64,000 nucleotides of DNA from Protoeuglena noctilucae (lineage: Eukaryota): the NCBI GenBank assembly GCA_958009085.1, contig OY253674.1:620001-684000 (forward strand). The letters run 5' to 3'. Positions 1 through 64,000 of the stretch are shown piece after piece. The notes below the pieces were generated by a model. That model was not told the origin of the DNA. It saw nothing but the letters and a program-made list of their open reading frames with translations, and made no database searches. Position 1 is the first letter of the stretch. Each line of letters starts with the position of its first letter. A program made the position numbers and the translations under genes.

Positions 1-769
1 CACCCCGCCCACCGTCACGTCCGACTCCTCCGTCACCCGCACCAGGACGCGCGTGCCGACCGGCTGCATCTGCGGGATGTCGGCCGCGTTCACGTCCGAC
101 TTCGGCATGACCCCGATGCAGTCGTCCTCGCGGATGAGGAGGTGGGGCTGCCCGTTGACCTCCACGTCGGTGCACCCGATGCCGAAGCGGCCGTACAGGA
201 CCGTGGTCCCCGGCTGAAGCTTCATCTCCAAGGTCTCGCCCTCCACCTTGCCATCCCCGACGGCCACGACATCCCCCGCCGTCGGCCTCTGCGGGGCAGT
301 CGGGGTGGGTCGGGGTGGGCGCAGGAGGCACCCGGTGCGTCGCCCTCGCCGAGCCGCTCAAACCCACACCTTGCGGACAGAGTCGGGGAGGATAATGCCC
401 CCCGCAGTCTTCTCCTCGGCCGGTGCGACCTTGAGCAGCACCAGGTCTCCCTTGGGCGTCACCTGCGCACTCGCGGAGGCCGCTGGGGATCGCTCGCGCG
501 CACGCAGAGCAGGTCCCATCCAGACAGACGCGGCAGGGAAGGCAGATGTGGGACATACGCAGCGAGCTCGCGCCCACAGCGCTCGCCGAGCCGCGTTCTA
601 GAAATGTGGCAGCCTGGGACGGCTGGAGGGACCGGCGTGGGCCAGCCGCTCTCACCGTCTTGAACTGGGCGGGGATAGGCACCGCCTGCGCCCGCGCGAC
701 CACCAGACCGCGAGAGGGGCCTGCGGGCGGGGCGACCCGGACCCCCAGGAACGATGGCGCCTGAGACAT
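1..769 (-). CDS. CPN20: Chloroplast co-chaperonin Cpn20 (tandem GroES domains); 3' end runs off the window
   Basis: ATG at 769 gives MSQAPSFLGVRVAPP...QAVPIPAQFKT (transit-like). Spliced exons continue VTPKGDLVLLKVAPAEEKTAGGIILPDSVRK / RPTAGDVVAVGDGK...TVLYGRFG...HLLIREDDCIGVMP, then a second GroES repeat PVGTRVLVRV...TVGGV. Introns are GT-AG. Confidence 0.9.
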   Translation of the reverse strand, partial: MSQAPSFLGVRVAPPAGPSRGLVVARAQAVPIPAQFKTVRAAGPRRSLQPSQAATFLERGSASAVGASSLRMSHICLPCRVCLDGTCSACARAIPSGLRECAGDAQGRPGAAQGRTGRGEDCGGHYPPRLCPQGVGLSGSARATHRVPPAPTPTHPDCPAEADGGGCRGRRGWQGGGRDLGDEASAGDHGPVRPLRHRVHRRGGQRAAPPPHPRGRLHRGHAEVGRERGRHPADAAGRHARPGAGDGGVGRDGGRG

Positions 770-1115
770 GGGCGCGATGAGATCACAAGTTCCACCAACT
801 TTGTCGGTGACGATTCGGCCCGCCGTCGCGTCGCCCCCGCGCTCTAAGCCGGGGATAACGAATTCTGACAAAGTGAAAAGCCTTCCAGGGACTCCCCGGC
901 GCCCGCCGCCCGACTTCATTCGCTTGCGCAACATGTCGAACCTCGTCGCGTGCCGCGGGGCCCCGGTCTCGGGCCTTTGCAAGGCGGGCAGGGCGAGGGA
1001 TGGGCTCCCTGGTCCGCTAGGCCGGGCATTGCGCCCGACATGGACTTTCGAGGTGCGTAAGGCCGTCGCGCTCATGCTCGACTTGACCCAACAGCCCCAG
1101 CGACGGCCGCGAAGC

Positions 1116-3111
1116 ATGGCTTTTGTTCGCGCCATTGCCGTCGCACATCGGCTGCCGTGCCAGGCCTCCTGCCGCTGCCACGGGGTCGTTTTGTTCGTCA
1201 GGTGGCGCGCATGTCGCCGCAGACGTCCACGGTGCAGCCTCGACACGAGTCTCGGGGGATATCCGCCACCTGCGTGACGCATCGCAGCCAAAGCCTGAAC
1301 CCTGGCTCGCTAACTCGCGGGACTTGCTGCGCCGCAGTTGTCGACTGAGGGGAGGAGGGCGGCGGTCATCGTGGCTGCGGCAGCGGAGGCGCCGGCGTCG
1401 ACCAAGACCTCACGCAAGCCCCCCTTCCCGTTCGTCAAGGTCGTGGGGCAAGACGAGCTCAAGCTGGCCCTCATTCTGAACGTCATCGACCCACAGGTGC
1501 CCCCCCGCGTGATGTCTAGTCCCCGGTCGCGCTCAGCCGCGGCCATCGACCCCGCATGATGGCCCTGCCGTTGCAGATCGGGGGGGTCCTCATCCTGGGA
1601 GACCGGGGCACCGCCAAATCGGTGGCCGTCCGCGCGCTCGTGGACCTGCTGCCGGAGATCGATGTGGTGCCCGGGGACGACTTCAACTCCTCCCCGACAG
1701 ACCCCAAGCTCATGGGACCGGACGCCCTGGCGCGCCTGAATGCCGGCGAGGCGAGTTGGCCCAGACGCGCAGCCTGCGGCGTTTACAGGTAACGTCCGAG
1801 AGGTGTTTGCCACATATCTCGTCTCTCGTCCCACCCGGCTTGCCCGCTGCGCCGCAGACGCTCCCGTCGGTCAAGGTCCCGACGCCGCTGGTGGAGCTGC
1901 CGCTCGGGGCGACGGAGGACCGCATCTGCGGGACGATCGACATCGAGGCCGCTCTCAAGGAGGGCGTCAAGGCGTTCGAGCCTGGCCTGCTCGCCAAGGC
2001 GAACCGGGGCATTTTGTATGTGGACGAGGTCAACCTGCTGGAGGACTCCCTGGTCGACCTGGTGCTGGACTCGGCCGCGGGCGGCGTCAACACGGTGGAG
2101 CGCGAGGGCGTGTCGGTCGTTCACCCGGCAAAGTTCATCATGATCGGGTCCGGCAACCCGGGCGAGGGCGAGCTCCGGCCGCAGCTGCTGGACCGCTTCG
2201 GCTGCTGCGTCAAGGTCGCCACCATCATGGACACGGACCAGCGCGTCGAGTTGGTCATGAACCGCATCTCCTACGAGCAGGACCCCTACGCTTTCAACGA
2301 GGGCTGCAAGGTGACGGCCCGGTTCGTGCAGCGTGGCGTGCTGCGGCGGAGCGCCGCCTCGTGGCAGGGGAACGCGGACGGGGCTACCCGCGCTCGCAGG
2401 AGGAGACGGAGGGGCTCCGTGGGAAGATTGTCGACGCCCGCGGGAGGCTCAAGGAGGTCACGATGGGGCGCGACTTGATGATCAAGATCTCCACGGCGTG
2501 CTCGGAGCTGAACATCGACGGTCTCCGCGGCGACCTGGTGGTCACGCGCACGGGTGGGTGCTGCGCTGCCCTCGGCCTGCCAGTGGCCGCAACTTGCAGC
2601 GCGTCCCTGCCGAGCTCACCCAGCGCTTGCGCAGGCGGTCCCTGAGCCTGTCCCCTCCGACGGGTGTCGCAGCCAAGGCTCTGGCGGCGTGGGAGGGGCG
2701 CAAGGAGGTGGAGCTGCGCGACGTGGACCGCGTGATTTCCATGTGCCTCAACCACCGCATGCGCAAGGACGTGCTCGACACGATCGACTCGGGGAGCCGG
2801 GTGCAGATTGTGTGGGGGCGGAGGAGGGATCCAGAGGCGTGGGAGAGGCAGCGTGCCGAGGCGGAGGCGCGAAGACTCGAGGCGGAGGTGAGGCCTTGCA
2901 CGCTGGCACCCCTGCCGGCGCGCGCTGAGCGTATGCTTGGCTCACGGGTCGCGCCCGCGTTGGAGTGCAGAAGGAGCGCAAGGCGGCGGAGGAGGCCAGG
3001 CGGGCGGCCATGTCGGAGGCGGAGAAGAAGGTGGAGGAGAAGCAGGCCAAGGAGAAGGAGCGGGAGCGCAAGGGGCTCAAGAAGGGCGCGTGGGGCGGCC
3101 TCCCATTCTAA
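1116..3111 (+). CDS. CHLI2: Magnesium chelatase subunit I, algal CHLI2 type (multi-exon)
   Basis: Motifs [90 protein letters not shown] and [10 protein letters not shown] charged C-terminal extension ends [10 protein letters not shown]. Confidence 0.92.
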
Positions 3112-3597
3112 ACGCCTTTGAATCGAGACATGGAATCGGCTGTACGCGTCTGCCCGTTCGCGGCGCCAGTTTTGTGCCTCCCGTGCTGGCGACGGAAACA
3201 GGCGACGCTTGAGCTTCGCGATGAGCTCGACTGCGCTGGCATCGGTCGTGACATTCATCGACATATGCGAGAGTGCAACTTCAGAAGGTAAAGGAGCTCT
3301 GGAAAACCGCCAAAGCGACCCGGACTCGGTCTCATCACCGCTCATGCGTCCTGGCGACGCCGGGGAAGCCACGTCCCGCGTTCAATGGTGGCCCGGAGTT
3401 GTGCGTGTGACGCATGCGGCGCCGGGCCCCTCGACCACCCTTTCACTATCGTGCATCGTGTTGGGGACCCTTCCTCAGGAATCCAGCGGGTGAATAGGCA
3501 CCTGTCGATGGACACTTGGATGCCAAGCACAAAGCGTTGCAAATCGAGTGCCGCTAGGACCTGCAGACGAGGTGGACGTTGCGCACGCAGGGCCACG

Positions 3598-5330
3598 ATG
3601 ACGGCGGTGACCTGGGAGGACGTGATGGAGGAAGGGACGCAAGCGGCAAGCCAGGCCCATGTACGGGTTGCGCTGGGGTCCCAAGAAGCGGCGATATGGG
3701 TACCCGCAGCATTTGTGGCCACCGTCACCGTGGCGACAGTGATCCAGGCAAGTGCACGCATGGGTCACCTGAGTGGCCAGGTGGCCACTCGTAAGCCCCA
3801 CGTCCAAATGTCGTTCCTGTCTGTTCCAGGAACCCATTGCGGCTCTGCTTCAGGGGCGGGACTCGCTCCGCCTTGCGCTGTTCGACCTCGAGCTGCCGTC
3901 CTCGATACTGAAGCGTCCGGCAGAGGCAGAGATCGGTCTCGAGCAAACGGCGGCGAGCTCGTGGACGGCGGGCGACGTGAAGGCAGGCCTGCCCCTGGCG
4001 GTGGTGGGGACCCCGTTCGCGGCAGCTGCCCACGAGTACTTGCAAGACGCGGTGTACCACGCGCGCGTCAGCAAATCCCTTTCCGAGTCAGGCGTGCCTT
4101 TGGTTCTGCTGGTGAGTGCTGCTCAGCACCTGCAGGATTCGCCATGCTTGTGTTGGTGCAACCACATGGGGCCCGTGCTCGCTGCATCTGCAGGACATGG
4201 CGCCGATCACGGGCCTGGAGGGTTCGCCGGTCTGTGATGCAGCTGGTCGTCTCCGCGGGATTGTGTGCCCCTCGCTCCGGCCCAAGCAGCCGCTCTTTCT
4301 GGGCGCCGCGATGACCCAGGTCCCCTCGATGGTCCCTTGGCCCGCAGTGCTGCAGCCCTTGGGACAGGTACGCCCACAGTTGGGCGCCGAGCAGCCATTA
4401 TCTGCAGAGGGCCGCTGGCGTTTCACGGCATGCAGTGGTACGGGGATGGTGGGCACAGCTGCAAGAGCTGAGTTTGGTCTGGGGGGTGACGTGGCCGTCG
4501 CAAGGGCCAGTCAAGTGGTCTGCGTCGGCGCTCGAGGTGGCTGGGGCTCCGGAGTCTTGCTCGGCCCAGAGGAAGCGCTGAGGCGCTCATTGCTGGGTGC
4601 CCAGCCGTTGTCAGACAGCGCCGGGCACGCGGGGCAGCCCGGCTCGTGGCTGGTCGCCACCGCCGCGCACGTGGTCGCCGGGGCGGACACTTGCGACGTG
4701 CTCACGCAGCGAGGGACCTCTTGCGTCGCGCACGTCGCATTCCGGGCGCCGCAGGGCCTGCAAGCCGTGCTGGACATCGCCCTCCTCCGCGTACCGCGAG
4801 AGAGCGTCCGCGGGTTCGACGCGACTCCCGTGGCATGGGACGGCGACCACCTCTGCGCTGGTGCCCCTTGCTGCGTCCTCGGCCACGCCCTGCTCGACCC
4901 CCGCGTGGGCGTTCGGGCAGGGTGGCAGGCGGCAAGATCGCCCGTTGCGAGCTTTGGCGTCCTGTCCCGCGTGGTAACATCGCGGAGGATACACGAGGCA
5001 GTCGGCGACTGCGACTCCCCAGCAACGCTGCCCACCCGCGGTGAGGCATCCGAGGCGCCCGTGCTCCTCGTCACGTCCGCGCGCGTGCTGCCGGGTGCAT
5101 CGGGCGGCGCCCTGGTCGACTCACGCGGCCGGGTGATAGGGATGGCCGTCAGTAACGTCGGCTTCCAGGGCGCCACGTACGACCGCGTCGGCCTCTGCCT
5201 CCCCGCCACGCTCTGGGCATCCAGTTTGAGGACCCTGTGGGGCCAGTCCGGCGCCCGCGCCCGCCTTGCTGCGGAGACGGAGGCTTGGAATCGCGCGACC
5301 TTGCGGAGGGGCGTGGCCAGCCGGTTGTAG
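3598..5330 (+). CDS. DEG15: Peroxisomal/glyoxysomal processing protease DEG15/TYSND1-like (start uncertain, possibly 3221)
   Basis: Trypsin-like triad motifs VATAAHVV, LDIALLRV and VLPGASGGALV. A degenerate first protease domain is present (VVGTPF...DMAPITGLEGSPV). The protein ends in the PTS1 signal SRL*. Confidence 0.82.
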
Positions 5331-5925
5331 CCAGCTGCATGCCGCATGGCACCTCCCAGCTCCCCCGCTGCGTCGAATCTAGCGCTCCTTTGCACGCAAT
5401 GTGCTCATGAAAGACCATGCGAGCTGATGCGTTTGTCCTGCGGCGCAGCGACACAGATCGAGGATTTGCTGAGCTCCGTGCCACTGGCACGCAAGAGTTG
5501 TGGGCGGCCGCCCTCAGAGGGCCCCGGGGAGCGCACTGGGGGCCATTCTGACATCTCATTTGCCGCACTCGGCAGATCAGCGGATCACACGCGAGAATGT
5601 ACGGCTGCGGACGGTGCCTGGGCTGCTGCGGGTGGCTCTCGGCGGAAAGCCTCCAAGACATGGCCGTCTGGCCGGGCGGGACGGGTGAGTCGCTTAAATG
5701 CACCGAGAGAAGGGCGATACGGGGCCGTCCGGTGACGCGCCGGTCCCGCTCAAAAGGTCGCACCCGTGGGCCCGGACTCGCCTTATCTGCGGAGCCTTCG
5801 ACCTTTCCTCTCGCACTTGTGCACAAATGTAATATTTTAAGATGTTCTGTGCGCCCACACATCCGTGATGCTCCTCCCATGCGCCGCGCCAGCCTACCAA
5901 CCTTGGCGCCTGCCACCTCTCGCAG

Positions 5926-6514
5926 GGCTCAAGGGCTTCATCGACAACCCGTGCTTCCTGCCCCGTCCGATGGATAACGAGTTCCGGCCGCAGCCGGCCC
6001 TCGCAGCGTCGCCCATACGGGCCCGGTGAGCGCGGGGACACCTTGGCGCCTGTTGGTGGTACTTGGGCCACGTGCGACCGCCTCCGCCTCCCCGGGCGAG
6101 TCTGGACCCCCCGCGGTCCGCACCTTTTCTCGCAGACGCGAAAGCGCCACCCAGCTCTCCGTCCGCGTGCCCTTCGGCAAGACCAACATTCCCGAGGGCG
6201 CTGGCGTCCTCTACCTCGGCATCTGCGACGCCTACCCCGCCCGCCGCCCCCGGAAGCAGCGCCGCAGCTCTCGTGCTTCCACGGTCTACTTCTCGCACGA
6301 TCGCGAGGACCTGACGGTCCGCAACGCGCCCTACTTAACTGCCGAGTCCCCCGCCGACGCCCGCCTGGTGCACGGCCAGCCGTTTGGCGCCGACTGCGCC
6401 GAGATGAGCGGCGTCGAGTTCCTACGGACCATTATGTGGGTCGCTAAGCCCTTCTTCCCGCCCGGATTCTCCTGTTCCGAGCACGCCATGGTCCCTGTGC
6501 GTGTCCAGCACTGA
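5926..6514 (+). CDS. Hypothetical protein, last two exons (5' part unresolved)
   Basis: Exons ~5926-6025 and 6136-6514 join in phase across a GT-AG intron and show C/G-ending codon bias. No family recognised. Confidence 0.4.
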
Positions 6515-7216
6515 CGCGCAACCCACGCATGCCCCCCTCGTCCCTAGGCCGCCGCCAATCCACTTGCAGGACCGGCACTCGCGAGGCTCCCATTCTCGGG
6601 CGTTGCCCTCGGCCACTGCATGCCTGCCACCCGTGGCCCCGCTTGCCCCGTAGCTACTCGCGCCGGTCTCCTTTTCCCGATGCCACCATTCATGCGGCTA
6701 CCGGCGCCATTGCCGACTCACTGCATATTTGCAGTGGTACCTCTCAGAAGCAGTCCTCTCACGGACACAGCGTGTGCTGCACGTCGTGTCGATGGACCCA
6801 GCCGGTGTCCCCGGCCTGCTGTTTTGTCCTACCTCCGTTCCCTTTCCCATGCATGAGTCTTCTCGTGATCCTGAGAGGCTTCGACGCGGCCATACCTATG
6901 CCTTGGCCCGCGCGCGTGATGGGCCATGGGCATTGACCCGCGCTCCCTGGCTTGCCCGCCGCGGAGTGCATTCGTTCTTCTCCCCAAGCATAGAGCGTAG
7001 AGCCGTGACTTGCAGTCGTTCGAAGTGCCACGTTGCGAGAGAACAGTGCACCGCTTGCGTCACTACGCAGCAACTGCTGGCGCTCAGTCCCCAGTTCCAC
7101 AGGCATTAACATGCGCAACCACACATGCAGGGACACTCGTGCTATGGCAGCCCGCCCTGAGGCCGTGCCCCTTGCTTACATCGCCCCCACGGTACATCGT
7201 CCCCCTACGGCACTCC

Positions 7217-10200
7217 TCAGCCGATCCGAATGCCGCCGTCCGCCCTGCCGTACCCCGGCCGGTAGTTCTCACGTCGCTTGGAGTGGGGCCGCGTGTCGGG
7301 ATGCTCCACGGCCAGCGAAATGTCACTGCGAGAACCAAGCGGCAGCTACGAATAAAACAGTGGGATGGCGGAACATTGACAGCGGAGGTGCGGCTTTGAC
7401 CTCCCAGGAAGCCAAACCATGGCCCGGCCGTGGGGCTGGCGTATGCCGCAGGGCCACCCCGCTGTGCAAGCCTCGGCATGGATATCCCCAGGCCGCACCT
7501 GAGGTCTGACATCCGCATGAGACGGTCGCCCAGCGGCTGGTTCGCCATCAGCTCTTCCGCCTTGCCCATCTGCCACAGGAACCATTTCCAGCTCTGCGCC
7601 CCCTGCAGGCGGGCACGGCACAGCGACGCTCGACAGCGGCGGCCGAACCCTACGAGCGTGCCGGCGCGACGGCCTGTCCCGCCCCGCCACGAGCAAGGGC
7701 CGCAGCGAAGCCTCACCGGGTCCGTCACCCCCATCTTGGCCAGCACCCGCGCCCGGATCGAGTCGAGCGTGTCGCTCGCACCAACAGGCACCAGCAGCGG
7801 CTCGCCCCAGAAGTCCAAATCCATCCCCACGCGCTGCACGCGGACGCTGCGGGTGCAGACGGGGGCCGCGATGAGTGACGAGAACATGGATGTCGGGACG
7901 ACATCATGCCACACCCCTGTCACTCCCGCACCCGGGATGTGAAAACGTGATGCACCCGCCGCGATGCTCACCAGTGGCACACGTTGACCAGCATCCGCTT
8001 AATGGCCCTGAGCTCCTCCATGGACTCCCCCTCGGGCAGAGGCTCGAGCCGGTACTGCCACTGCCAGAGGTTCTTGACCTCCTTCAGCTGCTCTTTGGGG
8101 TCGACGACGTGGTGCACGCGGTGTTGGGAGACGCACAGCAGCCGCAGGGGCCCCTGGAGCGACAACCGCCGCGCCGCCTCCGCCATCTGAGGGAACAGGA
8201 GCCGGGGCGCGGTTGCGCGGGGTCACAGGACGCGCCAGTGTCGGTGCGTGAGCTGCTTGGCCCCATGCACTGCTGCAGCGCAGCTCAGAGGGGCATGCGG
8301 ATACACCACCCCGTCCTGCTGGGTGCCCACGCCCCTTACGCATACAACGCCTCTGTGCCCATCCGCTCACCAGCGCCTGCATGGCCTCATGACAACTCTC
8401 TCCCACACTCACCAGCGCCTGCATGTTTTCTGCCTGGTGGAGCTGCACCTCCACCTCCCTCTCAAACTCCCCCCGCTCGTTCACGTACGACACAGACACG
8501 CTGCGCATCTGCTCCAGCTTGGAGAGAGGCATCGTGAGCACCTCGTAGAAGAAGAAGTTGGGCACGAACGTGCTTTGCTCGAACAGCTGCCGCAGGTTCT
8601 GCGAGCGGCACGAGGCGGGCAGGGTGCGGCAGGGCGCGACGTCGCCGTCACCGGTGCGAGGGGCGGGTGAGGAAGAGGAAAAACTGGCCTAGGCGATGGG
8701 ATCTGAACATGCAGGCCTGGTAGGGCCCGGGACTGTGTCGCGCGTCACCGCGGCTGTCCGCGCCCCGCCCAGGCGTCCCCGTCCACGTACCGCCCCAGGC
8801 CCCAGGCTCACCCTGGTCTCCCCGCTGACCACGTGGTTCCGCGAGGCTTTCTGCATCCACTGGTGCTGCGGGTAGAGTCGGACGTACTCCCAAGACTCGA
8901 GGCCCAGGCGCTGTGCCAGCCGCCCCGCAATCTGCGGGTACGTGTCGGTCGTCATCATGTCCAGCCGGACCACGTTTTCCCTCGAGTCCTCCAGGCGCTG
9001 GAACGTCACTGCGGGCGACAGCCGACGACGCTGCCGTGAGGGCCCGCAGCAGCGCCACACATCGCCCACTCCGGCGGTCGATGCAGCTGCCGCTCCCAAC
9101 CACCGCTCCCTTCCGTGCCGGCACCGCGGCCGCTCCCTCGCCTTTGCACTCGTTGATCTTGCGCTCGATGAACGTCTCGACCGTCTCCCCCGGTTCCTTG
9201 GAGACAAGCTGGACGATGAACACGTCCCCGGACTTGGCGTTGATGTTGGCCAGCTTCTCCGTCCCCTTGAGCCGCACCACCACCTCCGCGTTGGGCTGCC
9301 GGAACGTCCGCAGCGACGGGTCCATCGCCTCCTCGTACACCGCCAGCCGCGACGTTTCTGGCAGGCCCCTGCGCCGTAGGAGCTCCCGCTCCACCACGGC
9401 GACGGTCGCCGACGTGGGCACGAGCTGCATGACAGGAAAGACTAGAGCCGGGATTGCAAGAGGTATGGCGCCGCCAAGGGTGCCCCCGCAGGCAAGGAGC
9501 GACACGCACGGCGAGCGGCAGCCAGAGGGCAAGGTTGCAGCGCAGCGTGGTAGACCGAGCGCGGGTGGTGGCAGGCACGCACCATGTGCGTGAAGTAGGT
9601 GAGGGTGGACGTCCCGGGCTCGAACCACTTAAAGAACAGCAGGGCCATGTCCTGGAGATCGTACGCAGCCCCGGCCTGCTCCGGCGGCAGCTCCTCCAAA
9701 TACACAAAGAGCTCCGTGGTCGCCGTGCTGGCCGCGGCATGCTTGGACCGGCGGCCGATCTGCGCCGGAACACAGGCCGAGCATCGTTGCCAATGTCTGG
9801 CAGCGAGGCACCGCCCGTCCCCTCCAAACGGTGAGCGATGGGAGGGCGTCGCCGACGATCCCCGCGATCTCCAGCAACGAGGCATGCAGGCCGCACCTGG
9901 TCCAGCAGTTCCCCGTACCGCGACGAGGGCAGGGGGACGCAGGGCCGCCAGTTGCCGGTGTCGCGGTTGTCCAGCAGCCAGTACCGGTGCTGTGCAGCGG
10001 GCACGCCGCACTCGGCCTCCATGCCGCGGACCATCTCCCAGAAGGGCAAATTGGACCGGAGCCGCCGCTGCCGGGCGCTGATGGACGCCTCCGCCAGGCC
10101 AAACACCCGCGCTTCCACGGACGCCTTCAGGTCACCCTCCCGCAGCACCGCCACGTTCGCGTACAGGTGCGCCTCCTCCCGGTCTGCGTTCTCCCGCTTC

Positions 10201-12515
10201 TCCTTCTCCAGCTGCCCCCTCAACGTCGCCTGCAGGTGCTCCGGCAGGTCACCCTCCCCCGCATCGCTGCGGGAAACACAACGGGGCGGGAAGTGGTGTT
10301 GTTATGAAGGCGCAGCCACCTTTCGGCGAAGCAAAGCTACTTCCAAGCAAGTCGGCCCGCTTGCCCCCGCGTGTCTCACCAGAACACCTTGGGCCAGTCC
10401 GACTCCCGCACGTAGACCAGCATGTAAGCGTTGGACCCCCGCGCCACGCCCCGCCCCTCCGTGCTCCCCAACTGGCTCTCGATGGCCTCCTGGTCCGGGA
10501 CCTTGACCACCTTGTCGTCGTCGAACTTGAGCCACTGCTTGCCGGTCGGGTTGATGTACGCGAAGTAGTGGCCGCCGTGGTTGCTGCCCATGTGAACCAG
10601 GACGGAGAACAGCTTGTAGTAGTTCCTGCGGGGGAACGCGGGAGAGGAACGGTGCAGGAGGCGGGTCGGCGCAGGCGCGGCGGCGCGCGGGGCCGAGCGT
10701 GCGCCTCAGTGCAAGGATGACAGTGGTTCTTCCTCATGACCCGGTTGGGCCGCGCGGCCCAGAGGGCCACGCTCTCCTCAGAGAGAAGATTAGCGTTTCG
10801 GATTCTCATCCCCGGCGCGTCCCCCACGCGAGCGCCGCGGCAACCCTGGTTGTTGTGCCTCACCGGACAGCGGTGTCGGCCGACTCGTGGAAGAGCTTGC
10901 GCGTGTCCCGGTCCAGGTCGAGGTTGGCGGGGAACTCGAAGCGGTCGTTGATCTTGAACTGCTGCATGGTCTGGTAGTCGAAGTCGAAGCGCTTGAGGTG
11001 GAGGAAGAGGACCGGGGGGCACGACTTGATCTTGGTGAAGCGCAGCGCGTCCTGGAGGCCGAACTTCTCGGCATCGTACTTGTTCTCCCCGGACATCTCC
11101 TCCGCCTCCACCATCTGGTCGAACGACTGGTACACACCCGAGGAGCCCTTGACCATGAGCTGCAGGTCGAGGAACGTCTCGTCCCGCTCGCTCTTGAAGT
11201 CGACGTGCTTGCACTGCGTCGTGTTGACCGTCTTGCCCTCCATCAGGTGCTTGAAGTCCTTCTCCACCGGCGTGTTCTTCATCTTCTCCTCCAGCTTGTC
11301 GATCAGCACCCGCGCAAGCTCCTGCACGTCGTGCTGCTGAAACGCCTCGTACGAGTCCCACCCAAACGTCTTGGTCAGCTCGCGCGTGTCCGCCGCGTCG
11401 TCCGCGTACTGGAGCCGGAAGAAGAAGCGCTGCAGGGCCAGCGGAATTGAAGACGTGGCGTCCTCGTCCTCACTGCGGGGGTGGTTGCACAAGGGACCGC
11501 GTCGTGGGGTGGCCACCGTCGCACGTCGCTGAGGTGGTAGGCGAGGCGGGCTAGGCGACGAGCGCTCAGCGAGCTTTGCGACGGGCTAAGACACGCATGC
11601 GTCCCTGCGCGGCAGGAGCGTCTCGCCACGCGTCTCATGCCAGCTCATGCCTGTGTGTGGGTCTCGCCTGGTGGGAATCTTGTAGACGGCGCGCCGGAAG
11701 GCCGGGAGGTGGAAGAGCGTCTGGAGGAGGGAGTTGAGGTAGCACGTGGCGCCCTGGTTGGTGATGCCGACGAAGCCCGTCTCCTTGCGCGGGTCGTAGC
11801 CTGGGTAGTCGGGTCCGTAAAGCACCTTGACGTCCACCCGCACGCGCAGGGTGCCCTGCTCGTCCAGGAAGCCCGACCCCGGCTCCAACACCGTCTGCAG
11901 CTTCAGGAGCTCGCTAAATCCCCAGTCCATTTCCCGCCGCGTGAAGATGTGCGTTGTGTCCTTGCGAACCGTCTTGGCGGGGTCGACGTTCAGCAGGCTC
12001 AGCTGGAAGCGGGCCGCGCGCGCGTACTTCTTGTCCGGGATCTCCTCATTGTTCACGACGCTGCGGCGGAGAGCGGAGAGGAGAGCCCGGGTGCATGCTA
12101 AGTCCACGCCGGGCCATGCCCAACGCGGGAGCCACCGACCTCCAACAGGCGGACTCACTTGGGCGCGTTGAGGTAGATCGACAAACTTCGTTCCACCTTC
12201 TTCTGGTTGGGGTTCCCGCGCGGGAAGATGAGGAAGTCCCACACGTAGCCCCCAATCTCGAACTGGGCGCTGCAGGCAGGGACCGCGGGCAGTGAGGGAA
12301 GCGGAGGACTGGGTCTCGCGCAGCGTGGGCACAAAATGCGGCATCTGGAACCGCGCGAGCGGGATCGGAGGACCCTGGCGCGCGGCGCACCTGTTGAACT
12401 TTTCCGTGAGGCTGGGGAAGTTCTTGATCTCCTCCGTGTACGACCCGTCATAATCTTGGGACGGACCCTCGGGAGAATCCGCCGTCATATCGATGGTCAT
12501 GGGCTCCGGGCTCAT
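7217..12515 (-). CDS. UBP12: Ubiquitin carboxyl-terminal hydrolase, USP7/UBP12-13 type (MATH + USP + UBL domains)
   Basis: MATH domain (FEIGGYVWDFLIFPRGN, FTRREMDWGFSE), Cys box GITNQGATCYLNSLLQTLF, QQHDVQEL, LHLKRFDFDY and His box HMGSNHGGHYFAYINP...WLKFDD...SNAYMLVYVR. Last exon reads LAVEHPDTRPHSKR...GGIRIG*. Confidence 0.93.
8366..8425. repeat. 18-bp direct repeat CTCACCAGCGCCTGCATG, two copies 42 nt apart, spanning a donor splice site
   Basis: Identical copies at 8366-8383 and 8408-8425. Confidence 0.9.
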
Positions 12516-13406
12516 CGCGGACCCGGGTCTGCGCAGGAGGGCCACGAGCTGGTCAGGCTTGGCCTGCGCTCGCCTACGCCGCCGGGACCGCAAAAGGACT
12601 CGTCCGGAACACCGCAACGCAACAACAAGGACAACTTCTGCGTGGCGATCCAATTTCACGGACGCAGAGCCCCGGCGCGCTCACCAGTGCCCACGCCAGC
12701 GGCGCACAGCCCCGGGACCTCCAACCGCGGGGACCAGACCTCCGCCGGTCGCTCACACGTAAGAACAAGCGTCCAAGCCACCTCCCCCTCCACGCGACGT
12801 CCCTGCAGAAGCGGCTCGGGGTCCCGCGGGTCCTCTGCAGCGGCAACTTGGAGCAAGCACCCCGCGCGCCCGATGGGGGGCCGAGCTCCGGCCTAGCGAC
12901 GCCTGCGGTGCGCTCGGACATTCCAGGGACGCATCGCAAGGCATCCGGGAGGGCCAGATGGTCACGGAGCGCGGGAATTGAAGGGCTCTGTGCTGGGAGA
13001 CCAGGCGCAATTGCCCTTGCCGCTCGAGGCTGTGGGAGGACGTGTGGTAGATACCACACTTACTCTCACCGTCGCAGGCGCTCGGGACGCGGCTCGGTCG
13101 CTCTCGCAGTCCGGATTGCGGGCGATGTTGCAATCTCTAGCTACCCTGCCCTCTGAGATCGCTGAAATGTCGCAGACCTCCACGAGCCGTGCGCTGTTCG
13201 TGCTGAGCACAGTGGCTTCGGGTATGCCCCTGTCATTACACCGGAGCCGCCAGCTGATACGCGTTGCCGTTTGACGGGATTCCTGAAGCAAACGATTGCC
13301 CGCGGGCTCAAGAGGGGCCAGCTTGTGCTGCAGCGCCAGACGGTACCGTGTAGAACGGAGGCAGGGCAGCGAGAGCCAACTCGTGTTGATAGCAACGAGG
13401 CTGAGC

Positions 13407-15195
13407 ATGGCATGGGGCAGAGGAGGCACCGTTGGCGTGGAGGACTGGGTTCGGCGCTTGAAGGTGCAGCCGGCGCGCGCGTGAGGCCTCGGCTGTAAAG
13501 GGCTGCGCGCTCGCTGCGCCGATGACCGTACCGCTCCTTCCTCCTGCGCAGGCCAATGACGGGAGCCTCACAAGCCTCACGGTCATGCGGCAGCGGAGGC
13601 TGGACTACCCAGCGGTGCAGGCGCTGTGGTGCGTCGGCAAGCTGGGGCCCTGCGTGACAGCGGTTTCGGTCATATTGCATGCATGGACAACGTTGCGCTT
13701 GCCTTGGCCGACTCCCGCAGTGAGGCCCTGGAGAGCAACACGACGCTGACGGAGCTCTACGCCAGCGGGCATGCGCTGGACAAGGACAGCCTGGCGGCCC
13801 TGGCGGCGATGCTGCCCCGCAACGCCACCCTCACGTCACTCAACGTGGGCGACGGTTCCCTGGGCGACCAGGGATTGGCCATCCTGGCCGCTGGAGTGGG
13901 GACGAGCCCGAGCTTGACGCGCTTGGATTTGGAGAACAAGGGCATCGAGGGGCAAGGGGTGGCCGCGCTGGCAGCAGCGGTGGCGCAGGCACCCGCCAGC
14001 AAGCTCAAGGAGCTGGTCTTGTCGCGCAACCCCCTCTCGGCGGAGGGCGCAGCGGCCTTGGCACCCATCCTGCCGAGGCTTGAGGTGCTGGAGCTGAGTG
14101 ACTGCCGGTGGGCGTCGGGGTTGGACGCATCGGCGAGCTCTCCGGGCCCTACGGCGCTGGCATGGGCTCTGAGACATTGCGGGCAGATGAGGAAGGTGAG
14201 GGGCCAGCACCTTGCCCGAACGGCAACAGGTGGGGTTTGTGTACCTCGAGTGCTCCTGGACTCTTGGCCACATCCGTGCTGTCCTGCCTCGCAGCTTGCA
14301 CTCGACGGCTCGGCATTTGATGGGGCGTCGCTGGCGGAGCTGGGCGCGGCGCTGGGTCCGTGTGGAGCGCTACGTGAGCTCACGATGGCGCGGGTGAGCT
14401 GGCTGGGGGGGCGGCAGGGCGGCGTGCGTGCAGAGTTGAGCGCCTTGATGTGCTGCGGTGACCGGCTCCACCCGCGGCAATCGCAGTGCTTGATGGGACC
14501 GAGCGTGGGTGCGTTGCTGGCACCGATGGCGGCCGCTGGACGCCAGCTGGACTGCCTGGACCTCAGCTTGTGCGAGCTGGGAGACGAGGGTGCAGAGAAG
14601 GTCGCTGAAGCCATCCGTTCTGGCCTGGTCGTTCGCGCCTTGCGGCTGCATGGCAACGGTATCGGCGCCACGGGGACTGAGGCCCTGTGTGGCGCAGTGC
14701 GCACGAGTCTGGCGGCCAGCCAGGGCGTGACCTTGACATTGGACATGGGAGGGAACCCCGGGGGCGGTGCAGCGCTACGAGCGCTGGGAGACGCGAGGGG
14801 CCTGACATCGCTGTCTCTCTTCGACGCAAGGGTCGCCGACGACGACGTGCGATGGCTGGCAGAGAACGTCTGCCGGGGCGCGTTTGTCGACGCGACCCAC
14901 CTCAGTCTCGCGGGTAACTCTGTGTCCAGCGAGCCGCTAGTCGTCCTGTTGGATGCTTTGAGCGAACCCTCGAGCATGCCTGGGCTCCAGGTGCTGGAGC
15001 TGGCAGCCAATCCCGGCACGAAGGAGGAGAGCTTCGAGGTGAGGGCTGCACCCCGGCACAACACGCGTGGCATTGTGGCTGGTTATGGGAGGAAGCTAGT
15101 GTGGCGTGTCGGCGCGCTCGCAGGCAGCGGTCGGCAGGGTCACGTCTGCCAGGGGGCTCCAGGTCATCTGGAGGGTGGGGGCTACCGAGCTGTGA
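13407..15195 (+). CDS. Ribonuclease-inhibitor-type leucine-rich repeat protein (NLRC3/tropomodulin-like LRRs)
   Basis: Repeats such as LESNTTLTELYASGH, RNATLTSLNVGD, SPSLTRLDLENKGI, LKELVLSRNPL, LDLSLCELGDEG and LRLHGNGIG. Phase-consistent exons run from MAWGRGG to VIWRVGATEL*. Confidence 0.8.
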
Positions 15196-15375
15196 CACAC
15201 TGTGCTTCTGGTGGGCCCACTGGCACGTGGGACCGGCCATATCTCTTAAACCTGTGCTTCGTGGACGCCTTTGATGGTAAAATTACGTCCTCGAGCCCAC
15301 ATCGTGGCAGGCGTTGTGCATTTGAGCGACTTCTGGGGGTGGTGAAGCGTGCGTCCCACTTGGGTGCCGTTGCCG

Positions 15376-17674
15376 ATGCCTGGACCGGGCAGCCGCGCTG
15401 GTCCGGCTTCGGTTTCTGGGAGAGGTGGTTACGGCAATTCGAACCGGCGCCCGAAGCCGCTCCGGGACAGGTCAAGTCAGCGCGGCAAGCACGGGAAGTT
15501 CCTCCATCAAACGATTGAAATCTCATCGGACAGCAGCACAGCTCACTCGGACGAAGAGGACGTCCAGGTAGCCCGCGTCGAGCCTGGCGCAAGCCCTGAG
15601 AGTGGCGAGGGGGGGATCGAGAGAAATTGGCGGAATCTGGCGAGCCCGGCATGCAGGGGAAGCCTCCATTACGCGATGTCTAACTCATGGCCGCAGGACA
15701 GCCCAAGCTCCTCGGAGACAGGCCCGCTGGTGGGCCGTATCGCTTCCAAAGAGTTCTTGCCGACGCGGACCGGCGATTTATCGGCGTCTTCACCGGCCGG
15801 GTCGTGTCGCACCGCAAGGGGCTGTACTCGGTGCGGTATATCGATGACGACGAGGAGGACTTCACGCCAGCGGAGCTGGAGCGCCTGCTCGTCGACGTGA
15901 CCAACGAGCCCCCCCGAGCGAGCGCAGGTGACCAGCGGCAACGCCCGAGATCCTGCCGGCTTGGCGAACCTCTCGGCATCATTCAGATACACAAGAGTTT
16001 TTCCCGGCCCGCAGCAGAAGGCAGAGAGGTGGCGTTCCTCGGAGTCCGGCGGGTCTCGCGCCCCGCATCGCCGGGGAAGCCGTTCGTGGCTTTCTGTCAA
16101 AACGTGGTGGCGAAGGGTGCGAGGCCGTGCCGGCCTGTCCTGAGGTCGGCCGGTGCTGGAGCTTAAGTCACGTCACGCTGTGCTGTGCTTCGCGCAGGCG
16201 TCAAGGGTAAGAAAGTTATCATTGGCGACGAAAGGGATTGCATCATCGGAAGCTACCAGACGAGCTTGGAGGCCGCCTGGAGGCACGACCACTTCATCGT
16301 GGCGGTGAGGGCAGGCAATTGTTGGAACGTCCACGCGCCAAGCCCCTTCGCTGCGTGAGACGGGACGCCCTTTTGCTGTCACCAGGAGAAGTGCCTCAAC
16401 GTCGACGGCACGCTCCCCAAGCTCAATTTCCCGAAAGTCTATCGCGCGTGGATCGAGCGGCAAGTGGCCCTCAAGGTCTTCCCGGACCCCGGGGAGGGTT
16501 TCTACGATGCTGACCTAAGCCTCGCAGCGGCAGCGCTCATCCCTGTCGCCGGGGAGGAGAAGAAGGGCCGCAAGCGAAGGCGGTTGATCACCGGGGGACC
16601 GGGGAGGGGGACCCACGCAGCATCGCCCCCCGCCTCGCCCCCGGCTCCCCTGCCTGCGCGCGTGCGGGCCGTCTCCCGCCCCTCGCCGCCTCGAGCCTCT
16701 CCGCCCAGCAAGTCTCAGCATGCCGAGGTCCCGTCTGCACCCTCGGAGCGACCAACCCATGCCGCTTCGCTCCACGCCCCGCCACGCACCCCCTCGCCAG
16801 TCCGTTCCCCAGCGCCGCCCGCGGACGCCAACCACGCCCATCGCTCGACCTCGCCCAAGCCATCGGACCCAGCCAAGCTGCCTGTCCAAGGCTGGGCGGA
16901 CGCCCACTCTGTCCCGGAGGTGAAATTCCCCGTCAGCGGCCTCTGATAGCCGCCTCCGATAGCTCCAAGCAGCCCCGTCCTTGCCCCGGCACCTCTGCAA
17001 GACTCTCTCCGTCGACTGAAGCCGTGGAAAATTCCCTCACTGCCCCCGCGACCTCAACCACCTCGCAAGCCCTTCCTGCCCCCCCAGCCCGCCTCACAAC
17101 AGGCCGAGCCCTACCCCGGGGTCACCACGGAGCTCACAGGGGGCGTCCCTTCGTGGGTGTCCATGGTTCCCTGCCGAATGACGCCGACCGGGTACATCCA
17201 CCTGGGCTATTTTTACGATCCGGAGAGCGCAGCACGCGCGAGGGACACCTTCATTTGCATCAACCACTGGCGCGATATCGACGGGCGGCTCCTGGACCTC
17301 AGCTTCCCTGACTCGTCGGGTGCGTGCGTCGGTTGCTGGCGTCTCTGCCGCTGCTGTGCCCAGCGATGGACTCTGACAAGGGCGCACCAGTGTTGCACGC
17401 CGCAGGGAGGGGGCAGGAGTACCTGTCCCTGCCGGAGGTGGACCCCGCGAGCCCCTTCTGCACCCTCGCGCCCGGCCCCAACGGCCCAGGGGCCGCCAAT
17501 ATGAGCAACGGGCCAACGCAGTTGCCACTACCAGTTTGCTTGGCAGCCGTCACCAGGGGCTCGCATTCATCGTTGAGCAAGCTTCTGTCAGCAAGCTATT
17601 GCATTCGCTTGCTGCACGCATGGCTTGGTCCGGTTACACATGGTTGCATGCACTTGCTATGGTGCATGCTATGA
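15376..17674 (+). CDS. Tudor-like domain + two AP2-like DNA-binding domains; apparent frameshift near 15757
   Basis: Tudor-like LVGRIASKEF / FTGRVVSHRKGLYSVRYIDDDEEDF. First AP2-like: FLGVRRV...CIIGSYQTSLEAAWRHD...PKLNFP. Second AP2-like: YPGVT...YIHLGYFYDPESAARARD...LSFP. NLS-like KKGRKRRR. Confidence 0.65.
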
Positions 17675-17692
17675 AACATGTCAGCGCCACTG

Positions 17693-20600
17693 CTACTCCC
17701 CGTCGCTGCTCGCTGCCTTCTCGTCGCCCTCCCCGCCGCCGTCGCCCTCCGTCGGCCCAGGCGCCATGCGCACCAGCTTGAGGTGCCCAAACGCGTCGCG
17801 CCCTGCGACAAGGTCAAGCGCAAATCCAACAGGTGTGACGATCCATCGCGGGGGCGCTCCGAAGCAACAGAGCCCACGCCGGGCGTGACATGCAAGGCCA
17901 GCTGCTTGGGCGCAAGTCGCGACGTCGCACCTGTGTGGCGGGAGCTGTAGTGCGCCGCGCTCTTCTCCGTCTGGAAGCGCCGCCCCACGTTCTTGGCCAG
18001 CAAGTCGGTGACCACGTTGGAGGACCGATCGAGGCCCCCGCCCGTCCTCGTGAGGCGGAGCTCGGATGGGGCACACATGGCGGGCGTGGCGTGGAACCAC
18101 GGGCTCTGCAGCGCCTGCTGTGCGGTGACGCGCCGGACAGGGTGGTAGTCGAGCATCCCGCGCAGCAGCTGGAAGCCCTCGTCGTCCAGGTCACCGAGCT
18201 GGGCCCTGCGTGGGGGCAGAAGCAACAACCGCATCGTCGCCCGGCGACCCAATCCAGTCCACGCGTGCGTGCCACTCTCGTCCGCAAGCACCTGTGTCCA
18301 TCCCCTTGACCTCGTGCACCCCCGGCAGCGCCCGTGGCCCTCACTCACCGAAGTCTGTCGTAAGTAGGCTCCTCCGTGCCGACCATCCCGGCCACCATGC
18401 GCCATTCGGGCAGTGTTTCAAAAAAGGGACACGAGGCCATGTTCGGGCGGCCGCACTTGGAGAATATGACTCTGAGCTGGTCCAATTCGGACTCGCCCTT
18501 GAATATGTGGTCCCCAATGACAATGTAGGCAAAGATGCATCCGACCGACCACATGTCGGCGGGCGGCCCGTAGGTCATCGTCCCCAGCAGCATCTCTGCG
18601 GGAGTGGGGAGCGAGGCCATGGCTTTCTTTTAAAATTCTTAACTCACATGCATGCTAGACTGCAAGCCAGACCGCCAAGAAAGGACCAAAGGATTGAGAA
18701 TGCGAGCAGGCGTCACTGCCAAGCATGGCTCTAGGGCCCAAGCCAGGCGAACCCAGTCCGCGGCGCCTTACCTGGTGGCCGGAACCACATGGATATCAGA
18801 TTGGGCGTCTGCTTCTGCTCGTGCCAGTTGGGGCCGATGTAGCGTGACAGCCCAAAGTCTGCCAGCTTGACCGTGCCGTGGCGGTCGAGGAGCACGTTCG
18901 CGGGCTTGAGGTCCCTGTGCTCGTATCCGAGCGCGTGCATGACGGAGAGGCCGAGGAGCACCTGGTGCAGCAAGCACTTGACTTCAGCAATCGTCGGGCG
19001 CACCTCCCTCACGTGCCCCTGCAAATCGTGGTCCATGTACTCCAGGACTTGGTAGAAACCCTCGCGGCCCGCGTCCGGGACCATCTCGATGCACCGGACG
19101 ACGTTCTCGTGGACCACGGACTCGAACACCTTGATCTCCCGCACCACCGTGATGGGCACGCCGCCCGGCTGGCGCAGCGACACGTGCTTGATGGCGCAGA
19201 GGGTCCCCTTGTCCTTGTCTCGCGCCAGGAACACCCGGGAGTACGTCCCCTGCCCCAGCAACTTGTCCTCCATCACGTGATACCGGTCCGACACCTCCGC
19301 TCCCTCCTGGCCCAGGGAAGTAGCTTCGCAATTGCTGCCCCGCGACTCTCCCAGCACTCCCGGGGGCCCATACGTGGCGCCCAGTCCCGCGTGTATCACC
19401 GTCACCGCGCCGGCTGCGCCCTGCGACGCCTGGCCGCCGGCGCCGCCCACTGGAGCGCTCTGCACCCCACGCCCGCCGGCCTCCGCGCCCGTACGCGAGC
19501 GCTTCGACGCAGTGCCCGGCACCCCCTCCGCCTCGTCCAAGGCTGGGGACACTTCTCGGCTGCGCTTGAACCGCTGCCTGCGCACAGAAGACTCGCAGCG
19601 CCCTCAGAAACAGACAGGCGCAAGGGCACAGGGTCGCATGGGCGACTGGTTGGGACACCTGGTGCCCATGGCTGGGACTGCCACGCTGAGAGAGGCACAA
19701 ACATGCCAGCAGCCTCACCGCTCCGGGTCGTCGTCGCTGTCCCCCTCTTCCCCTGGCGGAGGCGCGCCCAATGCCGGCCTGTGGATTTCCCGCACCTCCC
19801 GTCGGCCGTCTGGGTACGTCACGACCATCTCCCTGTCCCCCGTCTCGACCGTCCCGAGCCTGCAAGCACAGTAACGCGGCAACAGCTGTTCTGATCGCCT
19901 CGTAGCGACCCAAGCCTCCACGTCAAGCCCGGGGGTGTGCACGGCGACCGCTCCCGCTAAGGCACGCAACAGGGCAGCCATGGCAACTCCCCTCGCCCCC
20001 GTCGCACCTGAAAGCAATGCCCTTCTTCTGCAGCAGCTTGTCCTGGTTCTTGATCCGATAGTCCTGCTGCGTCGCAGGCGCCGCCGTGGACTGCGGCCCC
20101 ACCCCAGCCCCCGCTCCCTCCCTGTGGCCAGCAGCTGGTCGCACGAGCCCTCGCCCATCCCCATCCGCATCCCCGCCAGCCTCTGTCTCTGAATAGAACC
20201 CCAGACCGGCTCGGTTGGTCCCGCTGGTGCCGACCGCCTGAATCGGATCCGCCCTGCCTGCCCTATCCGCGCCAAGCCCTTGGCCCTCCTGGTGCCCCAT
20301 CAAAGCCATCAGACGCACCGCGACCGCAGAGTACTCCGGCTGCGCCTCCGCGCCCTCCCTCATCTTCTTCGCAATCGCCTCGTTCAGCTTCTGTGGTGCG
20401 AGACAATGGGCGATGCAGGTGTTGCCCGTCCCCAGACCTGCCCTGAACTAACAATTGCCCTGACCACCTGCCCTGCCACGTTGTTGCATGGGGGCGCGTG
20501 TGCGGCACCCCTTCCGCCGCTCACCTTGCCCTTCCTGGCCAGCTCCTCATCCACGTGGTTCATGACCAGGTTCAGCGCCCTCGTCTGCTTGTCCAGCAAT

Positions 20601-22669
20601 GACTCGTTCATGGCCCGCATGGACGTCACAAACGCCATGTCCCCCATCATCTTGCTGCGGACAGCCGACGATTCGCGTCTCGCTATACCTGTCGTCACGT
20701 CACCTACGCTGGCCATCCCAACGCCGCCCACCTCAACGCAGCCCACCCCAGCAAAGCCCACCCCAACGCAGGCCACCACCACAAGCCACCGTGCAGCCCA
20801 CCCCTCCTGCTCCCTGAGCTCCACATCCCCACTCGCCTGAACCGCACGAGCGTCTCGATGGATTCTGCGTCCGTCGCAGCCTCGTGTGCCTTGGTCAGGG
20901 CCTCGACGCAGGCTCGGTACACGGGCGACTGTCGTGGCCGCATGCCCTTGGCCACCACGTACCGCTCCGAGTTGACCATCCTGCTGCGGTGCGGCTTCAC
21001 GACCCACACGCGGTCGAAGAGCAGGCAGAGCACGTACATGAGCGACGCCGAGAAGTCTGCGAGAGCGAGACGCGAGCGCACGTCCCTGCACCGACGCAGC
21101 TGCGCCGGACATCACCCACCAAGCACGCCCTGCGTCGCGGCACGGTGTCATGACGATGTTGGCGTTCGAGTCTCACCAGAGAAGGTGTCGAAGAGCTTGC
21201 ACACGAAGTTCCCACCTGTCTTGAGCACCCTGGCGGCGATGAGGTGCTCCGCCGTGATGCAGCGCGTCGACAGCAGCTCCTGGATGTTCTCCAAATGGTA
21301 CCCCTCCTGGTCCTTGCCGATCTCGAAACCTCCGTCCGACACGGCGATGTCCACGCGCCCCTCGCCCCGCTCGTCGCGCTCGATCTCCGTCACAAAGCTG
21401 GCCACGTTGGAAGGGAAGTAGACGTTCCCGGTGCCGTCGGCGCCGTACAGCGGGCGGAAAGCCGGCTCGTCGAAGAGACGCTTGTACCACAAGTCGTTCT
21501 TGTCCATGCCCTCCCAACGCAGCGTGATGCCGTAGCCATTCACGGCCTGGGTGCCCGTGAACCTGGGCAACTGCGGGCGAGGCTAGCCCCCGGTACTTGA
21601 CACAGATACAAAAACCGCCAGGTGGCCAGGCGACCTCGCGAGCCAGGGCCACGTACCTGCGTCAAGAGCATCTGCGTGAAGGCCCCCGGGCCCCCGCAAA
21701 TGTCCAGGAAGACGCTCTTCGGGGCCCTGCCCTGTGCAGGCTCCAAGTTGTCGAACAGGTTTACGGCTGCGAGCGTTCGAGAGCGCGGCCGCTGAGCGCG
21801 GGTCAGGCGCGTCCGTGCTCCAGAGTGAACACCACCCCGGCTCGCCTACGTGGATCTCCATGAGCTTGTCCCCGGCGCGGTTAAAGAATTCCCTCCCACC
21901 CTTCCTGTCCTGGACGAAGATTCTGTCCCGGGCCTCGTAGTACGTATCCGAATTGCCCGTGTCAAAAACCACGTCCATCCGCGTCTTCTCCCTCATGAGC
22001 TCGATCACCTGCAGGTGAAAAGACCTCGCGGTAGGAATGTCGCTGAAGTCTTGTGTACTGCGGAGGCCACTGCGGCCCCTCCGGCAGCTCCTGGCCGCTG
22101 AGCCGTGCCTACACGAACCTGGTTCCGCGGCGCCCAGTTGCCCGTCACGAGGCGGTTCTCATCCATGGTGGACACCGGCCGTACTTCCGCAGGTCGAACG
22201 AGAATCTCCCAGGGCTCGCACTCTGCGCTGTCCGCCAAAGCCCGAGCTGCGAGCAGCAGACGACCGAGGTGTGCTTCGCGCGCCCCCCCTGCCGAAAAAC
22301 CGGGCCTGGCTCAGCGAAGGCCCATCGCGCGGACCTTCAGGGTCGATATCGATGCGATACACCTCCGTCCTGTCGTCTAAACGGTGGTCTACGATGGACC
22401 GGCGGGCATCACGTGCCCCGCTCCACGCCAGCTCCTCTCCCGGCTCGCTCTTGGCCGTGGCGCGACCCCTGCGATGCACATATCACTCTCCACCTTAAGC
22501 ATAATGCCCAGCCGTGCTAGATGGCGACAAGGCAGGAGGTGCACAGAGAGAGAGTGCTTCACCTTCCCCTCCCACCCCTGCCACGCCCACGGCCCCTCCT
22601 GCCACCCCTAACCAACATGGGAGGGGCGCTATCCATCATCCCCACCGAGAGGAAGTTGCTATTGCTCAT
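17693..22669 (-). CDS. Predicted fusion protein: RG-rich N-terminus + CMTR1-like cap-specific mRNA 2'-O-methyltransferase (FtsJ/RrmJ fold) + G-patch + cyclin-dependent kinase (CDK9/CDKC-like)
   Basis: MTase: FFNRAGDKLMEI, FLDICGGPGAF, YGADGTGNV, AVSDGGF, GGNFVCKLFDTF, KPHRSRMVNSERYVV. G-patch: RLMALMGHQEGQGLGADRAGRADPI...RAGLGF. Kinase: GQGTYSRV, AIK, PITVVRE, HRDLKPAN, DFG, WFRPPEMLLG, DMWSVGC. All linking introns are phase-consistent. The domains are confident; the single-transcript model is less so. Confidence 0.78.
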
Positions 22670-23155
22670 GGATCCCCCCTGCCGCGCGCCGGCTCAGCCG
22701 GGATGAGGGGTTGAGGCGCTAACTCGCGCCCATCCTTGACTGCCACGTCAGTCTCCCTGCAGAGGGTTTCTCAGCCCACCTTGACTCGGGCAGGTACCAG
22801 GTAGGGTCTTTCGTTGGGGTCATGCCTTTGTCTCCCGGAGCGGCAGCGGATGTGTCTCAAACAACGCCCTGATGGTTTCTTGCTTACGTCTTAGTGTTTG
22901 TGGGCCTTTGTTGGGCCGGGCCAGCGGGCCGATTTGCATGCAAACAGCCATTCCTCGACTCCTCATGTGACGTAGCCGAGAGGGGTCGACGATGGGGAAT
23001 TCGTGCACGCGCTGCTTCGGTGCAGCTCCGGAGGGGGCGGCTGGCGCGTACCGGGTCCATGAAAACACCCACCACCTCGGGCTCTCCATGCCTGTCGTGG
23101 CGGCCTTGACGGAGCCCAGCGGTGCGTAGCCGGGCACCTTTGCTGCGTTTCCAGG

Positions 23156-26100
23156 ATGCCATCGAATGTTCGAAATATATCCGACACCGTGCGGGACCAT
23201 GTGCGCCTCACGAGACGCTGGCGGAGCACGCGCGGGTGCGAAGGCGTCCGTTGGCTCAGATGTGCTTTTCCCGACCGTCCGCGAGTTTCTGCCGCCCCCG
23301 CAGCGAGCCGGACCTTACATGTTGCCGATACGTCGGCTCTGCTGAACGTCCCGCCTCTGAAGGCAGCGCAGTTCTCCCGGAGGGCGCCACCGCAACCCTT
23401 AGGTGGAGAGACGACGCTGACGGCCGCGGAGGTCGTCGCGTGGATGAATCCCGCTGCCGTGCTGTTCCATTCGCTGCCTGATATTCGACTGGTGAGCCTC
23501 TGCGAGGCCCGCGTGCCGCGCCGGAGCGCCACGTCCTCCCTTGACGTCTTTCACTTCGTGTCTCGACGCAGGGCGTCGCGGCGGGCCAGGATGGAGGCCC
23601 GCGATCCAAGCCCACGCTCATACTCAGCAAGCGTCTTCAGGGCGACACGACATCGGCGCTTAAGGCCGTCCTGAGGGCCCCTGTGTGGGGCGGCGCGACA
23701 TCGTGGCTCTTGATCCCGCTCCTCTGTCCGTCCAGGTGAGATTTGCGAGGCGATATGCGGTCATACTCACCTCTGTTGCGCTGAGCACAGGATGGCTGCC
23801 TCCCGCGACGCGTGCCCTTCCTTTGGGGCTCAACGTCCCAACGACATTCTGCGAGTGTGCGGACCTTCCCATGCCTCCCTGACCGCAGCCTAGAGCCTGG
23901 CGAGGCGGGTGTCTGCGCTATCGTCGACGCCGTGCTCGAGGCTGCGGCCCCCGCGCCCGGCACGGGCCCCGCGGCGGTGTCGATCGCAGCGCACCGTGCC
24001 ATCCTCTCCGTGTGTCAGTGCGAGAGTGCTGCGGTGTTGTTCCGGGAAAGTCAAGTCCGCCTGCTCTTGAAGATCCTTCTGGACACTCTGGTGAGCAGCG
24101 CGCCCCCTGCCGCGCCACGCTCGCTTTCCCATGGTCCCCGTGCACTCTGCCGTTGCTGGCGAGCGCTTTTCAACAAAGTCATGTTCAATTTCGTGCATGG
24201 TCGTCCGCAGATGGATCCGGGACTTCTTTGCCCGACCCCGGACCAGGAGGCGGCGCTGGACTTGCGCCCGCGCCATGCCTTTGGGGCCCGCAAGCAGAGC
24301 CGGCGGGCCATAAGCGCCCTCTGGCGCACCCAAGCCCTGCTCTCCATTCGCCGGCTCCTCACGGCCGCCAGCCTCAACCAGCTCGGGGCTGGGTTTGTGG
24401 AGGAGAGTGTCGTGTCGCTGGTGAACCTGGTGAGCGCCATTCCTGTGACTGTACCCATGCGCGGTGTCTGCTGTGGTGTAGACACAATGCTCTGATGCTC
24501 GCTGGCTCTCGACGCCATCGCCACTGCTGCTGGCGCCGACCTCTAAGGCCACGCACCCCGCCGCTCCGATCGCAGCTCCCTGCCATGGATGCCGTTTGGG
24601 TTTTGGAGGGCCTGCTCACCAACCCGACACTTGTCGAGGCGATCGGGCATGGCAAGCCGAGAAAGGCCCCGCCCGCTGCGGCCGTCCACGTCTTCGAGTC
24701 CATCGTCGCTCACGTGCTGCAAGCCTGGCAGGGACACAAGGGCCAAGACGACCCCAAGGCGGGGCTGAGGCAAGTCGCGGTCGCGCCTGTTGCATCGCCA
24801 CATGCGGCGCCCATGAGACGATGCCCGCCCTCGTGCTGACAGACCCGGGAACGAACGTTGCCGCACTTCCACGCAGCGCGGAGTCCACGCGGATGATCCG
24901 CCACGTGCTCAACAGCACGTGCCTGCCGCATGCGATGGGGACGTCGGGCGTGCTGGTGCAGGCGCGTGCGTGGCTCAAGTGCGCTGGGGTCGTGGCGCCC
25001 ACCGATGACCGCTACCCCGCGTACGAGAGCTGCCTTGCGGGGGAGTGGAGCGCCGCGCTCATGGTGGACCTCCTGGGCACGCTGATGTCCGCCAAGGTGC
25101 GCCACGTGCCCCTGTGGGGACCCTGAGAGACCCTCCACGATTGCCGATTGATGCGAGGGTACCAACCGCTGTGTGGGGCGGGTGCCGGAGGAAGTGGGTT
25201 TGCACATGACGTCCCACGCACAACACCCTCCGCGGTCTTGTCTTCTGCAGGGCACCGTGTCGGTGCTGGACAGCCACGGCCTTGCGCAAGTCATCGACAT
25301 GGTATTGGCCGGAGCGGCGGGCGAGCCAAGGGCGGCGCCGGCGAGGGGCGGAGGGCCCGAGTTTGCGCAAGACTCGGACCTCGACATCCGCCGCACCCAG
25401 AGCGGCCTCCTGGCGGGCCCGCCGCCTTCCACGGGGATAGTCACGTCGATCATGCCGGGTGGCGTGCCGGCGGCCATCGCAGGCCAGCGAGCGGGGTCGC
25501 TGCGGGAGACGACGCTACTGGTGGGAAGCAGGCGTGCGAGCAGCGCCCGCCCCAGTCACGCGCGAGGAGAGGAGCGCGCGCCCCCCGCGCCCCCCGCGCG
25601 CGAGTCGGGGGCTGAGGGAGGGTCGGTCGTGATGGGGGGGGAGGACTCGGCGGGCCCTGGGGAGCCCAGCGTGGCGGCGCTTTCAGGGCCCATCGAGGCG
25701 CCGCGCGCCAGCCCCACGAGCCTGCAAGTGAGGGCGCCCCCGCTGAGTGGTGTATATGGTCACCATCTCTACCCTTGTGTTTGCCTTTGCACCCGTGCAT
25801 CACGATATACTTGACTCTAACGTCGCGCCTGCCCCGCAGGTGATTTTGGCCATGCTGAAGAGCGACCAGGGTATGCCCCAGGCGGTCGTGCTGCGTTGCC
25901 TGCTGGAGCTGATACGCAGGGACACCACGGCGCCTCTCCCTGGCGCGCAAGAGGACGAGTTAGGGCCGAGTCACGGTGACCTGGCGGGCCTCTCGCCCCT
26001 GGCCTCCGTGGAGGCGGCGTTCCTGCACGTGCCAGCGGGCTCGAGTGGCGGGGTGTCCCGGGCGGGCAGCGAGGCGTCGGTCACGGCGCCCGGCGGTGGG

Positions 26101-29100
26101 CAGAGCGACTCGGGTGACAGCATGAGCGTCGACAACGGGGCTGTGACGATGACGTCCGTGGCTGTCTCGGCGACGAGGCGGGAGGGCCTGGGAAGAGTGG
26201 AGGGAGAGCCCCCGCCGAACAAACTGCCCACGCTTCTCGACCAGATGCCCGCCTTCTCGTTGGCGCGAGAGGGCCTCGCGTGCCGGTGCGCCATACGCTC
26301 TCTGGACCCCGAAGACGTCAAGCAGGTGCGGCGCTGCAGCCTGTATGCATGCTGCGGAAACTGGGTGCCGTACACTGGAGGACAACTGCGGGACTGTGAC
26401 GCATCGCGGTGCTGGCGCGTGCAGGTGCGCAACGCGGTGATGGCCAAGGCCCGGGCGATGGATCGGGAAGTGGAGGCAGAGAGCGCGCGACAGGGCAATG
26501 CCGCGCCGCAGCCATCTGCCCGCGACCCGGAGTCGGCACTGGCCGCGCATCACGCCGCGGCGGTCGGGGCGCTCGCCACGCTGCTGTGGAGCGCCTGCGC
26601 CGAGGCCAAGCTGGCCCCGGCAGACGTCCGCGCGACTCTCCGGCAGATGCTGCTGCTGGGTCAGGGCGCCGCACAGCCCCAGGACTCCTTCGGCCCAGCG
26701 CTGGCACTGGCGGGGCTCCGGGACTTCCTCTCTCCCAGCACTGCAGCGGGGCTCCGTCGCGGCGCCCACGCACCTCCGCACGTCTCGCATCTCTCCCCGG
26801 ACACACGCACGGCCCTGCGCCTGCTGCTGGACCTGAGCCTGGCGGGCCCTGGCGCGGTGCTGTGCGCCTACCGAGGGGCGGTGTCCGTGCTCGAGGCCGG
26901 GGAGAGCACCCCGGACGGCCCGAGGCCCCTGCGCGCCCCGCTGCGGCAGGCCATGCTCGCCGTGAGCGCCTCCGGGCCTCTCTCCCCCGCACGCCTGGCT
27001 GCCACGCTCGCCGCCCTGTCGCGTGCCCTGGGCGTGCGCCCGGGCCGCCCCCTGCCCCCTCGCGCCGCCGAGGCGTTCGTCCGAGAGGACCGCGCGGCCG
27101 TGGACCAGGCCCTGCGCGCCCTCCGCGACCGCCTGAGTCCCTCTGCCCCTCGCGAGGGTCACAAGGCGGCCGTCCTGACCATCCAGGCGCTGCTCGACTC
27201 GCCCCTGGTCCTCTCCCTCGCCCAGCCGGCCACGCTCTCGCTGTGCCTCACGGCGATTTTGTTCCACTGTGCCGAGGCCGACCCGGACCGCGCGCTCGCT
27301 GCCGTGCGCCTGGCATTGGCATCTCGCCACGTCATGGCCAGAGTCGCGCCCTTCCTCGACGCGGGGTTCGCCTCCAAGCTCTTCTCCGTGGCGGTCTGCG
27401 TCGCCTGCCATCTGGAAGAGGGCGGGCAGGCGGGGATGGTGCCGCCGCGGCCGACCCTGGGGTTGGGCGATGAGCAGGTGTGGCTGCCCCACGCACCCAC
27501 CTGCGCCCACGCCGGTAGGGTGCCCTCTCTTTTGTAGACTAAGTAACCATCCCTTTTCCTCATTCTCGCAGCATTGGGAGGCGGAGGCGCGGCGGTGCGA
27601 GCACGCCCTCCTGTCGTGGTTTGCACCGACGGCCTTCCCGCCCGCCGAGCTCCCTCTGTCGCTCGTCCACGCGCTCCTCATGCACGGCGTGCTCGGCCCC
27701 GACAGCGCGGTCCCGGCGATCAAGGGCAGCGTCCTGCTGGCGGCGCTGGAGCGCGTTGCCGACGTTGACGAGGCGTCGGGTGACTTCGTGCACCCCAGTG
27801 CCCTGGAGGTGGTGTGGTCGCTCGACCGAGTCGTCACGACCGACACAGGTCCCTTCCTTTCCGAGCAATTCACCGATCTGGTCGTCAAGCAGGGCCCGAC
27901 CGGCGCGTGCCTCCTGGCTCGCGTCCTCGGCCGCAACCGGGCCCTTCGCTTACGCTTCACGCCGGCACAGGTGCAGCTCGTGTGCCAGCGCCTCCTTGAC
28001 CTCTTCCTGCAAGCCGTCGCGGAGGACCGCACGGCCTGTCTCCTCGAGAGGTCCTTCTCGGGAAAGTCCGCGATCGTCGGCAACGCAAGCAATGGGTCGC
28101 CCCTTGACCTGCTCTTCGCCATCCAGGCCGTGGCGGACGAGCAGGAGGGCGGGTCCATGCTCGGGCGCCTCCTGCCGGGACAGGTCCTGGCGCTGTGGGA
28201 GCGCCTGCACGCAGCCATGAGGGAGGCTGAGGGGGTCCGCCGTGCCAGCCTGTTGCACACCCTCGCCGCCATGGCAGGCAGCCGCGACGTCGTGCGGCAG
28301 GTCGTTGGGGCCGCCCCGGCTCTTTTGGCCGAGGCGCTCGCGCTTCTGGGGCGCACGGAGGACGGGTCGGACGCGATGGCCGCTGAGGCGGAGGCCTTTG
28401 CTGCTGCCAGGAGAGCGGAGAGCTCAGATGCCCGCAGTTCCCTCTCGGCGACCGGGAGTGGTCTCTCGCGGCCGGGCTTGTCGGGGGACCTCGGCTCGCT
28501 CGTGTCGACGCCGACCTTGATGCCCTCTCCTCCGGGCACGCCCCACTGGGGACCCTCCGTGGACCCCGGGGCCTTGGGACCCACCCCGCAGGGCCCCACG
28601 CCGACCGCGGGGCTGCAGATGGCGGCGCGCGGGGTGCTGCTGGCGTTGCTCGCGAGCCCGGACATCCCAGCTGCGGGTGTGCTGGGACCCGCCGCGCCTC
28701 AGGTCGCCATCCACGCCGTGCTCTTCCCGCGGCACGCGCCGGCCGACCCCGCCGCCACCGATGCGGCGTGGTGGCCGGACGAGCACGTTGCGGCTGAGCT
28801 CGCGGAATTGCTGCTGCAGCCGGCCCTTCAGGAGTGGCTGGGGGCGGGCGGCAGGCGCGCCGTGCTGGGAGCGCTCGCCCGACACGCGGCTGCCGTCCAC
28901 ACGGGGGTGGACACGGGCCCGGTGCACCCCGTCGGGGCCATGGTTCTCGGAACGCTGTTCACCCGTGTGCCGCCGTCGCCCCGCTCGCGCCCGGCCCTGC
29001 TCTCCGTGCAGACCCACTGTGCACCGGTCCTCGATATACTCCACCTGTGCGTGCTGGCGCATGTCCCCGCCCTCCACGGCATCGCCAGGGACGTCCTGGC

Positions 29101-32100
29101 GGCCCTGGCGGAGGCGCCGGAGACGCCGCAGCCCCGCGACTCGGACCGGGCCGTCTTGCGCCGGATGTCGGGCCCGAGCGCGGGCCTCACGAGGCGCGTC
29201 TCGAGCGTCACCGCCAGCGCCCTCAGCAAGTCCGCCGCGAACGGCGTCAGCGCTGGCGTGGCTTACGTGCAGGGGCCTCTGGTGGCCCTCTGGGTCCAGT
29301 CCCTGGAGGGTTTGGTCACGGGCGCAGCGACAGGCGGGGACGCGCCGGCGGCGCCCCTGGGGGCGTTGGAGAGCGGAGCGCTGCCGTGCGCGATCGTGCG
29401 GGGCGGCGAGTGGGGTCTCGCGCCCGGCGCGCTGCAGGCAGTCAAGGCACGAGACCTGGCGGAGGCGGCAGGGCGGGCGCTGGGGCTTCTCCCCGTGTCG
29501 TCGACCACTGCTGAGGACGTCCGCTTGGTGCTGGGCCCCAGCGCTGCTGTGGTGCCGCTCGGACTGCCCTCGATGAAGGCTGAGGGGCCCAGGGTGTCTC
29601 TGCAGATGTACCTCGCGGAAGCTTGCGTCAACGAGATCGTCCCGGGCAGCGCGGCGGTGGCGGGGAAGACCGAGACGCCCTCCCACCGACGCACGCGCAG
29701 CCGAGGGTCGCAGAGGTGACTAATGTAGTGACTGCCGTCGATTGGATGCTGGATCCGGGAGTCGATCGAGCCGGTACCAGGTGGCGCACGGGCACGCGTT
29801 CGCATCTTCATGCTGGTCCCTTGATCGTCCCTTGCGTCCATCTCCGCAGCTCGCACCGCCTCAGCCAGTCCACCGGGGACCCCGCGGACACCGCATCGAG
29901 GCTAACGTGGATCCTCAGCACCGACCTCCAGCTCCTCGCGCCCTTCGGGTCCCCCACCGTCTGTCCCGTCGTCCGCAGCCTCGTGCTGTCGCTCTCGGAC
30001 GCATCCCTCGCCCGGGCCATCGACGCCGTCTCGGTCAACTACGCTGCCCACCGGTGAGGGATCTCACGGGCCATGTGCTAGCACCGCAGCCGCACGACTG
30101 GCCGGCCACTTCGACAGAGTGGGTAGAATGGGTTGACACAAGCACATAAACCTGCCCTGTGGGCCTGCAACTGCGGTTCCTGCCTCCCTGGCCCCAGGAC
30201 GAGCAGTGCAGGGGCTGCGTGGGACCTCCTGGTCGTGCCCCTCACGGCCCTGGCTCAGTCGCTGGGGTACAGCCACCTGGGTTCCAAGAGCCGCGCCCTC
30301 GCGCAGCTGAGCTCGGTGCTGACAGATTTCGTCGGGGAAGCGACAGCGGTGAGTTGTTCACACCAGGATGAGCGGGGCTCGGGAGGCGCTTTGCTGAAGT
30401 GCGCAGTCGCCCACGGCCCTGTCAGGCAGCACCGAAGCGGGTTGCATGGAAACGAACCGTTACTCCGCGGCGTGTCGCGCAGTCCAATGACTCGAGGACG
30501 CAAGCGTGCTTGGACGTGACGGTCAGGGCGCTGTGCAAGAGCGCGACGGGGGCCGCAGCCATCCTCAAGGCACTCTCGGGGGCTAAGACGGTCTCCGCGC
30601 GTGTCCGGCTGCTCACCATCATGTCCGAGTCGGGGATCGCGTCCGTCGTGCAGGCGAGGGGTCGCTCACAGCGCAGCGTCTGCCTGCACCGTCTCGGCCA
30701 TGACCGGTCGCGTCGGCCGCGGTTGCCCGGCAGCGCCGGCCTCCCCACCACGCTAGCATAGCGGTGATGGTTCGTTCCCGCAGACGCACAGCGCCGCGAC
30801 GACCATCCTGGCTGCGATGAAGAACTGCCTGGCCAAGGCGGGGCGCATCCGCATGTGGACGGGGCGCAGGGACGGACCCGCAGCGGACGCCCCGGCTGCG
30901 TCGACGGGAGCGGACAAGGCGGCGCGCGAGTCGTCGGCCCCGGAGCGCCAGGATGGGGCGGGAGGGTCGGGAGAGGTGGTGACGGGGGCAGGGGTGGTGC
31001 CAGGGCTGGGGCCTGGGGTGGCGGCCTCCGGAGTTTCCCCACCTCCTTCACCCCAGGGCATGCCCCGGTCCCCTAGCACCAACTCCCTCCTCATCCGCGG
31101 TGAGCTGCGGAGTGCCGCGACCACCCACGCCCCGATTGCACCCTTGCTTGCACGTCGCTCAACAAACGCACCTGCTGCTGTCCGCGTTTTCAGGCGGGAC
31201 TCCGCCGCCGTCCAAGCCATTCCGCCTGCCGAGCGCCTTCGAGGGCGCGTACGAGGCCCGGAGTCGCTTTGACCCAGGGACCTCCGGGACACAGGCGGCG
31301 CCGGGGTTCCGTGCAGGAGACGACGCCGACCAGAGGGCCGCGCTCGCGCCGGACGGGGAGCAGGCCGCGGCAGGCGGCACCCCGCAGACGAGCCAGCTGG
31401 AGGGCGCTGGGGTCGTGACCGGGTCCGCGCCGCCCGGCGATGTGCGGGGTGCCGGGGCCGGGCCACCACCGCCGCCCTCTGAGGGAGTGGAGGGCATCAT
31501 GGCGGGCGTGCGCGCGCTGGCGAGTGCCGCGGCAGCGTTTGCTCGCGACATGTCGCGCACCCCGTGTCCCCGCCACTTCATGCGTGCGATGGTCACCCTC
31601 GTGCTTGCCATCCACGCTCGCAGTGCCAGATGGTGGCGTACGCCAAGTCTTCCGTGGCCCAGGACGCCCTCGTGGCCCTGTCTAAGGTCCTCGCGGGCCA
31701 CGTCGGCCACTCGGGCCGCACGCTCGCCGCCCAGCGCCTGCATGCATCGGCGGTCGTGGGACGCATCTCCATCCCCGCCCTCCGCGCCCTGGACCTCGAC
31801 AAGCCCATGCGGGAGATGGTGGCGGACAAGAACTTCCGGGGTTTCCGATCCGTGGGTGAGCAGCGGAGGGCGAGGCACAGGGCGGCGGGCGAGACGGCAG
31901 TGCAGCACCGCTTGACCCCGATCGCTGCACGGAGTCATCGCAGCGCACGCGGCTAGGGGCGTGTTCCTTTTCCAAAAACCGGCTGTTCCTGCTCCGCAGC
32001 TTGCCTGGCAGCGCTGGTGGCGGGCGGGGAGGACGTTCTGGCGGTGCTGGATCCCAAGACCAGGACAGCGCTGGGGAACGCGGCGGGCCAAGGCCCCGGG

Positions 32101-35100
32101 GGTGCGGCGGTGCAAGGTAGGGAACATGGCGTGGCCGATGCGTCGCGTGGGCACCTCATAAAGCCCATGGCAGCTTGCCGTCTGCCAGTGTGCCTGTCAG
32201 TTGGCTCAATGCCTGTCAGGATGCCACGTGCCTCTCACTTTGCTGAAAGCCAAGCACCAAGACAGGCACCTCCCGCCCGCACGCAGAAGAGGGCTCCAGC
32301 TCAGGGCTCGAGGCAACGGCTGCTGCGGAGATGTCGGCAGCGAGTCGTCAGGGTCACTACAGTGCCTTTAAGACTCTGCTGGTGCTCGCCACGGCCAAGG
32401 GCGGAAGCCCCATCCTTCCCCAGGCGAGCATCTCGGGGGATATTGTGGGCTGAGCTGCCGTGCTGCCATGGCCCATGCTGCACCTGGCAGGCTTCCGATG
32501 CAGCGACCGGCGCCCCTCCGCTGGCCTTCCGCAGGCGACCATGGCAGCGGCCTTGCTTGTCCGGGCGGGTGATCGCGTCCTCACCGAAGCCAACGACCGG
32601 TTGGGGTCTGCCTGGCTGGGGCACCTGCTTGCCGCGGGCCTGGTGAGGGGCCACGCGCGTGTGCATGTTCGTACACTGCTCGCGTCTGCTCAGTCGCGGA
32701 CGGAGGGTGTTGAGGGCAGGGCCGCGTCGTGTGCCCGCAGTCGAATGGCGCGAGCCCAGCGGACCCGACGCGGGCGCTGGCCTCACTTCAAGTGCTCGCC
32801 TGCTGCCCGCCGTCCTCCGGCGGGGCGCTCGCCTCTGCCATCGGCGTGGCGGGCCCGGTGCTGGCGGCGCGGATCGACAGCTTGCTGCAGGCGTCCGCTA
32901 CGGGGGGAGTTGGCAAGGGGAGCTCCCCGCAGCAGGCGCTGGCACCGGCGACGCCCAGCGCAGCGGCCATGGCGGCCCTCGGGAGCCTCGCTGCGATGGG
33001 GGCGAGGAAGCTCTTCTACATCATCCTCGAAGGACAGGCGGACTCTGCATCGCCTGTGGTCGACTGGTCCAGCTTCCGAGCGCGTTTCTTGGCGGGGCAG
33101 CTGCCGTCAGATTGATGCGCCTCGTGCCCCTTTTCCCGCGCGCAAATGATTCACCAGCGCCCATTTGCATATACCAAGCACATTACGACCATGCATCGGT
33201 GGTAAAAGGAGGGCGTTTTGAGCGTTTCCGTGTCCATTGAAGAAAGGGTGAATCTCGGCCCTGCCGGGCGGACAATAACATTCTTCGACTGCCATGAAGC
33301 TCAGCAGGGAGGAGAAGCAGGTGCCTACGATAGCGGGGCGACGGCGGGGCCGCTGAAAGACTTGGCGGCCAGGTTTAACTACCTGCGCGGAGTTCCCGCA
33401 GATGAGGGACGACCTCACTGAGCGGCTTGGGCGATCTTCAGGTGACGATGTCGGAGCAGAGCTCGCCGTGGATGTCTCCGCCTCAGAGAGCGAGACGAGC
33501 GCGGGAGTGCGCTTTTCAGGGGCGCACGTCGTGCCCCTGCGCGGCTCCGATCCTTCGATGCGAAGCGGCCCGTGATTGGCTCGACGCGTGCTCCTGTCGC
33601 AACTCACTCCGCAGCCGTTCTGTGGCGGGCGATGGATCAGATGGAGTCTGTCAAGGGCGCCGAGCGCAAGGGCGGAAAACAGGCCGACGCCGCCTCGGTC
33701 GCTGCGGTCGAGCAGCAGTGGATTAGCATGGTGGTTACTGCAGAAGCCATGATGAATGCGCATGTATGACTACGGCCGTGGCGCGACGATCGAATGTGCC
33801 GCTCCCGGTTGCAGTTCGTGCTCCTGCCCCCCGCCATCGATCTGGTGGACCTCGCGAAGGCTCCCGGTGAGCATCTGACAGCGGCGAGGTTGCGTAGTTC
33901 GGAGCGTGCGGGGCATGGGCGTGACGCAGCCCCGATCCTCTAATCCTCTGGTGCAGTCCATGGCGAGGCGTTCCCGGCCCAGACCGTCCGGTGGCACAGC
34001 GGCGTCCAGGCGGCGAGGCAGCGCATCCACAAAGCCTGCAATGCGTTGATGTCATGCAACATCACGGTGTTACAAGGGATGTCCGTGGCGTTAGCGTGAG
34101 TGGCGCTCCCAGGCATCGGGCTCCATAGCGACCGTGCCCTCCCCGAGCCACCTGTGGTGGCCCTGCTTGCAGTGCCAAGCTGCACAAGGTGCACGCCATG
34201 TGTGCCGTCACCATGTTCGGGGTCGTGACGGCCGTGGCGGAGGCCCTGTGGCGCGTCCTCCAAGCCAAGCCGCTCAGCAGCGCAGCGCAGCTGTCGCTCT
34301 TTTCGCCAGCTGCCGCGCACAAGATGGCTCTGGAGGTGAGTCTGCCACGTCAGCACCGGACGCAAAGCTGAGGCGTGGCGCCACGAGTGGGCATCGCAGT
34401 CCCACCCTGTCCACAACATCGCAGGACGCTGCGCTGTCGCTCTTCAGCGACGCCACTCGCATTCTGGTCAAAGCCTACGCGCTGCTTACTTTAGCATCGA
34501 AGTTCGGCAACGGCGCCAACAAGACGGAGGACCGCCTGATTGTCCAGGTGAGGCTGCGCTGGCGATGCCGGGGCGGGCACCCGTGAATGCCACGGTGCCA
34601 CTCACGAACGCCACGTCGACGACACCCCCCCTTGCGCCCATCCGCAGCAAGCGCGAGTCGTGTGGGACGAGACGGGGGCTTTTGACCTTCTCACCCACGC
34701 TCGGGTGGTCGCCCTAGCGCATGCCATCGTTCAGTGAGCTGCTGAGCGCCAACAACGCAGTTATCTCTCCATCTGCTGAGACTTGGGCCAATCGTAGGTC
34801 CACTCGTCTCCCCGTCTTTCATCCCCCAGCCCCTCATGCCACGCAGGCACCCACGCTTCAGGGCGGCCGTGCAACACCCGCCCTCCCTGCCTGGTCAGAC
34901 ATCATCCGATCTCTGGACTGATCCCGCACCCTGGAGGCGACGTGAGGACGGAGCTGCGCTCGGGCTGGCATGCCACGCGTACCGCAGACGCTAGCGCGAC
35001 GAGGGTTGATATGGATGTGGCGCCCGCCCCTGCAGTCTTTTTCGTGGCGTACACCAACAACGAACTGGGCCGTCGCATGTGGACCCTCATGTCCCTCACG

Positions 35101-38100
35101 CAACTCCACGAGCTGAGGTGACGAGATGCACACAGTCGAGGCCGGGGTGCAATTCCCATGCTCCATGTGACTGCGCCTCCCGTGCGACTCACGTGACGGC
35201 CATTCCTGGCGGGCCCGCGTTCGCGATGCCACCCATCTGGATTCCTGCCCACAGCTACGTGTGCTTGATGCTCTTCCTTGCGGCGGAGACCCAGCGGACG
35301 TACCGGTGGGCCGAAGCCGCCCTCATGGCCGCCAGGACGGTGTGTTGCATGTGAGTCCCCGGATCGAATCTACGGCTGCCGCTGTAGCTGGTGCCGATGC
35401 CTGGACTGGGTGGATTCCTCCCTAATGCCGTCACGCGCCCCTGCGCACTCGCCCCAGCATCGGGCGCCGATTGAGCCGCTCGGAACCCCGCCCTGGCCTC
35501 AGAATGCCAGATACGTGCCACTTCACGCACAACGAGTATTTCGGAGAGGAAATGAAGGTGCTTTTGCAGCTCTGACACCCGGTGACGCCCAGTGGCTGTT
35601 GTGCCAGCGCATGGCTCCACTGTTTTGCGCCAAACAGGCAGTGCGCTGTCCTCTGCTGCTCGACGCCGCGTATTGCGGCTGCCTCGCAGGAACGGAGGTC
35701 GCTTCCCGCGCTACCCTCCTTGGCCCATCCCTTGCAGGGTGCTCCCGGGGCCCCAACGCGGGATGCGGTGGCGGCGGCGTTTGGCGACAGCATCAACGTT
35801 GCTGTGCATAGTGAGCGCGGCATCATCCAACGAGTCATCGGTGAGTGAGCCGGTCGGCGATTTGCACCCCCAGTTTCAGTGCTCCGAGTATCCCACGGCG
35901 GCTTGGCCCAGTGCCTGCGTGCGGGCCGCAGCAGCCACCAATGTCGCCCCGACGGTCGCCCCGCTCGCAGATCTTTTGCGCGATGCGCCCACTATGTTCC
36001 ACAGCACGAACTTGTCCGGGTGCTGGTCCAAGGAGGCCCTGGTGGTGTCGGCGTCAGGGGTCGAGGTGCTCCTCAGTTTCCAGGCCCAGTGAGTGCCGCC
36101 AGCCCGCGCCGCTTGCTCCGCGCGGGCCTAGACCGCTCGCATGCTAACGCGCACAGCCCGACTGCTCGCCAGGACCCAGAACATGAAGGGCATGACAGAC
36201 GACGTGCTGGGAACGCTGACGGGTGCGCAGCGCCTCGCGCCCACGTAGGGGCCGCCCTGCCTCCTAGCGACCTTGCCTTACATCATCGTGGTTCTGTTCG
36301 AGCGCGCACGGCGTCGCAAGAGGCATCTGCCGCCCTAGCTGCATGCAGCTCGTAGTGACGCGCGCCGCACCTCGCCCGCAGCCACGACGAAGCTCGTCTC
36401 CGACATCATCGGTCCGCTTTCGGACCTCCGTCACGCCGCGTGGCTCGCGGACATCGGGTGGCAGGAGCAGGACAGAGCAGAGGAGCGTTACGATGTGGAT
36501 GGCCCGTGCCTGGTCCCGCCCGAGTGCCTCCTCCTCTTCCACCAGAACGTGCTGCAGATGTTTGCGAGCAAGCCTTTTCGTGTGCGAGTCCAGGCCGAGC
36601 CGGTGCTCGAGGCCGTGTCGGGGGCCCAGGTGAGACGCCAAGTGCCGACGTACGGTCCCCGCGCCAAGCAGTTCAGCGGACCCTGCACGCGCGTGCCTCT
36701 GACCAGCGGCGTCCCTGTTGATCTATCGCAATCGCAATCGCAATCACGGCGTAGTGCGACGATGAGACGCGCATGGGAGTATGGGCCTTTGTGCCCGGAG
36801 CACGCTTCTTCCCACGTGGTCGCAGTTTCTGTGTCAGGAGTACATTGCAAGGAGGCGACGGACCCATAGGGGTATTGATGAAGTGGAACTGACATCGTCC
36901 CGCGCCTCGGCCGGCTTGCACTTCATCGCCGACGTGCTCTGCGATGGCGCAGGGGCCCTCGCGGCCACGTCAAACGTGCTGGACTATTTGCTCCAGCGAG
37001 ACGAGGAACTGCAGCTGCTAGTCGAACAAGACGCCTTCGTACCCTATGGTGCGTGCCGCCGAGTGCTTGGTGCGAGCGACGCACTTGATACTAAGTGGTG
37101 TGCATGGTCGAACTGGACGCCTGCCGGCTGCCGTGTGCCACGGTGACGGGCAGTAACGGGCATTCACCATCACCCCACCCCGAGGTCCGTCGCGACGTGT
37201 CCCTTGCGACCATCGACCGCAGAGCATCGCGGGCTGCCTGTGGCCGAGAAGTCCAAGCTTGGGTACGGGGACGTGGTCGAGGCGGTATTTCAGGCAAGTG
37301 ACAGCGATGCCGCGGCCGCCGCCACCTCCACATCACCTCACACAACGGAGGGACCCGCGCCTCGCTGTCCATCTACTCAGGCGTTCCTGGCAAGGATGCT
37401 GGGGCCCGTGCTGGACCTGGCATGGGAGGTCCTGCGGAGACCCTCCGAGGTCGGCCAGGCGGCACTGGAGCGGCGCTGCTTGCGAGCGGTTTGCTTCCTG
37501 GCCCTGGCGGAGAGCGTCGGGATCCCGGGCTTCGACTGGACGACGGGCAGCGAGCTAATAAAACGCAATCGGGAGTTCCTGACGAGTCTTTCCCTCACAC
37601 TGTGCGTCATCGAGTACAGCTGTTCCACAGCTGTTATTGCTTTGTCAGGTACGGGCGCGGTACGGGCGCGGTGCGCGTGGGGTTCCTCGCCACGACGCAG
37701 CGCGTCGATTGGGCCGGGCGAGCTCTGAGCCGCCCTACCCCTTCGATGAGCGCAGAGATGGGGGCTTCCCTGGCACCCAGCATAGGGCGGGACCTGAAAC
37801 TCCTGGAGGACCTGATCAAAGAGATCCAGCGGAGGGAGAAGGCCGAGGTCTATGAGGACAAGGACATAGAAGAGCTCCTCAGAGCGGTGCGGGACGTCGC
37901 GAGCACTTCCGGGGTGGCACCCAGCCAAGACGTCGCGCAAGTAACATTCGACAGTGACGACAGCGATGACGAGGAGGGGAGTCAGCTCGAAGCGGATGCA
38001 GACGAGGTGTTGAAGGGGTGGGGATTGGACGGACTCCGGAGCAGGGCCCTGCAGAGCCAGGCCCAGGGGCCCTGGAAGGGGTCGGGTTCAGTGGGCCCCG

Positions 38101-38138
38101 CCGATAGGGATACCGTGGATATCTGGTCTGTGGACTGA
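23156..38138 (+). CDS. Very large multi-exon hypothetical protein (or several adjacent genes), Ala/Leu-rich and probably helical
   Basis: A chain of plus-strand exons with GT/GC-AG boundaries, including long open stretches at ~25840-27480 and ~27570-29715. Acidic last exon ends DTVDIWSVD*. No family recognised. Confidence 0.5.
36725..36745. repeat. (ATCGCA)3.5 short tandem repeat, probably intronic
   Basis: atcgcaatcgcaatcgcaatc. Confidence 0.8.
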
Positions 38139-38178
38139 GGGGCGCCGGGGGGCAGCGGCGGCATGCTCTCACTTCCTT

Positions 38179-39618
38179 TCAAGCATGTTCGGATCTGCTT
38201 TGCGTCACGGCTGGCCCAGCGGCCGGCCACGCATCCGCCACGCGCGTAGACGAGGTCCCCTCGAACCCCGACGCCTCCCTGCAGTCCTGCGCCGCGTGGC
38301 CCAGCGCCCGGCAGTTGTGGCACGTCGTGTGGTCGAAGTCGCACTCATCGCCCTTGGCGCACCGCCCGTAGTTGAAGTACCGACAGATGCCCACGCCGCC
38401 AGGGGTGCGCACAACGGGGAAGGATAGGGGGTGGCCGTGGAAGCGACGTCCCATCTGCACACGCTTCCAGTCCGGCCACGTCTCAATGGGCGCATCCGGC
38501 GACACCTCAACCGGACCCCGAGGCCCGGCGGCCCTCTCCGAGAGACGCCTCTGCTCCTCCTCCTCCTCCGAACGCGCGACGGCCGCCTCCACCTCGCCCC
38601 ACCACGCCCGCACGTCGCAGGCGCCGAAACCCTCAGGTTTGCAGCCGTGGGACTCCGCAAACGCCACAGCGCTCCTGAAGAGCTCTTGGGCTTTGACGAC
38701 TGGGGCAAGAGGGACAGAGCTGGGCGGTCAGAGACTGCAAGCGAGACGAAGATGTGGGACAGGCACGCCTCTCCGCTCCACGCACCCACAAGCTCAGGGC
38801 GAAGCTCCCGCTGCACCCAGGGAATGATGTGCGCGAGGGACTTGAGGTCCCTCGTGCCCCGCGAGCGGCGCAGGGAACCACGGCCCTGCTGCCTCAGATT
38901 GCACTCACCGAGGAAAACGTGGCCGGGGCGCCCGGCCAACTCCAGCACGCGTCGTTTCTCCAGCAGACAGTCCACATGCTCAAATCTAAGCTGCAACCAA
39001 TGCCGAGGGGTGGTGAGGCTGACGTGGCAGCGAGCGACTCGTGCCATGGACCATGGCAATGCATTGGGACACACCGTCGGGTAGCGGGCGCGAGATTCCG
39101 TCACGAGCTCCATGCTCGTCTCCAAGCCGATGACTGATGCAGCTCTGTGGGCCAGTACGTTTGTGCAGGCGCCGTAGCTGCTGCCGATTTCCACCACTGC
39201 ACGCAAAGCGCGGCCATTGTGAGTCACGTGCTATGAAACCGGCATGTCTGAGCATTATGCCGCTCTCACCATGCTTTCCCACGACTTGGCTCTTGGCCAG
39301 CGCGCGGTAGTCGTCGGTCGTCCGCACCACGATGACCCGACGCTCGTTGTGGGCGAACAAAAGCTTGTTCAGGCGCGCGGGACGCACATGCGCAAAGCTA
39401 TTCTCCTTATCGAAGTATTGCACGAGGGCGCGGCCCCGGTAGACGGAGGGTTCCTCCACGTCCAGCTTCACGATCCGGGCGAGGCCGGTGGCCGGGTCTC
39501 TGTTCAGCGCCACGAGCACAACCTCGCCAGGAGAGTACTCCACAGGAAAGTCTCGCGACCACAGAGCCCAGCTGTAGCCCTGAGCGTCACGCTCGACGCC
39601 GGGCGACGCGTCGGCCAT
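38179..39618 (-). CDS. Class I SAM-dependent methyltransferase-like protein with N-terminal SH3/Tudor-like segment and C-terminal CCCH + CCHC zinc fingers
   Basis: SAM-binding motif I/II-like VVEIGSSYGACTNVLA...VIGLETS. C-terminus GICRYFNYGRCAKGDECDFDH followed by CHNCRALGHAAQDC. N-terminus YSPGEVVLVAL...RALVQYFD...HVRPARL. Confidence 0.7.
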
Positions 39619-39766
39619 CCACAACTAGTTCGCAAGGGTTAGGGCAGAGCTCGAACGACTTGAATGACGGCCACCCGCAACAACACAAGCAGAAAGGCCG
39701 AATAGATCCGCAGCAGCGCAAGTGGAGGAACAAAGGGCGCTCTGAAACACAAAAGGGGGCCTTCTG

Positions 39767-40958
39767 TCAGAGGAGGGGTTTCCTTGCGCCCCGCAACGCC
39801 TGCAGCTTCTTCTTGTCCTCCTCGAACGCCTTCCGCAGCTCCGCGAGCTCGTTCCTGTGCTTCTCGCGCTGCTGGAATCGATAGAAGTCCTGCAGAGCTT
39901 GGGGCTTCTTCTTCTTCTTCGCCTCCTCCACCCGCTCGGCACGGACGGCCCCAACTGCGGTGCCTCCCTCATCCCTGGTCCGCTTGCGCCCCTTGTGAGA
40001 GACGACCATCGTCCAGCCCTCTTCCTCCATGACCGCGCGCCTCTGCAAAGACACGACGGCTGCTGTCCGCTGCTGTGACGTTCATCCACGCTAGCCGGCA
40101 CCCAGCCGTATGCACCTGCCCCGGCCCCTCCTGGCCCGCAAGTAACACGCACCTGCGCCTCCTTCTCCGCCTTCCTGCGCTCGTTCGCCTCCCACCAATC
40201 GTTGACCTCCTGTTCCAAAGCGCGCTGGTCGGGCTGCGTGGCCGCCAAGGACTCGGTCACCAGCTTGCGAAGGCCGATCGGCCCATCCTCCTCCGTACCC
40301 TCACGCGCCCATCGCGGGCAGTACTCCACCGCCCCCCCGGCCGCAGCGACGTCCAGCGCTTGCCGCGGCCCATCCACGTCTGCGACGCCAGAGCCCGGGA
40401 TGCTTCCACGGCCAGCAACAGCCACAAGGCATCTGCATGCGAACCTGCACCTCGGAGGACCCACCTGCGAAGGCCACCATTCCCGACATCCCCGACGGAT
40501 GCAGCACAGCCTCCGCCACGTCCCCAAACGCCCCGAAGAGATCCTCCAGGTCCCGGGCAAACCACCCCGGGGGCACGTCGTCCACTGCGAGGATGGCGAC
40601 GCAAGTCCTGCTGATGGCAAGGACACCCCTCGGCGCTCACACTGCAGGCGTCGGGGCTGGCTGCTCACCAAAGAGGGCCCTGCCCTCCAGCTCCTCGCTC
40701 CCCCCGTGCAGCTTAATGTACAGCGTCCTGCGAGCGCGGTGGGCCAGGCGGACCTGAGCCAGAAGCCCCGGCTAATCGCGAGCCGCGCCTGCAGACTGCG
40801 CGGGGAGCCCACCTCGGCAGGGGACTAATCTTTGGGTGCACTAGCGTCAGCCGTGAGCATGTCTCTCGCAAACGCTCGTTGTCATGGAGCCGGAGGCACG
40901 GCTCGAAGAGTTCCTGCTCCCGCCGGACGTTGCAGACATACGAGCACGCCGCGCTCAT
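39767..40958 (-). CDS. RRP7: Ribosomal RNA-processing protein 7 homolog (start unresolved)
   Basis: C-terminal EEEGWTMV...QDFYRFQQREKHRNELAELRKAFEEDKKKLQALRGARK. RRM-like N-terminus RALFVDDVPPG...LEDLFGAFGDV. Confidence 0.85.
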
Positions 40959-41263
40959 TGCTCAGGGGTGCTTCGCCGAGGAGCGCGCTGTCCGGCGGCG
41001 GCCACGTTCGCTCACTCGTCGCGGAGGCCACCAGAGCTGGATATCGCGGCGGTCTGAGCTTGTTCTGACATCGCGAAACGTCAGAGCGCTTGCCGACCAT
41101 CAACAGCAGCTCCCCAGCCCCGCATCGGCAAAGTGGTGACCCAACGCTCGGCCCGACGAGTGCAAAGGGATTCCGCATCCTCTTCTGCTCTCTTCGAGCG
41201 CTCCCGGATCCCCGTCACCTCGAGCGGTACCGGCGCCTCGTCCTGTAGGCGTGGGATACGAGA

Positions 41264-41656
41264 ATGACGCTCAGCGCGCAGCAGCTTGCCGCGCTGAAGC
41301 AGGCGCTGGAGAAGGGTCTTGCCAGGCTCAGCAAGCAGCAGATGGGGGCGTGGGCGCTCTCCAACCCCGGTCCCACGAAGGTGAGGGGCTGTACATGCCG
41401 CCGTGAGGGAGCGGGGCACGCATCGGCCGAGGGGCAGCGGGGAGAGGGTCTTTGGAGAGAACGTCCGCGGGGCCAGCAGGCCGGCAGGCCTCGTCCGGCG
41501 CGCTCGCCACTCTGCCTTGGGGCGCATAGGGAGCGAGGTGCTGATCGCGTGAGCTGGGGAACCCAGCCTCCTGCGCTCCCCTGGCCGCAGGTGTCCACGC
41601 TGCACATGCTCGAGCCCTTCGTCAGGGCAGCCAAGGGGCCGGCCAAGAGCAAGTGA
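41264..41656 (+). CDS. Possible small two-exon hypothetical protein
   Basis: MTLSAQQLAALKQALEKGLARL...GPTK, a GT-AG intron, then VSTLHMLEPFVRAAKGPAKSK*. No homology recognised. Confidence 0.3.
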   Translation: MTLSAQQLAALKQALEKGLARLSKQQMGAWALSNPGPTKVRGCTCRREGAGHASAEGQRGEGLWRERPRGQQAGRPRPARSPLCLGAHRERGADRVSWGTQPPALPWPQVSTLHMLEPFVRAAKGPAKSK

Positions 41657-42567
41657 CGCGACCGCAGTGACGTCCATGGTTGATGCCCGTCCCGCGGGTG
41701 AGTTGTGGAGCGAGATCCCGTTGTTTCTGAGCATGGATATGTGCCGAGCTCGATGCTGTCTTGTGCCGAGCTTGCCTCTGGCCTCTTGGATCCGGCCGCT
41801 GATGGCATGGCAGCGCAAAACCTCTTGCACGGCCTCGCCCACGCAGATGAGATGGCGAAGGGCGGGGAAAGAAGGGCGGGGCGCGCGGTCGTGTGAGCGC
41901 CTGAGCATGGGGCGAAGTGTGCGGGACCGTCGCCCTCTGTGCGCGTTTCCAGCGTTTATGTCTCACTGCTCCGCCTAACGATTGGCATGGCTTGGTATTG
42001 ATAGTGGCGGCCCAGTGTGAAATGTCACCCAGACCCCGTCTGCCGTCTTTCTCGCTGTCCCTCCGGCCGGCCCTTTCGCTTTCGGACGAAGGTCGCCAGC
42101 CACGCCCACCGTTCGCTCCGCGGTTGGACGTGCGCCCGCGGACGGATTACCCCCCTGACTGGGTCGCCTTTTTAGCGCCGCCTCGCGCTGTGCGCCGGGC
42201 CAGAGTGCTTCGTTCCGCGCGAAACGCTGATCCCCGCAACCCTCGCGAGAAGCGGCTGCCGATTCGAGGTGAGTGGGGCGTCCCCCGGCGCGGGCGCGGA
42301 TCCGGGCGCGCCTCGCCTTTCCGTGAGCCAGCGGGCGGACCTGGTGGCCATCGATCCGAACGTCTAGGGCCCGGAGCCGCCGAGCGCCTCCCCCGGGGCG
42401 CCCTGGGCGGCCGTCGCGTAACAAGGGTCGTTGCGCCTCGATTCGCCTCCATCGGGCGCGCGAGGGCGACCTCCAGAGCCGTCCTTTGGATTTGCGCGCA
42501 AAGAAAGCGCCTCCCCTTCCGCCTGCAGGCTGTGGCGGGCGGGCCGGCCCGAGTGCTGGGCACCATC

Positions 42568-45500
42568 ATGCAGGCCTCTGCGCCGAACGCCCGGGCGCCG
42601 TGCCGGCTGCCGGGCAGGCATGTTGGAGGCGTCGCGCTGCGGAAGGTCGTCTTGCCGGTGGCGGCGCCCGCGAGGCGGGACAACGCCCAGGTGCGCTTGG
42701 CGCTGGCCCGGAGGAGGCTTGCGGGGAGGGGCGGGTCTGGAGCCCGCCGGCGCAACGCGGGCCGGCCATCGCGCCGCCGGATGGATGTTTTCCTTGCCGT
42801 GACCTCCCGGTGCGCGCCTGGCCGCGCGAGGGCAGGGAGGCGCGCGGGCCCAGCGGGGTCAAGCCACCCGCCGCCTGCCCACTCCCCCCGCCCCGTTGCG
42901 CGAGATGGGGCGCGGTAGCGGCTGGCGGGTCCGCCCCCCGCCGTCGTCACGATTCATACATGACATCCGCGGCTCGGATCCTCCGCAGGCTGCGCTGGGC
43001 GCGAGCGCGCGGGTGAAGGCGGAGGCTCCCGTCATGCAGGTGCGCCGGCCGCCCCGCCGCGTATTTCGGCACGCTGTGCCGCCCGGCCACTCCCGTTTAT
43101 TTGTATGTGTGCCCCGGCGCGCTGCAGACTCCACTATAGCCGGCGATGGGGCGCGCACTCTTGCCTGCAGGCTCAGCCACACCTGCTGCGCGGGGTGTCT
43201 GCCCTGCCCCCGCGGGCCCAGCGCGGCCCCGCTCCGGCGCGCTCCGCCGGCAACGGCGAGGCGGTCCCCGTGACGTCTGACGAGAAGTGAGTTCCGCTGA
43301 TGGGGCCCTGCGCGCGTGGTCGAGCCTGGGGAGGCGCGCCGCCCCGTCAGGCCCTCGCTTCCCTCCGCTTCGCCGTCGCCCCAGCCCGCCGCGTCAGCAA
43401 CTCATTGCCGTGTCGCGAACCTCTGCAGGAAGTTCCTCGGTGTTCCGGTGAACACCTGGAAGAAGGTCCTGCCCCTGGGCCTCATGTTCTTCTGCATTCT
43501 CTTCAACTACACCATCCTCCGCGACACCAAGGACGTGCTGGTCGTCACGGCGCCCGGGTCCGGCGCGGAGGTGCGCTTCCTCGCACTTGCGGGCTGCTCC
43601 TGCAAACACGCATGGGCAGCACCCGCCCCGCCCCACCAGCCAGCGCACCGCGCCGCCATGCCATGTCATGGCAACGTGCCCGCCCGTCGCCGCTCGCAGG
43701 TGATCCCGTTCTTGAAGACGTGGGTCAACCTCCCCATGGCCATCGGGTTCACGGTTCTGTACGCCAAGCTCGCCAACGTCCTGGAGCCCGAGCCCCTCTT
43801 CTACGCCATCATCATCCCCTTCATCCTCTTCTTCGCCTCCTTCGCCTTCGGTGAGTCGGGACACCGCGGCCGGCCCCGCATGCCCCGCCGCTGCGCCCTG
43901 GCAGCTCGACGCGGACCGATTGATGGCCACAGCATCTGATGCCCCTCCTCGACCCCGTCCCCGCAGTGCTGTACCCCATGCGGGACATGCTGCATCCGAC
44001 CGCGTGGGCCCAGAGCGCTTTGGAGACGCTGGTGAGGGGTGGGCAGGGCGGCATCGCGTCAACCGAGCTCGACGCGCTACGCTGTAACGAGCGGCCCCCC
44101 GCGCCTGGCCCACCCGCAGGGCGTGCGTTTCGCGGGTCCGCTCTCCATCATCCGCAACTGGACGTTCGCGCTCTTCTACGTGATGGCTGAGCTGTGGGGC
44201 TCCGTCGTGGTGTCGGTGCTCTTCTGGGGCTTCGCCAACCAGATCACCACCGTGACGGAGGCCAAGCAGTTCTACCCCCTCTTCGGCCTCGGCGCCAACG
44301 TCGCCCTGGTGAGGCGCCGGGGCTCCTGCTTGCGCCCTGTCTACGCCCTGTCTACGCCAAAGCACGGCACAGCGACGCTGCGGCAGTGGCCGCCAACGTG
44401 GCGTTTGAGATCGTCACGGTCACGCCCCCGCCCCTTCCCGCGCCGCAGATCTTCTCCGGTCAGGCCGTCAAGTACTTCTCGGCCATCCGCGCGTCGCTGC
44501 CGCCGGGCGTGGACGGCTGGGAGATCTCCCTGCGCGGCATGATGTCGATGGTTGCCGGGTTCGGCATGGCCATCGCCGGCATCTACTGGTGGATGAACCG
44601 CTCCATCGTGCCCTACGTCGAGAAGCCCAGCTCCGAGGGCTCGCCCGTCAAGAAGAAGAAGAAGTCCTCGATGTCGGGTGAGATAAAGGGTGCTCGGAGA
44701 CCCGGGTGCACGTGGGGTGACGCGAGGTCGAGGGCGTTTGGCGGCGCGCTAGCTCGGCACCCTCCCGCGCTGCGCATCCTGAGCGCCGTCGCTCCCATGC
44801 GCCCCCGCAGTCGGCGAGTCGTTCAAGTTCCTCGCCGCGTCGAGCTACATCCGCAACCTGGCCACCCTGGTGGTCGCGTACGGCATCTCCATCAACCTGG
44901 TCGAGGTGACGTGGAAGTCCAAGCTCAAGGCGCAGTTCCCCAACCCCAACGACTACTCAGCTTTCATGGGTGACTTCTCCACGGCCACCGGCACCGTCAC
45001 CTTCCTGCTCATGATCGCCTCCCGCTTCATCTTTGCCAAGTTTGGCTGGGGCGTCGCTGCCCTCATCACGCCCACGGTGCTCCTCATCACGGGTGAGGAG
45101 CCACGGCTCAGCGTCTCTCAAGGAACCGGCACTCGCATGTCGGCCGCTCGCACCTGTATCCTATAACCATCCTATCGACCTACGCCTTGCCTACCATTGA
45201 CCCCCACTTGTACCATGGTGTGCACGGAACCATGTTGTGTCAATCCTTGTCCGCGTATCTCCCCGTCCCCAGGCATCTTCTTCTTCTCGCTGGTGCTCTT
45301 CTCCAACCAGCTCACGCCCACCATGGCCGCCCTGGGCGTCACGCCCCTCATGGCCGCCGTGCTGGTCGGCGCGGCCCAGAACGTCTTCTCCAAGGCGAGC
45401 GCAGAAGCGCACAGACAATCTGCATGAGAGGCGGACCTGGCTTGGCTCGGCCCGGCCTGCATCGACCCGTACTGTTACCGTAACAACATCGCATCGACCC

Positions 45501-46069
45501 TTGCTCTCACCGTAACTAAGCGTGACTTGGACCCCCGCAGGGCTCCAAGTACTCGCTCTTCGACCCCTGCAAGGAGATGGCGTACATCCCGCTGGACCAG
45601 GAGACCAAGACCAAGGGCAAGGCCGCCATCGACGTCATCTGCAACCCCCTGGGCAAGTCGGGCGGCGCCCTCATCCAGCAGGCCATGATTCTCGGGTTCG
45701 GGTCCCTCGCCGCCTCTACCCCGTACCTCGCGGCCATCCTGGTGAGGCAGCGGACCCAGCAACTGCAGCTCTGGCTTGTTGGCCCCGTGCGTGCCCCGTC
45801 GCGCCCCCGCTGCCTTGGCACTTGCCCGTCGTGACCCCTCGTGACACCCGCGCCCCCGCTTGCAGTTCCTGATCGTGGGCGCGTGGATCAACGCCGCCAA
45901 CTCGCTGAACAAGGAGTTCACGGAGGCCGAGATGGCGATGCTCCGCGCCAAGATGCCCTTGGGCGAGGGCAAGGTGCAGTCCACGGTCAACAAGGAGGGC
46001 TTCCTGGACAGCCAGGTCGTGGAGGAGGCGCCCAAGAGCTCTTCCAACCCGCAGCCCGGCACCGCGTGA
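42568..46069 (+). CDS. AATP1: Plastidic ATP/ADP transporter (TLC/NTT family)
   Basis: Motifs [82 protein letters not shown] and [17 protein letters not shown]...KGKAAIDV. Transit-like N-terminus. Confidence 0.95.
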
Positions 46070-46360
46070 GGCGGCGTCGCGCGAGCGGTGGAGCGCCCCG
46101 CGACGGGTCGGGCGGCGCCGGTTACTTCGAGAGCCCCGGGCGTCAGTTGGGTCCCGGTGGCATTGGCCGGCGCGTCGTGGATGCCGGTCGGGGTGCTTGC
46201 TCTGCGCGGCCTTGCAATCCATGCGCGCTGGCGTGGCCCCTGCCAACAGTTGAAACAGCACATTTCACCGCATGTACAAATCACTCCTGGACCCGTGACA
46301 CACTCGCGTCCTATGAACATGACGCCTGCCCTAACATCTATACGCACGCCCACGACGCGC

Positions 46361-47875
46361 TCATTGGCCCTGCGGCAGCGCCCCGCGGATCTCCTTGGCC
46401 AGCTCGGTGAGCGATGCCAAACCCGCCTGCGAGGATCAGGGACGCGGCGGTGGGCCCGTCGAGCGCAGGCATTGTCGAAAACCCCTCCCCTTACAGCAAG
46501 TCGAGCGTGTGGCCGGCTCACCTCCGCGCTGCCGCTCTCCCCCAGCCGCTTCACGAAGGCGGAGCCGACGATGACGCCGTCCGCACCCCAGCCCGCGATG
46601 GTCTTGGCCTGCTCCCCACCCGACACCCCGAACCCCACAGCGACGGGCTTGTCCGTCACCTCCTTCAGACTCTTGATGAGCCCCTCCACGCGCGTCGACG
46701 CCTCCTTGCGCACCCCCGTCACCCCCGTCACGGACACCAGGTACACGAACCCGCGCGTCTCGCGCGCAATCGTCTCCATGCGGGCCTGCGGCGTCGTCGG
46801 GGTCGCCAGCAACACCAGCTCGATCCCCGCCTCCCGCGCAGCGTCCTGCACCCCCTCCGTCTGCGTCCCCTCCAGCGGGAGGTCCGGGACCAGGAGCCCC
46901 GCCGCCCCGGCCTCCTTGATCGTCCTCAGGTAATTCTTCAGGCCACGCTTGAGGATGGGGTTGAAGTAGGTGAACAGGACCAGCGGAGCCTTGATCTTCG
47001 GCGCCACCTCCCGCACCAGGGCCACCACCTGCGCGAGTGCGAGCGAGGCGAGCTGTATCGGAATGGCAGGCACACCCAGGCCAGCCAAAAGACGACGGTG
47101 CACACGCAGTGCATGCGCACCTTCTCCACCGTGGTACCCTTGTCCAGCGCCCGGACCGCGGCGGCCTGGATCACCGGCCCGTCCGCGAGCGGGTCCGAGT
47201 AGGGCACGCCGAGCTCGATGACGTCCGCGCCCTGCGCGTCCAGCTCCATCAGCGCACGCTTCGTCGTCTCCAGGTCAGGGTCCCCGGCCACGATGAACGG
47301 CACCATAGCAACCCTGCAGTCGCATAGAATATGAGGCACTGACGGCGCGCGCAAGAGCCTGGTGCGGGCCCGGGGTGCGCCAAAAGCCGAGGATTTCTGA
47401 GCGCGCAGGTCGTGGCCACGCTCCGCGCGGAGGTCGCCACTACCGGGGCTCGCAAGGCCTGCCAAGTAACGTTGCGTCCGTTGGCACCGCTGGACAGCAT
47501 ACAAGCCCAGGTCCCGCGCGTCCCGAGCGACGCGACCGCTCGAGACGCAAAAGTGCTGATGGCAGAACTGCATCGCCGCGGCGGCGCAGATGACCCGGCG
47601 TGCATTCCCAGCGCAAAGTCGGGTCCAAGATGCGCGTGATGACGTGCTCACCTTCCCCGCTTCCTGCACTCCTCGAACGCCAGGGACACGGTCCTTGTGG
47701 CCTGAGCCTGCGCCCGGCACCCGACGTGGCGGGCGTCGAGCGTCGCCGGGCTCGCCACATACAGCGGCAAACGAGCGATTGGCATCGCGACGGGCGCACG
47801 GGCGGGCGCCCCCAGCATCCTGCCCGAGGGACGGGCGACGGGCAGCGCCGCGGTGGCAGATACGACGGCCCTCAT
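46361..47875 (-). CDS. TSA1: Tryptophan synthase alpha chain, plastid-targeted
   Basis: Motifs [67 protein letters not shown] and ADGVIVGSA. Ends [10 protein letters not shown]. Confidence 0.95.
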
Positions 47876-48087
47876 CGCGCCCCAAGAATAAATATGTGAC
47901 GAAGAGGCACATGGGCGGGGGCGATGTGGGAATCGAGCCTTATGGAATTCGACTGGCAATACCTGGGGCGGGCAAACGCGAAATCCCATCGTTTTCGATG
48001 GCTGTGATGGCAAGTGCATAGACAGCGGATAGCTGGGCGTGGATGTGCTGTTGCTGCTCTCGGATAGCGCGAGCTCTGTCCAGCCCC

Positions 48088-48758
48088 ATGCCGCGCTTTG
48101 CACTCCAGATCAAGGCAGACCTCACCAACGTCCAGGAGATCCAATGGGACAGGAGTCACCAGTGGTGCATCGACTGGCAGCAAGCGGGTTCTTCTGAGCG
48201 CCGGGACGGGGTCTATATCAGCGCGGACGAGGAGCACGAGCTGAGCGGCTCTCGGGGCACGGCGAACCTGGCCATCAAGTTCGACAAGCACGACAAGCAC
48301 GAGGCGTCCGCTAGACTCGAGCAGGCCCCCGAGAGCCGCGCTTGCAAGGTGCGGGGCCCCGGATACAAGCTCAGGTTGGGCCCCAGTGCTGTTGGCGTCG
48401 CTCTGCGCACTGTGGGCAGCTGTTTGCTTCGACCCGATCCCAGGCTGTGTACCGAGGCGAAGACTCGGGCCAGTGGGTGCCCATCCTTGTGGTGGAGTGC
48501 CGGGGCATGGAGCCGGTCAAGTGGACGCCAGGCGGGGGGTTCAAGGTCGTGTCAGCAGGCAAGGAAAGACCTAGTGCAAGCCTAACGCGTGCAGAACAGC
48601 ACGCTGACTGCTTGCATCCCATCCGATCGAGCGCAGGCGACTCGGGCAAAGTGTTTGAGGACGTCGATCTCTCGGAGGACTGGTGCGAGTACGACGAGGA
48701 CTCGGACCTGTCACTTGAGATCATGGGGCTGGAGTCCCGGTGGGAGACCGTCCGATGA
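48088..48758 (+). CDS. DUF866 / CXXC-motif zinc-binding protein (C1orf123/CZIB) homolog
   Basis: MPRFALQIKADLTNV, ELSGSRGTANL, VECRGMEPV and SGKVFEDVDLSEDWCEYDE across three exons. Confidence 0.85.
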
Positions 48759-48813
48759 GGCACAGCCCGCTGTGGGTGTCGACATTGAAGTTCAACCAAG
48801 CTCGTCTCTGGCG

Positions 48814-50069
48814 TCACACGAGCCAAACGGGCCACTGCGCCCCGGGGGACCTGCGGACCCCGTCTTCGCCCCACCGTGCCGTCCATCCCAGAGGGTCCAC
48901 GGCCTTGCCCCCCACGTACATGCCCCAGTGCAGATGGGGCCCCGTCGAGAGCCCCGTCGACCCCACAGAGCCCAGCACCTGGCCCTTCTGCACGAGGCGA
49001 GCACCCGCCTCTCTGAAGCACATCGCGGTGTCTCACCCATGCGCACGCGCAAGCTGCCTGTGCCACTCACCTCCACCATCGCTCCCTCAGCCACAAATGC
49101 CTCGTTTAGATGCATGTACAGAGTCACCACGCCCTGGCCATGGTCGAGCGCCACTGTGTTGCCCCCCACAGCGAAGCCGTCCCGCTCCCGCCCAACCAGC
49201 GCCACCTTTCCTGCCTGCGGAGAGCGCTGTTCGTTCGCTGCGCCGATGGTGCACTTGCGACCCGGCGCACGCGAGGTGATCCCTCGGGCAGCGCACCTGA
49301 GTCGCGCGCACAAACGTGCCCTGCTCGCACGCGAAGTCCACGCCTTCGTGAAAGTACCCATCGGCGGCTTCGACTCCGTTGTACGACCGCCGTTGCCCGT
49401 ACTCGGCTGTGATGGTGGGGCCGTCATGGTCGTCCACGCGAACCGCTTTGCCTTTCAACTTGGCTCCTTTGCCAACGCCAGCTTTCTCCGCAGGGTGCTG
49501 GGCCTTGCACGGCAGAGCGAAGGGCTCCCCGCGCCAGTGCCGCTCCTGGGTGCGCGACGCCCGCAGGGCCGCATGCGCACGCCTCTCTCGGCCGGCCATG
49601 CGCCACGACGTGGGAGGGCCGCCGGTGATGTCGGCGTGCGGGTACGCACGAGGCGTCACAAAGACCGGAAACCTGCGCGTGGTCACCCGGGATAGTGGGT
49701 GGCGCAGGCAAGGGCGACGGCGGGGCTCGCGGCGCTGCCTGGCCCTCACCTGCGCGTCGTTTGCGCGAAGGGCCAGCACCCGGCAGTGACTTTGACATTC
49801 CACGGCCCCGGCTCGGCGCGAGCGTCAAAGGCCACGAAGCTGCGCCAAAAAGCCTTCGAGGCACGGAAAACCGAGCAGCGCTCTGTGGGGCCGCTCCCAG
49901 GCGGATCCACGTGCACCGCCACCGGATGTCGGCGCAGCAAGGACGACAACTCCCAGGCGGCACGCTCCAGCGGATTGCTGGGCGGCAGGAGGGCGACCAG
50001 CAGTGCAACTGTGGAGCCCTGCGGGACGTGGGTGCTAGAGACAAAAATGTCGGGCTCTGGGCCCGGCAT
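48814..50069 (-). CDS. M23 family metallo-endopeptidase, cyanobacterial type (start uncertain)
   Basis: [13 protein letters not shown]...YFHEGVDF (HxxxD), [35 protein letters not shown] and [15 protein letters not shown] (HxH). Interrupted by spliceosomal introns. Confidence 0.88.
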
Positions 50070-50301
50070 CGTCGCAGGGTGCTTGAAAGCTTGGTGCACG
50101 ATGCGTTAGGGATGCGCTAGCATCGTGCAGGGATCTCAAAGGGCGGCAGGGCACGGACTGGCGCAGGTGCCTGAAGCGTCAGGCCCACCAGCGGTTGACC
50201 TGGCCAGTTCTTTCGATGTGCACTAAGCTTGCCGACATAGCGACGCATTAACGCTGCCAAGAGCCTGTTCCCGTTGCCATCGGGATGGCGAGCAGGGAGG
50301 A

Positions 50302-53300
50302 ATGGCGGTGGAAGGCGCAGCGATGACTGCCCCGCACTCTCGGTCTCGATCTCGGTCGCCTGCGAAGCGAGATGGGGACGACGTGGATGACGCAGTCAAC
50401 GCGCGGGGCACGTCTCCTGCGCGGGACTCCCGCGAGCGGGGCGAGCAGGACGGACGGGCGCAACGCGACGCTCCCGGTCCCCGCGAGGATGCTGCGGCGC
50501 CACAGAAGCAGGCGGAGGAGCCTGTGACAGTCACTCAAGCACTAGACAAGATAGGCGCCCATCTTCCCGTCAATCAGGTGCATGCAAGGCGCCACAAGCA
50601 CGACTGTGTTATTGGGCTTGTTGGTGCGGTAAGAGGGGGCGCGGCGTATGGCCATGGCTCACACCGTTTGTGTGATGTCTCGCAAGCATCAGACGGGAGC
50701 CAGGAAGCGCGAATCAGGCGCGGCGTTGACCTGCCAGCCCGCGCCCCCGCAGCACGCGGACGCCATCGCGGATCTCGTCCGGAGTAACCCTGTGACGGTC
50801 ATCATTGGAGAGACAGGTTCGGGGAAGACCACGCAGATCTCACAGATTCTTCTGGACCACGGGCTGGTGCCGGAGAACACACGCATCGGTGTGACCCAGC
50901 CGCGTCGCGTCGCAGCGGTTTCCGTCGCGCGCCGCGTGGCGGAGGAGCGCGGAGGGCATGTCGGCGAGGAGGTCGGCTACGCGGTGCGCTTTGAAGAGGC
51001 CACGAGCCCGTCCACGCGCATCAAGTACCTCACGGATGGGACCCTCCTGCGGTGAGGCCGCAGCCGCAGCGCCCGCGCGCCCGCCCGTCGCGCCGCCCCT
51101 CCCCGTCGCATCTCGCGGTGCCTTTGCGTGCAGGAAGGTCATGGACGACCCGCAGCTGCGCCAGTACAGCGTGGTGGTCCTTGATGAGGCGCACGAGCGG
51201 AGCCTCAACACCGACATCCTCTTCGGCGTGCTCAAGTGGCTCACGCAGCACCGGGAGGGGTTCCGGCTCGTCATCACCAGCGCCACGCTGGACGGAGAGA
51301 AGTTCAGCCGATTCTTCCTCCAGTGCCCAGGTGGGCGACACCTGCTCTTGACCACTAAGCACCGTCTTGATGACCCCTGCCTGACAGTGACACGCTTCGG
51401 AGGGTCCCCGCTCGCAGTGCTGACGATCCCCGGCCGCGTGTTCCCCGTGGAGGTGCTGCATGTGGCGGAGGGGCCCAAGCGGTATCAGGACGCGGCGGTT
51501 GAGTGCGCAGTCGACATCCACTGCCGTCAGCCGCCGGGCGACATCCTCGTGTTCCTCACGGGGCAGGGCGAGATCGAGGACGCGTGCCGGAAGATCAACC
51601 GGGCCATCCAGGACCTCCCGGAGGGTTCGTGCGGGGCGCTCATGGTTATACCGCTCTACGCAGCGCTGCCCCTGGAGCTGCAAGCGCGCGTCTTCCTCAA
51701 GCCACCCCCCGACGTGCGACGGTGCATCGTCGCCACCAACATCGCCGAGACGTCCGTCACGGGTGCGACCTTGCGAGCGACGCTGCGTGCATGCATGAGC
51801 GGCACCCTGCCGACCCCTGCCTGCATCTGAGGCCCGTGTCCCGCGCACCCCGCAGTGGACGGCGTGGTGTACGTCGTGGATCCTGGGATGAGCAAGCAGA
51901 AGGACTACGACCCAAAGTCTGGGATGGACTCCCTGGAGGTCCGGCCCATCTCTCGCGTGCAGGCGACCCAGAGGTGAGGGCGCTGTGTGGCTATCTCTTG
52001 CATGCAGTCGATCGACAGATGAGATGAGACTGAAATGAGGTGAGATGACGTGAGATGAGGCGGGGTGTGTTTCACTCGCCGTCCCTCCCCACCCCTCTCG
52101 TGGACGATTGCAAACCTGTGTGCCACGCGCGTCCTCCCCAGGGCCGGGCGTGCGGGCCGCACGCGCCCTGGCAAGTGCTTCCGCCTGTACACGACCAAGT
52201 TCTTTGAGAGGGAGATGCCGGAGGTGGCGGCGCCAGAGATCCAGAGGACGAGCCTGGCGGGCGCCGTGCTGTACCTCAAGAGCCTTCCACTCGGCATCGA
52301 CGTCCTGCGGTTCGACTTCCTGGACCCTCCCGACCGCGGCCAGCTGGAAGACGCCCTGCGGCAGCTGTACGCGCTGGGGGCCATCGGCGACAACGGGGAC
52401 ATCACGCCGCTCGGCCGGAAAATGAGCGCCGTGCCCCTGGAGCCCAGCGTCAGCCGCGCCCTCGTGGCTGCCAAGGAACTGGGGTGCATGCGCGAGGTGG
52501 GGTGCATGCGTGTGGGTTTTGACGCGACGGTGGACTGACCTCACGCCGGCGTGCACGTGCGTCTACCTGCGGGGTGCTTCGGCGGCCCTTGACCTGTGCC
52601 GGTGGCTGCTCCCGCAGATGCTCACCGTCGCGGCCATGCTGTCGGCCGAGTCGATCTTCTCCGGCAACCGCGGCCCGGACATCGGGCAGCGCGACGGCGG
52701 GCGGCAGGGCCAAGGCACTCCGTCCTCGTCCTCCCGTGGGCGCGAGATCCTCAAGCGCCTTGTCGCGGAGAAGGCCGGGGACCACGTGCTGTTACTGCGC
52801 GTGTGGGAGGTGTGGGCGCGGAGCAACTACGACAAGGGCATGGTCCGGGACCTGGGGCTGGACAGCCGGGGCATGCGCTTCGCGAGGGACGTGCGCCGGC
52901 AGTTGGCGCAGCTTGTGGGGGAGGACGGGGCGGGGCTGGAGCGGGGCGCGGCTGGGCGGCCGCTGGAGGTGGGGGCCGGGCCCGGCCGGGGGTCGCAGGC
53001 AAGTGCGCGGGGCGCAGCGCGGGGCGATACCCAGGAGGCCGTCAGCACCTCCGCGGCCTACTCGGATCGCGTGCGCGAGCTGCGGCAGGCGCTGTGCTTG
53101 GGATACGCCAACAAGATAGCCCGGCGCATGCCGGCGCACAACGGCTACCGGACCATGAACGTGGCCGGGCAGCTTGCCCAGGTGTGTGAGTGTGTGGTAA
53201 CTAGCGAGCTGCGTGCAGTGTCAGTGTTGTTGGCTCATGTGTCTCTTGTTGTCTGTTCGCCACGCCCGCCAGGCGTGCCTGAGTTGCTTCATTGTCGCCT

Positions 53301-53849
53301 CATTGTGCCTGCAGATCCACCCGAACTCGATCAATTTGCTGGAGGACGCGGACGGGCTCTTGCCAGAGTGGGTTGTCTACCATGAGTTCGTGCGCACGTC
53401 GCGGTCGTTCCTGTCCACTGTTTGCCCCGTGGAGCACGAATGGGTTGCGCCCCTGCTGCCGCGACTGCGGGACGTGGACGTGGGCAAGCTGTCGGGGGGA
53501 AGCCTGGGTGAGTCCATGCCTTGGTTGGTAGAGAGAGAGTTGCAAATGGGTCCTTGCTTTTGCCAATCCACTCTCACGACGTAAGGCAGGACGCCGAGGC
53601 TGTGCAAGACTGACCTGAGCTGAGCTGAACCAGGTGCAGCAAGTCGACATGTTGTTTTCAAAGCACGTGCGGTCCCCGCGCGCAGTTGCCGAGGGCGGCA
53701 TCGGCAACACGGCTGCCCCGGCCAGCAAGGACGAGGGCAAGGTCGCAAACGGCGACGGTCAAGTGGCCGCAGCCAGCAAGCTCGACGACAAGGCGTTGTC
53801 GGCAGCCAAGGCCCGGTACGAGGCAAGGAAGAAGATGAGGGGCAAGTGA
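50302..53849 (+). CDS. DEAH-box RNA helicase, Prp22/Prp43-related DEAH4/DHX40-like
   Basis: Motifs [52 protein letters not shown] and QRAGRAGR, plus HA2 and OB-fold regions (IHPNS...WVVYHEFV). Ends [15 protein letters not shown]. Confidence 0.92.
52020..52060. repeat. Degenerate TGAGA pentamer tract within a helicase intron
   Basis: tgaga tgaga ctgaaa tgagg tgaga tgacg tgaga tgagg. Confidence 0.75.
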
Positions 53850-53932
53850 CACGGCACAATGAAAGTGGAGGAGCGATCGCAATCTTGATATCAAGCTGAG
53901 GACAACCGAGCATGCAGCGCCTCTACGCGTGC

Positions 53933-55177
53933 TCATGCCAGGAAGGCCTTGGGACGCGTCTTGGTCACCCCGGGCCCGGAAGGCGGCGGGCCGCTTGTCG
54001 GGTCACCGGCGGCGCCGCTCGGTGCAGGTGCGGATGCAGCCCCCGAGCCTTCGCCCGCGCCGGTCGCTCCTGCCGCGGCGGTGGCTTGGCGCTGGGTCCC
54101 CGCCATCCAGGCCGGCGGCTCCGCGTACCCCGCCCACCAGTAGGGGTTCACGTATCGGAACTGCCCCCAGCCCTGGCCCTTGGGACCCTTGTCGGGTCCC
54201 GCGATGTCCCCTGCAGCTCCCGCAGCGCTCTTGGCACTGGCGGCTGCTGCCATCTCGCGTGACATTTCGAAAGCGAACCGCCCATACTCTCGCCGAACCG
54301 CGTTCCACGCGCTGTCGGCGTACAGCTTGTCCTTCTGAAGCACCGCCTCCACCTGCGTGACGAGAGAAGCCATCGGATGAACGGCGAAGCGCCTGAGCGC
54401 CGGCAGTCCAGAAAACATGGTCTCGTCGGGACGAACGCTGCCAACAGTTCCACGTCTGCAGGCCTCACCCGCTTGCTCACGTCCCTCACGCGGTTCTCCA
54501 CTGCCTCGTGATGCACCTTGGCTGCCGCGAGCTCTTGGTTCATCTGCTCCAGCTGCAGGACCAAAGGGCCAAGGCGTGGTCACCGTCAGTGCAAGCAGCC
54601 GACCATGCGAGCATGCGCTGCTTTGGATCGAGCAAGGGAAGCAGCAGGCGCGCAGGGCACCTCCCTCGCTCTTGAGTGTTCCTTGTAGTGAAACTCTGCC
54701 ATCAGAAACGCGTACAGCAAAACCAGGTTCCTCGTCATCATGCCTGCGAAGAATCGCCGGCGGAATGCCGCATCAAGATCTCCGGCCCTGCGCGGCATTG
54801 TATGGCATACGCTTCCTCAAGTACTCGCCAGGGTCCATGCGCCGCCACAGCCACACGCGCTGCCGCAGAAATCGCAGGGCAGCGTTGGGCTCGTGCTCCC
54901 TGTGGAACTGGTAGAGCGTCTCCTTCGCCTCTTTGGACAAGTCTGCGTTCATATAAGCCAAAGTCATCGTCCGTGGCCCACATCAACGCATCGGCGGCGA
55001 GGCGCGCGGCGGCAGGGGGCTGCGCGGACTCGAACCCCGAAGCTCGAGCAAGAGCTTGGCGTTGGCCTCAGATTTCGCCATGCGTAGCCGTATCGCGAGC
55101 TCCTTCAATTCCTCGGTCGACATGCGAGCCGAGGAGGACGCCCCAGCGCCCTGGGTCGCGCGCCCGGCGTCGGCCAT
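53933..55177 (-). CDS. Hypothetical coiled-coil protein with a possible single hydrophobic segment
   Basis: Exons MADAGRA...LELR / DLSKEAKETLYQF...RMDP / GMMTRNLVLLYAFLMAEF / LEQMNQELAAAK / VEAVLQKDK...KAFLA* join in phase, with one GC donor. Confidence 0.55.
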
Positions 55178-55694
55178 TCTTCGCAGTGGGTGATCTCCGC
55201 CGTCTCGGCGTATCTGCGACCTCCCACGCGTCTTCGATGGCGATGTACGCAAGGAGAAGGGCCGGGGCAATAAATTGATCGAATCGCGCGCGGGCGCCAG
55301 TGGGCGCCAGTGGATGCAGCACGGGCAGCAAATTCCAGGGCGCGCCGAACACAGCCAGTGCAGTAGACCCACCGGCTGGCAGTGCGTACTCGAACTATAC
55401 AGCTGGAACGCATCTGTGCCATCGAAACCGCAGGAATCGCGGCAGGGGCACGGACGAGAGCGAGCTTGTCAACATTGCCGCGCATCCACGCATGGCCCGC
55501 CCATCGGCCGGGCGAGTGGGCGCATTGGCGGATGCCCGACCGTGCCTGAGGCGCGGCGTCCGCGGCATCCTCACGGGCTGCGCTGGGGGGCACCTTCTTC
55601 CAAGGCCTCCGATGCCACCCAGACTGCTGGCCGCGACCACCGTCCTCTCCCCCCGTGGAGCCCAAAGATCTCGAGCATTAAAAGAGGTGCTGTT

Positions 55695-58100
55695 ATGCCA
55701 CTCAACACGCGCCCAAGGCGCCATTTGAGCGCTTCTCTGCGCCCAAAGACTGCCTTTCAAGCTCCTAGGATGGCGCTTCCGATCCCCCCCGCGCTTTCCT
55801 ATCACAGGAGAGCGACCCGGCGAAGACGAGCACCATGGAGAGTGAGCAGGTGGTGCGGAGGAGGAGGGAGTCGCAGGAGGGGGTCCATGACAGGCCGCAT
55901 CCGGACCAGGCACGGCCCAGCACCACAGGCGCGCCAAGGAGCCTGAAAGGCACGGGCCCCGCCGCGCTACGAGGGACATTGCGTGCCTTACGTAACCGGT
56001 GTTTTGAGCGTCAGCTGCCCGTGTGCTTTCGCAGACCGTGCGTCGGACTTGGTGCGGGAGGTGTTGGGAGTGGAGCCGGCCCCGGAGCTCCTGGCCATTG
56101 CCATGGTCTACTTCGTCCAGGGCATCCTCGGCCTCTCTCGGCTAGGTACGATGCGCATGGATGACATCAGCCTGGGGCTAAGAACCAATTGTGATGTCGG
56201 CGGCAGTAGCGAGCGAGGCGCAACTTGGCGTCCTGCGCGGGGACGCCTCATCTGTGACTTCGCACGCAGCCGTCAGCTTTTATTTCAAAGACGACCTCCA
56301 CCTCGAGCCCGCGGACGTGGCCCTCCTGGGTGGCCTGGCCGGCATCCCGTGGGCCATTAAGCCCATCTACGGCTTCATATCAGACTCCCTCCCTCTGTTC
56401 GGATACAAGGTAAACCCTGATTTCGTCCTCTGCCGCAGGGATCGCACCGAAACTGTCAAGTACGTTTGCACTGTTTCTGGATCAGATGTGACCACGCGCG
56501 TGCCCCGCCCGCCCCGTGTCTGTAGAGGCGCAGCTACCTCATCGCGTGTGGGTTCCTGGGGGCAAGCGCCTGGCTCCTCCTCTCCACGGGACCCACCCAA
56601 CTGCCGATCGCCCTCCTCTGCACCGTGGGTGGCTCCCTCAGCACCGCCTTTTCGGACGTGGTGGTTGACTCACTTGTGGTGGAGCGTGCGAGGGGCACGC
56701 CCGTCAGGTGCACTGGCGAGCCCACAGCACTTCTCCACGGAAGCACCCGCAGCGCCGCTGCGCGGCTGTCAGGCCTCTGACACCCCTCCACACACCCCGC
56801 ACCACCTCCCCTGCCACGCAGCACGGCCGGCTCCCTGCAGTCCCTGTGCTGGGCGTCCTCCGCCGTGGGCGCCATCATCTCTGCGTACTTCTCGGGTTTC
56901 CTCGTCGAGGCATACGGGCCACGCGCCGTCTTCTCCGTCACGGCCGCCTTCCCGCTCATCACCGCCGGCGCATCGGCTCTCATTGACGAGACACCCGTGC
57001 GCCGGACTAGCAACCCCGCAGGCCCAGCGAGCGCGGACCTGGCGCCGGCGGGCGCACCGAGCGCGCTTGCGGGAATCCGTGACAACGCCTCCCGCCTGTG
57101 GCATGCCGTCAAGGAGCAAGGCATCCTCTATCCGGCGCTTTTTCTCTTCATATGGCAAGCGACGCCGAGTTCCGGGTCAGGCGAGGTCGCCCAATGCGGC
57201 AGAGCATGTCAAGACGTCCATCAGATATCGTGCTGTGCTGAGTACCCACTCGTCACCGGACTCGCCCCACACCATTACATCTGCCATCGCGCCCCGTCCC
57301 CATGTCCCCCGCAGCCATGTTTTACTTCTACACCAACGAGCTCGGCTTCTCCCCCGAATTCCTGGGGCGCGTGGCTTTGGTGGGCGCCGTGTCGAACCTG
57401 GCCGGCGTGGGCATCTACAATCGCTTCTTGAAGAAGGTCCCACTGCGCAGCATCTTCCTGGGCACGGCCATCCTCGGGGCCGTCCTCAGCTCGACGCAGC
57501 TCCTCCTCATCACCAGGGCCAACCTCAGCCTCGGGTGAGTGCCGCGGATTGCTTGGCTGTGTTAATGGCCTGCCAGTCCCCCGCGTGCCACAACAGAGCG
57601 TCCCTGTGACGCCCGCAGGTTGTCAGACGAGCTCTTCGTCTTGGGCGACTCGGTGGTCCTGACCGTGCTTGGCCAGCTATCCTTCCTGCCCATCCTCGTC
57701 TTGGCTGCACGGTGCGACTGCGGCTGTGGCCGTTTGCATGTGGCAGGGGGTCCCATGGGCAAAGCAACTGCCACCTCGCCTGTCATTACTTGTCGTGCTC
57801 TTCTCCGTCTGCAGCATTTGTCCAGAAGGAGTCGAGGCGACGCTGTTTGCCACGCTCATGAGCCTCCTCAACTCGGGCACGTTCGCGGGCAGCGCCTTGG
57901 GCGCGGGGTTGACGAAAGCGCTGGGTGTCACGAGCAGCAACTTCGACAATCTGGCGACGCTGGTCGCGCTGTGTTGCGTCGGGCAGCTGCTGCCGCTCCC
58001 GCTGCTGCGCCTGGTCCCAGCCAACCTCAATGCGCCGGACCAGGGTGCGCCGGGCGAGGGCAGCGGTGGGAAGGGGGCCAAGGGCTCGGACCAGTGCTGA
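55695..58100 (+). CDS. Folate/biopterin transporter (BT1 family), plastid FBT1-like (start approximate)
   Basis: Motifs [85 protein letters not shown] and [15 protein letters not shown]. Confidence 0.92.
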
Positions 58101-58292
58101 CGTCGGATGTTGCGCATGTTGCCTAGCTGAGTGGATCGCTTCGCTCATATCGCTCATAAGCACGCCTGTGCTGCACGCCCGTTGCCGTCACTGGCGTGGT
58201 TTCTGCTGTCTTGCCGGGTGTGAGTCAGTCAGTCCGGGGCACAACGTTTGTGTTCGCTGCTCTGCCCCCCGTGCCCTGCCCTCCTTCGGATT

Positions 58293-60447
58293 ATGTTGAA
58301 GGCATGGGTTCCGCGACTCATCGCCCTACGTGGAAAGCGCCTGCTTGCACCTGCCACGCTCCCTCTTGCGAGGAGCTGTAGGAAGCTCTCCTCAGTGGTG
58401 ATACCTCGACGGAGCCGCCATCGCCGCTGCCCCAACGCCCTGTGCGCCATCGTGATCCAGTGCACTGCCCCCTCTGCTCGATGCGCGCAGACCTGCTGGT
58501 CCCAGGGGACGCTCGCCATCATGGGTACCGAAAAGGACTCATCTCTGGTCACGGCGTCGGACATCGAAGCTCTGAGGGCGGAGCTTCAAGCCATGACGGT
58601 TGCGAAGCTCCGTACGTTCCTCAAGGCGAGGCGCGGATCGCTAGCAGCTGGTTCCGTGGGGAATCAGCGATGAGATCGATCAGCTCGTGCTTGCGCACGC
58701 GCAGGCAAGGGGTGCCCCCGTCTCTGGGACCCGTGCCGTCCTCGTGGAGCGGGCGCAGGTGAGCTTACGCACGCCCCCGTCAGGCGAGGGCGATCGATGC
58801 CGCATCGGACTTGTCTGAGATCGTTGACTGCGCTGCCGCAGGCCCTGGCGGAGGGCGGGGCTGTTGAGGGCAAGGCAGAGGGAAAGGCGGAGGGCAAGGC
58901 GGGGGGCGGGAAGAAGGGGAGTGGAGCTGGGAAAACGAAAAAGCGGACTCGCGCAGCTGCCGACGCGGAGGCCGGCGGAGAGGGTGCACCGGGGCCCGCC
59001 AATGCGGGGGATGGCGAGGGCGAGGGGGAGGGTGAAGGGAAGGCGGCAGTGACCAAGAAACCCAAGGCATCACCCAAGGACACCTGGCAGCCACCTGGGT
59101 GAGACTCAGATAGCAGCTCTGTTTCTGCAACATCCAACATGTCTGCTTGCGGGTGTCGCCCCTGTCACGGCACGTTCCGCGACCTTGCAGGCCCCTGTAT
59201 GACCCCAAGACGATGCGCCGGCCGTACGCGGGTGCTTCGTTTAAGGTCGTAGCGTGGAATGTCGCTGGTCTCAACGCCTTGCTGAAACGGGACCCCGAGG
59301 CTCTGCGGGCGCTGGTGGAGCTGGAGAGGCCAGATGTGCTGTGCCTGCAAGAGACCAAGCTCCAGGTGCGACGCATGTCAGTGACTCGTGTGTCACAGTA
59401 GCACACGAGTAGCACGCTGCACCAGTGCGCATGTCCAGGCGGCATGTTGGGTGGCCACGCATGGCCGGTTGAGCGCATCGCAGGAAAAGGCGGTGTTGGA
59501 GTGGAAGGCCAAGCTGGCAGATACCCTCCCCGGCTATCACAGCTACTGGTCGTGCAGCGTCAGCAAGCTCGGGTGCGTGGCCGGAGCCTTGCCTATTCAT
59601 CGGATTCATAGCCAACCGCATCCTCGCTTCGCACTGTTGGATATGACCCCCATTGTCCGGCAATGGTGCCCGTGCCGGCGGCCCCTGCACCTCGCGCCGC
59701 CCCTGCCGGCCGCGCAGATACTCGGGGTTAGTGACCCTCTCGCGGCCCGAGCCGCTGCACGTCTCATACGGCATCGGCCTCCCCGAGGCGGACGACGAGG
59801 GCCGCGTGATTACGACCGAGTACGAGCGCTACTACGTCGTCAACGCCTACGTCCCCAACAGCGGGGAGGGGCTGAAGCGGTTGGACTTCCGGGTGGGTCA
59901 GTACGACGCGGCCTTCCGCGACCACGTCAAGCGCCTCGAGCAAAGGAAGCCCGTCATCATGGCTGGCGACTTCAACTGCGCCCACCGGGAGATCGACATC
60001 TACGACTCCTCCAAGCGCCTCCTCAAGGCGAGTTAGCGCGTCACCGTGCAGCGCGGTTGCGCACTGGGACCGCCGCAGCGCCGCCTCGCTCCCTGCCCGT
60101 GCATGCAAAGTAGCTACGCTCCTGCCGCTTCTGACCCAGCGGTCGCACACCCTGCCACCTCCCTCGGCCCGCAGAGCGCCGGCTTCACCCCGGAGGAGCG
60201 CGCGAGCTTCTCTGCGTGCTACACGGACAACGGGTTCGTCGACACCTTCCGCGAGCAGCACCCGGGCATCGTGGCCTACTCGTACTGGTCCCAGCGCGCC
60301 AAGATGCGGGAGTCCAACCGCGGGTGGCGCCTCGACTACGTCCTGGTCTCACAAAACCTCAAGGACCGCTGCCACGACGCCTTCATCCTGCGGTCGGTCA
60401 AGGGGTCGGACCACGTGCCCGTGGGGCTGACGCTGAGGGCCGACTGA
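58293..60447 (+). CDS. ARP: AP endonuclease / exodeoxyribonuclease III with N-terminal SAP domain (plant ARP-like); alternative start at 58521
   Basis: SAP: LQAMTVAKLRTFLK/ARGAPVSGTRAVLVER. Nuclease: VAWNVAGL, DVLCLQETKLQ, GYSG, DDEGRVIT, NAYVPNSG, AGDFNCAH, AGFTPEER, GWRLDY and GSDHVPV. Confidence 0.93.
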
Positions 60448-60660
60448 TGCGGCATCGATGGCCAGATAGCACGAGCTTGTACAACACCGCCATTGCACCC
60501 CCGCAGCGCACCCCACCCTGTCGTTCCCCATCTCTCGCGCACGCCGCCGCATCACACGCATCGCCAGCATCACTGGCGGTGTTGATGGCGCACCTGAGTA
60601 GTTGAACTGGCGCATGTTGAAGTGTGGATCGCAAGAGCCCGTCAACTGCTGCCATTGCAT

Positions 60661-63600
60661 TCACACGGGCACGACAAGCCCCGTGGACAGGTGCAGGACG
60701 CCGAACTGCCGTCCCGCGACAGGGCTGTCCACCACGACCAGCAAGTGGTCCCGAACAAGACCCAGGAAGCGCAGGGACCCGACCACTGGCTCCAGAGCCG
60801 GGCTAGCGCCCATTGCGGCGCTCAGTGATCGTCCTGCTACCCTCACTCCCGCATGCAGTGCGTTTGGATGCGACCAGAAAAGTGGGACGGCAGCGCCCAG
60901 CTCCGATGTCGCCTGTGCTGCACAGCCGTCGCCGGTGGGGTCGGCGAGAGCCAAGCACCGGACCACTGCCTGATGCGCGCTGGTCTCTGCCATGTCAGTC
61001 GCACCCTCTTGCGCCGAGCTCTGCCATGCCAGCACGAGGAGCGCGTCGGGCCCGCGGTCGCAGCCAGGCACGCGGCCGACGAGGTGCAAGGCACCACCCA
61101 TGGAGACCACGTCTGCCAGATGCGCCTCGGCTCCCACGATGCAGCGCTGCGGGTGAGGACAAAGGCTCAGTCTAGTCACACTGGCAGCGGCGTTTGCATC
61201 GAGGGCATGCACGCAAGGTACACCCTCGTGTGGTCGTGCGCCCATGTCACCACAAGCGACTCGACTCTGCCTATGCTTAGTACTAGCTTACCTCCGAGAC
61301 GACTGCACCCGTGGCGACATCTAGAGCCATCGCGGTGATCCCGGGCGCCCCTGCCGAGCCGCTCGCGACCAGCACCCATGCCAGGGAGTGGGACAGGCAG
61401 AGTGCCAAGGGTGACTGGCCAAGGGGCACCGGCAGCCAGACATCCGAGGGCGTAAAGCCTCCTCTAGGCGGCAACGTGGCTGCGGTCCCTTCGTCCAGAC
61501 CACCCCTTGCGTCTCTTTGGGGCACTCGATTGACCCCCGCGTGTCGCCTGCCCAGGTACAGCACCCCGTGAGCCCCGCAAGCCACTCCGTCCCGCCCAAG
61601 AGCCATCCTGCCGCGGGACCAGCTGACGTCCCGGAGAGCGCCGGGGCTGCTGGCAAGCTCCAACGCATGCAGGGCTTCAGCGGCGCTGCACGACGAGCCC
61701 TCCTCGGCGCATAGCTTTGCCATGCCTGGAGGTGGTGATACGAGGACTGGCGATCAACACAAGCGCGTCGAACATGAATGAGCGCCGTGAGGCTAGGATC
61801 ACAGCACGCCATTCACCTCTTGGGAGCAGCACTGCCCGGCCCTCCACCGCCCGGGCCGAGAACGACTTGACGCGCTCCGCGGCTGCCACCGCGGCAGCCA
61901 GGCCCTCCATGGAGCCTCCCGCCACCCCGGACTCATCCACAGGGTCCGTGCGATGTGCTTGGTCCACTTCCTGGTTGTCTCCCAGCGCCCATACACACCA
62001 CAGGTACCCCCGCTCACGCAAGAAGGCCGGGTGCGGCACGAGCACGCTTTCGGATCCTCCTGACAGCACGTGCACGACGTAACCGGCAGCGGACCGATGG
62101 CAGAATGGGGCCTCTCTGCGGCAATGGGGAAAGAGCGACGGCGGTCAGGTTGAGATCGAGGGAGCAGTCGTGGATGGATTAGCCAAATGCATAGCGCAGC
62201 GCCTCTGCTCCTCACCTGTGCGTGTGGAGGAGGGCTCCCTGCAGCACGCCATCCGAGGAAAGCTGCACCGCAAACATGGCGTTGCCAACAAGGCACGTGC
62301 CGAGCCCCTTGAGCCACCAGGCAGGAGGGCGGCGGCGATGCATCGCAAGAGCATGCATGGCTGAACAGAGGTCCTGGGCGCCAGGGGGTTCCGATGCGAG
62401 TGCGGGCTCCGGGCGCGCCTTAGCCGCCCCATTGTCGCCCCCGGGTGTCTGGCAGGGGATGGCATCGGCCGAGGGGCTGGCATCGGCTGAGCGCCCGTTC
62501 GCCTGCTCCCTCCGAGACGTGCTCAGATGCACGTGTTCCAGAGCCGCAGCGATGCCGTTGCTGTCGTCTACTGTTTCGCCTGCAGACGCGCCCTGTGCCG
62601 GCACGGTCGTCGCTCCCGCTTGCTCCTCAGCGCCGTTGCCGTTCGCCGGGCTTTCGGCCGCCAGCCACGCCGCTGCGGGGAGCCACGCAGGCCCCCGCTG
62701 CTGGCACACTTGCAAGGATGGCGGGTGCCGGCCTGAGGGGAAGTCCAGCAGGTCCGACGCAAAGCCCAGGACCCTGCAAGTGCGGAGAGACGGCAACGGA
62801 GACTACACTGCGATTTTCCCAACCCCGTTGAACGGCCCCCCTGTGGGTGCCACAGCCGCTCACCCCATCGTCGAGCACTTGTCCGACACGCCCACGCGGC
62901 CCCACACCTCCCAGGGCTGCCCGTGGCGAGACAACAGGAGCGTTTCTGGGTCGACCAGGTCGTCGACGTCGCTGTCTGAGAGATGCAACGCCCATGCCGC
63001 GAGAGACATGCAGCCCATGAGCACCCCGACGCGCCCACACTCCTTGCACATGGCCCCCGACGCACGCTCCTGGGAGCCCGGGACCGCTCCCTCGCAGCAC
63101 CCGAGCCACAAGGAATCCGTCTCTGCAAATCGCCAGCGCGAGGGCCGCTGGCCACGGCCTGCTCCTACCCCTTCGCCCACACCTTCTGCTGCCACAGACA
63201 GCGCTCCCGGAGGAGCGCGAGGGTGCGCATCCTGTGGCAAGCCTGTCATCAAACCGGTCTCCGCTCCAAGCACGCCCTCCATTTGTACCACGGCTGGCCG
63301 GAGGCCACCGCCTGCCACGCGGGACGGTGCTGTGGTGATGGGGCTGCCCATAGAGCCCGCGCCGTCTGAGCGGAAACATAGCTCTTCCGATCTCTCACGG
63401 CAGCGCTCGGCAGGGTCACCCCGGGCGTCGCCAGGCAGCCTGCGGAACAGCCGCGTCAACCCAAAGGAGCACGACACCGCCAGGGCGGTTGCCGATGGGC
63501 TGAAACTGCAAGAAGAGGGCGCCCAAGGAATGTGAGGAGACGCAGACTAAACCAGCTTGCCCTGATACTTCAGCTGTCGCTACCGCTGCCGCTTGTACCT

Positions 63601-64000
63601 GGTGCAGTGGCGTCTCACACGGACGGAAAGGCACCCACACGCACCCATGCCTGGCATTCCAGGGTCACGCACCTGATGTCCGTGGGCTTCGAGCACGCGA
63701 GCTGAAGGGTCAGGTAGTCGCTGTGGCAGGGACGCCACTCGCGAGGGTCTGCCATCGCGCCGCGAAAGTGCCACACCTCCACCAGCCCCTCGCACGACGC
63801 CGCCGCCAGAAACTCCGCGTCCTGGCTGAGGCTCACGGCCGAGACGGGGAGGTTGAGGAAGAGGGTGTCGATGTGCGCGAGAGGCGACAGGGAGGGCAGG
63901 GCGATGGCTGGGCCGTGGCGTGCTGGGAGGTCTGCCCTGCTCATCGCATGCGGCTCGGGTGCTTTGGCTCGAGTGGGACCCAGCGTCGCATGGAAGCAAT
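60661..64000 (-). CDS. Hypothetical multi-exon protein with a WD40-like repeat; 5' end outside the window
   Basis: WD40-like segment PVSAVSLSQDAEFLAAASCEGLVEVWHF. A chain of minus-strand exons with splice sites ends LHLSTGLVVPV*. Confidence 0.5.

What the first reader, a model, noticed from the sequence alone, without database searches (positions are those of the whole stretch)
17693..22669. Cap 2'-O-methyltransferase, G-patch and CDK kinase apparently fused in one gene
Seen in sequence: minus-strand exons join without a stop. The MTase end ...ELARKGK, intron 20524-20391, leads into KLNEAIAKK...G-patch...KKGIAFR. Intron 20007-19860 (phase 2) leads into LGTVETGDREMVV...DDDPER, and intron 19718-19578 (phase 2) leads into QRFKRSRE and the kinase. 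All three introns are canonical GT-AG with matching phases. The MTase keeps the RrmJ K-D-K-E tetrad (AGDK, SDGG, VCKLF, NSERY) and the kinase keeps all catalytic motifs. Established knowledge: animal CMTR1 has a G-patch and binds the phosphorylated Pol II CTD through a WW domain, but has no kinase. PITAIRE/PITALRE CDKs (CDKC/CDK12/CDK9) phosphorylate that CTD. Inference: one polypeptide could couple CTD phosphorylation to cap1 methylation and DEAH-helicase regulation. I do not know this architecture from any described protein.
Basis: partly seen in the sequence, partly recalled or inferred. Interest (0 to 1): 0.9.

Follow-up and report, generated by a model that had tools for sequence, protein, structure and literature searches.

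The report
Cap methyltransferase fused to a CDK kinase
A green-alga-like nuclear gene really does encode one long protein joining an mRNA cap 2'-O-methyltransferase, a G-patch and a cyclin-dependent-type kinase, a rare natural fusion seen here in three organisms and found in none of the papers searched.

Summary
Contigs from four marine metatranscriptome runs, all from one study, carry exactly those splice joints: 19578-19718 in 4 of 4 runs, 19860-20007 in 3 of 4, 20391-20524 in 2 of 4. With 12 RNA-supported introns and one inferred intron, the minus-strand CDS 22669..17693 is a single 1115-codon ORF. It reads RG repeats, CMTR1-type FtsJ methyltransferase, G-patch, about 200 residues of linker, CDK-type kinase, conserved tail.

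The same architecture occurs in an NCBI 'unnamed protein product' of Pedinophyceae sp. YPF-701 (P0121, 1123 aa). It also occurs as one uninterrupted, intronless 1060-codon ORF on a metagenome contig (L001). Both domains of the three proteins form clades with the same branching order, which points to one ancestral fusion.

No other fused protein turned up among 1.84 billion representatives, and no paper describing the fusion was found. The kinase is a divergent CDK whose assignment to CDK9/12/13/CDKC is not resolved. Coupling of cap1 methylation to Pol II phosphorylation is inference. One 118-nt stretch inside the G-patch exon has no RNA cover.

The parts
17693..22669 (-). Whole CDS: 14 exons, 3348 nt, 1115 codons plus stop
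   Evidence: Model built from the RNA joints; one ORF with no internal stop
22563..22669 (-). Exon 1: ATG at 22669 and an N-terminal RG/RGG repeat. Intron 1 (22469-22562, GT-AG, 94 nt) is inferred.
   Evidence: No RNA cover. Frame and GT-AG checked. An RG repeat is also at the N-terminus of P0121 and L001. An upstream in-frame stop precedes the ATG.
20837..22008 (-). CMTR1-type RrmJ/FtsJ 2'-O-methyltransferase core. Exons 21846-22008, 21657-21766, 21177-21570, 20837-21056. Carries K (AGDK), D (SDGG), K (VCKLF), E (NSERY).
   Evidence: Pfam FtsJ on three exons. Best solved match is human CMTR1 4N48, E 8e-13. Motifs are conserved in the three fused proteins. All introns here are RNA-supported.
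20525..20654 (-). Exon for the C-terminal helical part of the methyltransferase region (...DKQTRALNLVMNHVDEELARKGK)
   Evidence: Aligned with P0121 and L001. Flanking joints 20654>20837 (a GC-AG intron) and 20390>20525 are seen in RNA.
20199..20330 (-). G-patch domain inside exon 20008-20390
   Evidence: Pfam PF01585, 38.7 bits, E 9.3e-10, residues 21-64 of the exon translation
20133..20250 (-). Part of the G-patch exon with no RNA contig cover in any of the 4 runs
   Evidence: Depth table and contig pieces. The frame is open through it.
19860..20007 (-). Intron (148 nt, GT-AG, phase 2). If retained it would end the frame at 19925-19923.
   Evidence: Spliced out in contigs of 3 of 4 runs. Retained-intron reading.
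19719..19859 (-). Linker exon (47 codons, LGTVETGDREMVV...DDDPER) with no Pfam family
   Evidence: Joined on both sides in RNA contigs. GC3 is 0.85 in the model frame. No Pfam hit.
19578..19718 (-). Intron (141 nt, GT-AG, phase 2)
   Evidence: Spliced out in 4 of 4 runs
18094..19270 (-). CDK-type protein kinase domain across exons 18772-19577, 18349-18595 and 17931-18205. The first ~100 codons of exon 18772-19577 (19271-19577) are still linker.
   Evidence: Pfam Pkinase, 115 bits on the first kinase exon and matches on the next two. PDB best hits are CDK12/13/9. Motifs conserved.
17693..18093 (-). Conserved C-terminal tail after the kinase (…CAPSELR…HYSSRHTG…HLKL…), interrupted by intron 17803-17930, then the stop codon 17693-17695
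   Evidence: Aligned in all three fused proteins. The intron is seen in 4 of 4 runs.
17634..17638 (-). The only TGTAA on the minus strand between 22900 and 17400, about 55 nt after the stop; probable poly(A) signal
   Evidence: Script scan. RNA contigs end at 17551-17596. That TGTAA is the chlorophyte poly(A) signal is recalled knowledge.

Best explanation
Window 22669..17693 (minus strand) is one nuclear gene of a GC-rich, probably chlorophyte, alga. Its spliced mRNA encodes a single 1115-residue protein. The order of parts is an N-terminal RG repeat, a CMTR1-type cap 2'-O-ribose methyltransferase with an intact K-D-K-E tetrad, a G-patch, a ~200-residue low-complexity linker, a cyclin-dependent-type kinase with all catalytic motifs and a T-loop threonine, and a conserved tail. 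The fusion is old: two other organisms carry it, and both domains give the same tree.

Most likely mode of action (inferred): the protein works at the 5' end of RNA polymerase II genes. The kinase module, with an unidentified cyclin, binds and phosphorylates the Pol II CTD or an elongation factor. In doing so it holds the methyltransferase at the nascent capped 5' end, taking the place of the WW domain that tethers animal CMTR1 to Ser5-P CTD. The G-patch, where intact, recruits or activates a DEAH helicase of the Prp43/DHX15 type.

Shown here: gene structure, splicing, a continuous ORF, domain identities, conserved catalytic residues, and conservation of the fusion. Inferred: both enzyme activities, the substrates, the cyclin and helicase partners, and the coupling itself. 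My confidence is about 0.9 that this is one gene and one polypeptide. It is about 0.35-0.4 for the specific coupling mechanism.
For: Splice joints that link the G-patch exon, the linker exon and the kinase exon, and the MTase exons to the G-patch exon, are present in RNA contigs. 12 of the 13 model introns are seen as joints. The joined exons give one ORF. GC3 stays at 0.76-0.93 in the model frame in every exon after the first two (0.73-0.74), including the linker exon (0.85); introns are flat at about 0.65. The only minus-strand TGTAA lies after the kinase stop. Domain calls come from Pfam and PDB matches: CMTR1 4N48 and CDK12/13/9.

P0121 (Pedinophyceae sp. YPF-701, 1123 aa) aligns over MTase plus G-patch region (49% identity) and over the kinase (41%). 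L001 carries the whole architecture as a single intronless ORF of 1060 codons. The three-way alignment conserves the RG repeat, K-D-K-E, SAM motif, kinase motifs and C-terminal tail. The fused kinases form a clade (SH-aLRT 99) and the fused MTases form a clade (95), each with the topology (window,(P0121,L001)).

[quoted passage not shown] Human CMTR1 binds Ser5-P CTD through its WW domain and DHX15 through its G-patch (PMC6071836).
Against: No single RNA contig spans the whole CDS. 20133-20250 inside the G-patch exon is uncovered in all 4 runs, so an internal transcription start there is not excluded. All RNA runs are from one study and are assembled contigs, which cannot show transcript ends or rare isoforms. 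Exon 1 has no RNA support.

The kinase subfamily is unresolved. L001's kinase scores highest against CDK11B, 185 bits against about 175 for CDK13/9/12. CDK11 is recalled to be splicing-linked. The tree puts the fused clade outside the CDKC/CDK12 group. The third glycine of the G-loop is serine in all three proteins. The G-patch is degenerate in P0121 and L001: no Pfam hit at E<=0.001 or at E<=1. Helicase regulation therefore cannot be a conserved core function of the fusion. No activity, partner or localisation was tested.
Confidence: 0.85

Rival explanations
1. Two adjacent genes (MTase-G-patch and kinase) whose transcripts are only occasionally joined by read-through and splicing. The fused ORF would then be a minor chimera, not the normal product.
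For: No contig covers 20133-20250. With intron 20007-19860 retained the upstream frame stops at 19925-19923, and an in-frame ATG (MVVTYP) follows at about 19828. Contigs drop rare variants and cannot show transcript ends (tool note).
Against: The only form seen at both junctions is the spliced one, in 3 of 4 and 4 of 4 runs. There are only ~95 nt between the hypothetical stop and the ATG, and there is no TGTAA between the domains. The same fusion exists in P0121 and as an intronless single ORF in L001. The domain trees are congruent. The codon-position GC signal runs through the linker.
Confidence: 0.04
2. The fusion gene is real, but it also yields shorter products: a kinase-only isoform from an internal start, or an MTase-G-patch-only isoform by intron retention. 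The domains could then also act separately.
For: The RNA cover gap at 20133-20250 and the retained-intron stop at 19925-19923 leave room for this. The window's linker is much longer (~200 aa) than in P0121 (~90 aa) or L001 (~45 aa).
Against: No joint, loose end or contig indicating such isoforms was reported in the region (tables 5 and 7). The intronless L001 offers no splicing route to separate products.
Confidence: 0.2
3. The fused protein acts mainly in pre-mRNA splicing or ribonucleoprotein remodelling rather than on the Pol II CTD. A CDK11-like kinase would phosphorylate spliceosome components and the G-patch would activate a DEAH helicase, with cap1 methylation as an attached activity.
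For: L001's kinase scores best against CDK11B in the PDB. The nearest rows by path in the 124-row tree include members of the CDKG clade, P0242 and P0237. G-patch proteins are helicase activators in splicing and ribosome biogenesis (PMC6071836 passages). The role of CDK11 in spliceosome activation is recalled, not checked.
Against: In the better tree the fused clade is outside the CDKG group (SH-aLRT 99 for that group) and the nearest named row by path is CDKC2. The window's kinase exon scores best against CDK12/13/9. The sources' names for four of the six nearest kinases looked up are RNA-polymerase-subunit kinase, CDKC-2-like and CDK12/13. The G-patch is degenerate in two of the three fused proteins.
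Confidence: 0.2
4. The kinase domain is catalytically dead and serves only as a docking or cyclin-binding module for the methyltransferase.
For: The third G-loop glycine is serine in all three proteins, and the clade sits on a long branch.
Against: The Lys of AIK, Glu of the PITVVRE helix, HRDLKPAN, DFG, RPPE and the T-loop Thr are all conserved across proteins only 41-61% identical. That active kinases tolerate Ser or Ala at the third glycine is recalled knowledge.
Confidence: 0.08

Closest known systems
[quoted passage not shown]
   Same: RrmJ/FtsJ-type MTase with the K-D-K-E tetrad. It is the best solved match of the window's MTase exon (4N48). A G-patch sits in the same polypeptide. It has a functional link to the Pol II CTD (PMC6071836 passages).
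   Different: In CMTR1 the G-patch lies before the MTase (residues 85-133); here it lies after it. Neither exon-by-exon Pfam on the window nor whole-protein Pfam on P0121 and L001 found CMTR1's guanylyltransferase-like domain or its WW domain. CMTR1 has no kinase. Here a CDK domain occupies the C-terminal half.
P0121, 'unnamed protein product' of Pedinophyceae sp. YPF-701 (NCBI), and the ORF of metagenome contig L001
   Same: Same order of parts (RG repeat, MTase, G-patch-like stretch, linker, CDK kinase, conserved tail), alignable end to end. Both domains group with the window's in trees.
   Different: Only 45% and 44% identical to the window protein overall. Their G-patch is degenerate and their linkers are shorter. 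L001 has no introns, whereas the window gene has 13.
Transcription-associated CDKs: CDK12/13, CDK9, plant CDKC, yeast Ctk1
   Same: Best PDB matches of the window's N-lobe exon. A PITVVRE helix resembles PITAIRE/PITALRE. A T-loop Thr is present. The sources' names for four of the six nearest kinases looked up are RNA-polymerase-subunit kinase, CDKC-2-like and CDK12/13.
   Different: At most 38% identity by BLASTP to P0121's kinase. The fused kinases fall outside the supported CDKC/CDK12 group in the tree. CDK11B scores slightly higher for L001. None of these CDKs carries a methyltransferase.
S. pombe Cdk9(P-TEFb)-Pcm1 complex
   Same: A physical link between a CTD/elongation CDK and a cap methyltransferase. 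Pcm1 recruits P-TEFb to chromatin (PMC2825737 passages). The algal fusion would be the covalent counterpart of such a link.
   Different: Pcm1 is the guanine-N7 methyltransferase, not the ribose 2'-O enzyme. The yeast link is non-covalent between separate proteins.

Membership tests
CMTR1-type cap 2'-O-methyltransferase (RrmJ/FtsJ fold) | FtsJ/RrmJ methyltransferase domain | tested here: met
   Pfam PF01728 hits on three consecutive exons covering profile positions 21-41, 72-141 and 147-180. The 131-aa exon alone reaches 26.3 bits against a cut-off of 24.1. The whole-protein homologues P0121 and L001 score 83.9 and 80.5 bits.
CMTR1-type cap 2'-O-methyltransferase (RrmJ/FtsJ fold) | Catalytic K-D-K-E tetrad and SAM-binding motif | tested here: met
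   AGDK, SDGGF, VCKLFD and NSERY plus FLDICGGPGAFTQ are conserved in all three fused proteins. D and the second K align with ADGGF and ICKTFD of human CMTR1. Residue numbering in CMTR1 is recalled.
CMTR1-type cap 2'-O-methyltransferase (RrmJ/FtsJ fold) | Closer to CMTR1 than to other RrmJ enzymes | tested here: met
   The only PDB sequences matched at E<=0.001 are two human CMTR1 sequences. Nearest named relatives are 'cap1 methyltransferase' and CMTR1 of Balamuthia. CMTR2 was not tested separately.
CMTR1-type cap 2'-O-methyltransferase (RrmJ/FtsJ fold) | Animal CMTR1 architecture: N-terminal G-patch, GT-like domain, WW domain | tested here: not met
   The G-patch lies after the MTase. No WW or guanylyltransferase family was found by Pfam on any window exon or on P0121 or L001. 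Only Pfam was used; fold-level likeness was not tested.
CMTR1-type cap 2'-O-methyltransferase (RrmJ/FtsJ fold) | [quoted passage not shown] | not testable with these tools
   Needs an enzyme assay.
G-patch proteins | G-patch consensus hhxxxGaxxGxGhGxxxxG (PF01585) | tested here: met
   38.7 bits, E 9.3e-10, cut-off 22, on the window exon 20010-20390. Not met in the homologues P0121 and L001.
G-patch proteins | Binds and activates a DEAH-box helicase | not testable with these tools
   No helicase of this organism was at hand and no complex job was run.
Cyclin-dependent kinases | Protein kinase domain with catalytic Lys, HRD, DFG and APE-like motifs | tested here: met
   Pkinase 115.3 bits on the first kinase exon and matches on the next two. 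Motifs are conserved in the three proteins.
Cyclin-dependent kinases | CDK-type cyclin-binding helix (PSTAIRE-like) and T-loop threonine | tested here: met
   PITVVRE (PITGLRE and PVTGVRE in the homologues), and a Thr 12 residues before the RPPE glutamate, are seen in the sequence. All 60 PDB matches shown are CDK-family kinases or a yeast CTD kinase. Spacing relative to CDK9 is recalled.
CTD-kinase group CDK9/CDK12/CDK13/CDKC | Phylogenetic placement inside the group | tested here: inconclusive
   IQ-TREE quick on 44 rows that I chose out of 124. The fused clade (99) lies outside the 28-row CDKC/CDK12 group (94), the CDKG group (99) and the CDK3+CDKE group. The branch joining the fused clade to P0277/P0288, which is the same edge at the midpoint root, has support 67. 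PDB rankings disagree. No named CDK7, CDK10 or CDK1 rows were available.
CTD-kinase group CDK9/CDK12/CDK13/CDKC | Phosphorylates the Pol II CTD heptad in complex with cyclin T/K-type cyclins | not testable with these tools
   Needs biochemistry.

The most novel reading that the evidence does not exclude
The three fused proteins define a previously unrecognised CDK lineage that exists only as the C-terminal half of a cap1 methyltransferase. It would be a natural 'Rosetta stone' showing that cap 2'-O-methylation is mechanistically wired to a CDK-driven early-elongation (or splicing) checkpoint. In these algae the kinase-cyclin module, not a WW domain, would put CMTR1 on polymerase II, and kinase activity may be gated by cap status.
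Probability: 0.3. Interest if true: 0.8.

Novelty: new variant of a known kind. Interest (0 to 1): 0.66.

Why it matters
How capping enzymes talk to the kinases that release polymerase II into elongation is still worked out mainly from non-covalent complexes in yeast and animals. A conserved natural fusion of the cap1 methyltransferase with a CDK argues that the two activities act on the same complex at the same time. It also offers a single recombinant protein in which that coupling can be tested.

The gene also shows a CMTR1-type enzyme in what appears to be a green-algal lineage (P0121 is from a pedinophyte). One earlier survey reported no hMTr1 orthologue in Chlamydomonas (PMC3113572 passage). 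For annotation, it shows that the long gene model is right and should not be split into two genes.

Tried and rejected

2. No whole genome is held for this window. I therefore could not ask whether stand-alone CMTR1 or CDKC genes also exist in this organism.

3. The search of earlier findings returned nothing for this genome.

4. Rfam found nothing in the window at gathering threshold.

5. The kinase-exon search among longer proteins listed 120 best hits, none with FtsJ. It was crowded by generic kinases and limited to 8000 candidates, so it is weak evidence of absence.

6. I checked whether long basidiomycete-like kinases (P0259, P0253, P0299, P0262, P0324) hide an FtsJ domain, because the ESM Atlas cluster with FtsJ+Pkinase is labelled 'commonest Basidiomycota'. 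None of the 5 has FtsJ. The Atlas label rests on 6 members and stays unexplained.

7. RNA depth differences between kinase and MTase contigs were not used. The tool states that contig depth cannot rank parts of a gene, and one contig merges the neighbouring convergent gene.

8. The absence of RNA cover over 20133-20250, exon 1 and 22584-22817 is not evidence of absence of transcription.

9. The + strand exon 17088-17318 of the convergent neighbour looked AP2-like by eye, but Pfam found nothing at E<=0.01.

10. Structure prediction and complex prediction were not run. Domain identities were already clear from sequence, and only two sequences pair the domains, so inter-domain packing could not be trusted.

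11. Paper searches and term look-ups in two papers (bioRxiv 10.1101/2021.10.04.463119; PMC3113572) found no description of a cap methyltransferase-kinase fusion. Supplements were not read.

Full report
**Observation.** The region was read on the minus strand. Removing them leaves one open frame running from the end of the methyltransferase through a G-patch exon and a 47-codon linker exon into the kinase.

**RNA evidence.** One search for sequencing runs found four marine metatranscriptome RNA runs (X1-X4; one study, at most three samples) holding 0.31-0.50 of the sampled words of 17600-22750. That share is what a spliced mRNA would hold. Four further runs of 'organism A' hold all words and may be the source genome. 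Laying the contigs of X1-X4 on 16500-23500 gave 15 listed joints, with two more not shown.
- Twelve joints correspond, after the 0-2 base ambiguity is resolved to GT/GC..AG, to introns of this gene.
- The decisive joints are 19576>19718 (4 of 4 runs; shorter sides 141, 141, 94 and 125 nt), 19858>20007 (3 of 4; sides 125, 37 and 82) and 20390>20525 (2 of 4; sides 130 and 37).
- Two introns are GC-AG (20836-20655 and 21845-21767).
- Contigs matched the window without any other letters.

Limits of the RNA evidence:
- The records are assembled contigs from a single study.
- No contig spans the whole gene.
- 20133-20250, the second half of the G-patch and the start of the linker inside the same exon, is covered in none of the four runs.
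- Exon 1 has no cover.
- The longest contig (4291 nt, X1) also runs into the convergent + strand neighbour through overlapping 3' ends.

**Gene model.** The model uses the 12 RNA-supported introns plus one inferred intron (22562-22469; GT-AG, 94 nt, correct phase). The CDS 22669..17693 then has 14 exons, 3348 nt and 1115 codons with no internal stop. GC at third codon positions is 0.76-0.93 in the model frame in every exon after the first two (0.73-0.74), including the linker exon (0.85). Introns are flat at about 0.65. A dip to 0.62 occurs in codons 501-550, a Gly/Ala/Asp-rich stretch. The only TGTAA on the minus strand between 22900 and 17400 lies about 55 nt after the kinase stop. That TGTAA is the chlorophyte poly(A) signal is recalled knowledge.

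**Domains.** Exon-by-exon Pfam gives:
- FtsJ on three consecutive exons
- G-patch on exon 20008-20390 (38.7 bits, cut-off 22)
- Pkinase on three exons (115 bits on the first)
- nothing on the first four exons scanned (the second to fourth of the gene; exon 1 was not scanned), the exon after the FtsJ core, or the linker exon

The main MTase exon matches only human CMTR1 among solved structures (4N48, E 8e-13), with SDGGF and VCKLFD aligned to CMTR1's ADGGF and ICKTFD. The first kinase exon matches CDK12 (117 bits), CDK13, CDK9 (105), yeast CTD kinase alpha (97) and then CDK2/1/5 (about 90).

**Relatives.**
- Searching proteins longer than the 131-aa MTase exon returned 3 hits. The best, P0121, is an 1123-aa 'unnamed protein product' of Pedinophyceae sp. 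YPF-701 that carries both FtsJ and Pkinase.
- P0121 aligns to the window model over 105-529 (49% identity) and 734-1091 (41%).
- A word-index search with P0121 found 64 proteins, of which only P0121 itself has both families.
- An exhaustive phmmer of P0121 against 1.84 billion cluster representatives gave no second protein above 280 bits.
- Of the 330 other proteins then stored, 46 matched the MTase part, 284 the kinase part and 0 both.
- A scan of metagenome contigs with an MTase alignment gave 38 loci. tblastn with the window model found a kinase after the MTase in 1 of 38, L001. Several others (L002, L004, L005, L006, L011) have 1.7-6 kb downstream and no kinase match.
- L001 carries a single ATG-to-stop ORF of 1060 codons with no intron. 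It reads RG repeat, FtsJ (80.5 bits), a G-patch-like stretch and Pkinase (167.9 bits). This is independent proof that the architecture is translated as one protein.
- The ESM Atlas lists, as nearest cluster to L001, 76 members that all carry FtsJ+Pkinase (representative 1124 aa, score 0.92). This is a lead only, and its 'Basidiomycota' label, based on 6 members, was not borne out.

**Comparison of the three fused proteins.** Overall identity is 45% (window/P0121), 44% (window/L001) and 59% (P0121/L001). Conserved features are:
- the N-terminal RG repeat
- the SAM motif and K-D-K-E
- the kinase Lys, the PITVVRE-type helix, HRDLKPAN, DFG, RPPE and a T-loop Thr
- a C-terminal tail after the kinase

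The linker is variable: about 200 aa in the window, about 90 in P0121 and about 45 in L001. The G-patch is intact only in the window protein.

**Trees.** The kinase domains of the three form a clade. FastTree on 124 rows gives support 99. IQ-TREE quick on 44 rows that I chose from those 124 gives SH-aLRT 99. Their MTase domains also form a clade (44 rows, SH-aLRT 95). Both trees have the order (window,(P0121,L001)). One ancestral fusion followed by vertical descent is the simplest reading.

The kinase clade sits on a long branch. It lies outside the group holding plant CDKC and insect CDK12 (support 94), the CDKG/CDK11-like group (99) and the CDK3+CDKE group. The nearest named row by path is CDKC2. 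L001's whole kinase scores best against CDK11B (185 bits) and about 175 against CDK13, CDK9, CDK12 and CDK7. The kinase is therefore a divergent CDK, and membership of the CTD-kinase group is plausible but not shown.

**How it probably works.** Shown: one gene, one ORF, three recognisable modules, intact catalytic residues, and an old, conserved fusion. Inferred: function.

Passages of PMC6071836 state that human CMTR1 has an NLS, a G-patch (85-133), an RFM domain (170-550), a GT-like domain and a WW domain (755-790). They also state that the WW domain mediates binding to Ser5-P CTD and that the G-patch binds DHX15. By Pfam the algal proteins lack the GT-like and WW parts and carry a CDK instead.

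Passages of PMC2825737 state that S. pombe Cdk9 is isolated with the capping enzymes, including the cap methyltransferase Pcm1, and that Pcm1 mediates P-TEFb recruitment and Ser2 phosphorylation.

The most economical mechanism is that the kinase-cyclin module places the cap1 methyltransferase on early elongating Pol II and phosphorylates the CTD or Spt5, so the link is covalent. A splicing-oriented role (CDK11-like kinase plus G-patch) is the main functional rival. Extra isoforms are not excluded.

**Novelty.** The parts are known. The combination is present in a public record without a name, and I found no paper that describes it:
- Searches were seen as listings and abstracts.
- The pedinophyte genome preprint 10.1101/2021.10.04.463119 has no occurrence of 'methyltransferase', 'kinase' or 'fusion' in its main text.
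- The CMTr evolution paper PMC3113572 has no 'kinase' and reports that Chlamydomonas lacks an hMTr1 orthologue (passages).
- Supplements of these papers were not read.

I rate it a new variant of a known kind. It is well supported as a gene, and its function is open.

Noticed in passing
window 20655-20836 and 21767-21845 (minus strand): Two of the gene's introns use GC-AG instead of GT-AG. Both are confirmed by RNA joints.
   Followed up: partly
window 16500-17571 (+ strand): A convergent neighbouring gene has RNA-supported GT-AG introns (joints 16917>17086 and 17318>17405; the one- or two-base cut offset was not resolved). Its 3' end overlaps that of the fused gene: contigs end at 17555-17571 against 17551-17596, and one 4291-nt RNA contig runs through both genes. 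Its exon 17088-17318 has no Pfam family.
   Followed up: partly
window 20946-20976 and 21271-21293: In all four RNA runs a contig matches only these two short pieces of the MTase exons. The joint skips 294 nt with CA..GA ends, and there are 255-nt loose ends on both sides. It probably comes from a related methyltransferase mRNA of another organism or from a paralogue, and is not a splice form of this gene.
   Followed up: no
window 22818-23500: Low-depth RNA contigs (X1, X2) lie upstream of the gene's start, with no cover at 22584-22817. This may be a separate divergent transcript or 5' UTR pieces.
   Followed up: no
protein P0201 (1090 aa): Another unusual fusion of a CMTR1-like FtsJ domain: XRN_N + XRN_M (5'-3' exonuclease) + FtsJ + DUF4326 in one predicted protein. 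P0129 carries Cyt-b5 + FtsJ.
   Followed up: no
P0121 residues ~520-570; L001 1920-2180: The stretch that aligns with the window's G-patch has lost the GxG core in both relatives and gets no Pfam hit. The G-patch therefore seems dispensable or decaying in that branch.
   Followed up: partly
ESM Atlas cluster nearest to L001: The cluster has 76 members, all with FtsJ+Pkinase, and its automatic name is a tRNA 2'-O-methyltransferase. Its taxon label 'commonest Basidiomycota' rests on 6 members. The five basidiomycete-like long kinases I checked have no FtsJ.
   Followed up: partly
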